From a virus, in the IMG/VR virus record IMGVR_UViG_3300020444_000002, positions 1-64,000 of that record: 64,000 nt of DNA; one strand, written 5' to 3'. Positions 1 to 64,000 of this stretch are shown piece after piece (the first letter of the stretch is position 1; each line of letters opens with the position of its first letter). The notes beneath the pieces were generated by a model, which saw only the letters and a list, made by a program, of their open reading frames with translations, made no database searches and was not told the origin of the DNA. A program made the translations under genes and the position numbers.

Positions 1-43
1 CTTATGAGACCGCCGAGGCTAAACCAATATCCTCATCTCCCCA
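1..43 (-). tRNA. tRNA with CAT anticodon (elongator Met or Ile2), truncated by window edge
   Basis: Minus strand has D-arm GAGG...CCTC, then GCGGT-CTCATAA; 3' half lies outside the window and the 5' end is approximate. Confidence 0.7.
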
Positions 44-48
44 TCGTT

Positions 49-123
49 TGGTGGTTCTCCGAGGTAACGCTCCCCGCACGTTCGGTATGTAACACCGACA
101 TTCTACTTCTGAATTAGAGAACC
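49..123 (-). tRNA. tRNA-Val(TAC)
   Basis: Cloverleaf GGTTCTC...GAGAACC-A-CCA; anticodon arm TCGGT-GTTACAT-ACCGA; atypical T-loop AGCGTTA. Confidence 0.8.
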
Positions 124-617
124 ATATATCTTATTATACCCTCTTTTTTGTTTTCATACCAGCCCAAACGATAGTTACAAGCCCTACACAATAATCCTCT
201 GAACTTTAGCGTTTTATGACAATGGTCTACTGTCAATTTGTCTGGTATTCCTCCTGAACCTTTACTGCTTGAATTTTCTGGTTGCAAGCATATTTCACAA
301 ACGAGTTGTTTCTTGCGGTATTCTTCAAGTTCTCGATATGTGATGTCCAACGTGTCGCCATTTATCTTGACGAAACGATTTAATTTGTTCTCGCGGTTCT
401 TCATAGCTCCTAAAAGACCGACTTCTCTCAAAGAGAGGTTGTTGCTTGGTCTACCTGCCATAGTAGAGCTGACTTTTTTGTTTATTTCTGCACGTTTTGA
501 CTTTGTTGCAAAGCCTCTTGCACATTTAGAAGAACAGAAACGTCCTGAACCGTATTTAGTTGTTAATTTGCATAGGCAGTTTTCACAATTTTTATTTGAA
601 CTTTGGTTTTTATTCAT
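114..617 (-). CDS. Endonuclease VII-family HNH (putative homing endonuclease) inside the tRNA array
   Basis: CEIC...LTVDHCH...RGLLCRACNYRLG motif; start moved to ATG at 617, which lies 6 nt after TATAAT and avoids overlap with tRNA-Ile. Confidence 0.85.
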   Translation of the reverse strand: MNKNQSSNKNCENCLCKLTTKYGSGRFCSSKCARGFATKSKRAEINKKVSSTMAGRPSNNLSLREVGLLGAMKNRENKLNRFVKINGDTLDITYRELEEYRKKQLVCEICLQPENSSSKGSGGIPDKLTVDHCHKTLKFRGLLCRACNYRLGWYENKKEGIIRYMVL

Positions 618-645
618 ATTTTTATTATACCTTAGTTCATTTTTA

Positions 646-720
646 TGGTGGGCGTACAAGGAATTGAACCTTGATTCGTAGCATATAAGACTACTGTCCT
701 AGCCATTGGACGATACGCCT
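646..720 (-). tRNA. tRNA-Ile(TAT)
   Basis: Anticodon arm GTAGT-CTTATAT-GCTAC, T-arm GGTTCAATTCC, encoded CCA. Confidence 0.85.
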
Positions 721-726
721 ATATTT

Positions 727-801
727 TGGTGCGTCCGTAGGGATTCGAACCCTAACCATAGGCTTAGAACACCTTTATGCTATCCATTACACTACTGACG
801 C
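727..801 (-). tRNA. tRNA-Arg(TCT)
   Basis: Anticodon loop GTTCTAA, T-arm GGTTCGAATCC, CCA end. Confidence 0.85.
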
Positions 802-806
802 AAATG

Positions 807-884
807 TGGTGCGTCGCCGAGGACTCGAACCCCGCCTTGATGGTTGGAAGCCACCCGTGCTCAATCCATTAACACTAGCAACGC
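807..884 (-). tRNA. tRNA-Gly(TCC)
   Basis: GGTGG-CTTCCAA-CCATC, GGTTCGAGTCC, CCA end. Confidence 0.92.
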
Positions 885-901
885 ATATTGAATTTTTAAT
901 G

Positions 902-978
902 TGGAGCCGAGTATCAGATTTGAACTGATGACTTCCTCTTTACAAGAGAGGCGCTCTAGCCAACTGAGCTAACTCGGC
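902..978 (-). tRNA. tRNA-Thr(TGT)
   Basis: CCTCT-CTTGTAA-AGAGG, TAGCTCAG D-arm, CCA end. Confidence 0.93.
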
Positions 979-981
979 ACT

Positions 982-1057
982 TGGTTGGGAAGGAAGGACT
1001 CAAACCTTCGGCCTGCCGAGTATCAGTCGGCTGCTCTATCTACTGAGCTACTTCCCA
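982..1057 (-). tRNA. tRNA-Ile(GAT)
   Basis: GCCGA-CTGATAC-TCGGC, TAGCTCAG D-arm, CCA end. Confidence 0.9.
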
Positions 1058-1071
1058 TTACTTGTTAAATT

Positions 1072-1147
1072 TGGAGGGGCGAGTGGGGATCGAACCCACG
1101 ACTATCGGGTTAAAAGCCCGCTTCTCTACCAACTGAGTTACCGCCCC
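1072..1147 (-). tRNA. tRNA-Lys(TTT), first gene of the array
   Basis: GCGGG-CTTTTAA-CCCGA, GGTTCGATCCC, CCA end. Confidence 0.93.
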
Positions 1148-1152
1148 TTATT

Positions 1153-1175
1153 AAAAAAGGGAGTACTTCACTCCC
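1153..1175 (-). terminator. Intrinsic terminator (attenuator) 5 nt before tRNA-Lys
   Basis: GGGAGT-GAAGT-ACTCCC followed by TTTTTT. Confidence 0.85.
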
Positions 1176-1207
1176 CATCACTTCATACTTATGTAAAAAT
1201 GATAGGG
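1173..1207 (-). promoter_or_regulatory. Putative antiterminator hairpin
   Basis: CCCTATCA (directly after the leader stop) pairs with TGATGGGG, which uses the GGG of the terminator 5' arm. Confidence 0.7.
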
Positions 1208-1294
1208 CTACAGTTTGGCTTTGCCTCCGATGACCATAGCAATACCAGCCACTGTTGTGGTGCGCTTTCGTGTGGTTATTGCTGTCTTAGTCAT
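1208..1294 (-). CDS. 28-aa leader peptide MTKTAITTRKRTTTVAGIAMVIGGKAKL (not in ORF track)
   Basis: ATG 6 nt after TATAAT (leaderless); TAG abuts the antiterminator; only 9 amino-acid types. Confidence 0.75.
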   Translation of the reverse strand: MTKTAITTRKRTTTVAGIAMVIGGKAKL

Positions 1295-1300
1295 AAACTC

Positions 1301-1329
1301 ATTATACACCATCACGAAAAATAACACAA
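1301..1329 (-). promoter_or_regulatory. sigma70-type promoter of the leader/tRNA operon
   Basis: TTGTGT-17 nt-TATAAT. Confidence 0.8.
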
Positions 1330-1396
1330 GCCCTTTCGTGAAAAAGGGCAATATAATTTTATTTACAGGGGTGAAGCTAACTTTTTTCTAAAAAAC

Positions 1397-1428
1397 GCTT
1401 GTGTTTTTATTCACAAAGGAGCATAATT
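1397..1428 (+). promoter_or_regulatory. Repeated phage promoter, divergent from the tRNA promoter; further plus-strand copies near 2077, 3611, 4840
   Basis: GCTTGTGT-17 nt-CATAAT; consensus GCTTGC(G/T)TTTTT...(C/T)ATAATT. Confidence 0.75.
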
Positions 1429-1682
1429 GTTTTTTAGAAGGGTAAAAAATAAAAAATGGCAAAAAACAATAAGCAAGAACCAGAAAACCGCAAAAGTAAG
1501 AGCGCTTTATCTAGGTTTAGAGTTTATTACGAAGCAGATAGAAAAGAGCTTCGACCATCATCATCCTTCGGCAAAAGAGAATTGCTGATAGTATACCTCA
1601 CAAAAACAGTCCACCGCACGGTTGTGGGCTTTTTTGTTGATATATACTTAGCACTAAAAGAAATAATAAGGAGAGTAATGTA

Positions 1683-2072
1683 ATGTTCGAAGCACACATA
1701 CAATATTACGCCTACAACAATATAGATGATGATGACTTTGGCGTAGGTTATCTAGGTAACAAACAAGACTGGGTAGAAAGAATTAATCGTTGGAATTGGA
1801 ACGACGGGTTCGATGAACGATTCACCGTAGAGGACTGGGATGATTTAGATTGTCAGCACGATTTTCGCGGTTGCGAATTGGCAGAAATTGAGCCAGATTC
1901 TGACGCTATGCTTGTCACATGGCAAAAGAGCAATCACTCATTTGTTATAAAAATTGAGAAAAACGGTGATATGAAATGGCTAGAAAACCCAAGAAGTTTA
2001 ACAACATTTCCACGATGGATTAACCGAATGAAAACCATGCTTCGAGAGGCTGAAAAAGCACAAAATTCATAA
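1683..2072 (+). CDS. Hypothetical protein
   Basis: 129-aa ORF with AAGGAG upstream. Confidence 0.65.
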   Translation: MFEAHIQYYAYNNIDDDDFGVGYLGNKQDWVERINRWNWNDGFDERFTVEDWDDLDCQHDFRGCELAEIEPDSDAMLVTWQKSNHSFVIKIEKNGDMKWLENPRSLTTFPRWINRMKTMLREAEKAQNS

Positions 2073-2158
2073 AAACGCTTGCGTTTTTTGAAAAAATGAG
2101 CTATAATTACGTTTCAGTGAATGACAAAAGGGCATCACAAAAAAAGAAAGGTAAAAAA

Positions 2159-2389
2159 ATGAGTAGCGAAGAAAAAAAGAAAAAAACGACTAACGAGCAA
2201 AAAGCTAAGAGTGGTTTTGTTAATGCTATAATTGGCTTGGCGTTATTGTTGGTTTTTGGAAGCGTTGCCTTCATGACGGTAGTCATTTGGACTGGTACAG
2301 ACAATGTACTCTACAAATGGTTGACCGCGCCTGCTGCAATCTTTGACCTCATCATAGCATTTGTAGCATTTTCTAAAATAGCAAAATAA
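2159..2389 (+). CDS. Small two-TM membrane protein
   Basis: Two hydrophobic helices; AGAAAGG RBS before ATG at 2159. Confidence 0.65.
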   Translation: MSSEEKKKKTTNEQKAKSGFVNAIIGLALLLVFGSVAFMTVVIWTGTDNVLYKWLTAPAAIFDLIIAFVAFSKIAK

Positions 2390-2447
2390 ACAAGGAAACA
2401 ATTGTTGGTGAAGCTCCCCAGAGTAATGTCTGATTAGCCAACGGATT

Positions 2448-3110
2448 ATGCTTAAAGCAAAAATATTAGGAACTGCTGTAGCTATAACAATCCTAGCAGG
2501 GTTTAGTTATCTGGCAATCAGTAGTGGGATTACAGCCGAAAAGCTTCAAGTGAAGACAATTAAGCTGGAATCGACAGAGGAGAAGCTAAAAGATGTTAAC
2601 CAGGAAGTTAAAAAGCTCAAGACCCAATCCTCTCAAGACAAAGAGAAAAGAAAAAAGTTAGAGAAAGAGAAGGCCGAACTAGAGAGGCAGCTGCAAGCTA
2701 AAGCTGAGGCTAAAGCTAAACTAGCCAGAGCAGCAGAAGCGGCAGCTAGCGCAGTTACATCTAACAAGGCAAGTGCAGCTCCGATACCAACCATACAAAT
2801 AACGGGCAATAAACAAAGCTGGCTCGTTGCCAGCGGCATCCCAGAACACGAATGGGGGTATGTAGATGCAATAGTGTCACGCGAGTCTGGGTGGGACCCC
2901 TGTGCATACAATCCGGGACAAAGCGACTGTAATGCTAGCCCAACGAGCGCCTGCGGGCTTGCTCAATCGCTCCCATGCGGGAAGCAGAGCGTGTACGGCC
3001 ATTGGACCAACCCAGTAGCTAACCTTAAATGGATGAATGATTACGTCAATGGGAGATACGGTGGTTGGGCGCAGGCCGTAGCCTTCTGGAGCGCTAACAG
3101 ATGGTATTGA
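2448..3110 (+). CDS. Exported lytic transglycosylase (aggregation-promoting-factor/SLT-like C-terminal domain)
   Basis: N-terminal signal/TM, coiled coil, then IVSRESGW...ACGLAQSLP...RYGGW...FWSANRWY. Confidence 0.85.
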   Translation: MLKAKILGTAVAITILAGFSYLAISSGITAEKLQVKTIKLESTEEKLKDVNQEVKKLKTQSSQDKEKRKKLEKEKAELERQLQAKAEAKAKLARAAEAAASAVTSNKASAAPIPTIQITGNKQSWLVASGIPEHEWGYVDAIVSRESGWDPCAYNPGQSDCNASPTSACGLAQSLPCGKQSVYGHWTNPVANLKWMNDYVNGRYGGWAQAVAFWSANRWY

Positions 3111-3144
3111 CAAACCGTTAAAACGATTACGCTATAATTAAGTT

Positions 3145-3567
3145 ATGGCGTATAAAAATCAAAAATATTGCAAAAAATGTGAAACTGACAAGCCTGTAGC
3201 TGCATACTGGAAGAATAAAACTACTAGTGACGGTCTACAGGCTTGGTGCAAACCTTGTTGGCAGGCACTAGTAGATTCAAAATTAACAGGCGACTCAAGA
3301 GAAAAATATCTTCGTATGAGACGCAATGGCAATCTACTCCGCGCTTACGGTATAACAGCAGACGAGTACGATGTGTTACTTGAAACCCAAGGTAATGTGT
3401 GTGCTATCTGCCGTGAATATCCGTATCAACACAAAAAGCTAGCAGTTGACCATGACCACGCAACAGGTAGGGTTCGTGGGATACTATGCGAGAATTGTAA
3501 CAGAGGAATAGGAATGTTCAAAGACAGACCTGAACTTTTACAATCGGCAATAGAATATTTATCCTAA
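3145..3567 (+). CDS. Endonuclease VII-family HNH
   Basis: CAIC...LAVDHDH..GRVRGILCENCNRGIG; N-terminal zinc finger; leaderless start. Confidence 0.9.
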   Translation: MAYKNQKYCKKCETDKPVAAYWKNKTTSDGLQAWCKPCWQALVDSKLTGDSREKYLRMRRNGNLLRAYGITADEYDVLLETQGNVCAICREYPYQHKKLAVDHDHATGRVRGILCENCNRGIGMFKDRPELLQSAIEYLS

Positions 3568-3578
3568 TCATTGGTATT

Positions 3579-3608
3579 AAGAAAGGGGCGCTTCGGCGCT
3601 TTTTTCTT
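3579..3608 (+). terminator. Intrinsic terminator
   Basis: GGGGCGC-TTCG-GCGCTTT running into a T tract. Confidence 0.75.
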
Positions 3609-3672
3609 ACGCTTGCTTTTTTTGCCTTTTAGGAGCATAATTGCCTCCATAAGTTAAAAGAAAGGCTTAAAG

Positions 3673-4164
3673 ATGAACGCAAGGTTAGTAATAACACCGG
3701 AGACAAGAGCAAAATTAAATAATCCGGTCTTGTCTCCAACAAAAAAACGAGAACTAAGAGAACAACTCATAAAAGACCGTATCCGGAAAGCAGCGGGTTC
3801 AGGCGTTACAAAGCAAGAACTGATAGCTACGGCCGGATATTCTCCAAAAACAACAAGCAATGAGTATGCGAACGGCCTTGGTCTTATAGCTAGTATGATA
3901 CAGCGCGGCGTTATATCACACCTACCAACTAAAGGCTTTAAAAAAGTTTGGTCTGTGGCGGAAGATGTCAAGTCAAAGAGAGAGAAACCAAAGGACATTG
4001 ACATGCCATTACCAATTATTAGCAAAGAAGCAACAGTGTCACGCCAAGAGCCAACAGAAATAAATCGCGTAAAGCTTGTCGATATGGCGAAGGAGTTTGC
4101 TTGGCGCAAAAATTCCGACAGCCTTCGAGAGTTCATTTCCTACATTGAAGATACCGTAAAATAG
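3673..4164 (+). CDS. Hypothetical protein, possibly DNA-binding (winged-helix-like)
   Basis: Own promoter at 3611 and AGAAAGG RBS; basic helical protein. Confidence 0.6.
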   Translation: MNARLVITPETRAKLNNPVLSPTKKRELREQLIKDRIRKAAGSGVTKQELIATAGYSPKTTSNEYANGLGLIASMIQRGVISHLPTKGFKKVWSVAEDVKSKREKPKDIDMPLPIISKEATVSRQEPTEINRVKLVDMAKEFAWRKNSDSLREFISYIEDTVK

Positions 4165-4254
4165 GCTCTGTAACGCGTTTAAATTTTTTAGACGCACCAA
4201 TACCCATTTTTAACGCAAAAAGCCCTCAGAACGGCTCTCAACGCGTCTGAGGGC
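4165..4254 (-). repeat. Dispersed ~90-110 bp repeat, copy A
   Basis: GACGCGTTGAGAGCCGTTCTGAGG core similar to copies at 12378, 27971 and 50757. Confidence 0.65.
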
Positions 4255-4342
4255 ATGTTTATGTTACCTTGTCTTAATCCTCTGCTAATCGGCGGTTTTT
4301 GTTTGTACTAGTCCTATATCTCAGTATAACAAAGGAGCTGCA

Positions 4343-4486
4343 CTACTGGCAACCTTCGCACTGGTTTTCATCCTGTGGGTCTACAAGTGCATCGAGATAG
4401 GTGCGTTCTCGGTTCGGGTCTTCTTTAGCTTTTTGCATAGCTTCCTCGATTAAGCGTAGTTTTTCTTTTAATTCTGAATCTGACAT
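4343..4486 (-). CDS. 47-aa protein ending in CEGCQ (not in ORF track)
   Basis: MSDSELKEKL...LVDPQDENQCEGCQ; ATG overlaps the glutaredoxin stop (TAATG). Confidence 0.8.
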   Translation of the reverse strand: MSDSELKEKLRLIEEAMQKAKEDPNRERTYLDALVDPQDENQCEGCQ

Positions 4487-4710
4487 TATAGTAACCCCAT
4501 TATTTTAGATGGGTTCCAGCCGACGACAACTGTTTCCCCGTTTGTTGTTATTGGTACAGCCGTAAAGCCTCCTGAAACTTTAATTGCTTCCTCTTCTTTT
4601 TCTGGCTGTTCGTCTAGGTTTATAACCTCGTATTGCGCACCTTTCATGTCGAGTACTTTTTTGACCATTTGGCAGTATGCACATGTCGTTCTAGTGTAGA
4701 TTTTTAACAA
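4486..4710 (-). CDS. Glutaredoxin/NrdH-like redoxin
   Basis: IYTRTTCAYC...AVPI...VVGWNP. Confidence 0.9.
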   Translation of the reverse strand: MLKIYTRTTCAYCQMVKKVLDMKGAQYEVINLDEQPEKEEEAIKVSGGFTAVPITTNGETVVVGWNPSKIMGLL

Positions 4711-4902
4711 TTTTATCCCCCTTTTTAAGCGGAAAAAAATACACCCCGCTGCATGGGTATATCATTTTCCTGTTTTTAGTCCTTATTTAATTATAAACCA
4801 TTTATAGCAGGTAACATAGTTAGAAATATTCAAGAATGGGCTTGCTTTTTTGAGAAAATAGGAGCATAATTAATTTCAGTAAGCAACTAAGAAAGGCTAC
4901 AA

Positions 4903-5127
4903 ATGAGAAAAATAAATTTAACAAACGATGAGCAGAAACTCTTGAAGAGTGTTATACCAAAGCGTATAAAAATGCTTGAAAGTTGGAGTACACCAGAACA
5001 ATATCGCAGGGCTATGTGGCCCGTCCAAGTGACAACAGAAGAAATGCATAAATATAATGAACGATACGCTATGCGGATAAAAAATATAGAACTCTATAAG
5101 AAAATCCTGGCTAAGTTAGAGAAATAG
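4903..5127 (+). CDS. Hypothetical protein
   Basis: Promoter at 4840 plus AACTAAGAAAGGC leader. Confidence 0.65.
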   Translation: MRKINLTNDEQKLLKSVIPKRIKMLESWSTPEQYRRAMWPVQVTTEEMHKYNERYAMRIKNIELYKKILAKLEK

Positions 5128-5130
5128 ACA

Positions 5131-5478
5131 ATGGCAAAATCAACCTGGGACAAAGTAATGGCTATGAAAGAAAACGACACTCGCCACAGAGGAGTTGCTA
5201 ATACACTACGAGATGACGAGATTGACGTCCTACTTGGGTTGGTGGGTTATTTTGGTGGTAGCGTTCGCCAGGCGTCATTTGATTTGAGGTTGGCCCGCTA
5301 CAGGATATTCGACTGGATTGCAATGTGCGTTATGGGGAATCGTGCTGGTAGCCAAGAAGCAACGAAGATTTTAGTATATTCATTCCTCAAAAACAAAGGT
5401 GATATTGATAAATTTATAGAAGATTTACGACACACTGATTACGAAGTTAATCGCAAATGGGAAAAGATTAAATTATAA
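5131..5478 (+). CDS. Hypothetical protein
   Basis: ORF starts 3 nt after the previous stop. Confidence 0.6.
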   Translation: MAKSTWDKVMAMKENDTRHRGVANTLRDDEIDVLLGLVGYFGGSVRQASFDLRLARYRIFDWIAMCVMGNRAGSQEATKILVYSFLKNKGDIDKFIEDLRHTDYEVNRKWEKIKL

Positions 5479-5505
5479 AAGTAGCCGACCTTGCGCCGAC
5501 TACTT
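5477..5505 (-). terminator. Terminator of the lysis operon, between convergent genes
   Basis: AAGTAGTCGGC-GCAAG-GTCGGCTACTTTT. Confidence 0.65.
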
Positions 5506-5523
5506 AAAACCTAACAGTTTTGT

Positions 5524-5820
5524 CTATTCTGTCTTGCTAGACACTCGCTGGACACCCTCTGAATTACGAAGTGTCATGTTGTACACAACAGCTGAGAGAA
5601 CACTTAATGTTCCAATATAGGCAAGCCAAGCCCAGACACTTGTTAGCGATAGAGCTGTCTGCCAGGTAACAACTACAGAAGCAACCGCGCTTAACAATAC
5701 GTTAGTCACAAGTGGATATTTATTAGCGAAGTAAAGCGGGATAACATCCAGCTTCAAAATCTGCTGCACAACTACAACTGCTAATGCCGCGAGGGCTGTT
5801 ATTTCTGCAAAAAAGTCCAT
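5524..5820 (-). CDS. Holin
   Basis: 98 aa, three hydrophobic segments, adjacent to the endolysin. Confidence 0.75.
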   Translation of the reverse strand: MDFFAEITALAALAVVVVQQILKLDVIPLYFANKYPLVTNVLLSAVASVVVTWQTALSLTSVWAWLAYIGTLSVLSAVVYNMTLRNSEGVQRVSSKTE

Positions 5821-5821
5821 A

Positions 5822-6916
5822 TTATTTTCCTTTATTCTTTTTTAAGTTTTTTAGCAAGTCCTTAATGAACTGCACTATTGATTTTATAACATCCAACAAA
5901 CCGATCTTACTTACTGGTTCCTCTGGCTGCGGTTTCGGCTCCGGTGATGGTTCCGGCATTGGTTCTGGAACTGGTTCTGGTTGCGGTTCTTCTGGGGTTG
6001 GAACAGGCACCGGAACAGGCTCTGGTTCTGGGTCTGACTTTGGAGGTTTTGGCGCTGGGGCTGGCTTTGGTCTTGTAGGTGGAACAGGCGTGCCGGCATC
6101 CTTACTGCCAACTTCTGTCACTGGCGCAAGATCGACCCACAGCTTAAACCCTGCCATTTGTATTTGCCCTAGCCAACGACCGTCAGACTTGCCAACATCA
6201 AGTACCTTGAACTTACCAGGAATCTTAAATTTTGAACCTCTCTCTAGCGATTGATCGGGTGTCTTATAGCCATCATTGTCAACTTCTACAACAGGACCAG
6301 CTGGTATACCGTTATCCGCCCATGTAAAGCCGATTGGGCATAGTTTATTACTGCGAACTTGCCAAATATCAGCAACATTCTTTACGGCATCAACCCTGTA
6401 GGCATTTGGGAATTTAATATAAGAGCCAGGGTTCACTACTTGGTCAACTGGCTCACTAGGAGCCGGAGCTGTAGGTTTTCCGGCGTAACGATAGATTGTA
6501 TTTGCTGGATTGCCGTTAATTGCATACAGCCAATCATGATTGTCTACGTTGATGCCGTTGTAGCCAAAACTACAGTGTATAATGTCTGTTGAATTTACAA
6601 ATATACCAGTGTGTCCAAAAGCGCCAGAACTTGCGCCACGACGACCCCATATGAAAATATCACCCTTTTTAGTAGCAATATTACCGTTCTTATCTTCTGG
6701 TAAACGCACCCAGCCATGCTTTTCTAGGTCACCAAACTCTGTTTCTGTATTGCCAATATAAATTCCCTTCGGGAAAAAACCACCTTGTATAAGCGCATAG
6801 TACACTGCACTAGAACAGTCATAGCTTCTTGGCCCACGACGATGCTCCATAGAGTAAGTGATGCCCTGCGCGTCTTTATCTCTGAACCATTTTATTGCTT
6901 TGTCAATATTTGGCAT
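5822..6916 (-). CDS. Endolysin, Amidase_5 (NlpC/P60 clan) catalytic domain with Pro/Glu-rich C-terminal tail
   Basis: TYSMEHRRGPRSYDCSSAVYYAL...GDIFIWG...GHTGIF...IIHC. Confidence 0.88.
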   Translation of the reverse strand: MPNIDKAIKWFRDKDAQGITYSMEHRRGPRSYDCSSAVYYALIQGGFFPKGIYIGNTETEFGDLEKHGWVRLPEDKNGNIATKKGDIFIWGRRGASSGAFGHTGIFVNSTDIIHCSFGYNGINVDNHDWLYAINGNPANTIYRYAGKPTAPAPSEPVDQVVNPGSYIKFPNAYRVDAVKNVADIWQVRSNKLCPIGFTWADNGIPAGPVVEVDNDGYKTPDQSLERGSKFKIPGKFKVLDVGKSDGRWLGQIQMAGFKLWVDLAPVTEVGSKDAGTPVPPTRPKPAPAPKPPKSDPEPEPVPVPVPTPEEPQPEPVPEPMPEPSPEPKPQPEEPVSKIGLLDVIKSIVQFIKDLLKNLKKNKGK

Positions 6917-6955
6917 TTATTATTCTCCTAATACTATTATCTCATACTGATTGAA

Positions 6956-7690
6956 TCAGTTGAGACCGAGTATACCGAGCAAAGAAGGCAACAGGCCGCT
7001 ATTTTGTGCTGGTTTTTCTTCTTCTTTTTCTTTTTTATCTTCTTTATTTTCTTGTTTGCTACTGTTGTTGATGTTATTTTGAACACGCACGGCTTCACTG
7101 CTTGTGTTATTATCTCCACTGTTTGGCACTACTGTGGGCGAATATCTTGAGCCATCGACTTGTGCTTTTATTTGTTCCTGTAGTCTACTATTTGCTTCTA
7201 TTAATGCCTCTATATCTTGTTCAGCGTTAGATACTTTAACATTGAATGTGTCTGATTTGGCAGAGACTGTTATAGGCTTCCTGAGTGGTATGACAGAATA
7301 AACACCCTTTATGAGAAGTCTGTACTTGCCTTCTGGTGTTGAGTACGGGACAATTACTGTCTTCTTGTAATCCATGCAGCGGGCACTATTTGTAAACGTA
7401 TCTGAGCCAAGGTTTATAGGGTTGAGGGTTTTGTCACTAACAGATACTAGTTGTCTTGTAACCGTTGTTAGAACACCCTCGCTAACATAACGACATACAT
7501 TCATCTTGTATGTGAGTGTTTTACCAGAATGTATGTTGTGAGGGTTTTGTACAGATAGCTTGCTGTATTTTGCCGGAACTATGGGGGCAAACATTGGGTA
7601 TGCAACAAGTAACACTAACACCATGAGCATGAATAGGTTAAGATGCTGTACTGTCAACATTCTTTTAAATATATTCTTCATATTATCCAC
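6956..7690 (-). CDS. Membrane-anchored hypothetical protein in the lysis module
   Basis: N-terminal TM, beta-rich domain, coiled coil. Confidence 0.65.
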   Translation of the reverse strand: MDNMKNIFKRMLTVQHLNLFMLMVLVLLVAYPMFAPIVPAKYSKLSVQNPHNIHSGKTLTYKMNVCRYVSEGVLTTVTRQLVSVSDKTLNPINLGSDTFTNSARCMDYKKTVIVPYSTPEGKYRLLIKGVYSVIPLRKPITVSAKSDTFNVKVSNAEQDIEALIEANSRLQEQIKAQVDGSRYSPTVVPNSGDNNTSSEAVRVQNNINNSSKQENKEDKKEKEEEKPAQNSGLLPSLLGILGLN

Positions 7691-8036
7691 CTAGTGGTAC
7701 ATATTTACCTATGAGCGCGACAACCGCAGCGGCCAATATAAGCAGAACAAGGAATGTTGTCCAACGACTAACTATTGCGTTGGCGAAAGCAACACCAGGT
7801 TTGTTCGCATTATTGTACTTATGTATTTCATTGAGTTGTTCCTCGATCTCTTTTTTATAATCGTAGAACTCTTCCTTTGATACGACAGAAAGTGCATCTA
7901 GTCTTTCTAGAACAGTTTCGCCTTGTTTCTTTACGGTTGATATGTCCTGCTTAAGCAGAGCAATATCAGTCTGCATCGTAGGGATACTTGCTACAAAAGT
8001 ATTTACCATTTCCTCCTGACGGTTTTTAGATGTCAT
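7683..8036 (-). CDS. Coiled-coil protein with C-terminal TM (holin/hemolysin-like)
   Basis: Architecture and position before the lysis genes. Confidence 0.6.
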   Translation of the reverse strand: MTSKNRQEEMVNTFVASIPTMQTDIALLKQDISTVKKQGETVLERLDALSVVSKEEFYDYKKEIEEQLNEIHKYNNANKPGVAFANAIVSRWTTFLVLLILAAAVVALIGKYVPLGG

Positions 8037-8083
8037 ATTTATATTTTCTTTCTCTTTTTGTTTTTGTCTCTATACTAATTATA

Positions 8084-8467
8084 CTAAATATAGGAAGCTT
8101 TGCTCACCGGGACCAACTGAATAGTTACCTGTCCAATCGTGCATTTGTTTAAAAATGTAACATCATGGTCGGCCGCGTAAAAGCTAGCCGTCTTCGTTGT
8201 CTGTGTTTGCGTGTCGTAAAAACTGACCGAAAAATACGCATCATTGATAGCAGCTGATATTGCCGAGGCCTTTGCAAATGACAACTTTGTTGTTGTTATA
8301 TCGATGTTTGGGAATATCCCAATAAGAGTAGCAGAAATAGTACCGTTCATGTTACGGTCTGCATCCTTCCATAGCTTTGCATACTGTAGTTTGTAGCTTT
8401 CAACTTCACTCGTCGAAAGTGTTACGCCATTGATAGTTATTAGTGTTGAAGGAATTTGTGTTGCCAT
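8084..8467 (-). CDS. Putative distal tail protein
   Basis: Directly after the tape measure; LWKDADRNMNGT motif typical of small siphophage Dit-like proteins. Confidence 0.65.
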   Translation of the reverse strand: MATQIPSTLITINGVTLSTSEVESYKLQYAKLWKDADRNMNGTISATLIGIFPNIDITTTKLSFAKASAISAAINDAYFSVSFYDTQTQTTKTASFYAADHDVTFLNKCTIGQVTIQLVPVSKASYI

Positions 8468-11400
8468 TATACCCTAATCGTATTCCGACCGCTCATTTGG
8501 GTCTTTTCGTTAATCAATTCAATAATCTTATTTGCTACTTTATCTTCACCAATTTGAACAGTCAGGTTGATAGGCTGGCCATCACTATTGCCATTAGATG
8601 AATTTATCTTATCTGCAAGTTTATCTATCCACCCAGTGTTGTTTTCTAGTGGCATAACAGCTTCTTGACCATCCTCGCCCAATTGTGCGAATATAGGTGA
8701 ATCTATAATACCACCGCGTGCTAGGCGAGGTATGTTAACTCGACTTACTTTTCCTAGTTTTACGCCAGGTATAGCGTTAATAACATCTACAACACCATTT
8801 ATAGCGTTAACAAATGTATTAATAGTGTTCTCAACAAGATTAAGCACATTGTTGATAGCGCCTTTAACACCTTTGCCTATAGCATTACCAACAGCAACCC
8901 CAATTCTTCCAAACACACCCACTATAGAGTTCCATACGCCACGGAAGAACCCGGTGACATTATTGAAGACGTTCTTTATAGCGTTCCAGGCGTTTCTAAA
9001 TACGTCACCAAAGAACCTTACAGCCACGCCGAATACGTTAGCTATATTGCTCCAAACGCCAGAGAAGAAGCCCCCAACCACCGACCAGACTAACTTAACG
9101 CCTTCCCAGGCCAGTTTGAATAAATTGACATATATACCAACATAGAATGATATTGAGTCCCCTATTGCCCTAAATATATCGACAAAGAAGTCGATTACTA
9201 CACCCCATACAAGCTTAATACCTTCCCAAGCATCCTTAAAGAAATTGCCAATATTCGTTAGTGTTTCACCAACAAAATTACCAATATTTGTAAATGCAGT
9301 TGTAAAGAACTCCTTTATACCAGTCACTACATCTGTGGCGATTTTCCTCATTGCTGGCCATATCTTACTCCAATTTTGGAATAATATTACGAGTATCGCT
9401 ACTATAGCTACAATCGCTATCGCAATTAGAGTTAGTGGTAGAACCGCAAGGCCTATAGATACAGCACCCGTAGCGAACAACGCAATAATGACACCCAATA
9501 TAACAGAGAATGCAATAAAGAACGGAATTGGGTTACTGGATATAAATTCACCAATTGCCGCAAATGGGTTGGAAAGACCCGTATCAAACTTGCCCTGTAA
9601 GTCTTCAAATTGTTTTGTCATGCTAGAAAGGGCATCGTCAAAGTTGCCGGTATCTATATCTGGTAGTGCTAGCCCACCGCCACCAAGTCCGCCTCCAAAG
9701 TCTGGCGCTGGAAGTGCTGGAAGCCCAGCTATTCCTGCTCCACCTGAAGTTTTATCAGTGAGAACATTCATCTTGTCGAATCCAGCCAGACCCTTTTGTG
9801 CTTTTTCGGCAGAGCCACTCACGTCATTTAATGAGTCGCTTAGTGCGGAAAGCCCACCAGTCGATGTCTTGTTACCGGAGCTATTTACATCATTGAGTGA
9901 ACCTTGCAATGAACCCAAAGAACCACCAAGACCAACAGATGCTGAAGTCGCATCTTTCGCTTTGCTAGAGAACACACCAAGCATACCAAGTACAATAAGT
10001 ATCCCGGTTGCAAGTACGAGTAGCGGTATTAGTGCAGCCTGTAGGAATAACGCAGCTCTTGCGGCAAAACTCAGGCCTCCGCCAGCTGCTGTTGCTGCTT
10101 GTGCCATATTCAGCATTGTTACAGCAGCCATATTTGTTGTAAAGGCGAGAACTTGCTCTGCGCCTGCTGTGGCTATTGCTGCTTGTCCCTTGCGCAATAT
10201 AGAAGCTGCGGCAGCATTAGTCGCTAGTGTCAAAAAGTATGAAAGTGTTATGTATGTTATTAATGCCGCACCAATGATAATTAGGGCACTACCAAGTGGG
10301 CCTTTTATTATAGAACCTATGACTATTAATGCGCCAGCAACAATTACGGCGGCAGAGGCTATTGCGCCCAAAGCCCCGAACACTACAACCATCTGCTGTA
10401 CAACATTGAAAGCAGTAACCGCTAGAACCCTAAATGCGAGATATAGTTGTGTGAAGTATGTTAATATTGGCTTCACGACAAGAGCAGTAACAAGAAAACT
10501 TAGAACCATCTGCTGAAGGGCTGGGTTAAGTGTAGAAAATGCCTGTATAAGTCCAAGGAAGACGTTAACTATGTTGCCAATAGCACCCGCAACTGTCCTT
10601 AACGTAATGGCCGTGAACCTAAACAATGATACTAATTTTGCTTGTCCCTCAGCAGAATTTACCCACTCTGTTGTTGCATTTATGATTTCTGTAAGTGTTG
10701 ATATTAACGAATTTCCAGACAATATTGCCGTACGGAATATAGATGTTAACAAGCCAAATACAGAGCCAATAAGTCCACCAAGTTGTTGCAGGGCAATAAC
10801 ACCAAAAGCGATTGAGAGATTGAAGGCTCTCTGCCCTTTAGCCGAGCTGAGATATGCCGCGCTTGCTTCTGATAGCCCAACAAGATATTCTGCAAATAAT
10901 TGTACATATGGTGCAGTTATTAAGTATAGGTTGGTAAAGATGGTAAGTAGTGGGCCTAACGCCTCTGAAAGTGTATCTATAGAACGCGCAGTATTATTAA
11001 ATATCTCATTCAGTACACCTCTAAAAATAGGGGTATTCGCAAGGTTAGCAGCCTCGTTAAAGGTGCGGTTAAGCGCCTGCCCCATAACTTGGAACCCACG
11101 ATTAACAATAGGTAAAGTATTGCCGCCTAATTCAAGAAGCGTATCTCCAACACCCTTGAGTAGTGCTTGTTGGGTATTGAGTTTTATGCTATTTAGTGCA
11201 TTATTCAGGCCACCAACAGCGTAGGCGACCTCTGTTGCTGCTGGTCCAAGCTTTTCTAGTGACTCCTGGAAGTCTTCCCCATCATTCTTAGCTATCGCCT
11301 TAAATGCGTCACCAAGTCCCGCTACGCCCGCTTTAACCGCTAATGAACCTGCTGTTATCTGCGCAAATATAGGTATAAGTACTGTTGCTGTCGAACCTGC

Positions 11401-11703
11401 TGCTGCTAAAGCACCAGAAAGTTCAAGAATAGCTCCCGAAAGAGCTGTTACGCCAACGATAACTGATGTTATATTAAAGGCAGAAAACGCTACAGCGAAG
11501 TTACGAATCTGGTTCGCTGCTGTACTGGCGTTAACACGGATATCTTTGAAGTTATTCTCACTTCTGTTTGCTGTTCTTGTTAGCGCCTTGTCAATTTTCT
11601 TGCCCGCTAGTTCTGCCTCGGTGACAGCTCTAGCCATACCCCTAGAAAAGCCAGAGGTATCAGCGTCGATTATATATTTTACTGTTTCACCTTTGCCTGG
11701 CAT
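8467..11703 (-). CDS. Tape measure protein
   Basis: 1078 aa helical, Trp/Phe periodic repeats, C-terminal IPRLARGGII...GEDGQEAVMPL. Confidence 0.93.
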   Translation of the reverse strand: MPGKGETVKYIIDADTSGFSRGMARAVTEAELAGKKIDKALTRTANRSENNFKDIRVNASTAANQIRNFAVAFSAFNITSVIVGVTALSGAILELSGALAAAGSTATVLIPIFAQITAGSLAVKAGVAGLGDAFKAIAKNDGEDFQESLEKLGPAATEVAYAVGGLNNALNSIKLNTQQALLKGVGDTLLELGGNTLPIVNRGFQVMGQALNRTFNEAANLANTPIFRGVLNEIFNNTARSIDTLSEALGPLLTIFTNLYLITAPYVQLFAEYLVGLSEASAAYLSSAKGQRAFNLSIAFGVIALQQLGGLIGSVFGLLTSIFRTAILSGNSLISTLTEIINATTEWVNSAEGQAKLVSLFRFTAITLRTVAGAIGNIVNVFLGLIQAFSTLNPALQQMVLSFLVTALVVKPILTYFTQLYLAFRVLAVTAFNVVQQMVVVFGALGAIASAAVIVAGALIVIGSIIKGPLGSALIIIGAALITYITLSYFLTLATNAAAASILRKGQAAIATAGAEQVLAFTTNMAAVTMLNMAQAATAAGGGLSFAARAALFLQAALIPLLVLATGILIVLGMLGVFSSKAKDATSASVGLGGSLGSLQGSLNDVNSSGNKTSTGGLSALSDSLNDVSGSAEKAQKGLAGFDKMNVLTDKTSGGAGIAGLPALPAPDFGGGLGGGGLALPDIDTGNFDDALSSMTKQFEDLQGKFDTGLSNPFAAIGEFISSNPIPFFIAFSVILGVIIALFATGAVSIGLAVLPLTLIAIAIVAIVAILVILFQNWSKIWPAMRKIATDVVTGIKEFFTTAFTNIGNFVGETLTNIGNFFKDAWEGIKLVWGVVIDFFVDIFRAIGDSISFYVGIYVNLFKLAWEGVKLVWSVVGGFFSGVWSNIANVFGVAVRFFGDVFRNAWNAIKNVFNNVTGFFRGVWNSIVGVFGRIGVAVGNAIGKGVKGAINNVLNLVENTINTFVNAINGVVDVINAIPGVKLGKVSRVNIPRLARGGIIDSPIFAQLGEDGQEAVMPLENNTGWIDKLADKINSSNGNSDGQPINLTVQIGEDKVANKIIELINEKTQMSGRNTIRV

Positions 11704-11706
11704 TTA

Positions 11707-12012
11707 TTATCCTTTGAGTATTTTTCTAAAATGTTCCATGAGCGATTTAACGCCCTTGCCGTCCTTGCTATGTGGAGCAGAAGCAATCATAGTTAGGTTG
11801 TGCATACGAGATGCTTCTATCTTTTCTGCTGTTTTTAGTAAAAGAACGACGTCGCGATATGGCATTACCTCTACATCCTCTAACTTATACTGTGGGTAAT
11901 GGTATGCCACAGTTGCATAAATAGTTCTGTTTTCGCCGAATGCCGAATTGGTTGCTTCAACCTTCGCTTGATGGATTGGCTGAACTTCGACGTTCACGCC
12001 TTCCTTTGCCAC
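11707..12012 (-). CDS. Tail assembly chaperone, downstream (T-like) ORF
   Basis: Position between chaperone and tape measure. Confidence 0.6.
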   Translation of the reverse strand: MAKEGVNVEVQPIHQAKVEATNSAFGENRTIYATVAYHYPQYKLEDVEVMPYRDVVLLLKTAEKIEASRMHNLTMIASAPHSKDGKGVKSLMEHFRKILKG

Positions 12013-12016
12013 GAGA

Positions 12017-12337
12017 CTATTCCAAGTTAATTTCTTTAGCCATCATTTTACGGAAGTTGCGAACTACGTTGATTGGCTGATCTTCGAGTACTTCGCTAAT
12101 AGGGTTTTCATGACCCACTGGTGTAACCAATTGGTTCATTTCAGTTTCACTAGCTTTACTCTTCTTTTTGATTACCTTTTCATCAGCATTCTTCTGAATC
12201 AACTGTTGCAATTCCTGGTTCATTTCGCTAAGCTTGCGCATTTCTTTTGTTGTAGGGTAACGGAAAGAATACTCAAGGTCACCTAATTTGAATGTGAATG
12301 AGTCGCTTAAATTATCTGTTAGGTTGTATTGTGCCAT
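12017..12337 (-). CDS. Tail assembly chaperone (G-like)
   Basis: Position after the tail tube gene; size. Confidence 0.65.
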   Translation of the reverse strand: MAQYNLTDNLSDSFTFKLGDLEYSFRYPTTKEMRKLSEMNQELQQLIQKNADEKVIKKKSKASETEMNQLVTPVGHENPISEVLEDQPINVVRNFRKMMAKEINLE

Positions 12338-12377
12338 GTTATGTTGTCTCCTGTGGACTTTAATGGTTTTAAATATG

Positions 12378-12470
12378 CTCTGTGAGCTTTTCTAAGCCGT
12401 TCTGAGGCGTTTTAGGGCGAAAGACGGGACTATACCCATCTTTCTACCTTAAAGCGCTTAAAATGGCCTG
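12378..12470 (+). repeat. Dispersed repeat, copy B
   Basis: 24-bp exact match TTCTAAGCCGTTCTGAGGCGTTTT (12390-12413) with 50770-50793. Confidence 0.75.
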
Positions 12471-12495
12471 TTTTTTGTGTTTGTTAAACTACTGA

Positions 12496-13002
12496 TTAGC
12501 TAATGCTTCCAGTCGCAGATGTGAACACCTGTACTGATGCATCGCCCTGAGCTGGCTCACCAATGAATCTAACTGTGAAAGTAAGCAGTGTTGAATCCTG
12601 CAAATCAACAGAGTCGATTGTTGTACGAGCATTTACTAGACGAACAACTGTTGCGTCTGTGCCACAACTGATGATGTCTAGGTTGTTGTAAACAGGGTTT
12701 GTGTCACAGCTTGCAGCTAGTACGTCGATAGCACCACTTGCATTAGCGACAGTCTCACCTGTTGACATTTCTTCGCCTTGAGCGACGTAATATTGTGGAA
12801 GAACCACTGCTAACGCCTCAACATCACTCTTTAGGAGCTGGATTGAAGCTGTAGCTGAGATTGCACCCTCTAGGGTAGTCTTACGACCATCAAGAGTAGT
12901 GTAATCACTTGAGTCTACACTATAGTCAAATGAGTAGTCTTGCACGTTTGAAAGTGTGTTGCTACCCCATTTAACTGTGAATGGACCTTTTACTGTTGCC
13001 AT
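12496..13002 (-). CDS. Major tail tube protein
   Basis: Acidic beta-rich 168 aa; synteny. Confidence 0.7.
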   Translation of the reverse strand: MATVKGPFTVKWGSNTLSNVQDYSFDYSVDSSDYTTLDGRKTTLEGAISATASIQLLKSDVEALAVVLPQYYVAQGEEMSTGETVANASGAIDVLAASCDTNPVYNNLDIISCGTDATVVRLVNARTTIDSVDLQDSTLLTFTVRFIGEPAQGDASVQVFTSATGSIS

Positions 13003-13025
13003 TTTAATATCCTTTTTCTTTATTT

Positions 13026-13451
13026 TTAACTAACATAACTGACATATATTTGCATATCAACTGAGAACGAGCCTTGACGGCGGTTTTCGGCATCTCTGTC
13101 ATTATCCTCTGGTAAGCTTGCCTCAATATCGTGCATTTCAAAACCGTTCAGCATCAGGCAATCTCTTGAATTGACCTTCCTGCTTAGTTCAAACAGGGTT
13201 TTTTCAACTAGACGGCCTGATTTGTTACGGTAAAATACATCTACTGTAAACTGTTGCACGCTTTCAGCTGTAATGTTCTTCTGTGTTACATCCCCACCCG
13301 ATGTGATTATCCAATAAGCATTGTTAATTGGCTCATCATTCTCGTCAACATCTGGTATTTGGTTAAGAAAGATATCTACGTCAAATGTGCCGTACCCATT
13401 GTCTTCCATCCATTTTATGAATGCTTCTGATACTGTTTCTGGGTTTATCAT
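13026..13451 (-). CDS. Tail terminator/completion protein
   Basis: Synteny and size. Confidence 0.6.
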   Translation of the reverse strand: MINPETVSEAFIKWMEDNGYGTFDVDIFLNQIPDVDENDEPINNAYWIITSGGDVTQKNITAESVQQFTVDVFYRNKSGRLVEKTLFELSRKVNSRDCLMLNGFEMHDIEASLPEDNDRDAENRRQGSFSVDMQIYVSYVS

Positions 13452-13825
13452 ACCTTTTTACCGAAATACTTTTTAGCTTTTGATGTTACTTTTTTAACAG
13501 AAGTTTCTGCAAAGTGTGCGCGAGTCCCTGGAGTAGTGTACCGACGAACCGGACCACTAGTATAGCCACGTTCCTGATACCAGGCATATGGTCGTTTCCA
13601 TTCTATCGTTCCGCGTACAACTGAACCTAGCTTTTGGGTTGTTTTCCTCACGTCTCCGCGAAGGTCACCTGTTAGTTTTGGTGTAATTGGGCGACTAGTA
13701 CGATGAATGTCCTCAATCATCTGTCTCATGCCAATGGTAGTGTTTCGCTCTACTTTTCGGCGCTTTTCGTTAAGATCAAAGCTTCCTTCTTTCCTAACGC
13801 TGATTTTAATGTTCCTTGTAGGCAT
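13448..13825 (-). CDS. HK97 gp10-like tail completion protein
   Basis: TPKLTGDLR...PYAWYQERG...PGTRAHF. Confidence 0.75.
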   Translation of the reverse strand: MPTRNIKISVRKEGSFDLNEKRRKVERNTTIGMRQMIEDIHRTSRPITPKLTGDLRGDVRKTTQKLGSVVRGTIEWKRPYAWYQERGYTSGPVRRYTTPGTRAHFAETSVKKVTSKAKKYFGKKV

Positions 13826-14197
13826 TTAGGCCTCCAGTGGTTTTGCAGCTACCTCTAGTTGCACTAGCACGTTGTTTACTTCATTTGTAAGAAGTTTCCT
13901 CTGTGCAACCTCTACACTACTGATTATATACCATTGCTCTTCGCCGAATGGCGTGATTTTAAAGTATAAACCCTGTAGTTTGTAGCCTTTGCTAACGATG
14001 AACGTATTATCTACGTCAAGGTAGGCATATGCATCGGATTGCGTGAATTCCTGGTTACCTGATTGCTCTCGTGAGAAATCTTGGAAGAACGCACATGCAA
14101 TCTCGTTTTCACTAGATATTGTGGCATCCCCGTAACCGTCTGTCGTCACTTTAACTATATGGGCAGTATCTGGTGTTGGTACTTTTATATTGCTCAT
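13826..14197 (-). CDS. Head closure protein
   Basis: DGYG motif; synteny. Confidence 0.6.
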   Translation of the reverse strand: MSNIKVPTPDTAHIVKVTTDGYGDATISSENEIACAFFQDFSREQSGNQEFTQSDAYAYLDVDNTFIVSKGYKLQGLYFKITPFGEEQWYIISSVEVAQRKLLTNEVNNVLVQLEVAAKPLEA

Positions 14198-14955
14198 ACT
14201 GTTGGAATCCTAGTGGCTTTTTTACCATTAGGTCCAGCATACTGAGCAAGAACAGACAAGCCACCTTCTGATTGCTCCGGTGATAAGTCTACACCTTTTC
14301 CACCCCCAGCATTGTTGCGTGTCCAGCTATGGCCGTTTACAGATTCAGATTTTAGACTCCCTGATACAGAGTAGTCTGGGTTTGAATAGTAACTAACCAT
14401 ATCTGCCCACAAATATGCGAGATCGTCAGGCATGTTATTACAATTTAACCAATCGCCATCAACCGCAACCATTAATCCGCTGCCATTGCCTAGTTGCTGT
14501 ACTAGCCAGCCATACCAGTCCCAATTGAACCAAGCTGTTTCACGCTGTATGTATTTACCGAACTTTCGAGCATTCTTCATTGCGTAGTTGCTTAAATCCA
14601 TAATCGTGACGAACTGGTCGTCGTTCCTGGACTGTACCAACTTTACATGGTAGACATTGCGGAATGGGTCTGTAATAAGGTATGGGTCTTTCTCGTTGTA
14701 GTCAAACAAACGATATTCACCACTTTGCTCATCGGCGTCAAGCAGATTTGATGTATCTATTGGGTAGTATGGGTAAGCACCTTGGAATTGCACTTTACCG
14801 AGTTCTTCTTTGTCAATGTTCTTTGATGGGATAAGGGAGTAACCTAACGCAGTTTCTAACACCCCATTTACCTTACGGATAGCTGCATTGTAGCGCTGCT
14901 TGTCCGTTTCGGAAACGGTAGTACCTGTTAGCTCTGTATATTTCGTTAGGTCCAC
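14194..14955 (-). CDS. Head-tail adaptor
   Basis: LKSESVNGHSWT motif; directly after the capsid gene. Confidence 0.7.
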   Translation of the reverse strand: MDLTKYTELTGTTVSETDKQRYNAAIRKVNGVLETALGYSLIPSKNIDKEELGKVQFQGAYPYYPIDTSNLLDADEQSGEYRLFDYNEKDPYLITDPFRNVYHVKLVQSRNDDQFVTIMDLSNYAMKNARKFGKYIQRETAWFNWDWYGWLVQQLGNGSGLMVAVDGDWLNCNNMPDDLAYLWADMVSYYSNPDYSVSGSLKSESVNGHSWTRNNAGGGKGVDLSPEQSEGGLSVLAQYAGPNGKKATRIPTV

Positions 14956-15002
14956 TCCGAATCCCCTTTTGTGTTACTTTTTGTTTTTAAGAGACGTATC
15001 TG

Positions 15003-17159
15003 TTAGGATACAGCAGCAGCTGAGATAGCGGCTACAAGACGAGTGTCCTTCACAACACCGCCACGGAAGAATGAACCACGAAGCACAACTTCGTTACGCT
15101 GGTAGGCTGAGTAAACAGTGCCTTCGATTTCGTAAGAAGCTGAACCATCTACGTCGTACTTCAAACCACCACTTGTACGACCTGTGAAGGTGTCAAGCTG
15201 TGCGTAGAATACAGCGTAAGAAACGGTTACATCTGAGCCATGAACCTTGAAAGTTCTAGTTTCAGCTGTGTTGATAGTAGGTAGCAAGTCATTTGGCACT
15301 GTTACGAATGGTGTACCAAAGATAGTTCCATTTGCAACTTCCTGTAGGACGGCAGCGTTCTGTGAAGATACAGCCTGTCCGATTAGGAATGCCTTAGTCT
15401 TGTTGTTGAACACAAGCGTACCAGTGCTTGTAGCATCTGACGCTAGAGCAACTGTTTGCGCCCAGCCAACTAGACCATCGCTGATGTCAAGTGTTTGCAC
15501 CTGACCGTTGCTGTCAACAGCCTGTTGTAGACGAGCCACAACCAACTGCGCACGCTTACGGTCGTAGTCGTTACGGTAACCTTCTGCAACATCTGAAAGA
15601 ATGTCAGCAGCAGCGAATTTGATTACGTTGATTGAGATAGGTGTTACGGCAGCCATTTCCTCTAGGCGGTCAGTGTGGGCACCGTAGCCAGGAGTACTTA
15701 CAGGCTTCAAACGATCACCAGTTTGGTCTGGACCAACACCAATTGGCACTGATTGCATGTCGATGTCAGATGAACGTGTCAACCAACCGAAGTCGATAGA
15801 GCTTGTCTCTTTCCAGTTAGTAATCTTCAATAGGGCTGTGTAATCGTTACGCTTTGTAGCAATTTCGTTGTAAAGCTCTGGGCCAATAACGAAGTTACCA
15901 AGATCAGCAAGTGTCATGCTGTTTTTAACAAGCTTAGCGTCCTTTAGGGCGTTAAGGTTGATTGCGTTAATCTCGTCAAGAGTCTTACGACCTTCGACTG
16001 AGTGCATACGCTCAACAGCTACAGCAGCATTAAGTTGCTTAGCGAACAGTTCCTCAGAACTTAGATCAGCATAAGCGTTCTCTTCTTTCTTGCTGTCAAC
16101 CTTCTTAAACTCAGGAGCCTTTGCGCTTGCATCAAGAGCGTTCTTAGCATCAGCTTTAACAGCAGCTAGTTCCTCTTGTACTGGCTTAAGAGCGTTAGCA
16201 ATAACTTCTGCCATTTCTTCTTTAGTCATTTGATTTTCCTTTTTTTCTAGTTCTTCTTTTTCTTTTTTAGCGGCTGATTCAGCTTTCTTAGCTTCTTCCG
16301 CCTCCTTAGCTTCTGCTTCTGCCTTGGCAGCAGCTTCTGCTTCCTCAGCGGCTTTCTTTTCAGCAGCTTCTTTCTCTTCTGCTTCCTTCTTTTCCGCTTC
16401 TTCTTTTTCAGCAGCTTCTTTAGCAGCCTTTTCTTCGGCTTCCTTTTTCTCTGCCTCTTCTTTTTCGGCTAGTGCTTTGGCTTCCGCCTCTTTTTTAGCC
16501 TTCTTCTCTGCTTCCTCAGCTTCCTTTGCAGCAGCTTCCTCAGCAGCCTTCTTTTCAGCTTCTTCAACAGCGAGTTTTCTCTTTTCTTCTTCTGTCATGC
16601 TTTCTTCCTCAACAGCGTTTTTGATACTGGCTTCGATGCCAGAAACATCAATACCGTTTGATTTAGAGCGTTCAAGCGAATTATGAACAACTTCGTTAAA
16701 TTGATTTGCAACAGCGTTGTAGTTATTTGGTAGGACAACTTGTGATAACCCTACAAGTTCTGCGTTATAAAATACTCTATCTTGGTCGTTAGGATACGGC
16801 CCCATTGTTTCAATACTGAAAGAATTGGAGAAACCTCCTACGAGTAGGTCATATGCCAATTTTGCATATGCGCTCTCTTTTACAGCGTACTGAATACCTG
16901 AGATTATTACACGATTTCCTTGTTTCGCGACACCAATTGCCTTACCAATTAGTTTGTCAAGAGAATCTATATGGTCAGCGGTGACCTGCTTTCCGTACAT
17001 CGAAATGTCCAGAGAGTTAATGTCATACCGTGTGCCATTACGTTGAACAGAGTCATCTGTAATAGTTAATCCACCGGGGAACGAGATCATCCCGTCGCCT
17101 TCATCTACAAAACTATTCTTAGAAACTGAGACTTGTAACTGGTTTTTATTTTTTTCCAT
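15003..17159 (-). CDS. Fused prohead protease - scaffold - major capsid protein (HK97-like)
   Basis: N-terminal DHID...FSIET...ELVGLSQVVLPNN protease-like part, central E/A/K coiled coil, C-terminal capsid part (GTIFGTPFV, AYQRNEVVLR). Confidence 0.85.
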   Translation of the reverse strand: MEKNKNQLQVSVSKNSFVDEGDGMISFPGGLTITDDSVQRNGTRYDINSLDISMYGKQVTADHIDSLDKLIGKAIGVAKQGNRVIISGIQYAVKESAYAKLAYDLLVGGFSNSFSIETMGPYPNDQDRVFYNAELVGLSQVVLPNNYNAVANQFNEVVHNSLERSKSNGIDVSGIEASIKNAVEEESMTEEEKRKLAVEEAEKKAAEEAAAKEAEEAEKKAKKEAEAKALAEKEEAEKKEAEEKAAKEAAEKEEAEKKEAEEKEAAEKKAAEEAEAAAKAEAEAKEAEEAKKAESAAKKEKEELEKKENQMTKEEMAEVIANALKPVQEELAAVKADAKNALDASAKAPEFKKVDSKKEENAYADLSSEELFAKQLNAAVAVERMHSVEGRKTLDEINAINLNALKDAKLVKNSMTLADLGNFVIGPELYNEIATKRNDYTALLKITNWKETSSIDFGWLTRSSDIDMQSVPIGVGPDQTGDRLKPVSTPGYGAHTDRLEEMAAVTPISINVIKFAAADILSDVAEGYRNDYDRKRAQLVVARLQQAVDSNGQVQTLDISDGLVGWAQTVALASDATSTGTLVFNNKTKAFLIGQAVSSQNAAVLQEVANGTIFGTPFVTVPNDLLPTINTAETRTFKVHGSDVTVSYAVFYAQLDTFTGRTSGGLKYDVDGSASYEIEGTVYSAYQRNEVVLRGSFFRGGVVKDTRLVAAISAAAVS

Positions 17160-17302
17160 TTACTTCTTTCTCGTTTTCTGTTTCTTTTTTAAGGTGTTTT
17201 TCTTTTCTGGTTATCGTTCGCGGTGCTTTAGATAGCCTCTGGATACCTTCAAAGATAATTATAGCATAAGCGTAGGTAGGTTTAATCTGGGCTAGTAATC
17301 TA

Positions 17303-18202
17303 TCAACCTGGTAGTGCTTCCATGAATATAAATCTCATACTGAAGTATGCGGTTCCTGAGTTAGCACCAACCTGGTATCTCATATGGGCTGTTAGTGTTT
17401 CCCCTGGAGTTAACCCTGTTAATATCCTCTCCTGAGAGCCTGACGTTTGTAGTGTAGATGAACTGCCACCACTCAAGCGATAGTTTATACTCCATGTAGT
17501 GTTGTCTGTTTCAGTATAAGCACCTGAGTAGTTTATTGTAGCATTAGCAGCGCTACCCTGTGTTCCATTTCCCATGAGGGCACCGTATTTTATACGAACT
17601 ATACCACTAGATGGCACTACGAGTGCTGCGGTTGGACCACCAGATTGACTGCTAAAATCAAATGACGATGTACTAACCGTTCCATATGCATAATCAAAAG
17701 CCCATGTTCCTCTGCTCTCAGCAAAATTGACACCAGAGTTTGATGCAGTACCAGAGCCGCTCGGCAGTGCCTGCATTATAATATAGCGTTGCTCAAAATA
17801 AGCAGTCCAGCTGCCCCTGCGTTGGTATCTCATAAGAGCAGTTAATGTCTCTCCTGGTGTCATTCCAGTAACAAGCTGCATTGTGCCCGCAGATGTGTTA
17901 GCACTTCCTGGGTTTGAACCAGAAGACCTGTATGTTGCAGCGGTTGCACTAAAATCATCAGTTTGAGTATAAGCTCCTGATAGATTGACTGTTATATTTC
18001 CGCCACTTCCAGAAAGACCAGTTCCACCCATCCTTGCGCCATATTCTATTAATACAGCACCACTCTCTGGTACAATAATTGAACATTCAGGCCCATCGCC
18101 AAGGCTAACAAAACTATCTGATGTTGTAGACACAGACCCCGCCTCATACGATGTAGCAAACGAACCAAGTTTATCAAAATTAGTTGTAGAATTTTTCGTC
18201 AT
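17303..18202 (-). CDS. Putative tail fibre tip/receptor-binding protein with two copies of a ~140-aa domain
   Basis: Repeated VST..F...GP..IVP.SG...TG(M/L)TPGETLT. Confidence 0.6.
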   Translation of the reverse strand: MTKNSTTNFDKLGSFATSYEAGSVSTTSDSFVSLGDGPECSIIVPESGAVLIEYGARMGGTGLSGSGGNITVNLSGAYTQTDDFSATAATYRSSGSNPGSANTSAGTMQLVTGMTPGETLTALMRYQRRGSWTAYFEQRYIIMQALPSGSGTASNSGVNFAESRGTWAFDYAYGTVSTSSFDFSSQSGGPTAALVVPSSGIVRIKYGALMGNGTQGSAANATINYSGAYTETDNTTWSINYRLSGGSSSTLQTSGSQERILTGLTPGETLTAHMRYQVGANSGTAYFSMRFIFMEALPG

Positions 18203-18205
18203 ATA

Positions 18206-18646
18206 TTACTCCGGCAACGCTCTCATCACAATTATCCTTTGCTTAAAATGCCCAGTACCTGAACTCACCCTTGCATATTTCATCTCACCTGTCAGCGTCT
18301 CACCTGGGGTCAGGCCAGTAATCACCCTCTTAGTGAGACATGCTGTATTACCGTTACCTGGTGATGTACCGCTTGAGTTGTAGTTTATTGCATAGCTGTC
18401 ACTTGCACTAGAAACATATGCCCCAGAGTACTCAACAGCAGACCTGCCGGAATTACCCTGAGTTGTTTGACCAATAATAGCGTATAGTTCAACAAGCACC
18501 TTACCACTCTTAGGGACAACAATCGATGCAGTTGGACCACCAAGGCTAGTAAAACTGCCCGAAGTGGTAGACACTGAGCCTGAATCTACGCTATAGCTGA
18601 TTGAATTAGTGTAGTCATAATTAGCAGCAGAATTTCTTAGGGCCAT
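18206..18646 (-). CDS. Paralogous single-domain putative receptor-binding protein
   Basis: Same domain as 17303-18202. Confidence 0.6.
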   Translation of the reverse strand: MALRNSAANYDYTNSISYSVDSGSVSTTSGSFTSLGGPTASIVVPKSGKVLVELYAIIGQTTQGNSGRSAVEYSGAYVSSASDSYAINYNSSGTSPGNGNTACLTKRVITGLTPGETLTGEMKYARVSSGTGHFKQRIIVMRALPE

Positions 18647-20283
18647 TATACTACCGTCATACTTCCCTGGCTTGATATTACATTGAATGTTGTATTGGCT
18701 GTTATACAGACTAATTCCACTGCATCATATTCGTGGTAGCTTTCCAGCGAGCCACCTGTTCCTGTAGTGGTTGACACTATACCGAAGTTAATCGTCTGTC
18801 CGGAATTTTGAGCTATCTTCCACCCACCAGCGCCCTTACCAACAACCCTCACTATGTCACCAACGGCGGCTGTTGATGGTAGTGTTACCGTTACAAGTGA
18901 CGCATTGTTTGCTATATAAGCAGTATTAACAGCAGCAGTCTGGCTTGTGCCAGTAACTTCACTCCAAGTAATACCACCTCCAGCATTTGCGTCAACATAG
19001 GCCTTAATACTCTGTTGCGTGGCAAGCTGAGTAGCTGAATTAGACGACATATCATCCTCATCGAGAATAGCTGTACCAGATACACCTGTATTTATTACGG
19101 GACTGGTCAGCGTCTTGTTTATGAGTGTCTGGTTATCACTAGTGCCTACAATATCACCTGTTGTGCCGTGGGTTGTGGTGTCTGCTGCATGAGCATTCAC
19201 AAGTCCCTGTGCGTTTAACTGGGCTTGGACAAGCAGCCCCTCGCTAAGATCAAACACAGCAGCACTTGTCGGTATAGTCGTATCATTGTCGTTGTTTTCG
19301 ATACCCTCTGATTCTGTAACGATAGCACTGGCTTTGAAGTTATCTACTTCGATGTTTGAGAGGGTGTTGTTGTCTGCGTTGATTGTTTTATTAGTAAGCG
19401 TTTGGGTACCGTCAGTTGTTATAACATCACCGGAGGAGTTGCCTTCAGTACCAGTTATGTTTATATTTTTGCTGACGACCATCCCAGCACCCGTAGAACC
19501 TGTAGCTATCGTTACATTACCTGCTACGCCGCCATTCAGAATAAGCTGACCAGACGCACCACCGTTCCTACCTGATACAAGTGCGTTCTCTCCAACAATA
19601 TTATCAATCGTTCGTAACTCACCTATATCACTTACAGTAATACCAGAGCTTTGAACCCCCTTACCAGTGCCGTCTGAACGTATTAGTGAATTATCTGTAC
19701 CAAAGTTGGATGCTGCCGTTACATCACCAGAGCCACCTGCATTTGCGTCAACATAGGCCTTAATAGACTGCTGTGTAGCAAGGTGAGAATCAGAATCGCT
19801 AGACATATCATCTTCATCCTTAATTGCTGTACCAGATATACCATATGTAGAATTTATTGTAACACCCCCAGGACCGCCAGAGTTTAATACAAGGCCATCT
19901 TCACCATCTACCCCATTAGCTGTGATAGTGGTACTTGTACCCCCTGCACCAGAATCAACCTTAAATTCTGGGTCAAAAGTCCCGTGAAGTGTCATTATTG
20001 GGTCGTTTGGTGTGCTATGATCTAGTTTCAAGACATCTACACCGCCCACTTCGAAGTCAATAACATCATCAGTAGGCGCAGATATTGTTGTATCACCATC
20101 TGCATCTAGTATAAGGGCATCTGCGTCTCCGTCTAGGTCAATAATCTTGTTTGTAAGAGTTTGTGAGCCATCTACAGTTAAAGCGTCACCAGTTGAATTT
20201 CCTGGTGATGTAATATTGACATTACCGACATTGGTAATATCATTGCCGTTTAAGTCTTGGTTTGTGAGGCTCTTTCTGGCCAT
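18646..20283 (-). CDS. Tail fibre-like protein
   Basis: G/S/T-rich; QTL(T/I)NK repeats; duplicated DEDDMSS...LATQQSIKAYVDANAGG. Confidence 0.7.
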   Translation of the reverse strand: MARKSLTNQDLNGNDITNVGNVNITSPGNSTGDALTVDGSQTLTNKIIDLDGDADALILDADGDTTISAPTDDVIDFEVGGVDVLKLDHSTPNDPIMTLHGTFDPEFKVDSGAGGTSTTITANGVDGEDGLVLNSGGPGGVTINSTYGISGTAIKDEDDMSSDSDSHLATQQSIKAYVDANAGGSGDVTAASNFGTDNSLIRSDGTGKGVQSSGITVSDIGELRTIDNIVGENALVSGRNGGASGQLILNGGVAGNVTIATGSTGAGMVVSKNINITGTEGNSSGDVITTDGTQTLTNKTINADNNTLSNIEVDNFKASAIVTESEGIENNDNDTTIPTSAAVFDLSEGLLVQAQLNAQGLVNAHAADTTTHGTTGDIVGTSDNQTLINKTLTSPVINTGVSGTAILDEDDMSSNSATQLATQQSIKAYVDANAGGGITWSEVTGTSQTAAVNTAYIANNASLVTVTLPSTAAVGDIVRVVGKGAGGWKIAQNSGQTINFGIVSTTTGTGGSLESYHEYDAVELVCITANTTFNVISSQGSMTVV

Positions 20284-20291
20284 TATCTATC

Positions 20292-21536
20292 CTATCCCGT
20301 GATTACTACACGATATTGATCTGTTGTTGGAGCAGTTGCAAATGTGAATGTTGTTTGTGTGCCCGATGTTAGAGTTACGTCACACTCTACCTGCGCATTT
20401 GATGAAGCGTCATACACCTGTGCTGTTACATACTGAGAACCAAGCCCGTGTGTAACTGCAATAGACGTGTTAGAGTTATCTCCGATTAACCCTGTATATT
20501 TACGAGCAAAGTCTGCTACACTCGCTGGCGTAAGCGCTCTATTAGAGGCTGATTTAGCCTGCGCCTCTGCTTGTGTTGCAAGTTCTACGACACCCTCTGC
20601 TGATGTTGTAGCAGTTTGTTCATCGCCGGTGTTTGTCCCGCTTAGGTTGCCGAGTTTCGTAATGTCAGCAGCAGTAACAAATTTATTGGTCGTACTTGTA
20701 TCGTCTATATCATCTGCATCTAGAACAACTGCACCAGTCTGTGAGTTGACCGAAAGCACCTCATCGGTATAGTCAAGCTTCAACCAGTTAGAGGCATATG
20801 TTGTTGTACTGGCGTTGTCCGTTATAGAAACAATACGGTCATTGGCATTAAATTCTACACCATCTACTGTACCGCCAGTTGAAACAATGTAGCTCTCACC
20901 AGCCTGTGCTGAACCGCCTCCTGGGAATGAACCACCAGATGCATCCCATGAGCCAGAAAGAACCACCGCTGCATCAAGACTGTTTACTCTTGTTTCGATT
21001 GCGTCCAAGTCAACAGCTTGTGTCACAGTTATGTTATCTGTCTTTGTCTTAATGCCGTTTAGCTCAGAACCAGTAACAGTAGTATCAAGTTCTGCTAATG
21101 TGCTTGGGATTGTTGGCTTGTCTGATAGGTCGTTGTAACTGCCCGTTGTTGCCACTGTAGACAAATCGCCTGGTTGTACGGCGCTATCTGCCAAATCCAA
21201 TGACGCATTTACTGATGTATCGAGCTTACTCTCATCAACAGAGCCAGCTACAAGCGCAGCGGTGATGCTTGGTGTAGCGTCATTATAGGTGAAGTTAAGT
21301 TCTGACGAGTCTACAAGGATTGAACCAACAGCATCCTGTGCCTCCTCGTTTGTGTAAGCACCAGCCCCAATTTGTGACCATGCCGAACCATTGTAAATGT
21401 ATAGAGAGTCGTCTGATGTATTGTAGTAGATTTGCCCCTCTACTGGTGAGCTAGGAGCAGAAGCGAGTGGTTGAATAACTGCATTTTGCAGCTCATTCTT
21501 CGCCAGGTCTACATCTATTAAAAATTTCTTTGCCAT
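20292..21536 (-). CDS. Tail fibre-like protein
   Basis: VATTGSYNDLSDKPTIP, VLSVNSQTGAVVL and EGVVELATQAE fibre motifs. Confidence 0.72.
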   Translation of the reverse strand: MAKKFLIDVDLAKNELQNAVIQPLASAPSSPVEGQIYYNTSDDSLYIYNGSAWSQIGAGAYTNEEAQDAVGSILVDSSELNFTYNDATPSITAALVAGSVDESKLDTSVNASLDLADSAVQPGDLSTVATTGSYNDLSDKPTIPSTLAELDTTVTGSELNGIKTKTDNITVTQAVDLDAIETRVNSLDAAVVLSGSWDASGGSFPGGGSAQAGESYIVSTGGTVDGVEFNANDRIVSITDNASTTTYASNWLKLDYTDEVLSVNSQTGAVVLDADDIDDTSTTNKFVTAADITKLGNLSGTNTGDEQTATTSAEGVVELATQAEAQAKSASNRALTPASVADFARKYTGLIGDNSNTSIAVTHGLGSQYVTAQVYDASSNAQVECDVTLTSGTQTTFTFATAPTTDQYRVVITG

Positions 21537-21569
21537 GTGTTTATGTTTATCTTTCCTTTATATTATATG

Positions 21570-21998
21570 TTAGTTGCATGATACGATTCCTGTGAATGGC
21601 GCGGAGAACTCAACGGTCAAACTATTCTTATTGAGGTGTTGAACGAGTCCTTCCACTTCATCACCGGCACTATCAAAAACAACTATAGACGGGTATTTAT
21701 TCAGATTATGCGTAACAGCTATGAGTGAACTTGAAGAGAATGGTTGTTCATAGTGCTTATCCCCAAAAGTATTAGACGGGCTTGACCATTCAAAATCATA
21801 ATCATCACCAGACGCCTTTGTAAGGATGTAGTCAGCTTGTCCACCCGCTGGTATTCCGTAACCAGTATCACCCTTCGGCCCAGTCTTACCAGTGTGCTGA
21901 AGCTTTATTGTATTGCGCCTATTTACGACCTTAATAGACTTCTCCGTGTTTGTGACACGCATAGTGTGAGTCTTTTTATTAAGTCGTATAGTAGGCAT
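21570..21998 (-). CDS. Virion structural protein with a short collagen-like stretch
   Basis: GKTGPKGDTG; VTHNLNKYPSIVV. Confidence 0.6.
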   Translation of the reverse strand: MPTIRLNKKTHTMRVTNTEKSIKVVNRRNTIKLQHTGKTGPKGDTGYGIPAGGQADYILTKASGDDYDFEWSSPSNTFGDKHYEQPFSSSSLIAVTHNLNKYPSIVVFDSAGDEVEGLVQHLNKNSLTVEFSAPFTGIVSCN

Positions 21999-22333
21999 TA
22001 GGAAACCACCTCTGTTTCGTCTAGCGCCTCTGAGACGATAAACTTAGGGAATGCGACTTCTGTGCAATTGTGACAATCTGGTGATGGATACTTCTCGATA
22101 CCACCTTCGTCGTCAATAACATTGACTTGATAGTAATAAGTCCCTAGTGGCACTCTTGTGTCTTCTGGGTCGAGAACAAATGTACCCTCGCCAGAAGTAA
22201 GGGCAATAGTCTTAGAAATTTTGTAAAGTTCACCCGGTTTCCCTATGTATAAAACAGCAGACACAGCTGTAGTGTCGCCGGAATCTAGCGGCATAGTAAC
22301 GCTTTCGCCATAGCGTATGTTTATATTTTCCAT
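21998..22333 (-). CDS. Baseplate upper (BppU N-terminal-like) protein
   Basis: LDPEDT...GTYYYQV motif. Confidence 0.55.
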   Translation of the reverse strand: MENINIRYGESVTMPLDSGDTTAVSAVLYIGKPGELYKISKTIALTSGEGTFVLDPEDTRVPLGTYYYQVNVIDDEGGIEKYPSPDCHNCTEVAFPKFIVSEALDETEVVS

Positions 22334-22468
22334 TTTTTTCCTTTACGAGAATGAGTTTTATGCGATTTGATTCCGTCACTAGGAGTCTTAGACATCTTAC
22401 TTGTGTACTCGTATACACGAAGAAAATTCGCTTAATCTCTTAGGATTTTTCTGTCTATATTCATTATA

Positions 22469-23086
22469 TCAAAAGAACGGAAAGAAGTTTGAGACATTAT
22501 CCTTAGTTGTTTCGTAAGAAGTTGAAGCATGTGCCGTGCCGTTCCACCCGTATGTGTATAGCGGAGAGTACAGGCTACCATCTATGTAACGATCAGTATT
22601 CTCCCCTCCCTGAACAAGACATATGCCATCGAACCAAGCGGTCCCCCTGCTGGGCTGGTAAAAAGAACCCAACCCTATAAATATGGTTACTTGGCCGGAG
22701 CCGGGTACAGTCTTCTGGACTAGCCAACGTAATTCTCCAGTCCCTGAAAAAGCTGCACCCTGCAAATTACCACCACCGGCACTTGTATCAGCAATAACCC
22801 AATGCGCATCTCCAACAACGCTATCGACCTTTATATAGCCAGAAACATAAACAGTAGCACCGGGCGTTAGACCTGTAATTGTCTTCTTTATGCCAGAATC
22901 TATATTCGTAGTGGAAGATATTTTCCAAGACTTGGAACCGTAATTAGACCAGTCCGTGGCCGGACCCTTATATGTGAGACTACCACTGGTGTGATAATTC
23001 GTCCAGTTAGAAGGGGTAACGCCAGAACTAGCTGTATCGTTTTCAAAGCTAGGATTGTTAACACGGTTAGTCCTTGTTGTTGGCAT
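22469..23086 (-). CDS. Carbohydrate-binding-module-like virion protein
   Basis: NRVNNPSFE...AWFDGICL. Confidence 0.6.
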   Translation of the reverse strand: MPTTRTNRVNNPSFENDTASSGVTPSNWTNYHTSGSLTYKGPATDWSNYGSKSWKISSTTNIDSGIKKTITGLTPGATVYVSGYIKVDSVVGDAHWVIADTSAGGGNLQGAAFSGTGELRWLVQKTVPGSGQVTIFIGLGSFYQPSRGTAWFDGICLVQGGENTDRYIDGSLYSPLYTYGWNGTAHASTSYETTKDNVSNFFPFF

Positions 23087-24847
23087 TTAAGCCTCCACGC
23101 CTACGGACAACACATCCCAGCAGCTATCCTCATCGTTGAACATGATGCCTATATACAATGTTTTGTTGTTGATGCTAGTTGTCGGTAATTCTACTCCACT
23201 CATTTCCCTGTAGCTACCGTTCCAGTAAAATTCCCATGGGCCATTACCGTCATCTTTTATCCTTAGTATCATCTTTTGCCCCTCGAACCCACTATCAGGT
23301 ACAGCGACAAGGGTATCTTCTGATAGCGCTGTTACTATGTGTGTACCATACTGACCGCCTGGGGCTAGAAGCCCACCTGTTGTCGCTTCTTTAAACACAG
23401 ACACTGGTTGAAGTTGACCCTCGTTGTAGTACAATTTTCCGTCTGTGCCAATACGGAATATAGATATACCACGAGAAAGCGTTATCTCCCTGACGCTAGA
23501 GGAAAGAACATCTGTTATCTTAAACTCAAAATCGAATACCTTGCTGTTGTCTAGGTTTAGTGTAAATGGTGTTGTTGTTACTTCACCAGTAGAGGTATTA
23601 AACGAGCTTGCAACATTTGTCCAACTGCCCCATGTGCCACCAGCTTCACGGTACCTGTATTGGATGCCGTTTGTATCATCTACATCATTTTTAGTGACGC
23701 CTCCGACACTTATTAGATTAGCGCTACCAGATATACTGACATTTGTTGTTGACTCGAAGCTATTTTGCCTTTCTATATCTACCACAATATCAGGGTTGAA
23801 GTATGGCACGACAGTAACATTCATCGTAGCATCTGTCTTTTTACCGCGACTATCCTGTGCTGTTACCGTTAATGTTTGGTCACCGCCATAGGCGATAACA
23901 CCAAAGTCATTTACCACATCAGAATCAGAGGAATAGGGCTGTTCAGCGCTAACACCCGCTAAGTTGAATAGATACTTAGCCATTGTTGCACTCTCTTGTG
24001 CTACGGCCTTGTCAGCAACTGCAACTGTTGCTTCTACAGTTGACTTACCGAAAATTGTGTATTGGTCATTACCGGTTATAGAAACTGTCGTAGCGTTTGT
24101 GTCTTTATAGCTGATCGTAGAGAATATTGGATTCTGCTCGTCACTAGGTATTCTAAATGTTCTCGTAATGTCCTCTACGCCAATTTGGCTACCACCACTA
24201 TAAGTCCTGAGCCTAAACACCATATCGGTACTTGTACTATTAGGAATGATAGAGCAGATACTTGAAACATCCGAACTGTCTAATGTGAATGTTTGGCTCG
24301 AACCAACACTAGTAAACTGCTTCCATATGCTGTCACCATTGAACCTGTATATCTGTAGGGTGTGCGTGAAGGAGCTAGAAGCCCTATTCGTATATACTGT
24401 TATTGATTCACCGTCAGTTATTTCGTAACTAGACTTGTTTGAAGTTGGGGTAGACGCACGAGGGATTGTTGGAAGACTCGAACTGCCGCTCTTACTTATA
24501 TCACCATATGAGTACAGCCAACCATTAATGTTGTAGCTAAACGACTTAGAGCCATCCGAACTATGCGAAATAGTTTTTGTGCCACTCTTTAGCTCATACT
24601 TCGTACCGTTAGGGATTGTGATATTTGAATAGGTACCAGAACCAATACTAGAACCATTTATCTTACTAGAATCATATATCTTTATAGCATTAGAGTACCA
24701 AGAAGGTGTCGCACCGCTCGAACGAACACCAGCCTGCCAAGATATAGTAGACGTGTTGTTAGAAACACTTTGACTTTGCAGTTGCCAGTCTAAATAGAAA
24801 GCAGTGTAATTGTAATAGCCACTTGTAATACTTCCTGATGTTGCCAT
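23087..24847 (-). CDS. Siphovirus minor tail protein (DUF859-like)
   Basis: LDWQLQSQSVSNNTSTISW...LPTIPRAS...RASSSFTHTL. Confidence 0.72.
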   Translation of the reverse strand: MATSGSITSGYYNYTAFYLDWQLQSQSVSNNTSTISWQAGVRSSGATPSWYSNAIKIYDSSKINGSSIGSGTYSNITIPNGTKYELKSGTKTISHSSDGSKSFSYNINGWLYSYGDISKSGSSSLPTIPRASTPTSNKSSYEITDGESITVYTNRASSSFTHTLQIYRFNGDSIWKQFTSVGSSQTFTLDSSDVSSICSIIPNSTSTDMVFRLRTYSGGSQIGVEDITRTFRIPSDEQNPIFSTISYKDTNATTVSITGNDQYTIFGKSTVEATVAVADKAVAQESATMAKYLFNLAGVSAEQPYSSDSDVVNDFGVIAYGGDQTLTVTAQDSRGKKTDATMNVTVVPYFNPDIVVDIERQNSFESTTNVSISGSANLISVGGVTKNDVDDTNGIQYRYREAGGTWGSWTNVASSFNTSTGEVTTTPFTLNLDNSKVFDFEFKITDVLSSSVREITLSRGISIFRIGTDGKLYYNEGQLQPVSVFKEATTGGLLAPGGQYGTHIVTALSEDTLVAVPDSGFEGQKMILRIKDDGNGPWEFYWNGSYREMSGVELPTTSINNKTLYIGIMFNDEDSCWDVLSVGVEA

Positions 24848-24848
24848 G

Positions 24849-27086
24849 CTAACTTACCATTGATACGAACGCCCAACCGGCGAACTCCCCTTCTTTAATT
24901 GGTACTATTTTTATTGGTTCCATGGATATTTGCCCCCTCGCCTCAAGCTTCTGCACTTCTGTTGTATCCCTGTTTAGAGAAAACACCCTTTCACGCGTAC
25001 CTGATATAGCCGAGTAACCAGCAAACTCTAACGGGGTAATCTGTGTAAAGTCACCTGAATAGATACTGCTATTAACGCGGATACCTTCCGTATTAAGCAC
25101 AACCTGCGTGTTCATTACCTCACCAGCAGCCTGGCTCCACTGCAATACATTTTCTCCAGCAACAAGGCGCAAATCAGTGAAGCTAAAATCTATCGGATCA
25201 TCTGTTTCGACAATAACATCGAAATAGCCGAGTGAGGCGGTTATGCCAGACAGGGATTGTTCATTCCAAAGGTATGAAACACTATCATCAAATGTTACAG
25301 TATAATCATCAGTCGTATTCTGTAGATGAACAGTCACACTACCAGTAGCTTCTTTTTTGCCCTTGACTGCAAATGAATAAATACCGCCCTGCTCCACTAT
25401 GACGCGCTGTGTGAGTGTCCCAGTGCCGGTAATACTTACCTTGTTGCCAGACACAGCTCCATATGTCAAACTTTCTGGGCTGGTGCTTGGTGTTACTTCC
25501 CCATCACCGCTATATTCCCAAAGCTCTATATCACCGTTGCTATCTGTTGCATAGCCAACACTATTCTTTATAATATTGACACCACCTGTGTTCTGGATTG
25601 ATGTTGTTACGCTGTCTATCTCCTGCAATACTTCAGTGTAATTTTCTGCTACGGTATCCTCAAGGGTCGCCAACTCGGAGACTACCGATGTTATCTCGTT
25701 TGCCTGTTTATCCACCTTGATTTCTGTGTTGTAGATAGTCTTAATAACACCGCCAGCGGTTTCGTAATTGATGACCTCTGTATCTGGAACAGTCGAAACA
25801 AGAGCCTCCTTGACTGAACCAGCAAGCACTAGGTGTAATTCTGTTATAAAGGAAGGAACAACCGTAGAGCCTTGTTGGTAAGATATAACATCACCAACCT
25901 CGTGCCAGCCAAGGCCAACAGTGTCTGACTTGCTACCATTCCACCTTATTCCAACCAACTGTTCATATAGTGGTGGCAATAAGTCCTGACGGTCATCATC
26001 AAGAATTTCGACGTTATTAATCTGTACTTCCTGTATTGGTAGGTTTGAGAGTGTTATAGTCCCACTCCCATCTGTTGTTAGGTCTATTATATTTGTGCCA
26101 GCTATAGCATCTTCGTATGTCTGCGTCAAAGCAAATGTATCTGCTTCCGAGTTGGTGTATACAAAATAATTCGTATCTGCCTCTAGCGGTTCGGGCAATG
26201 TGTCTGTTGTTTGTATCTGTACAAGTGACCCATCGGTTAGCCCGTGACCAGTGGCAGTGAATAGGTTTGTTGTTGAATTGATACTGCTAATGGTGCTATT
26301 GCTAGGTTCCGTGTTTACCTGAACGACATTGTCATTCTGTGGTACGCGACCGAGTATAACAGATGTAACAGGGCCATATTTTTCACCTATCTTCAACTTC
26401 TTTAATTCGTTAGACGTAAGCACTTCATCGCTCACAGAGAATTGAGAGAATACTAGCGTGGTGTCAGAAATGCGTGCTGTTGTACCAGTTGCAGCTGCAA
26501 TTTCTTGTATAACTGTCTGGACAGTGGCGTTAGCAATGTTAGCGTACAGGTCTTCTGCTATAACGTAGTCATAGTTTGGTAAGTCACTAAAACTATCCAT
26601 AAGATCAACGCCAATAGCACCAGCAGCTTGTTCCGCCAATTCCTCTACAGTACATGGGTAGGTGAAACCAGAACCGTATTCTGTTTTAATCGCTCGCCAC
26701 ATGTGGTCGTACATATTAACAGTGGTTGTTCCGCTATCGTAGTCATAATCGACATCATCAACAACATAGAACCCTTGGCTAATATAATCAAAACCCTCTA
26801 CGCTTGGGTCGTTATTGTAAAGGCCAAGCCTCACCTGGAATATGTCTTCTGCTGCGACATCTTCTATGATACCGATTAATTTAACAGTTGCCTTTTTTGT
26901 GGTGGTACCAAGGAAAGCCCCCACCGCATCTATGTTCACAGATGTGAGGTAGTTTGAAGAGGTCCATTCTGCTGTGTTATCGTCTATAAAACCGTAAGGG
27001 TCTTGGATTTGGCGTATAACAGTAACGTCAGTTTGTTTTACTGGCGCAGTGGCTAAACTCTCAAATGCTGAATCATGTGTAATCAT
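24849..27086 (-). CDS. Minor tail/baseplate hub protein
   Basis: 745 aa acidic; N-terminal hub-like region, coiled coil (TEIKVDKQANEITSVV), C-terminal beta domain. Confidence 0.7.
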   Translation of the reverse strand: MITHDSAFESLATAPVKQTDVTVIRQIQDPYGFIDDNTAEWTSSNYLTSVNIDAVGAFLGTTTKKATVKLIGIIEDVAAEDIFQVRLGLYNNDPSVEGFDYISQGFYVVDDVDYDYDSGTTTVNMYDHMWRAIKTEYGSGFTYPCTVEELAEQAAGAIGVDLMDSFSDLPNYDYVIAEDLYANIANATVQTVIQEIAAATGTTARISDTTLVFSQFSVSDEVLTSNELKKLKIGEKYGPVTSVILGRVPQNDNVVQVNTEPSNSTISSINSTTNLFTATGHGLTDGSLVQIQTTDTLPEPLEADTNYFVYTNSEADTFALTQTYEDAIAGTNIIDLTTDGSGTITLSNLPIQEVQINNVEILDDDRQDLLPPLYEQLVGIRWNGSKSDTVGLGWHEVGDVISYQQGSTVVPSFITELHLVLAGSVKEALVSTVPDTEVINYETAGGVIKTIYNTEIKVDKQANEITSVVSELATLEDTVAENYTEVLQEIDSVTTSIQNTGGVNIIKNSVGYATDSNGDIELWEYSGDGEVTPSTSPESLTYGAVSGNKVSITGTGTLTQRVIVEQGGIYSFAVKGKKEATGSVTVHLQNTTDDYTVTFDDSVSYLWNEQSLSGITASLGYFDVIVETDDPIDFSFTDLRLVAGENVLQWSQAAGEVMNTQVVLNTEGIRVNSSIYSGDFTQITPLEFAGYSAISGTRERVFSLNRDTTEVQKLEARGQISMEPIKIVPIKEGEFAGWAFVSMVS

Positions 27087-27337
27087 TAGTTAATCGGTTG
27101 AATCCTTACGCCAGTCTGCACCTGCGCGTTATTATCTGCACCAAACAAGAAGTTTAACCCACATTTACGACAACGAGCTTCCCCGGCAGAACCAGCAGTG
27201 ACCTTAACACAAAGGGAATTACACTTATATAGTTTTTGGTCTGATTTACTGATGCGCTCGTAGGGGCATCTTACTTCTAGTAGCGCCAAGGCGTTTTCTG
27301 GTAAATTTTGTATGTCTTTTGTTAGCGTCGTTTTCAT
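27086..27337 (-). CDS. Small zinc-ribbon protein (Mu Com-like)
   Basis: EVRCP...CNSLCVK...ARCRKCG. Confidence 0.55.
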   Translation of the reverse strand: MKTTLTKDIQNLPENALALLEVRCPYERISKSDQKLYKCNSLCVKVTAGSAGEARCRKCGLNFLFGADNNAQVQTGVRIQPIN

Positions 27338-27422
27338 ATAATCTCTTTTGGATTTTTTATTTTTATCTACTATTTAGTATAGCACTATCACTATCTCCAA
27401 AAACAGACCCCACAGCTTCCGT

Positions 27423-27854
27423 CTACACTATCAGTTTATCTGTTATGAGATAACCGTTTAAGGCCAAGTGTTCGTATATCTCATCGTTAGTGAAGCCCTC
27501 TTTATGGAGTTGTATAATATGCTCGACTGTACCAATCTTGAATATCTTGTTTTTATTCTGACCGCTTCGGGTATTCCATCGTAGGTTTGTAGCACGATTA
27601 TCTGTTCTCACCCTGTTAATGTGGTCAACCTCTGGATATCCATTCGGGTTTTCCACAAAAGCCACAGCCACTAGCCTGTGGACCCTTTTGCTATAGTTCT
27701 TTCCGTCGTTACCACGCATATACGCGAAAGTATAGCCTCTTTCTGACTTCATCTCCATCACCCTGTCGAGCCTCGCGTGTTTAATCTGCCCCATATTAGA
27801 CACTAAATAATTATCAAAACCCTCTACCTTGCGCCACTCTATTTTTGTTTTCAT
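27423..27854 (-). CDS. NUMOD4-HNH homing endonuclease
   Basis: EWRKVEGFDNYLVSNMG; VHRLVAVAF...VDHINRVRTDNRATNLRW; start set at MKTKI. Confidence 0.9.
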   Translation of the reverse strand: MKTKIEWRKVEGFDNYLVSNMGQIKHARLDRVMEMKSERGYTFAYMRGNDGKNYSKRVHRLVAVAFVENPNGYPEVDHINRVRTDNRATNLRWNTRSGQNKNKIFKIGTVEHIIQLHKEGFTNDEIYEHLALNGYLITDKLIV

Positions 27855-27962
27855 TTTTGTCCCCAAACAAAAAACTCGCTGTTGGGGCAACGAGCTTTCA
27901 TATGTCTATTTTAACACGCCCCAACGTCTATTTTAATTATAACCTTTTTAGGTTTTGTCAAA
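27841..27962 (-). promoter_or_regulatory. Conserved promoter plus structured leader upstream of HNH gene, copy 1
   Basis: About 120-bp similarity to 52196-52320; TATAAT, hairpin and T run. Confidence 0.75.
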
Positions 27963-27970
27963 TAAAATGT

Positions 27971-28080
27971 TCAGAAAGGCTCAAAACGTCCTCTACAGCG
28001 AGATTTGCTGCGGGGCATGGGTTTATGTACCTTTTTTGGGCTAAAACGTCTTAGAGAGGCTTAGAACGCGTCTGACGGCC
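27971..28080 (-). repeat. Dispersed repeat, copy C
   Basis: GACGCGTTCTAAGCCTCTCTAAGACGTTTT core. Confidence 0.7.
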
Positions 28081-28988
28081 TATTTAATTGCGTCCGGGTG
28101 TACTATTTCTTCAACAGCTTCGGTTTCGCTGCTTTTTCCCTTCACAACATTGTCAACTGTTGGGATTTCACCAGTTTCTTTTTTGACGATGTTCTTGTTA
28201 AGAACAGTTGCAGGGATATTTTTCTCTGATTTCTTCCCATTGTTCTTCTGTTGGGTCTTTTTTGCCGGTTTCTTTGATAAAAAAACCTCTAAGGCAGCAG
28301 CTTCTTCTGGGGTGAATTGATAGTACGGGTTCTTCTTAAGCGCCAATAGTTGTTCTATACTTTTCATTGTGCCTTTTCCTTTATTTGTGTCTCCACTAAT
28401 AATAACACGTCCTCCTCTGGCTTGTCCAAATATTCCGATAGGTCCTGTGAGGCAATACGCTTAATTGTATCGAGCGTATACTGTGGTATCTCTATACCCT
28501 TTTCAGCAGCATTCTCAAACATAGCAATGACAACCAACATACCCATCATCTGTCCGTGTCCGTAGTCATCACTCGGAACTGGCTGCTTCATAGTGCCCCC
28601 TGTTATTTAATTTCAAAGACTGGACATGTCTTTATCCAGAGTTCTTCGTATAGCTCACCGTTCAATTCTGACAGGTTAGCTGAATACGCCATCATGCGGT
28701 CGAGGCGTTTTACCTCATCTGGCTCCTCGAATTTGTCCATAACATGAAAACGATAGCTACCATTGAGCTTGTACTTCAGTACTGTTAGTGAGTCTGTGTT
28801 ATCCATTATTGTGAGTCTGCCTGTTCTAAAACATTAGCTATAACGTCCTCGTCTTTAACCTTTGGCAGCCCTGGCTTGTCTTCAAACACGTCATTGTTGT
28901 CTAGATCGACGAAATACCTAACCTTATTATATACCACTACCAATAGCGGTTTGTCGTCTACTGTTCCGACCATAAATTCTCTTGTCAT
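28080..28988 (-). other. Operon of four small hypothetical ORFs (28806-28988, 28603-28806, 28364-28591, 28080-28367)
   Basis: Tightly coupled ORFs behind a repeated promoter at 29008-29038. Confidence 0.65.
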
Positions 28989-29040
28989 GATTGCTCCATT
29001 CAGTCTTAATTATGCGCCTTTTTTCTTAAAAAAGCAACCC

Positions 29041-30792
29041 CTAATTTAATTCAGCGTAAACGGTATCGCCTTTTATCTTAATAACCTTCAGCCTAGAGCC
29101 ACTCTGCCCTAACACTTCCGCCTCACCAAGTGTCTTACCGCGTTTGCCGAATGTGACTAAGTCGGGGATAATCACCTTCTGGCCTTTCTTAGCCATGATG
29201 ACGAGCATAGAGCCACCCTCATAACGAAACTTCTCTGCTATTTTCTTGTCTGCACTTGTGCTAAGGAACGAACGAGAATAGATAGTCTCGCCCTCATTGA
29301 CATTTTGATGGACTGGTATCTCTGTACCGCGATAAAGGACTGTGTCTTCTGCCAGTGTGATGTTGCCAGCGCGGTTAATGTCATCTATAACTTCACCATA
29401 AGTTGTATCCTTGTCGAATATAGTTAGTGGCTGGTCCAAGTAGTTAGCACGGGCCTGGATATTAATTGCGTCATAGTAGCGACCTTGGTAGGCACGAACA
29501 GCATCTGTGGTATCTTCGTCGTAATGACCATGCTTGCCACTCCAGTAGGCATCCTCAACATATTTGTCAAAAGCTTTAACATTATCTAGGTCACCTATGT
29601 CTATACTGGATGTACTTGCCTTCTTCGCAAAACGACCCTTACGATCACGCTTGTGTTTTCTTTCGTCGAAATCGGCATCATTCATGACCTTGAAGTCGTA
29701 GGTGTTAAGGAATGTGCCGTTATCTTGCTTGATGAGAAGCTCATAGCGACAATGACAATTAACGTGGATGTGGCCACTCTTTAATTTTTCGTAAGTGGGT
29801 TTGAACTTGTATGTTTTCCCACTATCTTTAACTGTAAATGTTTTACCAAATGGCAAGAAGTCGCTATTGAAGGGAATTGGCTTAACCCTCGTAGCCTCAA
29901 TGATTGCCTTACAAATTGGCTCTGGGTGCCCGGTATTGCTCACTAGCCTTTTATACGCTTTTGAGGTGAGGTCGTTCTGAGCAAGAAATTGTTGGTCTGC
30001 ATCAAACTGACTCATAGTGAAGACACGGTTTGCTTCGTTAGAAGCAATCACATTTGCCCGACGTTTACCGACGGTGCTAAATTTATCCTGCAAACTGCGC
30101 ATTACCTGGTCTTTGGTTACGCCACTAAGAATCTGCTCACGAGCATAAGCATAAATTTCTTGGTCCCCAAGAACGGCTTGCACATAGTCCTTGCTATTTA
30201 GAGCTGCAAGCTCCTCGAACCTTTCTTTTACAGCAGCCTCTACTTCTGCGTTAGTAATCTGTTCGTTAATAGACTCATCGAGCAGTTTCTTTATATCCTT
30301 AGCAATCGTGTTGACATGGCTCCTAGCGCCTTTTTCTGCCTGCAAGCGCAAGTCATCTTGACTACTGTCTGTACGGGTGTATATCGCGTTAAGACCGAAC
30401 TGTACGAATAAAGCCTGTAGTCGCTGTCTAGCGTATAGAGGTAGAAGGATAGCACCAATCGTAAGGAGGGCAAACATAAGCGTGTTTACCTGCGGGCTTT
30501 CCTGAGCTTCTTCTAGGATTTGTTCCGCCTCGGAATAGTTGCCATTCTGGATAGCCTGGATATACTGAGCTAGTATCTGGTTATCAACCCTTTGAACGCT
30601 CTGCCTAAATTGTTCTGTCGCCAAGTCAATTTGGCGTTGTTCCGCCTCAGTAATTGGGGCGTTGACTACTTTTTCGGCGTATGATTGTTCGTTGTATTTA
30701 CCAAGACGGTTTCTATACGACACGAAGGACATTAATTCGTCCATCTCTGGCTCTCTACCAACTTCATCTATGTACAACTCTATATTATTCAT
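29041..30792 (-). CDS. MuF/gp7-like head morphogenesis protein with C-terminal VIP2-like (R-S-E) ADP-ribosyltransferase
   Basis: RANVIASNE...HVNCHCRY; then VLYRG...SFLSTS...GEAEVL. Confidence 0.85.
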   Translation of the reverse strand: MNNIELYIDEVGREPEMDELMSFVSYRNRLGKYNEQSYAEKVVNAPITEAEQRQIDLATEQFRQSVQRVDNQILAQYIQAIQNGNYSEAEQILEEAQESPQVNTLMFALLTIGAILLPLYARQRLQALFVQFGLNAIYTRTDSSQDDLRLQAEKGARSHVNTIAKDIKKLLDESINEQITNAEVEAAVKERFEELAALNSKDYVQAVLGDQEIYAYAREQILSGVTKDQVMRSLQDKFSTVGKRRANVIASNEANRVFTMSQFDADQQFLAQNDLTSKAYKRLVSNTGHPEPICKAIIEATRVKPIPFNSDFLPFGKTFTVKDSGKTYKFKPTYEKLKSGHIHVNCHCRYELLIKQDNGTFLNTYDFKVMNDADFDERKHKRDRKGRFAKKASTSSIDIGDLDNVKAFDKYVEDAYWSGKHGHYDEDTTDAVRAYQGRYYDAINIQARANYLDQPLTIFDKDTTYGEVIDDINRAGNITLAEDTVLYRGTEIPVHQNVNEGETIYSRSFLSTSADKKIAEKFRYEGGSMLVIMAKKGQKVIIPDLVTFGKRGKTLGEAEVLGQSGSRLKVIKIKGDTVYAELN

Positions 30793-31549
30793 CTTCTACC
30801 ACCATAATGTTCTTTGGGTCTTTCACCACCATCAGCTCTACGCCCTTGCTATTGTTTTGTATAATCGCATCATGTTCCTCTAGTAGATGGTTGGCAAATT
30901 CTCTAGTTATTTTGTTGTAGTCTTCTATGGTCGCTGTTTTCTTCTCGTAGCCTTCCGGGTTTTTCCACTTCTTCTCTTTTATTCCCCATTGGTACAGATC
31001 GAATGTGAACTTGTTAACGCCATACTTACCAACCTTATGGCTAAAATCATTGATGTCTTCTATGTAAGGGTTTTGTACGTTAATCCTCATCTTGAGTGTT
31101 ACGGCAGAAGAACCATCGGAGGCTTTATCTGCATACCAGTCTGCTACCTCCTTGTCACCAGCTAGGTACACACCATCTCCAAACATCTTATCAGACCTTG
31201 AGCTTCCTGTGTCGAAGCCGCTTTCCTTAATGCCGTCGGCGGATGTGCTATTAGTGCCATGGAATAGAGTATCTTTCACCTTACTATCTTTGGCAAAAGT
31301 ATTTGCCTCATCTGCTGTGCCAGACGGCTTCCATATAGAGCCATTACCGCGTAGAGCGGCTAGTTTATCCATGGCCTCTTGTTTCTTTGAAGCTATCTTT
31401 TTGGCATTTCTGTCGCTACCCTTTGGGACAAACTTCTTACCATGTACCGCGTACAATGCTGCTTTAAGCTTTGCGTTCGGCGAAGTCCCAAAGTGCCCTT
31501 CGCTATCTCTGTATGGATTGCCAGATTCTACATCAATCCTACTAGCCAT
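30785..31549 (-). CDS. H-Y-E class ADP-ribosyltransferase-like protein (ART-PolyVal-like)
   Basis: LFHGT...GF...FGDGVYLA...ADWYA...HDAII...ELMVVKDP. Confidence 0.75.
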   Translation of the reverse strand: MASRIDVESGNPYRDSEGHFGTSPNAKLKAALYAVHGKKFVPKGSDRNAKKIASKKQEAMDKLAALRGNGSIWKPSGTADEANTFAKDSKVKDTLFHGTNSTSADGIKESGFDTGSSRSDKMFGDGVYLAGDKEVADWYADKASDGSSAVTLKMRINVQNPYIEDINDFSHKVGKYGVNKFTFDLYQWGIKEKKWKNPEGYEKKTATIEDYNKITREFANHLLEEHDAIIQNNSKGVELMVVKDPKNIMVVEDE

Positions 31550-32923
31550 CTAGCTCACCTGTTCTGTAGAGTCTGTTTGTGTACCAACAATCTGCTGTAT
31601 TTCTTCTGGTGTAGCACCAGTCTCTTTGAGCGCTACTGTCAAAGCATCTTCATCTGTTATTTCTGGCTCTAGAGTAGGCATGCCAAGCCCGGCTAAATCA
31701 ATTTCACCAAGCACAAACTGCGTTGCAATCTCTTCCTCGTACCCTGAACTGATTAGGGTCATCTTGAGTGTGAGTTGTGCTTGTGAAAGCTCTACTTCCT
31801 TCATCTTATTGTCATAGTCTGTTGATAGTGGGTTGTGTAGTGCAATCTCGTATCCATTGCTTGTAAAATCATCTGGATAATAACGCTTATAATCCATGTT
31901 AAGCGCACCAATTAGCTTTTTCACTAGTGGCATAATAGCGTTCTCGGTGAAGTCATCCTTCTGTACGCGAGCTGTTTCACGGCCAGTTCCACTTTGGTCT
32001 AGGCCTAGCTGGTTCTTGCTCGTACCACCAATAGCAATAAGCTGGTCACGGTTATTGCCATTAACGTCTGTTAGAGCAGATTTGTTAAGGTCGATACTTG
32101 TATCTGTATAAGCAATAGCGCCTTTACCATTACTAAAAATAGGCTCTCCCTGCGTATGTTCTAGGACACGCCGTTTGAAGTTCTCGAACTCGTGGTCCTC
32201 CATAATGACATCTGACGTTATGAGGCCGGGAGCATTAATGTTGTTACGAATAGATTTGCGCTGGTAGTCTGCGGCCTGCTTGAGAACAAACTGAGCATCA
32301 CTTGCTGCATCGCCCATACTGAACGACTTCTTGCGATCTACTGGGTTAGTCTTTATAACTGGGATAATCATTTGTACTGGTATTTCACGTTGCATACCAT
32401 CACGGCTTTCAATATAGCCACCAAGTTCACCTTCCGTGTTGAATACACGTCTAACCTGATACGGGTTAAGGATTTCAAAGTTCTTCACATTACCTACCCT
32501 TGTATAGCCGTTGCGCATTTTGCTGGTTCCGATGCCGCGAACAGCAAGAACGTAAAAGACCCCCTCTAGGTCCATATAACGCGAGTACTCATACCAAAAG
32601 TCCTCTGCTGTGAAATCAAGGGAATCGTTAATAAGTTTAAGATATGGGTGTTCTGCTTGCCTACCGTCCTTCTTAGTAGACTTCGTGTAGGTATATCCTG
32701 TCCCAAGTTCTACTGCACGGTTAGCTCGACGTTCGATAATAGCGTAGCCATAACCTGTGTACAAGTCCTCATCAGATAGCACTGGGTCATCTATATTTAA
32801 GCCCATCTTAGGGCGAGCGCCAAACCGAAGAAATTCGTTGGCTAGTGTTGAGTTGTTTTGCTTTTCAATGCTTGGCGCTGTGAGCGCTCTTACCGCATTT
32901 CTAACGCGATTGAGTGGGTTCAT
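31550..32923 (-). CDS. Portal protein
   Basis: 457 aa; MDLEGVFYV, ILNPYQV, NNINAPGLI motifs; downstream of TerL. Confidence 0.88.
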   Translation of the reverse strand: MNPLNRVRNAVRALTAPSIEKQNNSTLANEFLRFGARPKMGLNIDDPVLSDEDLYTGYGYAIIERRANRAVELGTGYTYTKSTKKDGRQAEHPYLKLINDSLDFTAEDFWYEYSRYMDLEGVFYVLAVRGIGTSKMRNGYTRVGNVKNFEILNPYQVRRVFNTEGELGGYIESRDGMQREIPVQMIIPVIKTNPVDRKKSFSMGDAASDAQFVLKQAADYQRKSIRNNINAPGLITSDVIMEDHEFENFKRRVLEHTQGEPIFSNGKGAIAYTDTSIDLNKSALTDVNGNNRDQLIAIGGTSKNQLGLDQSGTGRETARVQKDDFTENAIMPLVKKLIGALNMDYKRYYPDDFTSNGYEIALHNPLSTDYDNKMKEVELSQAQLTLKMTLISSGYEEEIATQFVLGEIDLAGLGMPTLEPEITDEDALTVALKETGATPEEIQQIVGTQTDSTEQVS

Positions 32924-32995
32924 CTATTGCTTTTTCTCTTTTTATTACTCTATACGCTACGGTATTATTATCTATTGTTTATTATACATTACAGC

Positions 32996-33223
32996 TCAAA
33001 GTAAATGGCGCGTATAGTTAGGGTTACGCTTCTTAATCGGCTTACGGTAGCTTTTGTCGCGCCTGTACTCTTTAGCCCTGTTAAAATCATCAGGGTGGGA
33101 TTTCTTTTGCTCAGCTTTGTATATTTTGTAAATCCCCTTGGCTGTTGATTCTAGTTCCTCATAAGATGCATGGTTATTAGCCCACTCCACTATAGCTTCT
33201 GGTGTAAGTTCGTATGCTTCCAT
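32996..33223 (-). CDS. Hypothetical protein
   Basis: Own leaderless promoter TTGCAC-17-TATACT-6-ATG. Confidence 0.65.
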   Translation of the reverse strand: MEAYELTPEAIVEWANNHASYEELESTAKGIYKIYKAEQKKSHPDDFNRAKEYRRDKSYRKPIKKRNPNYTRHLL

Positions 33224-33261
33224 ATTATTAGTATAACTGTTTTATACTACTTGTGCAAACT

Positions 33262-33285
33262 AAAAACCCAACGAGGTGCGTTGGG
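33262..33285 (-). terminator. Intrinsic terminator
   Basis: CCCAACG-CACCT-CGTTGGG-TTTTT. Confidence 0.8.
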
Positions 33286-33324
33286 CTAGCGGTTACAAAC
33301 AAGGGAAGTCAGCCTGTAACACTT

Positions 33325-33641
33325 AGTTCTGAATCTATTACTATTATAGCACACGGCAAATAGCCCCTCTTTTTACACTATGAAACAGCCAGGGTTTGTA
33401 CTAGTGCATTACCCGCAATGGGTGGGGGCGTAAGCCGTTTTGACCCGAACCAAGGCAAAAAGCCAAATTCGCTTATGGGTCTTATTGTCAAAGTGCTAAT
33501 GGATTTTCACCATTGCGGTGTAAAGCAGGAGTTTACGATACTCTTAAAACGTTGAGCCTGATTCTAGATTCTTTTCCCTGCCCTAGAACGCCAGGTCGCT
33601 TCCCTACAGGCGCACCAATGGTATTGATACGATTCAGAACT
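33325..33641 (-). ncRNA. Candidate ~320-nt structured ncRNA between TerL and portal
   Basis: Perfect 11-bp closing stem, nested helices, upstream TATAAT, downstream terminator, no sense ORF in the track. Confidence 0.55.
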
Positions 33642-33702
33642 TTTTATTTTATATGTTCTATTACAATTATACCTTATTCGGTTTTTGCAGGTTGTTGGGA
33701 AC

Positions 33703-35118
33703 TTATACCCCAATGCGGTTTAGGTTATGAGCAGGGTCTTTTATTTTGCCATGGACAGTACTGTGCTTTCTCACTGCTATAAAGAATGAATCTGCATAAT
33801 CCGGCGAGCGGCCGAGAATTTCTTTAATTTTTTCTTTCTTTGTCACTTTTTCAACACCGTCAACCATATCCGTATCGTGCGCACTTATCTCTCTCCACAG
33901 CTCATCCTCATTACCCCTATACGCATCCTTCTGGAATATTTGTATCTCAGCATCTTCTAGTGCCCGGCGAGCGTTTAGTGCAGTTTCGTTACGACTTTTA
34001 CCTGTAGCTACATACTCGTCGATATACCAACCTAACAATTTCATGTTGTCACGCATGCTAGTACCGACACCATTACATTCAATACTGATATGGTGGGCGT
34101 ATGCTTTTGTGAAGCCCTTGCTTTCTGCCCAAGCTATCAACTGTTGCGCGAAGAGATACCCAATAGGTCTAGAGTCAACTTCACTGCTTTGGCCGTAAGT
34201 CCTCTCTGGTATTTTTAGCTCGCGCTGTTCCATAACAATATCATCTTCAATAAGGGTTGCAACACAAGCGTCACCACCACCATCACTCACATCCACTCCA
34301 ATCACTTTGTTAAATTTAGTACGGGTGAATTTAGGGATAATATTACCAACTTCGTTGCGTTCTGGTTCGGGGAGGCGGAAGATACTAGCTCTTTCCCATA
34401 GGTAACCTTTAATAAGCGCATGGTCTTCGTCGAGGTAGTTCCAGTTGTTGCGTAAGTAGCGTTCAACCCACCACTTCGGCTTACTACGAATGAGAGAATT
34501 AATATCTTTATCTGACTGCCAGCTATCCTCTAGGGTGAACTCAATCACCATAACATTGCTTGGTAGCTGGCCCTTCTTCCATTTATCATAGTAACGGTTT
34601 TTAGCCCATCCATTATTTGGGTTCATGGTGTGGATATTTATACTCGGTTGGCCTTCCTGGTTAGCACGCCCCTTACGAGACATAATCATATCGGCCGCAT
34701 CCTCAATTAACTCGTTCGACTCTTCCAGTTGGTTAGCAGTAATATCAAGACCCTTAATTTTGTTTTGGTCTTTGTCGGTGCTAGAGTCTGCCTGCGCAAA
34801 AGTAATGAGGCTCTTATTGGGGAATTCTATTAACAGCGAACCTTCATTAAGCTTGTAATGCTTATCCTCAACCATATTCATGTCTGACATCATCTTCTTA
34901 TAGGTGCGCCAGATTGTCTTACGCGCCGTGTTGAAGTTCTTACGCCATACAAATAGCTGCGAATGGGGGAAGGCTTCCGCTATAGATATGAACACATGAG
35001 CCGTTAAGGCACTCTTACCTGTACCAGTTGGTCCAATTAGAATAATCTCATCTATTTCTGGACGAGTGTTTATAATATCTATTACCGACTGTTGCTTAGG
35101 CTTGAGTTGTAGAGTCAT
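33703..35118 (-). CDS. terL: Terminase large subunit
   Basis: GPTGTGKS Walker A, LEESNE Walker B, TMNP, GVDVS nuclease motif, GRSPDYADS. Confidence 0.95.
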   Translation of the reverse strand: MTLQLKPKQQSVIDIINTRPEIDEIILIGPTGTGKSALTAHVFISIAEAFPHSQLFVWRKNFNTARKTIWRTYKKMMSDMNMVEDKHYKLNEGSLLIEFPNKSLITFAQADSSTDKDQNKIKGLDITANQLEESNELIEDAADMIMSRKGRANQEGQPSINIHTMNPNNGWAKNRYYDKWKKGQLPSNVMVIEFTLEDSWQSDKDINSLIRSKPKWWVERYLRNNWNYLDEDHALIKGYLWERASIFRLPEPERNEVGNIIPKFTRTKFNKVIGVDVSDGGGDACVATLIEDDIVMEQRELKIPERTYGQSSEVDSRPIGYLFAQQLIAWAESKGFTKAYAHHISIECNGVGTSMRDNMKLLGWYIDEYVATGKSRNETALNARRALEDAEIQIFQKDAYRGNEDELWREISAHDTDMVDGVEKVTKKEKIKEILGRSPDYADSFFIAVRKHSTVHGKIKDPAHNLNRIGV

Positions 35119-35539
35119 TTTCTTCCTCTAGCTTCTCTGGCTCTATGATCTGTCCGTCAATGATATTGCGTGGCTTAATTTGGCTTACTACAACAGGTTC
35201 TATCTTAATAGATTCACCATTGCTCGTTAGGTCAACCTTATCGCCCCAACCTGTCTTGCGCAACCATTCCGCAGAGAAGTGACTACCACCCATAGCTTTA
35301 ATAGCCTGAGCGATTGTAACGGCTTGCATAAGGGTTTTGGTACCGCTAGGCTCTAGCCACCTAGGCTTACGCTCCATATTCTCTACAAGTGTTTGAAAAA
35401 GCTCATCGTCTTCAAGCAGCTCCTGTACAACGGTAGACCAGTTGCGGCTCCCCTTCTTGCGTCCTTGGAGGCCGTTTGCCCCCGGTTTTAACTGGGCTAT
35501 TTGTTTTTCTCGTTTCTCTGGGTCTGATGATATTGGCAT
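35096..35539 (-). CDS. terS: Terminase small subunit
   Basis: GRKKGSRN...KVDLTSNGE; overlaps the TerL start. Confidence 0.8.
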   Translation of the reverse strand: MPISSDPEKREKQIAQLKPGANGLQGRKKGSRNWSTVVQELLEDDELFQTLVENMERKPRWLEPSGTKTLMQAVTIAQAIKAMGGSHFSAEWLRKTGWGDKVDLTSNGESIKIEPVVVSQIKPRNIIDGQIIEPEKLEEENDSTTQA

Positions 35540-35703
35540 TGTTCTTTGCTCTTTTTGTTTAATTTATCAGAATAATACTGATATTTTACTGTTATATGCC
35601 TATTATACAACATTCCCCATTCAATAAAGAAAGACGCCTCCTGCGAGACGTCAATGAGGTTTAATGGTGACTTTAGGTGCGTTCCTTTGATTGGCTAATT
35701 TTA

Positions 35704-35859
35704 TTAAAACCTACAACTAGCCCCGCCATCACAAAACAGTCTTTCAGTCGTGATTATCGCCCAAATCTCACCAAGATTAAATGCAACGATAAGTAAGAAT
35801 ACAACACCCATAGCCACACACAGACCGATCATTATACTGTTGCCGTCGTACTCTTTCAT
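35704..35859 (-). CDS. 51-aa membrane protein (not in ORF track)
   Basis: MKEYDGNSIMIGLCVAMGVVFLLIVAF...; TAATG coupling to 35859-36095; terminator at ~35626-35652. Confidence 0.55.
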   Translation of the reverse strand: MKEYDGNSIMIGLCVAMGVVFLLIVAFNLGEIWAIITTERLFCDGGASCRF

Positions 35860-38800
35860 TAGACCAATCCCCTAGTCTTGAAGATTCCTAGGTTTTCTCG
35901 TTCGCTCTGAGTCATTGGGAAGTTGGCTAGGTCGTTGATTACTGTGCCAGCTTCGCCACCGAATGAATAGTATTTGCCAGTTGTTATATTGTAAACCATA
36001 GCTGTGTCAAAGTGGTCCCACTCGATCCCAATTGTGTCGCCATAACTTGTTAACTCATTATCGACGGTTGCCCGGTAATAGTTGATTGTTTTCATTGTGA
36101 TTTGCCTTTCTTAGTTGCTTATCAAGTTTAATTATGCTCTCAAAAGACAAAAAAAGCAAGCCCATTTTTAGTACTGCCTATTTTTCCATTACAAACTTTA
36201 CAACTCTCACATTATTTGGCAAGTCCTTCCCCCTTGAAGAGTTTTTCACTTCGGCGAGGCGCTCCTCTGCCTGCTTCTTGGTTTTGTACCAACGGATTTG
36301 CCTGTTCCCCCAACTGCCCCAAAAAGCAAAACAATCTTTACCGTCCTTATCCTCGTAGACGAGAATCCATATGTTATCAGCTATTGCGCGGTGTATCATT
36401 TATCTTCTCCTGTATGTGTAGCTACCGTCTTCTTATGGCCGCATTCACATACAAATTCTGCGTACTCACACCTGTAGTCGCGTCTCATAATTATTTCCGG
36501 TTCACCCATGGCAAACCTCCTCACCTCCTCGACGACCTTTGGTGCGCCCTCGCCTATAAATGTCTTAACAAAATGGTATATGTGCTTATGTGTCATTTCT
36601 CTACCCAATACCCCCAACTATTAAGGTGCGATAAAGTGTTTATCTTGGGGTGTGAACCTTTGATATGCTGGTAAATAATATACAGACGACCCTGTATTCT
36701 CAACGTAGACAATATATTGTATCTAGCGCCACTGCACCTTGTTATTATGTCGCCTGCTTTAATGCAATTTACCCTAATCACAACCTACAGCCCCACCTTA
36801 AACTTACTGACATTTTTCATTGCCCACCTTCCTCGTGAGTTCGACAATGCGCCTATTGTTTATGCCTCTGAATATGTTTATCGCTTGATTGGTAATACGA
36901 GTTTCATTCCGCATAACACTATCTGGTTTTGCCTTACCCCTAAAACCTTCCATGTCGGCATTGATGTTTTTGCGTTCATCAACCCTCGCCAGCCTCTCTG
37001 CCTCAGCTTCTTGTTCGGCAATGTACGGCGCAAGTATCTCATACACATCTTCTGCTGATAGCATTGCACCACCACAGTCATGTACATCATCACCATCAAG
37101 GAAGTTTGCCTCGAAGTATGATTTGAATGATCCTTGTTCTTCTATGCTTTTACTTTTGGTCATCCCAAGTCTACTCCTTGCGATGCTATCGCAGCTTGAC
37201 ATATACGATCAAACGCCTCATCCTTATTTTCTTCGAGGTTTATCCATGTGTCATAGTCTTCTAGTATTTCAATTACTTTATTTGCAAACTCTACTTTTGT
37301 TCCATTTTCCCATGCATTACTCATCTCGTCCTCCATAACGTTTCTTTTCTTCTTGTAGGGCTTCCGTTACTCTGCTTCGGTAGGCATTCCATCCCTCGCT
37401 GTATACTTGGTAGCTGTTCTTCACAGGTCCGTTGCCGCCAGCATAATACCCCCTTTTTTTAGCTGGTTCATCGCGCTTATCTGGCATCACTGCGTTCATA
37501 CGCTCAAGGGCTTCTATAATACGGGAGTTGATGGTAGCCACCGTTTCGTATATTAGTTGAGCAGTTGGGTCTTCTTCATCGTCATAATTAACCGTTAAAC
37601 CAGCCCTATTGAATAGTGCCTCTATTTCCTCACGCAAGTCCCTGTTCTCTGGATTAGTCATAGTCATATGAAACGAATTGTCATCTGGATCAAAGTCACC
37701 TGTACCTGTTGTCAGTTTACTCATCACTCATCTCCTTTAGGTTTAGTTGATAGCTGGGCGATAATAGCCGTATCTGAGTGCCTAACATCATATTTTTTAG
37801 TTGGGTCTATGCCGAACTTATCCCGAAACTCTTGCTTTGCTTGTTCATATGCCTCGGCTCTTTGTTGATGGATTAGTTCATCAATCCACTTCTCAGCAGT
37901 AGGAGAATATTTTTTGTATAGGTCCCGTCTATCATATCCAAGCAGATAGGTGTAATCGCCTATGATTCTGTGTGCGTTTCTAGGCTCCCCATCGCTAGAG
38001 CTTTCAGCTCCGTGCTCTGCACTAGTATCAGGCGTCTCCACCACATCCTGCGTATTCTGGTGGGGTGAGGAGGGTAGTTTATCATTCGTGGTGGGGTCAG
38101 GCGTTACAGTCATGGGTTATTCCTCCTATGTTCGATTATTGCCTGTCGTATTTCACCGTTCAGGCGGTTTATTTTCTCTACAAATGTTTCACTCTCAGGC
38201 GTTACTATGGGCTTGGGGGCGATACCAGTACCATCACACACGTCGCAATCATCTATTGTTATGGTACTCCGTGGATAGTCACATGTGGGGCATCCCAGCC
38301 TATTAGCCTCACCACCAATCGCAACATCGAACTCATGGTCTGGATTGTTGCATCGCATTTTACCGTCACCATCACAGGCACTACATTTTTCTTTGGGGGC
38401 GTAGTGGGCGAGTTGGTCGGCAAACGAAACCAGTACGTCTTCCCAATCCTGCCACGAACCATAATCGCCCTCAAGCTCGTTTCCAGCCTTTCTACCACTC
38501 GAGTAACATCCATCCTTACATTTAAGAATTGTCTCGTGTGCAAGCTCCCTAACTCCATCCAGCCAATCCTGTTCATCTGGTTTGTGGGTCATGATATTGC
38601 TCCACTCAAAACGACAAACACTAACGTCAACACAAATGTTATTATAAACGTCCTAAATGGCACCTTGCTATTTTGTCCAAAATTATCTGCTAACATGGCT
38701 GCTACACCAGAAGTCATAGACACAAAACCACTTAATATTGCACATACCTGTAATGCTTCACTCATTCCTTTTCTCCTTTACTATTGGATTGGTGAGAGGG

Positions 38801-41800
38801 GGTCGAACCACCAACTTCATCGGCAAATTCTCTACCACCAAAACCCTCCGCCAACTCAATAACAGAGTGTCTATTAACGCCTTGTTCTAGAAAGCCTTGT
38901 AAAAAGTTTTTCATCTTATCCTTGGTCTCATAAACCTCGGATAGCAAGGTGACGTGTTGCGGGCTGTCTTTCACCCAATAAGCTTTACATATTGCACCAC
39001 CGCCTATACTCGGCGTAAGTATACTGCCATCATCCAAATAATTTAGGTCATTATTCGGCGATACATAGAAGAATGCTCTATCCTCTAATGCTTGTTTTAA
39101 TTCTTTTGCCATACTCACTCCTCACTCTCTAGTTTAGATTTGATTTCTGATATGCGGTCAAACACCCGTTTCGCAAACATCTGTGCTCCACCCGGCATAT
39201 CAACCCGTATTTTATTGAAACCATCGACCTCCTCTAAACGCCCTTGCCAGTACCAGGTGAGGAGGGCTTGTTTGGCTTCCTGAATATATTTGTTATATTT
39301 TGCCATTGTTTTTGCATTGTGTTTTTCAAAATCAACTTCTGGGAAATATACCTTTAGAAGAATATCCTCTACAAACCTCTCTGCGTCTTGTGTGTTAGCT
39401 GTCATGATTATCCTCCGTAGAGGTTAGTGCGGCAAGGAGGTTGGACTGATAATCCGTAACACCATTGCAATAACCTGTATATTCGCCCATCTCACCAAGA
39501 GACATATTCTTTAATTCCCTGGCAGACATTGCGCCAAGTCCTAAGCCTGGCTTCGCACTCTGCACTAGCTCTCTTGTCGCTTCTATGATGGCTGCGTGGG
39601 CTTCCCCTTTTACGGAATAACCTGCGTTGTATGCGTGTTCAAGCAGCTCATCTATCCGTTCACTATATTCAGTTGGGTTTAGTTTTTCACCCCATTTATC
39701 GTAGTAGCTATCATCTTTGGGGTTGAAATACTCATCGTTGCTAATTGGTAAATATAAATCGTATTTGATACATATTTTTAACGCCCAATCATAATCACCA
39801 TAAGTTATTTCATCTTCTGTATGTCCCATAAGCATAGAGCAGTTTACTAATTTGTACCCCTGTTCTGATTTCTGATTATTAAAGTGTTGCGTAATAGTAT
39901 AACGTCTATCGCCAACAACGTTCTGATTCGGCATACCATTCTGTTTACTCATTGTGTACCTTCCTTTTTGAGTTGAGCCTCTAAGGTTCCGATTTCTTCA
40001 TCAATATAATCTGGGTGTATCTCAAAGCAGCCATCGTGTGCAGATAGACCGTCGCCTGTACTCAGTCGCCTCCAAACATTCAACTCACCTTCAGCTATCG
40101 CCCTGTTACGTTCTACTGCGATAAAGTCAGCTAACTCTGATACTTCGAATGAGTAAATATACTCGCCAGTTTCTTCATCTTGACCAACTGATATTGACAA
40201 GTCATGTAGAGCGTCTTTCAGTTCGTCATCCCCTTCCACTGCATACTTCTGTGCGTAGTGGGTTTCAAGGGCAGACCTATATTTAGATAGCATGTTTTCG
40301 GCGGCGACTTTACACTCTACTGCAACGGCATCATATTTCTCACCTGCATCTATTCTGTATTTCCAACTATCATAGTAGTAGTTGAATATACAAGCTCTAA
40401 TGTCACTCTCAATCCGCTTCATTGTCTTCTCATTAGTGTCGTTAGTGTTAGTCATTGTGGTTATCCTTCTTCAGCCTCGTTACCACCCCAATCACCACGC
40501 CATATAAAGCAGAATTTGAAAGCTTCGAGCATGATTGGATGTCCCGACACTGGATAGACCCATGGCCTCGGATTATCCCCTCCACCAATACCTATCCTTT
40601 CAATTGTTATTACCTCGCCCCGCTTATAGTTTGCGTAACCATCAGAATAGTTAAACATGCAAACGTATTCGTTATAATCTATAATAGTCATCTTTCCCTC
40701 CTATCCGCGAACAAGATGTCTTTCACCGGTACAGTTGGGTTCATTGTTGGGTCTTCTGACCACCCAAAATCACCAGTAGGCTCGCCACTATCAACATCAA
40801 AATCTACAAATAGGTAGTACCCTCTGCACTCTATTGTCACTTGTTCGATAGGCTTGCCGCCGTTTGCTATTTCAATATTAGCGCCTGTCTTTGCCCGGAA
40901 CCACAGTTTTTCAAAAATATTCATAATTTTCACCCTCTTTACCCACTTTATCTGATCTTTTTTACTGGTGTACAAAATACCTTTTTGTCATCTGCTATAT
41001 ATGCCGAACCGTTGCTCTCATAGCAATTATTAACATCAATGCGAAACTGCATAACCTCACTCGTTACCATCGATTGTACTAGCGCACTCTTTGGGATTAC
41101 AATAAACACTATGGCCAGTATGGACGCTACCAACGAGATGCCGAAAAAGAGTAGAAGAAGAAATAGTTTATTTTCTTCACTCATATTTAACACCCTGTTT
41201 GTAAAAGTTTATACCTTCATCAACACTTGTTTTGCTGCTAGACTTTCTGTACCCTTTGCTGATTTTTGCCATTCGCTTAATATTTCTCTCGCAACGTATT
41301 ACATCGCGCCAAGCCATTAGGCCTTTATATTGAGCTATAGCGCCAACAACAAACAGTAGGCAACCTATTAATGGGTTGACACCAGATAAAAGTACGATAG
41401 AAGACAATAGCATAGAAGATGAACCCCACCTTAGATGGATTATTGATTCTGTACAGGCATTGTACATCCTATGATGCCCTAACTCCTTATAAAGAGGCTT
41501 GCTCATAATTACTTGCCCTTATCATCTTTCTTGCCAGCTAAGTACCCAAGCCTAAAGCCTACAATCGGCGATAGCAAAAGGGCGATCAGGATTATAAGAG
41601 GTTCAATCATGAATACACCTGCTTTCCAAATAATGCGAACTGTATTACTGTGTCCACATCGTACATATCCCAGTCGTCAAAATTGTCTTTACCGTATAGT
41701 GCGATACCATTTAAGAATTTCTTAAGCGTTAGGGTATGGTATTTTTCTTCTTCGGCGTCTCGTATCCTAATACCATAGCCGCGGATTAAAGCTTCAGTAA

Positions 41801-42169
41801 GATACATATCTTTATCTTCAGGCTTTATACGCCCTTGTACCTTTATATCATCGGACCAATAGATTATTCCTGCTAGGGCGCTGGACATAATATCCTCTAT
41901 ATCTAGATCGCTGATGTTGATTATATGTTTAACGGTGTAGTTCATTATTCACCCACCAATTCTGCTAAGTTTGCAGCGAGACAAAATTCAGTAGCGAATT
42001 TCTCTAAATTCTCTTTTTTACCAGAAATTTCATAGAGGTTCGCACCGCCCCAATCTACTATGTCCGTATCGTTGATTTTAATGTCGTATTGAGTAGCCAC
42101 CTTATCAACATCCCAGTAGACTTCGTCGTTCTTGTCTTCCGAGTTGTACAAACCTATAGTGTATGTCAT
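35859..42169 (-). other. Run of about 18 short hypothetical early genes (e.g. 38110-38592 with CxxCxGxG zinc fingers)
   Basis: Overlapping stop/start ORFs on the minus strand behind promoters at 42202-42233 and 36130-36162. Confidence 0.7.
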
Positions 42170-42288
42170 TTTTTAAAGCCTTTCTTAGTTCTTTATACTT
42201 TAATTATAGCTCATTTTTGCTAAAAACGCAAGCTTTTTTTTCATATTTTGTCTTTAAAAAATAGACAACCTTTGACATCTATCAGTTC

Positions 42289-42884
42289 TAACAACATAGC
42301 ACCAACGGGGTACACGTCACATAAGGCGACAAACATGGTAATGCGCCAGCTCGAAAACGCGTGGGGGCCGAATGACGTTTTAGTAAGGATCCCCAAAAAA
42401 CTACATACCCCATTAGTGTTATATTGTTAAATTATATGCACCCCTATAAGCGCACTGTGCCAGCTTGAAAGCTATACCGGATGCTCGACGGCCCCTTCCC
42501 AAGGCTTTTCTATGGTCGAAATATTACCCTTCAAGCCAGCACACTATGCTCAATTATTAATGATTACTGCGTACCAAGTACACAATGCTGGCAAGTAACT
42601 CTTTTGTCGTGCAGGGAGTGAGATTGAGGTTGCGATCCTTGCTAGAACTACTATCGTGACTCATTTGCTACTTACCAGTATGGTATATTTGGTTTTAATG
42701 TACTTATTAAGCGTATGGTGCTAGTAGCAAATACCTCTTAGGGCTAGCCTGACTCCCGTCTGATTCGCTCGTGGGTTTTACACGTCGTTTTCCGTATGGA
42801 TGGTACGGCTGTTCTAGCGTTGAACTATACGAATCGGTCTGTGCCTAATCTCTTTGCCTTACTACCAGCACTACTACGCTTAAT
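42289..42884 (-). ncRNA. Array of four stem-closed RNA cassettes (42706-42884, 42573-42693, 42447-42552, 42289-42429)
   Basis: Each bounded by a ~22-27 bp imperfect inverted repeat with G-U pairs favouring the minus strand; dedicated promoter; no sense ORF in the track. Confidence 0.7.
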
Positions 42885-42907
42885 TGTCAATGTTCTTTCC
42901 TAACTTC

Positions 42908-42940
42908 AATTATGCGCCTTTCTGCCTAAAAACGCAAGCC
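42908..42940 (-). promoter_or_regulatory. Repeated phage promoter driving the RNA array; other minus-strand copies near 29008, 36130, 42202, 45067, 48250, 49073, 49915, 50386, 51697, 58611, 60304, 62814
   Basis: TTGCGT-17 nt-CATAAT. Confidence 0.8.
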
Positions 42941-43125
42941 TTTTGTTAACAATTTTTACCACCAATCTTCCTTTAGTTCCACCGCTATAGTCGCGAGAAT
43001 TTTTTTTATTTCGACGCGACGCTTTTCTATATCAGCAAGCTCATCCTCAAGTTCTTTTCTTTGCTCAGGAGAAAGGCTTCGGTACATAACAAACACTCCC
43101 GTCTGGACTCCAGCGCCAGTATAAT

Positions 43126-43908
43126 TTATTTAACTGCATGATACCACTCCCTCCAGTTCTCTAACTCTTTTCTAACATCATGCGTTGGTCGCCAATATGT
43201 ATCTTTTTTGAGTTCTATACTACCATTGCTCATAAGAGCGCCAGTATCTCCTTCGTCGCGCTTCGAGTCGTCTAGAACGTACTTAGCTCCCATAAGGTCG
43301 GCAACCTGCCGTATGGAAAGATGAGTGTCTCCTAATTGGTAGTCTCCAACAATATCGGATTCAGCCGCAATAACAAACGCCAACGCTGCATCCTTCACAT
43401 GGATAAAGTCTCGTATCTGTTCACCTCTCATGTAGAGAGTTAATTCCTTATCATTTAGAATACTCTCCGCTAGTAGTGGTACAATATGAGTTTCTGGCTC
43501 GTGGCGTTCCCCTGGACCGAATGGGTTAAACATACGAAGCGAAACACTATTTTCTGGTAAAAGAACCTCTCCTAGCCGTTTCGTATAGCCATAGGGGGAG
43601 AACCTGCCATATACCGCTGCGGAGGAGGCGAACACGACACGTTTAGCACTAGATAGCCACTTTAAGTTACTGATATTATTATCAACATACTTCCACGGAT
43701 TCTCAAAAGATTCTTTTATATCTATATCTGCCGCAAGATGAATCACAACATCAAATTTTGACACATTAGTGCCACTAAGATATGAACCAAGCTTCCTATC
43801 AACACCATATACCTCGTGTCCTCTCTCCTCCGCGATACGAAATACATGCTTACCGATAAAGCCTTTGTGCCCAGTGACTAATATCTTCACTAATCTCTCC
43901 ACCACCAA
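43126..43908 (-). CDS. NAD-dependent epimerase/dehydratase
   Basis: ILVTGHKGFIG, HLAA, SSAAVYG, YGYTK, RDFIHVKD. Confidence 0.92.
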   Translation of the reverse strand: MVVERLVKILVTGHKGFIGKHVFRIAEERGHEVYGVDRKLGSYLSGTNVSKFDVVIHLAADIDIKESFENPWKYVDNNISNLKWLSSAKRVVFASSAAVYGRFSPYGYTKRLGEVLLPENSVSLRMFNPFGPGERHEPETHIVPLLAESILNDKELTLYMRGEQIRDFIHVKDAALAFVIAAESDIVGDYQLGDTHLSIRQVADLMGAKYVLDDSKRDEGDTGALMSNGSIELKKDTYWRPTHDVRKELENWREWYHAVK

Positions 43909-45375
43909 ATATGTGGGCTTAGGACATCATCCTTAACCTCATAGTGGCCATCTACCTTCCAATCATCCCAAGAGTCAAAGTCGTCATCACCGCGTGTTGG
44001 CGGTCTGAACCCTGGCTCAGTCTCAATAATGACGGCATTCTGTTTTTCAATGATGCTTTTAATGGTAGCTGGTTGGTCGTGATACCAGATTTTTCTACCA
44101 GGCAACGCCTCACGACTCTTTTTGTCGAACCAATTACTAGGATGCTCGCTATACTCGTCGATCAATCTATCAAGATTCTTCATAACGCGCTGTGGTTCAC
44201 GCCCAAATACTTCTACAAGCGGTACGCCATCAACGATAATTTTCCCGACCACACTCTTACGAATCTCATCACCGCTCAGTTCTGATTCTTTCTCGTAGTT
44301 ACTACTCTCTATCTGAATATCAATCAAACGGCGGAAACCGTCAAATGGAACTATGCTGCCAGATGGTCGTCTTAAATAGATATTATTGTCTCGGCGACTA
44401 TGTGGAAACTGGCCAAAAATTAAATCTCCTTCCGCCACAGTATCAAACGCTTTAGCGTCTGCTTGGTCGCCTACTCCCCATTGTTCGCTCATTTATTATC
44501 CCCTCGTAGGAGTGCTTTCTCCAAAAGAAGCTTCTCCAGTTAATTGTTTTGTTAATAGTTTTCTTATATCTATGCCACTTTCCTCGGCTTTAGATAACGC
44601 ACCCCTTAAAGACACGCACATCTCTACAGCACCCCAAGACTGACAATCCCAACCAGTGTAGTCACAACTACCATTGACATACGCATAAGTGTGGTCTTTC
44701 ATAGCGACAACCCAATGGAATTCTGGTCCATCATTCTCTCCTTGCAAGTAAGCAAGTACATAGGCTACATCTTCTAATGCGAAGCCCTTTGTGTCCGTAA
44801 TGGCATAATTCATTGCTGATGATAGGTCATAATCTATACGACGTTCTATACAGTCAGTCTCGTGGTCGTAATAATAACTCATCTACGCACCCCAAGCCCA
44901 TTTCACCAGCCAAACAATACCGACTATGACTGTTATCCAAAATACTGCAATAAGCGCTAGCATACCAAACCATACAGCTAACACAATAGCCAGCGCTTGT
45001 TTTTGGTGCTTAGCCTCAAAAATTTCTCTCTTAGTTCTTTTGTTCATATTATACCCCTTATGTTTTAATTATATTCTTTTTTAGACGAAAAAGCAATGTT
45101 TATTCACTCATATCGACCTTCCAATAAATACTACAAATTGTACACCACTGAGTGATATCATCACCAGAAGGTGTGTGTTGGACACTCTTCCAAGCATTGG
45201 GGAAAGCGCTATGATAGCAATGCGCTTTGTTTATGCAATCTCCAAGCTTCTTATTGCTAGTCGCTTCTATGTTCCAGCCAATAAATTCATAGCCAGAACG
45301 CATAAGATTCTCTTCTTCCGGCGGAATTTCTCTATACGGTCTTTCTTCTATTTTTGTAGAATATGGTGATTTCAT
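43890..45375 (-). other. Hypothetical ORFs 43890-44492, 44496-44882, 45100-45375
   Basis: Co-oriented ORFs with no recognised domain. Confidence 0.6.
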
Positions 45376-45857
45376 GATGGGTCTCCTAGTAAGCGATGTA
45401 TGTTAGGGATTAAATCCCATATAGCCCCTTCGCCCTTTCTTAAAATATTTTTTTGAGGGCGCGATGCCTTCATTTGTTCTGTAGTAACTAGTTTATCACT
45501 TTTACTGCCATTACAGGGGTCGCACATAGGTTGTTTGTTGTCTAAATGTTCCGTTTGTTCGGCGGTCCACCCCAGCTGCTTGCATACAGCCTTTGGAATA
45601 ATGTGGTCAACAGTCATAAGTACAAAATCATCTGTGTATAGGTCAATATGATAAGCCCCAACAGTTCCACGCTTCTTATATCGCTTATAACTAGGCATTT
45701 CCTGCCCAACGGCTAGAAATGTCCCCACACGGTTACAAGAAACGCAAGCCAAGCCCTTCTCTGCGAATACCATTAGCCTGTCGTGGCCGTTGTATTCTGT
45801 GTACAGGTCAGATATAGGCAGGAACTGTACTAACTCTTTACCGTGCGGAAGTTTCAT
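45372..45857 (-). CDS. HNH endonuclease-like protein
   Basis: CVSC...MTVDHIIPK...NKQPMCDPCNGSK. Confidence 0.8.
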   Translation of the reverse strand: MKLPHGKELVQFLPISDLYTEYNGHDRLMVFAEKGLACVSCNRVGTFLAVGQEMPSYKRYKKRGTVGAYHIDLYTDDFVLMTVDHIIPKAVCKQLGWTAEQTEHLDNKQPMCDPCNGSKSDKLVTTEQMKASRPQKNILRKGEGAIWDLIPNIHRLLGDPS

Positions 45858-46371
45858 TTCTTTCTTCTCTCTGCTTCTTGGCTATTTTAACTATATACTC
45901 AAACGCCTCGACATTACCCATAGCGTCATTAACGGGGTTATGGTCATGTTTAGTTTGGCGGAATCGTTTCCAACTCTGAGTCTCCCCAAAGTTATTATTG
46001 AGTCCAGCCCAAAAGTCAGATATTCTTCTCCCACTATGCCCGAATGGGTTGTACATACCAGCCCTGTCATACATACCAGCAATCCACATCCAGTCGTAGG
46101 CTACATTGTCAGAAACAAATACAGGCCGATCATTCTTACAAACCTCTTTGAGCCATGTGGTAAATCGGGAAGCTACGTTATCGTCTGTGTCTATCCTGTC
46201 TCCTACGACTGGCACAGCTGGGTTGTCTGGGTCTGGAGTACCTTCAAACAGTTTGCCGTGAAATGTTTGCAAAGTGTCTCTATGAACGGCTCCGAACTCA
46301 GTCATCGTCCCGTTGACGGGGCTTGTGCCTAGTGCTTCTACATCTACAAATATATAATTACTCATCTTCAA
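45838..46371 (-). CDS. DEDDh 3'-5' exo(ribo)nuclease
   Basis: IFVDVEA...DNVAYDW...NPFGHS...HNPVNDA. Confidence 0.82.
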   Translation of the reverse strand: MKMSNYIFVDVEALGTSPVNGTMTEFGAVHRDTLQTFHGKLFEGTPDPDNPAVPVVGDRIDTDDNVASRFTTWLKEVCKNDRPVFVSDNVAYDWMWIAGMYDRAGMYNPFGHSGRRISDFWAGLNNNFGETQSWKRFRQTKHDHNPVNDAMGNVEAFEYIVKIAKKQREERNETSAR

Positions 46372-46469
46372 CCCCCTCGATGATTATTAGTTCTGGCAAT
46401 CTTTGTACATCGAGTAACTCTTTTAGGAGTTGCCCTTTCTCCCAATCCAAGGTGTATGTTTTTATTATT

Positions 46470-46898
46470 TTACGCATTTAAATGCTCCGTTACTGCTTTC
46501 GCTATTTCTGGCGTCAAGCCTTCCTGCCAAGTAGTCCTGAAAAAGTTTGGTGCTTGGTATGCTAACATGTCCATATCATCGTCCAAGATTGCATAACGAG
46601 TATATTCCTCGTGGTTATCTAGGAACGCCTCAATTTCGTATCCCCTGTCTTTACCGCGCAAGTCTGGGGTTACACCAACGAAGTCCACCACCTGCCTACG
46701 GACATCTTCCCTGCTCTCTTTCAGTAGCCTCCATGTGCTAGAAAGAACCACATCGCACCCTGTGTCTAGCTGTATCTTACCGACCAGGAATGCTGCATAT
46801 GGGTCTATACCAAGAACTCCACGGTTCTTCGTGACAGCAGCGAATTTGGCACTGTTACAAACACCATCAATATCTAGGAATAATACTTTCTTACTCAC
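46470..46898 (-). CDS. HAD domain protein (Swiss-army-knife RNA repair type)
   Basis: LFLDIDGV...VLSSTWR...RGYEI...YAILDD. Confidence 0.85.
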   Translation of the reverse strand: MSKKVLFLDIDGVCNSAKFAAVTKNRGVLGIDPYAAFLVGKIQLDTGCDVVLSSTWRLLKESREDVRRQVVDFVGVTPDLRGKDRGYEIEAFLDNHEEYTRYAILDDDMDMLAYQAPNFFRTTWQEGLTPEIAKAVTEHLNA

Positions 46899-49041
46899 CG
46901 TGTTCCCCCTTAGCCCTGTCGAGTGTTTCCTGCGTCACACCTGCCGCCTTCACAAACAGCTCGTACTTAAATGCCGGGTTGTCCTTTTGTAGGTCAATTG
47001 CTATCATATCCGCAACATATAGCAGGTTATCCTGGCCTAAGCTCGCACATTTTTTTATTGCTTCTGCGATTAAGTAATAATCTTTTCTTGTCATGGTCCC
47101 TTACCCCTATAACTTTTGTTTTTATAATTTTACTACGTCTGAACTATTGTCTATTTTTAATATTTCACCATCCTCTCTAACATCAGTACAATAGCCGTAA
47201 TCTATTTCCTTACAACGCTTCATCGTGTATGTAGACTCCGTAAGTGTGAGCGTTATAGCACAGCCACCATCCTCCTGCTGGATAACAGTGCCCTTACTAC
47301 CGTTAAAATCGCCAGCAATAATACCAACATCGTCGCCCTTTTTCACTACCGTTTTACAATCATTTGGGTTGTCTGGGTCAACTGGTTTCGGTGGTCTTGT
47401 TAAAATATAAACTATAACAAGCGACACAACTGCAATAATACCAGCAGGAACAAATACCACAGTGAAAACCTCACCAATCGGCCTGTACGGGCGCGTCCCT
47501 GACCTTCTTTCGTATGTGTCTCTGTCGTATTCTCCTCCATATTTTTCATTCATCTCCGCAGCCCAAGCGTCAGCCTGTTTGTTCCAATTGTTTATCTTTT
47601 CCCGTCTCTTCCTTAATGGCCGTTCTAGTAAAAACATTAGCTACCTCAATTCGTCTATTTTCTGTGTAATATCTTGAATAGCATAATACTTTGGATTACC
47701 GAGCAGTAGGATAGTACCGTAGAAGAAGGGTAAGCTTGCAGCAAAAGCGATTAAAGACCAGTAACCAACAACAGTAGTCAGGAAAACACCGCACCCAACT
47801 AAGACTAACGCCGTGAATAGCTCAGTCACACCTTTTACAACATATTGTCTTACAAAAATTGACCACAATTCAATCGCGGCAACACCAAGCCCTTTCGCTA
47901 GAGCCTCAAGCCCAGCCTGTATAGTAGAAGGGATTTTAGCATCGATAACCGCTTGTTGGGCGTCTTTAGTCCTACCCATTAGAATACCTCCCTATCTTTT
48001 TTTTCTTTGACTTTTTCGTCAACAACATGCCCTACAAGTCCGCCGAGAACTCCAGTTAACAAGCCCTTGTTTTCTTCTACTTTATCCGCAAGAAAATACC
48101 CCAAAACAGCTCCAATGGCTGCACCTTTGTTGTCTTTTACGGTTTCTGGTAACTCTTTTGTCAAAGTAGTAAGCGCTTTATCGACTACTTTTTTAACATT
48201 CTTTTGCTCTGCCACGTTTTATACCCTCTCTTTTGTTGTTTATACCCTCAATTATGCGCCTTTTTTCAGAAAAACGCAAGCTTTTTAGCTTTTAATTCGA
48301 CTATCTATAACTTCATTCACCTTTAGCGCAATATCCTCTGAAGGTGAGTCTAGCTTATCGCCCAATTTGACATATTGTTGTTCAGCGACAACATTTAAGA
48401 ATTCCCTTAACCTATGGCCCATTTGGCTCGAGTAAGCTTTTAATATATATTCTGCAATAGCAACTTGCCCACCTGCTGCACCAATCTCCATAGCTTCCTG
48501 TACATCTTCTTCTTTATATGTTGCCGGCACTTAATCCCTCCCGTCTATAAATATTTTTAATGTTCGGCCATCGTCTTGAAGAGAGCCTTCTATTTTCTTA
48601 CTTGGGTCGTTCAATATAACCTGCCTCCCAATGGCTGTTGTACCATGACACGCTGGACACTCAAGCCCCTTAAAAGCTCCTTCAACATCTATTCTCCCAG
48701 TACCCTTACAGGAAGGGCATGCAGTATGGTCGATGACCTCTAACCTAGTTACCTTAGACAAATCACTACTCATTCCATGACCTCTTATACCTAGCTTGGT
48801 AAGCGGAACGGCTTAACCCAGTTTGTTTTAGGCACTTCTCTTCCATCTCTGCTTCGTAATCAGCAGCGTCCATGAATTCCTCTTGGACTAAACGGCTAAC
48901 TTGCTTTACGACAATTTTATACTCTCTGTTTACTGGAATGTGACGGACCATCGCCCGTTTATACCCCATTGCCTTAGCTTCCGCTTCAGTTTTGACAACA
49001 ATATCCTGCTGGTATGGATATTCAACTGTTATTGTTTTCAT
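46891..49041 (-). other. Small hypothetical and membrane ORFs (46891-47094, 47122-47637, 47641-47979, 47979-48215 glycine-zipper, 48285-48530, 48531-48773, 48766-49041)
   Basis: Co-oriented ORFs behind promoters at 48250 and 49073. Confidence 0.62.
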
Positions 49042-49133
49042 TTATAAGCCTTTCTTAGTTACTTATACGGCTAATTATGCGCCTTTTTTCAAAAAAACGC
49101 AAGCTTTTTTTCACAAATTGTTATAGAAAGTAA

Positions 49134-49664
49134 CTAAGATTGTGTTCCAAAGTGAGAAACTGTCAACCAAGTCTTCTCGCCAATACCGAGAAAATCTACA
49201 TAGCTGGTACACGCACCCTGCTCCTTGTATTGTTTAGACAGTATATTTTTCCTATGGGTCGGTGATTCCATCCAGCTACTTATAAGCTCTTTAACATTGT
49301 CTTGCCCGTACGCCAAGTTTTCGCCAGCGTATCTATAACTATAACCGACTTTCTTGAACCAATGCCACGGCCTTGTACCGTTAGGGCTTATATGCGCCCA
49401 ATAGCTGTGTTCAACCATGTCTTCTAATTTTTCACAAGCTGAGTCGTTTAACTTTTTATTCTCAAGCAACGCTTTTAGGCCTTTGTCTTGCCTTTCTTCG
49501 TTTATAAGTGCCATCTGGTTTTGGATTGTCATTGCATTATCGGTGTATCTTGGGAATGTTCCTGATTCACCTCGCGATAGAGCTAAAATAAATAATACAA
49601 ACACAGCGAACAGTGCGATTACAACCTTCAATTTATATTTCCTCCCCACACTCACGACAAACAA
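49134..49664 (-). CDS. Exported CAP/SCP domain protein
   Basis: INEER..GL...YWAH...AGENLAYG...WMESPTHRKNIL; N-terminal TM. Confidence 0.9.
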   Translation of the reverse strand: MFVVSVGRKYKLKVVIALFAVFVLFILALSRGESGTFPRYTDNAMTIQNQMALINEERQDKGLKALLENKKLNDSACEKLEDMVEHSYWAHISPNGTRPWHWFKKVGYSYRYAGENLAYGQDNVKELISSWMESPTHRKNILSKQYKEQGACTSYVDFLGIGEKTWLTVSHFGTQS

Positions 49665-49908
49665 TAACTCTTTCCATACTGGTTATGTTGCCCTCTTTTA
49701 CCTTTTTCCATTTCTCTTCCATGAACCTACTGCCATGCCCGTTTGGGCACTTTGGTTGTCTCGCTATTGCGATAGGTATATAAATAATTAACCAAACTAT
49801 CGGTGCTATAACAAACAACGTGAACAATACCCAAAGGACAGTAGATTGAAATTCAGCATCCCTCTGGGCGCTAAGGATGTATTCTGCGTGTGCTTCGTAT
49901 GTTTCCAT
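49633..49908 (-). CDS. Membrane protein with zinc ribbon
   Basis: TM plus CPNGH...CRECG; leaderless start. Confidence 0.6.
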   Translation of the reverse strand: METYEAHAEYILSAQRDAEFQSTVLWVLFTLFVIAPIVWLIIYIPIAIARQPKCPNGHGSRFMEEKWKKVKEGNITSMERVIVCRECGEEI

Positions 49909-49950
49909 GCCGCTAATTATAGCTCATTTTTGCTAAAAACGCAAGCGTAA

Positions 49951-49985
49951 AACAAAAACACCCCCCGCTAAAGAGGTGTTTTGTT
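49951..49985 (-). terminator. Intrinsic terminator
   Basis: AAAACACCTC-loop-GGGGTGTTTT followed by T-rich tail. Confidence 0.75.
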
Positions 49986-50012
49986 CGATTGGCTTCTTCT
50001 ATCCACCAATCT

Positions 50013-50243
50013 GAGCGTAGTTTGTGGGTCGGGATCCCCCTTCGGGAACTTTACCGACATGTGGACGACCCTACTAGTGTACATGTGCCTGTCTAGTTTA
50101 GTCTGTTGTATCGTCCATTGAACTCCATAGGAGCATTTCTGCTCATCAACCCCCCGTTCATGGTTACTCCGTGGGGTGTCTACCGTTTCCAGCCTATTAG
50201 GTGCATTAGCCGTAGGGAAGCTTATTATGCTACCACAACGCTC
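50013..50243 (-). ncRNA. Candidate ~230-nt pseudoknotted ncRNA
   Basis: Starts a few nt after TATAAT; closing stem GAGCGT-TGTGG/CCACA-ACGCTC; GAAA-tetraloop hairpin; crossing helices; terminator downstream. Confidence 0.6.
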
Positions 50244-50296
50244 TTATTATTATAATATCACATGCGGTAGGTGGAGGATAGTGTAGAATTGTCAAC

Positions 50297-50385
50297 AAAA
50301 GGTAAGAGCCACTAATTAAAGTGGCTCCTCTAAGAAAGGCCATTAGCGAGTGCAACGGAGTGTTGCTGCCTGCTAAGGCACTTTC
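50297..50385 (-). ncRNA. Candidate ~55-90 nt small RNA
   Basis: Promoter at 50386-50418, folded GAAAG...CTTTC unit, then hairpin GAGCCACT/AGTGGCTC. Confidence 0.45.
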
Positions 50386-50401
50386 AATTATGCGCTCTTT
50401 T

Positions 50402-50923
50402 TCAAAAAAACGCAACCCTATAATTGTCTATGACCTTTTGAATGTCTGTTGCGGTTACTTTGTTACCGCTCTTTGCCCGCTTTTTTAGCGCGTCTATCGC
50501 ACTATCGCCATACTCTACCCGGAGCCTTTTTTCGTATACTTTAAGGTTGCCACTTTTAGTAACATTACAGTCATTACACTGCGGGTGGCAATTCATATTG
50601 TCCCAGCGGGTATTGAGGTACCTGCGTGGCATAAAATGCCCGTTTTGTATGCCCTCTGTCGTACGATCACAGGTATAACAAATATTGCTAATGCTCCGAA
50701 TGTAGGCAGAGTGGACTCTATCAGCCTCCTTTATTAATACACTTCTATCAGAAATACTCCTGTGACGCGTTCTAAGCCGTTCTGAGGCGTTTTGTGCAGA
50801 AAGATGCACTTGTGTACGTTTTTGTATAAAACCTTCAGGGAGAGGCTGTTTTGGACGTTCGGAGCATTTATTTTTGCTGTGCCAGATTGAACCGCAATGC
50901 TTACACGGCTTCCGGGTCAACAT
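50402..50923 (-). CDS. NinG/Rap-like recombination endonuclease
   Basis: ICYTC...QNGHF..R...TRWDNMNCHPQCNDCN...GN. Confidence 0.82.
   Translation of the reverse strand: MLTRKPCKHCGSIWHSKNKCSERPKQPLPEGFIQKRTQVHLSAQNASERLRTRHRSISDRSVLIKEADRVHSAYIRSISNICYTCDRTTEGIQNGHFMPRRYLNTRWDNMNCHPQCNDCNVTKSGNLKVYEKRLRVEYGDSAIDALKKRAKSGNKVTATDIQKVIDNYRVAFF
50757..50865 (+). repeat. Dispersed repeat, copy D (inside the NinG-like ORF)
   Basis: GACGCGTTCTAAGCCGTTCTGAGGCGTTTT. Confidence 0.75.
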
Positions 50924-50971
50924 AAACTGGTACTGCTTCTGTGGCTGGTTCGCCTTCTGTTTTTGTTTCCA

Positions 50972-51106
50972 TTATTGCACATCCTTCTTATCAAGACGAT
51001 ACTTTGGCTTAGTGCGTTCTTTGTGGTTGCCCGTGCGCTTATCTGTGTCGCACAGTCCACACCCCTTCTTGCTGCGGTGTGTTGCTTTACTTTTGTGGTT
51101 TGCCAT
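50972..51106 (-). CDS. 44-aa basic CxxC protein (not in ORF track)
   Basis: MANHKSKATHRSKKGCGLCD...; TATAAT-AGGAGT-ATG. Confidence 0.55.
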   Translation of the reverse strand: MANHKSKATHRSKKGCGLCDTDKRTGNHKERTKPKYRLDKKDVQ

Positions 51107-51113
51107 ACTCCTA

Positions 51114-51669
51114 TTATACAAACTTAACGGGAATATGTGTAGTGTAGTCTTCTTCTTTTATTAGTTTTACTGGTACATAGCCCCTGGCTCTCTTGCCCTT
51201 GGCCCAGCGTTTGCTTATGTTTGTTAACAACTTGTCTAGTTTTATCTGTAGATTACGCAATTCGGTGATATTCTCACCGCTTAGACTACCTTCCATCGTG
51301 CTAATTGTATCGTCCAATTCATAATAGAGTTCGACAAGTTCGCCCACCAATTTACGATTAGCCACGATCAAGCATCTCTTTCATCGTGCGATACGATATG
51401 TTTTCTTTCGTTTTTTTGTCCATATGCCCGAATCCACCAATGCACCATTCATTCTCTTTCATGCGACGCATTTTTACGTCATTAAATATAGTGCCTATTG
51501 TACCATCTTCAAACTTAAACAACCAACGCTCTTTAATGCGCTGACCGTTAACCTGGGTTGGTTCGCCGAACCGCTTCACTAACTCATCTCGTGGGATGAT
51601 ATATGTACCAACAAGGGCGCTTCCCCCGAAGTCCATATCGTTCCATTTTTCGTGTAGTTCGTAATTCAT
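51114..51669 (-). other. Two hypothetical ORFs (51358-51669, 51114-51371)
   Basis: Promoter at 51697 and AACTAAGAAAGGC leader. Confidence 0.62.
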
Positions 51670-51771
51670 TTAAAGCCTTTCTTAGTTGCTAATTCCAATT
51701 ATGCTCCTATTCTCAAAAAAACGCAAGCCTTTTTTGCTATTATTGTTATATGTACTACAAGGTTAATGGTG

Positions 51772-52209
51772 TTATAAGTCTTTGTAAAGCTCTACCATTT
51801 CTAGTGCCCACCTATAAATGTCTTTAGCTCGCTGGCCAGCTGGCTGTGGCTTGACCCATAGCTCTAAATTTTCTATTCTATTGTCGTCCCTGACTCCGTT
51901 GATATGGTGAACGTTTTCATTAGGCAATAAAGGTCTTCCCAAGTGCTTAGACATGACCACACGGTGTTCACGTTGGTACTTGCCCTCGTGGTATATCTTC
52001 TTGTACCCTTCTGGGTCCACGCCGTTCCTAATAATCTTACCCTCTAGTCTGTACCTACACTCTCTACAACGTACGTTCTTAACAGATTTGAATCCAAACA
52101 TTTTTCCACAATCTAAGCAGGCTTTATTATATTGACACTTTCGACACTTCAAATGTCTCCCGTGTGGTCTGAATTCTTTATCACATTTGATACATATTTT
52201 TGTTTTCAT
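51772..52209 (-). CDS. Zinc-finger HNH homing endonuclease
   Basis: [35 protein letters not shown]; start set at MKTKI. Confidence 0.9.
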
Positions 52210-52320
52210 TTTTGTTCCCTCAAACAAAAAGCTCCGACAGTGAGGGCTGTGGAGCTTCTATATTTCTATTTTAACAGACACCCCCATGTCTATTTCAATT
52301 ATAACCTTTTTAGGTTTTTT
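52196..52320 (-). promoter_or_regulatory. Conserved promoter plus structured leader upstream of HNH gene, copy 2
   Basis: Homologous to 27841-27962 with compensatory changes. Confidence 0.75.
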
Positions 52321-52334
52321 GATATTATTGGATT

Positions 52335-52703
52335 ATGTGGTATAAAGATAAGCGAGGTGTCTGGAAGAAGGACACTAAAAAGAATTTACAAATTGTTTCT
52401 CCCTCGACTCTAAGGCGTAAACGAGAAGCGTTTGAAAGAAAAAAACTCACCCCCGGATTTAAGAGGTGGAGGGTTTATCAATATAGAAAACAGGGTGGGT
52501 TATGCTTTTACTGTCGGCATAGAATCGACGGCGCTTGGCACACCGACCACTTTGTCCCGCTTGGGAGGTTCTATGGTACTAATGCCTACAAAAACTTGAG
52601 GGTCTGTTGTTCGCATTGCAACTACTACAAATCTGTACAGTACCCGACAGCTAGACTACTGTCCGAACTACGCCTTGGGCGTGCCTGTAGGGGCGCGCAC
52701 TAA
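52335..52703 (+). CDS. HNH endonuclease
   Basis: QGGLCFYC...HTDHFVPL...NLRVCCSHCNYYK. Confidence 0.82.
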   Translation: MWYKDKRGVWKKDTKKNLQIVSPSTLRRKREAFERKKLTPGFKRWRVYQYRKQGGLCFYCRHRIDGAWHTDHFVPLGRFYGTNAYKNLRVCCSHCNYYKSVQYPTARLLSELRLGRACRGAH

Positions 52704-53467
52704 ATAGTTTCAAGAAGTTTCTTCTTGTAGGTAGAAGTAGCTAGACGTAGCTCCCATGTCCCCTTGCCCTTACTAACATAAGCCTTGCAATAGTCTGGGT
52801 ATTCTTGGGCAAGTATCTTTGCGTAACGCTCAACACGCTCGTTGGTGCGAGTTTCTTGCATGCCACCTTGCTCCTTATAATATGCAGTGTTCACGGTAAT
52901 ATAATTCAGACGGACCACACCTTTTTCTTTGTCGAAGTGTTTTAGTGTACGGAGGTAGTCTTCTTTTTCGTCAAATTCAACACGCTGGAAGCTTTTTTTG
53001 CGATTAATAATACCGTAACACGACCCAATAATATAGTGCAGTCCTTCTGTCACATCATTATCCATGAAGAAATAATTACGAGCTGCATAGATACCCCATA
53101 AGCTCTTACCCTGTTTTTCACACCAGTCAAACCCTTTCTCCGCGAAGGCAAGCACATTAGTATCTGGTATGAGTCGTTTGCCGTCTGTGCTTAACTTCTC
53201 AAAGGAAACAATATCGTCATCCAGGAACAATATTTTCTCACCTTGTGGGTAGTAGTCAAGGATAAAGTTTCTATTACCTGCCAAAGTCGGAACAGAATCG
53301 ACAACTTTCACCATATTGCCAGTGCCACTAACATAGGCATCATGCTCTTCTGGGTCAGATATGAACACAGTAACATTATCAAGTGGGACACCGCTGCGAA
53401 CTAACGCTGATATTGTTTTCTCAAATACCGTATGACTACGACGGTAGCTAGGAATTGCTATTTGCAC
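52700..53467 (-). CDS. TET-associated (GREB1-like) glycosyltransferase
   Basis: IAIPSYRR...NRNFIL...LDDDI...EKEDYLRTL...GGMQ. Confidence 0.85.
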   Translation of the reverse strand: MQIAIPSYRRSHTVFEKTISALVRSGVPLDNVTVFISDPEEHDAYVSGTGNMVKVVDSVPTLAGNRNFILDYYPQGEKILFLDDDIVSFEKLSTDGKRLIPDTNVLAFAEKGFDWCEKQGKSLWGIYAARNYFFMDNDVTEGLHYIIGSCYGIINRKKSFQRVEFDEKEDYLRTLKHFDKEKGVVRLNYITVNTAYYKEQGGMQETRTNERVERYAKILAQEYPDYCKAYVSKGKGTWELRLATSTYKKKLLETI

Positions 53468-54311
53468 TTTTAGCCTTCTCCTCTTCGATCATATGTAATA
53501 GTTTCTCAAGCTTTCTGTCTTCTGCCTTTTTAGCGTTTGCAACTTCGAGTGACGTCTCTAGGCAGTTCCACATTTGTACAAGCGAGTAGAAAACAATCGT
53601 GAACCTATAACTGCTAGGGCTTGTACCGCGCATAGGGGTAACACCATGGACAAAGCGCTGCCCGTCAAACATAGATAGTGAACCATTGCTAATTTTTAAG
53701 TTCACCTGTAGTTCTGGTACATGGAGATACCCGCCTTTAACATCCTTTTTGAGGCCCAACATAATAGAGAACACATTTTTAAAATTACCAGTGTCAAGGT
53801 GATATTTAAGTGGATTGTTCTTGTTGATAATCCCACTTGTGAAATGGGTCTCTGGCATCAAATATTCGCCACGAACATTAGCGGCAAGTTCAGAGTGGTT
53901 TTGGTACCTTTCTGGAGCAAATTTACCATACAACTCCTCAGCGATATGGGCCACATGGAAAAGTTCGTCCTCAATACTCTTGTACTTATTTCCAAAGGCA
54001 GTCTTAGAGCATGTTTTCTTACCGGCCAAACCAACCATACGCGGTCGATAGCCAATAATCTCAGATTGGGTAACAAGCCCGTTTGTTCGCTTGTTCACAG
54101 AAAACTTTACGCCAGCCAAAGCGTCAATCATACCAGTCGTGTCGATTTCACTTTCGTTATCCTTGTAAATAACAAGTGTCTCACCAGTGGTCTCCTCGAT
54201 AATAACTGTGTCTTCGTCAATTATCGGGTCGTTATTCTCTAGAGCTTTCTGGCTAAGGAGTTCTTTGGTGTTTTTTGGGGCTTGCGCTAGATTAACGTAT
54301 AGCTTCTTCAT
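53448..54311 (-). CDS. TET/JBP-family 2OG-Fe(II) dioxygenase
   Basis: FTSGIINKN...YHLDTGN (HxD)...GGYL...HGVTP...RFTIVFY. Confidence 0.87.
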   Translation of the reverse strand: MKKLYVNLAQAPKNTKELLSQKALENNDPIIDEDTVIIEETTGETLVIYKDNESEIDTTGMIDALAGVKFSVNKRTNGLVTQSEIIGYRPRMVGLAGKKTCSKTAFGNKYKSIEDELFHVAHIAEELYGKFAPERYQNHSELAANVRGEYLMPETHFTSGIINKNNPLKYHLDTGNFKNVFSIMLGLKKDVKGGYLHVPELQVNLKISNGSLSMFDGQRFVHGVTPMRGTSPSSYRFTIVFYSLVQMWNCLETSLEVANAKKAEDRKLEKLLHMIEEEKAKSANSNS

Positions 54312-54936
54312 ACTGGTCCTTAACTGCCTGCACTACCGCATCAGTGACCGTCTCGACACCATATTTTTCACGGAAGTAGTTAGCGTATGTCATAAACTCA
54401 ACGAATGAAGCTTTATCGAAGGTCAAAGAGACAGACATAGAGTCGCGCAATTCCTGGTCTGCGAGAGCGTCACCCGGTGTACGACTATCCTCTTTTAGCC
54501 CTTGGACCTCATCACCTAATTCGTAAAAACGGATGCCATCAAAATTTGTTGTCTCGAATATCTCAGCCTCTGGCAATTCATAAGTAGCGATAAAGTTATC
54601 GATACCCTCTTGCGTGATAGTTCCGTACTGTGAGGTGATTTGGAGTAGTCGCTTCATGGCTGTTGCCATATCCGGAGCTTCAACCGTTAGGTAAGGGATT
54701 GGTACATCTTCCCAGCCCTCTTTAGTCAGTAGCCGTTTACGTTGGTGTCCGTCCAGAAGCCACTTCTGGCCAGTCTCATCTGTCCATTGCGCAACAGGTA
54801 TGTCAAACCCATTTTCAAGGATTGCGTTCTTTAGCTTTTCATAATTTTCATTTGATAAATATTTTAATTCGCCTTGGCTAGCCTCAAACTCCGAAATAGG
54901 CGCTGTGGGCAACTTGTTGGGGTTATTTACTTTCAT
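54292..54936 (-). CDS. ParB/Srx-like N-terminal domain protein
   Basis: LKNAILENGFDIP...LLDGHQR. Confidence 0.8.
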   Translation of the reverse strand: MKVNNPNKLPTAPISEFEASQGELKYLSNENYEKLKNAILENGFDIPVAQWTDETGQKWLLDGHQRKRLLTKEGWEDVPIPYLTVEAPDMATAMKRLLQITSQYGTITQEGIDNFIATYELPEAEIFETTNFDGIRFYELGDEVQGLKEDSRTPGDALADQELRDSMSVSLTFDKASFVEFMTYANYFREKYGVETVTDAVVQAVKDQYEEAIR

Positions 54937-54998
54937 CTTTAATCCGTCTCACGCCTAATCGTTTCGCTCTGCGAGTACCGACAAAGGCATTATTTATT

Positions 54999-56290
54999 TT
55001 AATTAATATCTTGCTCACTAAAGAGGCGTTCATCTTTTGCATAGTCATAGTCTATATCATCACTTCCGTATACGTCCATAGAGTCGTCATGGTTCTCTAA
55101 CGCGACAACAACAGCGCCCCCTATTTTTCTCACTACACCCTCCAGTGCCTCTTTAGCCTGTTCTACGATGCGTGGTTTTTCCATATCTTTATTATACCTT
55201 ATTTTAGTTTACCAATCAACTCATGTAAAAGGGAAGCTATACCGCTTAGCGCAAAAACACTGATAACGAAGGTGGCAATACTATCCGACAATAGTAGTGC
55301 CAGCGGAACTGCAACCCAAATTGACAGGCAATAAAAGCAACTAACTAAGTCAAACATTCCACCCATTCGCTTTTGACGCTGGGCTAACTTTGCTCTAACT
55401 TTTGTAAAAATATCTAGCGGACCGCGCTCTGTCCACAACATTCTTGTTATGCGCCAAACTGCAACACTAGCTAAAAGCCAATAATCCATTGCACAATCTT
55501 ATATGTTACGGCTACAATGATGGCAATAATACATCCGCCAATAATGACACTTGCAACCCTAGTAGCGGTGCTTTCTTTCCTGCTGTCCACTATACTTCCT
55601 CCATTTTTATTTCATTTTCTTCGCGCACCTCATCAGGGTTCTCCTCTATATGTTTCAGCCTATCTTCATGGCTAGAGATAGCGTTTTTGTAAACATTAAT
55701 TCGCCCTTGGTGAAACAGTTTTTCAAGTTCGACATAATCGACGGTTTTAAGGAGACCTTCAAGTGTTTTCTTACACTCGTCATATGTATAAAAAGACATA
55801 GCGACTGGTTGAATCTCTTTTTTAAGCCCATTAATCATAAAGCCATATTTCACTTTACCAGGCTCAAGCGAACTCGCACTAATCTGCACTGTGTAATCTA
55901 GTGTACTGTCCTTAAACGCCTTGCGGATAACTTTGCGGCATAGTTTCTCTAGTTCTGTAACTCTTTCTGTTTGTGTTTTTGGCATTATCTCTTGTTCCTT
56001 TTTTTCTTTAATGAATGTGTTGCTTTTGTATACTTCGGGTCAGAGGCTGGCTTATGGCGACGAGCTGCACGGTTCTTTGTAACCATATTACCATCATTGT
56101 CAAAATATGTGACGGCCTTGCCGGTTGGCTTAACTTCTGCCTTTTTTGGTTTTGGACCCTGCCCTGGGTGGCCTTGTATGCGATAAGCCCAATATTTCTG
56201 CTTCTCTGGCGATAGAGTCTTAATAAACTCTTCATCAATCCAACTTGGCGGCACATACTTACGTTCTTTTTTTTGTGTTTCAGGAGCCAT
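54999..56290 (-). other. Hypothetical ORFs 54999-55184, 55199-55489 (DUF1360-like membrane protein), 55590-55985, 55985-56290
   Basis: Co-oriented ORFs; AVWRITR...LVSCFYCLSIW in 55199-55489. Confidence 0.62.
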
Positions 56291-56294
56291 ATTC

Positions 56295-57308
56295 TTATTC
56301 TACCTTTTTCTTCTTATGGTTGTCAAGTATTATGTCCGTTCTTTCGTTGGAGAACTTTAGTCTCTGAGAAACGCCGACATTGATGTAGTTTGTAAGTTTG
56401 TTACGCGAAACATTTGGTTTATCTATGAAAGACAAACCGTTCCAGCCCAGCAATTGCCTCCACGCCTCATCCACAGTGTATTCTATGTCTGGCACGAAAA
56501 ATTCTACCCCCTCAAATTCTGGGTATATGTCTAACACGAGAGCCATTTCTGGCAATATACGGACAAGAAGCCCCATTTTCTGTAACTCAAGAATACCAGT
56601 GTCACGATGCTTTGACATCAACAACTTATCCAACTCCTGCACCCAACGCTCCACCGACACATCGTAAATACGGTCTGCAAGCTGGCGAGCCTTACCGATA
56701 AAGTTAGGGTCAATAGTGAAGCCATATCTCGCAGCGAATCGTGCAGCGCGAAGCATGCGCAGTGGGTCTTCCTGGATTCTATCCTTGTCATTGCCGACTG
56801 TAACAATCTGCTTAGAGTGAATATGCAACTTGCCACCATATGGGTCATAGATTGTTCCATCTGGACGAAGCACCATGGCGTTCATAGTGAAGTCACGACG
56901 AGCTAAATCTTCGTCTAAAGAAGGCACAAACTGGACTTCTGGCTTGCGAGACTTGTTAGTGTATACTTCTGAGCGGAAGGTTGTTACTTCAACGTACTCA
57001 TATACTGTCTTTTCTGACCAATATTCCTCATTCACCTCGTCTTCTTCGCTGTAGTACTCTTCGTTGACAGTTACCACATATGGCACCTTAAACCCAATAG
57101 TGCCAAATTTCTTGCCGATTGCATAGGATTTACGTCCAGCCTCTTTTACCTTAGCCTCAATATCATCAGGAAGCATAGAAGTAGTGAAGTCGTAATCTTT
57201 TGGCTCATTTCCCATAACTACATCACGAACAGAACCGCCAACAAGATACACCTCATCAGTTCCGAGGATTTCAATTACTTGTTTTTGTATTGCTAATGCT
57301 TTTTCCAT
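56295..57308 (-). CDS. CCA-adding enzyme / poly(A) polymerase family nucleotidyltransferase
   Basis: YLVGGSVRD, DYDFTT, EDLARRDFTMNAM, EDPLRMLRAARF. Confidence 0.93.
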   Translation of the reverse strand: MEKALAIQKQVIEILGTDEVYLVGGSVRDVVMGNEPKDYDFTTSMLPDDIEAKVKEAGRKSYAIGKKFGTIGFKVPYVVTVNEEYYSEEDEVNEEYWSEKTVYEYVEVTTFRSEVYTNKSRKPEVQFVPSLDEDLARRDFTMNAMVLRPDGTIYDPYGGKLHIHSKQIVTVGNDKDRIQEDPLRMLRAARFAARYGFTIDPNFIGKARQLADRIYDVSVERWVQELDKLLMSKHRDTGILELQKMGLLVRILPEMALVLDIYPEFEGVEFFVPDIEYTVDEAWRQLLGWNGLSFIDKPNVSRNKLTNYINVGVSQRLKFSNERTDIILDNHKKKKVE

Positions 57309-57804
57309 TTTTGTTGTGCCTCATTAATATGTGTTTTACGTCCTTTTTTGTTTCAGCGTCCATAATTGGTGTGTCGTCTGGATATATAGTGGTAACCATA
57401 CCGTCGTCGGAATACCGCCTATCTGGGTGTTCAAGTATTTCGCTAACAACATCCAGCATATCTACACCCTTGTACCTTTCTAAGTATCTTACAATTGCAT
57501 GGTCAGATACTTTGCCGGAAACTTTTACTCCTGAATATTCTCCTTTTAGCTGGCCGATAGATTGAGATATATGCTTTATAGCCTGTACCGTTTCTTTCAT
57601 TTTATGGCTTATAGCATCAATCTTCTTACTATGGAGGTTCCTTTCTCTTTTCATCTCTGATAACCCCTCCGTAAGGACCTTTCGCTTCTCGACTAACTTT
57701 TTTAGCCTCTCTTCTTTGTCCATAGTCACCTCATTAACTGGTCCCACATGCCAGGTCTGTAATGGCCAACCTTGATATAGTTTGAGAGTGTGACACTGGC
57801 CCAA
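57271..57804 (-). CDS. Coiled-coil hypothetical protein (start probably MDKEE at 57723)
   Basis: VSDHAIVRYLER motif. Confidence 0.6.
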   Translation of the reverse strand: MGQCHTLKLYQGWPLQTWHVGPVNEVTMDKEERLKKLVEKRKVLTEGLSEMKRERNLHSKKIDAISHKMKETVQAIKHISQSIGQLKGEYSGVKVSGKVSDHAIVRYLERYKGVDMLDVVSEILEHPDRRYSDDGMVTTIYPDDTPIMDAETKKDVKHILMRHNKNGKSISNTKTSN

Positions 57805-57865
57805 TATAGAACTTTCTCGTCCTGGCTTTCTGGGTTCAACTCATGCGGCGCTGGAAAGTCCTCCA

Positions 57866-58591
57866 TCAAACATTAACCCTTCTGATACTGTACAATATCT
57901 TATCAAGTTCTGCCCAATTAGGTTCATCTGGCAGTACAGAGGTAATATCTTCCAGCTTGCTATCCTCGGCTATGAATGTATCAACGACTGTTTCTGGAGT
58001 TTGTTCCCCCATCTTGAACAGCCATTCTCGCTGCTCTGGCGTGACACGAACCGTAAGTTCACCAGTTTCAAGGAGCTGGCGACACTGTAGCAACAGGCGG
58101 AAGCAATGGCGGGTATGCTTTGCAAAACGATTCTTCATAGAGCTATCGTAACCTTCCATGCCCTCTGCCTGTCGCTTGCTCAACTTCATTGCTTGCCCAA
58201 GCGCATACCCTCTATATGCATTCATAACTGCCCTTGTAGACAAAAAGCTCTTTCGGTTCTCGACAAGTATTTTACCGACAGGGGTAAGAACAGTATAGTC
58301 GTCAAGCCACAGCAATTCTGAGAAAGTAGGATTGCCATTAGCCACTAATTTCATAAATTTTCCCACTTCATGATATACCCAGTCTGGGTCTACATGGTCT
58401 TTTGTGGTTTTTGCCGGGTTAAAGTTAAGGGACAAGACAGTGCTTGTTGGTAGAACATACACGCCTTTAATATCAATGTCAGAATTTTTCGTATCTAGCC
58501 CGTAGGCTACAGACCCAGTAACGCCCTCTAATATAATGTCTAGTCCGCCTGGCCGCTGTTCTTCTGCTATTTTCTTAAAATCTCTTTTCAT
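57866..58591 (-). CDS. Pol-beta superfamily nucleotidyltransferase (YcgL/RlaP-like)
   Basis: GSVAYGLDTKNSDIDIKGVY...NGNPT..ELLW...HCFRLL. Confidence 0.85.
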   Translation of the reverse strand: MKRDFKKIAEEQRPGGLDIILEGVTGSVAYGLDTKNSDIDIKGVYVLPTSTVLSLNFNPAKTTKDHVDPDWVYHEVGKFMKLVANGNPTFSELLWLDDYTVLTPVGKILVENRKSFLSTRAVMNAYRGYALGQAMKLSKRQAEGMEGYDSSMKNRFAKHTRHCFRLLLQCRQLLETGELTVRVTPEQREWLFKMGEQTPETVVDTFIAEDSKLEDITSVLPDEPNWAELDKILYSIRRVNV

Positions 58592-58646
58592 TTTTTCTAC
58601 CTTAACCTCTATTATAAAGAAGTTTAAGCGTTTTCGCAAGAGTTTT

Positions 58647-59817
58647 TTAAGACTTTATTTCACGAACGTAACGACCAGTAACATTACTCTCAGCATAGAA
58701 AGAATTATATTCTCTCTTTTTTGCCAATAACTGGTCAATCAATTTTAGGTCACTCTTCTTGACCTCTAATTGACGCACTTTGTGACGAGCTGGTGGCTTA
58801 CCAGTGTAAAAGTGTATATAGCTACTATCTAGTTCTTTTCTTAGCAATTCAGCAAGGTCTTTTATTGGTTCTTTGTCGCTATTAGAATCATAGAAATGTA
58901 TCCATGCAAAAACCTTAACAGGCTTATCCAACTTTCTCCATCTAGTCTCACGACGATTGTACGACCATGGCTGTCTAGTTTCTATACTATACTCTTCCAT
59001 AGTGTCCCACACCTCACCAATACATATATCTGTCTGGGTAAGGGTAGAATACACCCCACCAATCTCCCACTTAGAAGTCTTTTTAGCCTTCTTTAAATTA
59101 GCCTTTTGCTGCATATCCGCCATAGCCTCTTTGTAAGCTTCCATACCTTCATGGATAAACCCTGGCTGCCCCCCACGACGGGCAAACATAACACCTTCTG
59201 TTACCCGACCATTCTTCATATCACTATTACGAATAAGGTCTGCAAGGATAGAATCATTAACGCCGACGATGAACTCTACGCCGTCTTTCTCAACCCTACA
59301 TTTCCAGAATGAAAGACGACCACCCTGCGAAGAACCGCCAGCAGAATCTAAAATTGTGACTATAAACCCTTTGTTATCAAATGTATGTACGTTGGGTTCA
59401 TACACAATAGTCTCTTTTTTGCTATCATACTTGTTTTCATAACGACGTGCCCATTCCTCAGCCTTTACACGAGAATCATTATCATCTGCATCAAATATAT
59501 AACCACTAAACTGTTCTCTACCTCGCCATTTTTCGGGTTCGCGCGAACAAATAGCCACACCAACCTTGTCCATCATTTTCCAGTAATTATACGCCATTAT
59601 TACCTTTCTGTATTAGTTCATACCATGATTCAGCATCTATCTCGTCAGTGTCAAACATATGTTCACCGCAGTAGCTGGTGTAGCCTATAGACCTATTAAA
59701 GTCGTTACAGTCAAGGTTCATCAAGGCGGCATATATATGCGCCACTTCGCGACCAGTTACCTCAACCTTGAAAACCTTCTCGTCAAAACATTTTTCGCCA
59801 TTATCTAATATTTTCAT
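58647..59817 (-). other. Hypothetical ORFs 58647-59597 (316 aa) and 59587-59817
   Basis: Co-transcribed with the Pth2-like gene. Confidence 0.62.
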
Positions 59818-60296
59818 ATTCTAGACTCCAGAAATTCTAATGTTTTTTTCATCCAACGTGGCGTGTCATCTACCGTGCTAACTCCGTCGAACAACTGGAA
59901 CCCATTAGCCACACGACTCAAGTGTTTATAAGCATCCCTGTAACTATTACCGTCACCACTAAATAACTTGAACGGAGCAAATATTTCTCGCTTTTCTTCA
60001 TCATCATGGTCAATGGGTTCAACCGCCAAAGCCGTAATGGAATAAGCGCTAACTTCATTAACACCTTCGTCAATATATTTCATAGAAAATAACTCGGCAG
60101 TGTTAAGATATTCCTCTAGATTACGAATCTGCTCAGAGTTTTCTGCTTCAAGTACAATTACTGTTCGCTTGTAGTTATCGGCGAACCCAACACCTGCATT
60201 TTGCAATGACATTGCTGCATGAACAGCTTGTGCTGCTGCCTTGCCAGCGCTCATATTTAGTTCTTTGTTCAGCACGACATATAGTATCTTACTCAT
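59814..60296 (-). CDS. Peptidyl-tRNA hydrolase, Pth2 family
   Basis: LNMSAGKAAAQAVHAA...IDEG.NEV...TALA; leaderless start TACAAT-7-ATG. Confidence 0.85.
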   Translation of the reverse strand: MSKILYVVLNKELNMSAGKAAAQAVHAAMSLQNAGVGFADNYKRTVIVLEAENSEQIRNLEEYLNTAELFSMKYIDEGVNEVSAYSITALAVEPIDHDDEEKREIFAPFKLFSGDGNSYRDAYKHLSRVANGFQLFDGVSTVDDTPRWMKKTLEFLESRI

Positions 60297-60344
60297 ACTA
60301 TCTATTGTAGTGGTTTTGCGACAAAAAAGCAAGAGCTTTTTGCA

Positions 60345-61247
60345 CTAAAATTTATAGTTTACATCCCCAAACTGGGCTACATTTATACCATAAACATCAC
60401 GAAGCATGTCGGCTACTTGTGGGCGGTCATCGAACCAAATAAGAATATTATACTTCCCCTTAATGTACCGTTCAATCATATCTGCTTTGACGAGCGTATC
60501 CTTAACTTGACCGCCGTTCTCATCAACATGGTCGGTCCTGCGCATATAGAGTTCATCATATTCAATGTCGTGTTTCTCCAACCAGGCCTCTGTTTCCGGG
60601 CGACACACCTCATCCCGGCCACTAAAAATAAACAACTTAGCGTAATCTATCAAAGCGATACCATCTAGCATGTGCGCAAGGCCTAAGTTAATATCGTCAT
60701 TCCCTACCTTGTGCCATTCGTAGGGGCTTCTATCTTTTGGCCCTGTTGTAAGTGTGCCGTCCAGGTCGGAAACAATAACATAAGGCAGCTCTGGGTCGTG
60801 TTTCAAGAACGTGGGCATTGTCTTCACGAAACTGTTAAACATCTTGCGAATCACCTGTTCGCCTACTGAATTTTCTCTATTAGCGTCCCGTCTTATTAAC
60901 TCTGCTATTGGAATATCTAGGAAGTCTTTTGTCCTAACATTTGCTCCAAATTCTCGCGCAATTGATGATATTCCGCTAACGTGCTTGGGATTGAGATTTG
61001 TGTCTGAACTGACGACGTTCTTGCCACTTGCAAGGCTGTTTCGTATAATGCGATTACGCTCTTTAAGTACAATCGACTCGTCACCACGTTTATAGTTGTA
61101 CTGTCCGTCCTTAAATAACCTTTTGTCTTTTCTAATTTCATCTTTTTCTACCCGTACCCAGCCTTCTGTTTCTAGCTTTTTTGCATATGTTGTTTTACCG
61201 CTAGCCGGAAGGCCGCGCAATATAAGCATTTGTAGTCTTTCTGTCAT
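60345..61247 (-). CDS. Polynucleotide kinase / 3'-phosphatase (T4 PseT-like)
   Basis: RGLPASGKTT kinase plus DLDGTL...SGR...FDDR HAD phosphatase. Confidence 0.93.
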   Translation of the reverse strand: MTERLQMLILRGLPASGKTTYAKKLETEGWVRVEKDEIRKDKRLFKDGQYNYKRGDESIVLKERNRIIRNSLASGKNVVSSDTNLNPKHVSGISSIAREFGANVRTKDFLDIPIAELIRRDANRENSVGEQVIRKMFNSFVKTMPTFLKHDPELPYVIVSDLDGTLTTGPKDRSPYEWHKVGNDDINLGLAHMLDGIALIDYAKLFIFSGRDEVCRPETEAWLEKHDIEYDELYMRRTDHVDENGGQVKDTLVKADMIERYIKGKYNILIWFDDRPQVADMLRDVYGINVAQFGDVNYKF

Positions 61248-61249
61248 GT

Positions 61250-62536
61250 CTATTCAACTTTTCCTTCTTCTTCCATATCAAGGGTACCATCGGCAACTGC
61301 TTGGTTGTCATGACCAACAAATGTCGCACTCTTGCATTTAAGTGTAAATGGAGCAATCCCCTCTGCGCGAATTACTACGCCCTCATCACATGGAGTATCT
61401 TTATCTAATGGGACAGCCTGTGGATAGCCGTCCTCTTTATATCTATGTAGTGTTTCATGGCCAGCAAAGTCAGCCCATTCTTCTGGCTTGAAGTCTTTAT
61501 ATTTCCCCCTCCACAGCAACGGAACAACCTTTAAATCACGGTCGCGACAAAACTCTACAATCTGGTCGTAACTCATGTCCAAAACAACACCCTCTGGGTT
61601 AATTGTTGCAACACGATACACATATAGCTCTGCAAGACCCTGTGGCACTTGGTATGTGTACTTACTCTGCAATGGCGCACCGTCAGCAGTCCAACCAACT
61701 AGTTCCCCATAAACAAGATAGCCTTTTGGAATCTTACCAACCAGTTTCTCTCCCTCTGTAGACCAAATATCAGTATCATAGAAGTGAACATGAGTAGGGT
61801 TATTTTTATCTTTAATAACTCTACGGCTACCGTACACATAATCATACTCCCTGTCTACAACAGTTACACCGACCTTATGTGCAATCTTTTCGAGACGCGA
61901 TAACTTACGGTGAACAATCGTATTGGCGATACGAATTGAAGTACCGTGCAACTTCTGTGTAACTGTTACTTCTTTTTCCTCCGGGATTACATGGCTATAC
62001 TTGAAGTAATTATCTGTATCATAGTGTTGTGGCAGGAACTTTTCATCAACACGGCTAAATATTTTTTTGTTCTTTTCTAGCACCCTCTCTTTATGCGTGC
62101 GCTTACGAACAAACTTACGGCAGATTTCATGGTCGCCAATACGGTCAAAAGTGTCACCCTCTTTGAATTGCGATAAATCTAACCTTTTAATATAAGACAA
62201 CGAATCAAGCCCGACAATTAGCGCATCTGAACGATGCCCGCGCAATTTTAGTGAGCGAACATGACGGTTGTCCTCTAGGTAGCCAGATTGTGACTGGTCT
62301 TCGTTTTTGTCGTTATGGCGGTGCAGGTTATTCCTGTAGGCAAATTCCTCAGATAATTGCGTACCAGCAGTGAATACTAATGCAAGCTCTCCATAATCAG
62401 AGTCTTTAGCGACAAGAGCCTGGCTTCCCAGCACTTGAAGACCTACAAGGTTGTCTAGACCTTCTAGGGCCACAGGTGACGGCAAGCGCACTATAACACC
62501 TGCGTAATCTTTGTTATCCGGTTCAAGTAATTTCAT
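61250..62536 (-). CDS. RNA ligase (DRB0094-like) with N-terminal OB-type domain
   Basis: TQKLHGTS, YGELVG, VPLL, EGVVIR, LKCKS. Confidence 0.85.
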   Translation of the reverse strand: MKLLEPDNKDYAGVIVRLPSPVALEGLDNLVGLQVLGSQALVAKDSDYGELALVFTAGTQLSEEFAYRNNLHRHNDKNEDQSQSGYLEDNRHVRSLKLRGHRSDALIVGLDSLSYIKRLDLSQFKEGDTFDRIGDHEICRKFVRKRTHKERVLEKNKKIFSRVDEKFLPQHYDTDNYFKYSHVIPEEKEVTVTQKLHGTSIRIANTIVHRKLSRLEKIAHKVGVTVVDREYDYVYGSRRVIKDKNNPTHVHFYDTDIWSTEGEKLVGKIPKGYLVYGELVGWTADGAPLQSKYTYQVPQGLAELYVYRVATINPEGVVLDMSYDQIVEFCRDRDLKVVPLLWRGKYKDFKPEEWADFAGHETLHRYKEDGYPQAVPLDKDTPCDEGVVIRAEGIAPFTLKCKSATFVGHDNQAVADGTLDMEEEGKVE

Positions 62537-62807
62537 CTTTTTCTTTTTCCATTCTTTCTAATATCATTGCGTATGTGTTCGCATAGCCAGCGAGGTCAAC
62601 TATCGAATCGTGATGGTCCGGGGTGTTTATTAACCTAGCTACCTTAACCTGAACCATGTATAAAGCGTGCTTCAATCGCGGATCGATATTAGACTCAAGT
62701 ATTGGTTCTGCCATTTTTGCGACCTTAGCAAAATCATCTGCTGGATGCCCGTAGACATTTTGTCTATCTTCCTTCGTTAAACTCTTTGCTTCGTCTAATA
62801 TCCCCAT
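62523..62807 (-). CDS. DUF6378-like protein
   Basis: DRQNVYGHP..DF...KVARL...DSIVDLAGYA. Confidence 0.7.
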   Translation of the reverse strand: MGILDEAKSLTKEDRQNVYGHPADDFAKVAKMAEPILESNIDPRLKHALYMVQVKVARLINTPDHHDSIVDLAGYANTYAMILERMEKEKDEIT

Positions 62808-62849
62808 AACTCTATTTTATGACAAAAAAATGAGAAAAGCAAGAGCTTT

Positions 62850-63638
62850 TTACGGTCCGGCATGCCAAGTTTTGCTATTACCAAGTTTTGTAAGATTAAT
62901 AACAAGGGAATTACCCTCTGCCGGTATTTTGAGAGTCTGGCCATTTACCTCCGTTAAGTGGTCAACGGGAACGAACCAATCTATGTAATTCTGAAACCCG
63001 CACTTTCTAATATCAAGGCCGAGGTTAACATCCGGGCCAAGGCCATTGTCGCTATGAAAGTCATGTTGCTTGTATAGGTCAGCTCTGATTAACGCACAAT
63101 AAAGCCCGCAAGCGTCAATCTCCTCCACTAAACTGCTACCAACCTTACTCTCCATACTCTTCACAATTTTAGTTTCGTATATATCATCAGCTCTCCAAGC
63201 GCCGACGTACGGTATACCCCAACGGCCTAGTTCTACACCAGTAACCATTCCCACGTTTGGCTTTGACTCAGCGTCATTAACAAGCCAGGACAGTGCATTC
63301 GGCGGCAACAGACCATCATCCTCAACAGAAAATATCCAATCAACGTCGTCGCTAACAAGACGTTTTATTTGGTTGTGTATAGCACTGATATGCCAACGCC
63401 TTTGCGGTATTGTGCTAGCTGGGCTGTTTGATGCTTCACTCTGCACACAAAGTACATCTGCGAACGGCAATGATGAGACTTTGTTTCTAACCTTTAGCCA
63501 CATTTCATTGTCCCCATCAACGACAACTAATAGCGAAAGGCGTTCTTTGTAAGATTGGTTTAATAGCGAAGGTAAAACATAATCAAGATATTGTATCCTG
63601 CTTACTGGTAGAATTGTTAAGATTTTCATATTTTTCAT
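62850..63638 (-). CDS. GT-A fold glycosyltransferase-like protein
   Basis: VEDDGLLP DxD-like motif; IDACGLYCALI; GPDVNLG. Confidence 0.7.
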   Translation of the reverse strand: MKNMKILTILPVSRIQYLDYVLPSLLNQSYKERLSLLVVVDGDNEMWLKVRNKVSSLPFADVLCVQSEASNSPASTIPQRRWHISAIHNQIKRLVSDDVDWIFSVEDDGLLPPNALSWLVNDAESKPNVGMVTGVELGRWGIPYVGAWRADDIYETKIVKSMESKVGSSLVEEIDACGLYCALIRADLYKQHDFHSDNGLGPDVNLGLDIRKCGFQNYIDWFVPVDHLTEVNGQTLKIPAEGNSLVINLTKLGNSKTWHAGP

Positions 63639-63982
63639 TGTATTTTTGTACTACTTTTCTATATTTGTGATTCGCCTCGCGCCTTTGCGTAGTCGTGTCT
63701 GATGCCGCAAACTGCACCACTATCGGTAGCAGTTCTAAAACAAAATCGACTTTGAGTTCTATGCGGTCAAGTTGGCTCATTAAGTTTTATCTTTTTGTAT
63801 TTTCTTTTATTTTTAGTTACTGTTATTTCAAGAGCAGTCTGGTCACCTATGGGGTTACCCCATTGATTAGTTGAGAAGGTGTCTATACACCAAATCTCTG
63901 GGTGTACTTCCCAGCAAGTGGCGCTTGGCGTATGGCCGAATACTTGTGGTATCCGCTCATATTCTGCCCTGTTCGGGCGCAC
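63583..63982 (-). other. Two small hypothetical ORFs (63767-63982, 63583-63780)
   Basis: Overlapping co-oriented ORFs. Confidence 0.45.
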
Positions 63983-64000
63983 CCATATAGGGGAACTGTC

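Follow-up and report, generated by a model that had tools for sequence, protein, structure and literature searches.

A probable leader-peptide attenuator in front of the first tRNA operon of a phage, one of three such gates in a single genome

The 86-kb genome of the IMG/VR record IMGVR_UViG_3300020444_000002 (G000), from a marine phage, carries tRNA genes sorted in three blocks that jointly serve all 20 amino acids, with the isotypes K, I, T, G, R, V, M and A in block 1, E and Y in block 2, and W, D, N, P, F, C, L, S, H and Q in block 3 (tRNA-Ser(GCU) being found at relaxed threshold). The window, that is the whole stretch of 64,000 nt that was analysed, corresponds to positions 1–64,000 of this record and begins inside block 1, where the order of the genes is Lys, Ile, Thr, Gly, Arg, Ile, Val, (Met), Arg, Ala and Lys (Table 1). 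The tRNA-Val(UAC) gene, a relaxed-threshold call here, is called at the default ARAGORN threshold in the related record G001 and in the metagenome contig L021. An earlier note, made from the letters of the window, had remarked that the Ala and Arg(CGN) codons of the leader described below lacked tRNAs in the truncated array and had asked whether these lie beyond it; tRNA-Ala(UGC) and tRNA-Arg(ACG) are present near the opposite end of G000 (86030 and 86203), and both occur in the corresponding block of the two relatives. Synteny with these relatives is the sole basis for the view that block 1 spans both ends of the G000 record, in which no terminal repeat of 11–200 nt and no tRNA spanning the junction of the two ends were found. 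Among the other genes of the phage are those for an RNA ligase, a polynucleotide kinase-phosphatase (PNKP), RlaP and a CCA-adding enzyme, a tRNA-repair set which suggests that the phage meets tRNA damage.

Table 1. Positions of the block 1 tRNA genes, of the elements of leader 1 and of the two further leader units
Feature	Position in G000	Strand	Remarks
Divergent promoter TTGTGT-17-CATAAT	1399-1427	plus	rightward genes
-35 box TTGTGT	1329-1324	minus	kept in G001 and L021
-10 box TATAAT	1306-1301	minus	spacer 17 nt; invariant across three versions
Leader-1 ORF, 28 codons + TAG	1294-1208 (TAG 1210-1208)	minus	ATG 6 nt past -10
Antiterminator hairpin, 35 nt, CCCTATCA...TGATGGGG	1207-1173	minus	begins one base past stop codon
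Intrinsic terminator GGGAGT-GAAGT-ACTCCC-T6	1176-1153	minus	stem 1176-1158, T run 1158-1153
tRNA-Lys(UUU)	1147-1072	minus	first gene of array; 5 nt past T run, spacer AATAA
tRNA-Ile(GAU)	1057-982	minus	
tRNA-Thr(UGU)	978-902	minus	
tRNA-Gly(UCC)	884-807	minus	
tRNA-Arg(UCU)	801-727	minus	
tRNA-Ile(UAU)	720-646	minus	
TATAAT ahead of internal endonuclease gene	629-624	minus	6 nt to ATG; no -35 motif
Endonuclease VII-type gene within array	ORF 617-114	minus	
tRNA-Val(UAC), unusual T loop	123-49	minus	ARAGORN, relaxed threshold only
CAT-anticodon piece, candidate tRNA	47-1	minus	interrupted by record end
Leader 2 unit, MTNSVSYYEEEYNS	80375-80244		beyond window; heads tRNA-Glu, tRNA-Tyr
Leader 3 unit, MSELCTQHQPSQLWNPDSFLVGART	80025-79850		beyond window; heads Trp, Asp, Asn, Pro, Phe, Cys, Leu, Ser, His, Gln

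The first tRNA gene of the array is preceded by a compact unit, leader 1, whose ORF codes for MTKTAITTRKRTTTVAGIAMVIGGKAKL and is followed by two overlapping hairpins, the last four bases of the antiterminator being the first four of the terminator (GGGG, 1176–1173). A divergent promoter lies on its far side, and leader 1 receives no same-strand transcription from upstream. The promoter, ATG, 28-codon ORF, hairpins and tRNA-Lys lie on the minus strand exactly, to the base, where the earlier note had placed them, and its counts also held: the peptide uses 9 residue types, 23 of its 28 codons stand for T, K, I, G, R, V or M, and all three Ile codons occur together with four ACA, two AAA and one GGA. 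An extended 47-aa frame opening at a TTG (1351) was rejected as a gene, as G001 has a stop five codons before the ATG and only the ATG is conserved; searched against the protein collection, this frame has no relative (the 28-aa form being too short for such a search), and the leader-1 peptide matched no Pfam or PHROGs family. The only RNA families that reached the gathering score in 1–2500 were the six tRNAs, and neither the T-box nor any other leader family matched this region at E values up to 10.

The leader-1 mRNA is predicted to be leaderless, with the ATG at the start of the transcript, and no Shine-Dalgarno sequence is apparent. TTGTGT shares only 3 of its 6 bases with TTGACA, and a generic sigma-70 scan called none of the three leader promoters. 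A phage-specific promoter pattern, TTGYRT-N16-18-YAWAAT, occurs at 19 sites in G000, about 17 of which share an extended consensus, and an ATG lies 6–7 nt past the -10 box at five of the 19. Three of these five have short ORFs and are exactly the heads of the three tRNA blocks; the other two open ORFs of 154 and 91 aa, and because these long ORFs show the same geometry, leaderless mRNAs are apparently used by the phage. In G001, the tRNA strand of the first 20 kb has just three sites of this pattern, and these are the three leaders. Inside the array, the TATAAT ahead of the endonuclease gene could act as an internal promoter, so that distal tRNAs bypass gate 1; the earlier note, which took this gene for an HNH gene, had raised the same possibility, and the TATAAT-6-ATG arrangement (629–615) agrees with it.

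A 152-nt marine metatranscriptome contig matches 1121–1272 without mismatch, from the leader ORF to 32 nt past the terminator (5 nt of spacer and the first 27 nt of tRNA-Lys), and hints weakly but directly at readthrough of leader 1, from a library which may include DNA carry-over. Two metatranscriptome runs yielded no contig on 1–1120 or 1273–1538, the Logan contigs having a depth of 3–5 at which gaps are uninformative, and runs X10 (probably DNA) and X1 held only tRNA-like pieces of other organisms.

The earlier note had proposed a search for the leader in related phages. Homologues of leader 1 were found in G001, an IMG/VR record of 99 kb whose terminase is 77% identical to that of G000, and in the metagenome contigs L021 and L025, which are identical across the unit; a further contig, L022, matches the leader unit of G001. 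All three versions share one order, namely promoter, 6 nt, ATG, an ORF of 28–30 codons (28, 29 and 30), stop and CCCTAT, an overlapping terminator with T6, and Lys(UUU), the last being a tRNA or tRNA-like sequence. The stop is TAG or TAA, keeps its position and abuts the antiterminator arm in every version. The two indels inside the ORF are of 3 nt each, and those of the hairpin region are of 1, 1, 2 and 1 nt. In the tail of the peptide, AMVI(R)GGKAKL, the versions differ by synonymous third positions and by TAG/TAA; the N-terminal halves vary freely, yet within the amino-acid set of the block, and as read from the alignment 7 of the 8 replacements between G000 and L021 stay in the block 1 set. 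The unit is conserved in these two uncultured relatives. Since MAFFT placed gaps inside the hairpins, the folds of the individual sequences were compared rather than alignment pairs. The stems of leader 1 show compensatory changes, among them C-G to U-A in the antiterminator, covariation here meaning a handful of pairs seen in 3, 2 and 2 versions (leaders 1, 2 and 3) at about 82–84% mean column identity across the aligned units.

Other searches returned little. With blastn and tblastn, 50,697 GenBank phage records gave tRNA matches or distant proteins only, and the neighbouring 129-aa protein, used as a query for related loci, gave none. The exact terminator pattern had no match in IMG/VR, where a degenerate pattern of the leader-1 tail retrieved G001 only; a looser tail pattern retrieved 12 stretches from metagenomes, three of them real (L021, L025 and L022) and nine rejected as GC-rich chance matches, and genome contigs contained nothing that fits the tail pattern. 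Likewise, the leader-3 pattern found G001 only, and the leader-2 pattern found 20 stretches in IMG/VR, one being G001 and the other 19, which were discarded, ordinary gene C-termini without a tRNA within 400 nt. The 367-aa neighbour of leader 2 led to 17 loci of unrelated smaller phages, 16 without a tRNA and one with a single tRNA-Met, and these were set aside.

Leaders 2 and 3 head the two other tRNA blocks of G000 and have the classical four-region layout with 1:2 pairing. The three leader peptides are mutually unrelated and have only the design in common. Region 3 of leader 3 has AG in one genome and GA in the other and still keeps 9 bp with the invariant GGCGCUCGG, and the terminator is maintained by two compensatory pairs. 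The leader-2 antiterminator amounts to only about -3 kcal/mol in both genomes. A conserved TATAAT past the terminator of leader 3 could be a promoter that feeds distal genes beyond gate 3; the GC-rich stretch of about 400 nt past the same terminator matched no RNA family.

Each peptide was then compared with the tRNAs of its block. All isotypes of a block are represented in its own leader peptide (8/8, 2/2 and 10/10 for leaders 1, 2 and 3), and own-block residues make up 26/27, 6/13 and 17/24 of the three peptides in G000 (3x3 chi-square, p = 2e-10), 24/29, 5/13 and 22/29 in G001 (p = 8e-9) and 26/28 of leader 1 in L021. Among 742 short ATG ORFs of 13–31 aa, the own-block share of leader 1 (96%) and that of leader 2 are each reached by the leader itself alone, and coverage of all ten isotypes, as in leader 3, is reached by 233 of 300,000 random proteome windows. 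Leader 2 also includes 5–6 Asn, Ser or Leu residues of block 3. At the level of codons, strict wobble allows the anticodons of the own block to read 17/27, 15/29 and 18/28 codons in the three versions of leader 1, 6/13 and 5/13 in leader 2, and 14/24 and 21/29 in leader 3, counting the default-threshold anticodons for G000 and leaving out Ser(GCU). Many NNC and NNU codons of family boxes are unreadable under this rule, so they would need expanded reading by U34 or host tRNAs. The match of peptide to block is robust for isotypes and partial for codons, and the earlier suggestion that the codons of leader 1 mirror the anticodons of its array stands in part under strict wobble (17 of 27 codons). 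A pure codon sensor would not account for the strong conservation of the tail AMVI(R)GGKAKL.

The folds of the leaders were examined with an equilibrium model in which a ribosome is represented by a masked footprint of arbitrary size. The antiterminator hairpin of leader 1 reaches -17.0, -16.0 and -16.4 kcal/mol in G000, G001 and L021 when each sequence is folded separately. RNA that starts at the stop codon forms the antiterminator (-17.0, -17.8 and -16.4 kcal/mol) and not the full terminator, and masking 14 nt, counted from the stop codon, as a terminating ribosome would do, lets the terminator form instead (-10.5, -11.1 and -8.2 kcal/mol) in the three versions, which bears out the two alternative states that had been expected. 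P(term) is 0.94–0.96 with a ribosome at the last codons (0.94 in G000) and 0.19, 0.47 and 0.02 without a ribosome in G000, G001 and L021; leader 1 has no 1:2 pairing that would enforce termination when it is untranslated, and readthrough is predicted if no ribosome is present. Modelled transcription of G000 terminates when the ribosome sits at the stop codon and reads through on an upstream stall; in this equilibrium model the switch is clear in both G000 and L021, and G001 shows it less strongly. Leaders 2 and 3 have a P(term) of 0.94–0.98 when untranslated, and in leader 3 of G001 P(term) never falls below 0.5. In nascent RNA the 5' arm of the terminator is captured by an upstream partner in 7 of 7 leaders. 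The total fold of leader 1 (-41 kcal/mol) is modestly more stable than expected (z = -2.28; 4 of 200 shuffles as low), and shuffled sequences with a minimum P(term) at or below the observed one and P of at least 0.8 at the stop numbered 5/60 for leader 1, 1/60 for leader 2 and 0/60 for leader 3. Own-block residues occupy 35 of 38 positions in the zone where a modelled stall opens the gate and 14 of 26 outside it (p = 7e-4).

On these grounds we propose, with a probability of about 0.7, that leader 1 controls the first tRNA operon by leader-peptide transcription attenuation and is one of three such gates. The reading of the locus as a ribosome-mediated attenuator of a tRNA array, already put forward in the earlier note, has gained from the conservation of the unit, the masked folds, the two further units and the Ala and Arg tRNAs of the block. 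Host RNA polymerase would initiate on the A of the ATG, give or take one base, and thus produce a leaderless mRNA whose 28-codon ORF a ribosome would then translate; such translation is indirectly supported by the conserved frame, the synonymous changes and the long leaderless ORFs. A ribosome that promptly arrives at the stop would cover the CCCUAUCA... arm, which starts one base further on, and with this arm covered GGGG would be free to build the GGGAGU/ACUCCC-U6 terminator, which, if functional, would stop transcription 5 nt short of tRNA-Lys. If the ribosome lags or stalls within roughly the first 25 codons, the antiterminator hairpin would form first and sequester GGGG, and polymerase would continue into the block 1 tRNAs. 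Because the peptide contains all eight isotypes of the block and almost only those, a shortage of any one block 1 aminoacyl-tRNA should open the whole block, and the newly made tRNAs should close the gate again in a demand-driven feedback. Such a device presumes some coupling of ribosome and polymerase. The endolysin of the phage is similar to those of Lactobacillales phages; if the host is a Firmicute, coupling may be poor, and transcription and translation are reportedly uncoupled in Bacillus subtilis. As to the trigger, we infer a failure of host tRNAs, by cleavage or depletion, or demand; a failure of host tRNAs is plausible because the phage has tRNA-repair genes.

The same attenuators might serve supply control in general, the trigger being the decoding demand of the phage itself (homeostatic control), a late loss of host tRNAs or of their charging, or amino-acid starvation. 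We regard this as a less probable account that still deserves weight: the mechanism responds to slow decoding of whatever cause, three gates that cover all 20 amino acids do not look like an answer to a single nuclease, and the leader promoters are of the same class as about 14 other phage promoters. Against it, amino-acid starvation is not relieved by extra tRNA, the RNA ligase, PNKP, RlaP and CCA-adding enzyme suggest tRNA damage, and tRNA-Lys(UUU), a classic nuclease target, lies directly behind gate 1. Alternatively, translated ORFs could be followed by terminators that are fixed, leaky dampers of dosage and by hairpins that stabilise or process the RNA, with no switch at all. The slight stability of the leader-2 antiterminator, the leader 3 of G001 that never opens in the equilibrium model and the 5/60 shuffles that mimic leader 1 would all fit such dampers; this reading is nonetheless improbable, for it leaves unexplained the peptides made of own-block isotypes (p = 2e-10), the antiterminator arm that directly follows the stop in each of the three versions, and the pairing of region 3 of leader 3 with both partners despite the change from AG to GA.

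The amino-acid conservation of the C-terminal half of leader 1, which persists through synonymous changes and exceeds the needs of a codon sensor, would be expected if the ORFs encoded small functional peptides (membrane, regulatory or arrest peptides) whose adjacency to tRNA genes is incidental or which act as nascent chains. There is little probability in this either, given N-terminal halves that vary within the amino-acid set of the block, three unrelated peptides with only a design in common, and the lack of matches in Pfam and PHROGs and of a relative of the 47-aa frame in the protein collection. Chance ORFs in a non-coding leader or processing RNA, with ordinary terminators or RNase sites and a coincidental composition, are very improbable: the ORFs are indeed short, the z-score of the leader-1 fold is just -2.28 and no Rfam family matches, but a coincidence would have to produce three independent units within one genome, ORFs kept in the relatives with 3-nt indels, own-block shares that none of 742 short ORFs but leaders 1 and 2 attain, and a ten-isotype coverage as rare as 233 in 300,000 windows.

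The attenuator proposed here resembles the enterobacterial leader-peptide attenuators, of which thr senses Thr and Ile and ilvGMEDA senses Ile, Leu and Val, with trp, his, leu and phe as further examples, in its promoter-proximal short ORF rich in the sensed residues, in the position of a ribosome deciding between terminator and antiterminator and, in leaders 2 and 3, in the 1:2 pairing. In contrast to them, it is borne by a phage and would regulate tRNA genes rather than biosynthetic enzymes, its mRNA is predicted to be leaderless, and its peptides name as many as 10 isotypes, with one or a few codons for each and no run of a single codon. The thr/ilv/his-type geometry claimed for leader 1 is thus supported for the modelled switch between a stop-masked antiterminator and a terminator but not for the 1:2 element, and without it leader 1 reads through when untranslated in the model; 1:2 pairing is typical of leader-peptide attenuators and not present in every member. 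T-box riboswitches, usual in Firmicutes, likewise respond to the state of a particular tRNA by settling on either a terminator or an antiterminator, but they bind the tRNA directly, lack an ORF, measure 200–300 nt and control synthetase or amino-acid genes, whereas leader 1 uses an ORF and no T-box covariance model matched in 1–2500. The tRNA-Phe genes of Escherichia coli possibly have attenuator-like leaders. The terms pheU, pheV and 'tRNAPhe gene' are absent from PMC3082878.

Two cellular systems share part of this logic. Mycobacterial whiB7 is preceded by a uORF attenuator that, like the one proposed here, reports ribosome stalling, and it goes up after the toxin VapC5 cleaves a tRNA (PMC10287673). 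In contrast to leader 1, it is cellular, its output is a transcription factor and it is not known to be indexed by a set of isotypes. The trn operon of Anabaena sp. PCC 7120 is a long silent tRNA array that is turned on under translational stress (PMC10272220, PMC8421152), and in this respect it parallels an accessory array kept off until such stress; its control is assigned to a protein repressor, TrcR (PMC10272220), instead of a leader peptide and a terminator. Our literature search, which covered mainly open-access journals, returned no description of tRNA genes, whether of phage or cell, under the control of a leader-peptide attenuator.

The presence of tRNA genes in phages has long been debated, and the proposed reasons include compensation for codon usage, the replacing of host tRNAs that have been degraded, and evasion of defences that cleave tRNA. 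If a gate opens on slow decoding of its own isotypes, phage tRNAs would be produced as demand arises, which would also explain the sorting of the tRNA genes into blocks. We tentatively extend the proposal, at somewhat less than even odds, to an isotype-indexed supply, in which three operons would each be gated by a leaderless roster peptide naming all its isotypes. If so, the loss of a single tRNA species, whether through a host anticodon nuclease, phage-induced host shut-off or codon demand, would switch on the very operon able to replace it, and the operon would go off once decoding recovers; the leaders would be the sensing arm of a viral tRNA-protection programme that also includes the RNA ligase, PNKP, RlaP and CCA-adding enzyme. 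Each leader would then serve as an isotype-specific reporter of tRNA supply during infection, and leader-peptide attenuation would extend from amino-acid operons to tRNA genes and to viral leaderless mRNAs.

The promoter pattern TTGYRT-N16-18-YAWAAT occurs at 19 sites in the whole phage record (G000), about 17 of which have in common a longer consensus, centred on GCTTGCGTTTTT and (C/T)ATAATT. Five of these sites have an ATG 6-7 nt past the -10 box. Two lead into ORFs of 154 and 91 aa, while the other three, which lead into short ORFs, are exactly those that head the three tRNA blocks and are called here leaders 1 to 3. A generic scanner called the terminator of leader 1 and missed its promoter because TTGTGT agrees with TTGACA at only 3/6 positions; we consider this promoter credible since it follows the phage-wide pattern and its common extended consensus. 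The upstream genes are transcribed in the other direction from their own promoter copy, thus no transcription enters leader 1. A terminator-like hairpin found in G000 only (GCCCTTT..AAAGGGC, 1330-1349, both strands) abuts the -35 box, and at this place an inverted repeat is formed in the relatives by the two divergent -35 boxes. Leaderless messages seem normal in this phage beyond the tRNA leaders, judging from the two sites that start the longer ORFs: the 91-aa gene (window 49944, minus strand) and the 154-aa gene (G000 72828, plus strand) both start 7 nt past a phage -10 box, without a Shine-Dalgarno sequence.

Leader units and RNA-repair genes (window positions unless marked G000; L027 is a stretch of G000)
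Feature	Position	Strand	Remark
Leader 1 -35 box TTGTGT	1329-1324	-	
Leader 1 -10 box TATAAT	1306-1301	-	17 nt past the -35 box
Leader 1 ORF MTKTAITTRKRTTTVAGIAMVIGGKAKL	ATG 1294, TAG 1210-1208	-	28 codons; ATG 6 nt past the -10 box
Leader 1 antiterminator hairpin	1207-1173	-	35 nt; first base directly follows the stop codon
Leader 1 terminator stem	1176-1158	-	GGGG shared with the antiterminator hairpin
Leader 1 terminator T6 run	1158-1153	-	then AATAA
tRNA-Lys(UUU)	1147	-	then Ile(GAU), Thr(UGU), Gly(UCC), Arg(UCU), Ile(UAU)
Divergent promoter copy of upstream genes	1399-1427		opposite direction to leader 1
Leader 2 MTNSVSYYEEEYNS	G000 80375-80244 (L027 6375-6244)		GGGGC...GCCCC overlapping a terminator with T6; then tRNA-Glu, tRNA-Tyr
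Leader 3 MSELCTQHQPSQLWNPDSFLVGART	G000 80025-79850 (L027 6025-5850)		10-bp terminator, then ~400 nt of GC-rich RNA
RNA ligase	61250-62536	-	
Polynucleotide kinase-phosphatase	60345-61247	-	
RlaP-family nucleotidyltransferase	57866-58639	-	
CCA-adding enzyme	56295-57308	-	

The peptides encoded by the leaders mirror the tRNAs that follow them. The isotypes are K I T G R V M A in block 1, E Y in block 2 and W D N P F C L S H Q in block 3 (ordered Trp, Asp, Asn, Pro, Phe, Cys, Leu x3, Ser, His, Gln, Ser, Gln), which together make up all 20 amino acids. Leaving out the initiator Met, residues carried by the tRNAs of the leader's own block account for 26/27, 6/13 and 17/24 positions of leaders 1, 2 and 3 in G000 (3x3 chi-square p=2e-10), for 24/29, 5/13 and 22/29 in the related phage G001 (p=8e-9), and for 26/28 of leader 1 in the metagenome contig L021. 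Every isotype of the block is found in its peptide (8/8, 2/2 and 10/10); leader 3 includes Cys, Trp and His, and among 300,000 equally long windows drawn at random from the proteome only 233 equalled its coverage. Among the 742 short ATG ORFs of G000, the own-block share of leaders 1 and 2 is reached only by the leaders themselves, and that of leader 3 by 48. The earlier note had counted the leader 1 codons correctly, and its proposal that codons mirror anticodons is borne out in part; strict codon matching is incomplete (e.g. 17/27 in leader 1, using the G000 anticodons found at default threshold, hence without Ser(GCU), a relaxed-threshold find), so the signal is at the isotype level.

Homologous versions were compared for leader 1 (n=3), leader 2 (n=2) and leader 3 (n=2), and only these. 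The leader 1 unit recurs in G001, a 99-kb IMG/VR phage whose terminase is 77% identical, and in L021/L025, one metagenome contig found twice. Both have the promoter, 6 nt and an ATG that opens an ORF (MSERIAVMTKRTTPIVQATAMVIRGGKAKL and MATRTIATTKRTTTVAAFAMVIRGGKAKL; 30 and 29 codons) whose TAG/TAA stop abuts CCCTAT; a long hairpin and a T6 terminator overlapping it come next, ahead of tRNA-Lys(UUU) or a sequence resembling it. In G001 this Lys(UUU) copy (locus stretch L012, about 2700-2775) has a degenerate T arm and escapes default ARAGORN. In the alignment, indels are of 3 nt within the ORF and 1-2 nt within the hairpins. Third-position changes leave KRTT as well as the tail AMVI(R)GGKAKL conserved, and this conserved tail asks for an additional explanation; elsewhere residues vary within one small alphabet, both residues belonging to the block 1 set for 7/8 replacements between G000 and L021. 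Alignment and folds indicate that the stems vary compensatorily: the antiterminator, for instance, has U-A in place of C-G, and the terminator C-G in place of G-C. On the tRNA strand of the first 20 kb of G001, the only promoter sites other than that of leader 1 are those of leaders 2 and 3, with peptides MINSNTYYEEESNL and MKNLSCQHQLPQLWNNSDSFSGARAVGFSL.

Predicted folds bear out the two alternative states that the earlier note had proposed for leader 1. When folding starts at the stop codon, its three versions adopt the antiterminator (-17.0, -17.8 and -16.4 kcal/mol), and with 14 nt masked, mimicking a terminating ribosome, into the terminator (-10.5, -11.1 and -8.2 kcal/mol). The modelled terminator probability, 0.19, 0.47 and 0.02 for RNA free of ribosomes, reaches 0.94-0.96 once the A site is at the final codons. 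Leaders 2 and 3 of G000 are predicted to behave like textbook attenuators: the probability is 0.94-0.98 both untranslated and with a ribosome at the stop, and drops to 0.01-0.12 once the ribosome occupies S-Y-Y-E in leader 2 or T-Q-H-Q-P-S-Q-L-W in leader 3. The CUUCUUCUU past the stop codon of leader 2 pairs in the fold with the Glu codons GAGGAAGAA. The predicted antiterminator of leader 2 is feeble. The 5' arm of the leader 3 terminator pairs in both genomes with the invariant GGCGCUCGG (Gly-Ala-Arg codons); it reads AG in one genome and GA in the other, this pairing being retained and the terminator preserved by two compensatory pairs. In G001, leader 2 opens (0.02-0.34) and leader 3 stays at 0.5 or above throughout, under an equilibrium model that is weak for this phage. 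Shuffling all the sequence upstream of the terminator reproduced the switch in 5/60, 1/60 and 0/60 cases for leaders 1, 2 and 3. Own-block residues make up 35/38 positions within the modelled gate-opening stall zone versus 14/26 outside (p=7e-4), or 33/36 versus 16/28 with an alternative mask (p=0.002), and the model places out-of-set residues at stall-insensitive positions: the C-terminal Leu in leader 1, VGART in leader 3, and TNS and NS in leader 2.

A marine metatranscriptome contig of 152 nt (one library, depth 4, 0 mismatches) covers window 1121-1272, from the leader 1 ORF through the terminator to 32 nt beyond (5 spacer nt and the first 27 nt of tRNA-Lys); it fits readthrough transcripts, such contigs being strandless and devoid of true ends, with DNA carry-over possible. 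Between the leader 3 terminator and tRNA-Trp lies the GC-rich stretch (G000 79438-79850; L027 5438-5850, minus strand), in which no ORF was seen and no Rfam family matched; its first ~50 nt are alignable with G001, and it may be an unknown structured RNA produced under gate 3. A conserved TATAAT directly follows the leader 3 terminator; this box and another at 629-624 might let transcription bypass the gates.

The phage is of siphovirus type, with a tape-measure protein, and its 86,430-bp record (42% G+C, the window being the first 64 kb) has no close relative among GenBank phages. Its DNA is present in several marine metagenome studies, and its endolysin, which combines Amidase_5 with a binding domain of zoocin type, is 31-36% identical to those of Lactobacillales phages. 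ARAGORN at default settings found 23 tRNAs, to which relaxed settings and Rfam added Val(UAC), Trp(CCA) and Ser(GCU); all are on the minus strand, spread over 1147 to 1 at one record end and 86203 to 76510 at the opposite one. Several have non-canonical T loops, AGCGTTA in Val (window 49-123, minus strand) and Trp (G000 79364-79437), and are missed by default ARAGORN. The record is cut within a CAT-anticodon tRNA-like sequence (window 1-47; other end G000 86430), and joining the two ends forms no tRNA. A tmRNA-like gene (G000 73947-74285, minus strand) matches the Rfam tmRNA family with E=6.7e-8, under the gathering score and cut by the locus end, and relaxed ARAGORN calls there a permuted tmRNA with a tag peptide. 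Two endonuclease VII-type genes lie at window 114-617 (minus strand), inside the tRNA array, and 3145-3567 (plus strand). A TET/JBP-type dioxygenase with associated glycosyltransferases (window 52700-54311 and 62850-63638, minus strand) suggests DNA hypermodification.

The leader 1 unit would act in the manner of the multivalent thr and ilv leaders, whose testable defining features it shares save the 1:2 element, and it is not a T-box, no such match being obtained in window 1-2500 at E up to 10. By function, the nearest systems would be the whiB7 uORF attenuator, described as sensing stalling that follows tRNA cleavage (PMC10287673), and the Anabaena trn array, described as induced by translational stress via the repressor TrcR (PMC10272220; PMC8421152). 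Both leader peptides and leaderless messages are reported in Corynebacterium (PMC3890552). In line with the earlier note, which knew of no attenuator controlling a phage tRNA cluster, the literature searched, subscription journals and supplements aside, yielded none on tRNA genes. We rate these units as a variation on known leader-peptide attenuation.

From sequence and modelling, we propose, with a probability of about 0.7, that every tRNA operon of this phage is gated by a leaderless test ORF. A ribosome promptly reaching the stop would cause termination, and slow decoding of any codon for the operon's isotypes would allow readthrough, yielding new tRNAs that would close the gate again. Efficient translation would shut leader 1, whose default state would be open, and leaders 2 and 3 would be closed save when a ribosome stalls within them. 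Against this proposal stand the small number of homologous versions, the weakness of the model for G001, the feeble leader 2 antiterminator, the conserved tail of leader 1 and the possible bypass from the TATAAT boxes; in a Firmicute host, moreover, ribosome and polymerase may be poorly coupled. As to the presumed trigger, plain demand control fits equally well; the RNA-repair genes, and tRNA-Lys(UUU) as the first gene past gate 1, point to host nucleases that damage tRNAs, and the repair set (window 56295-62536) fits a phage that expects such damage.
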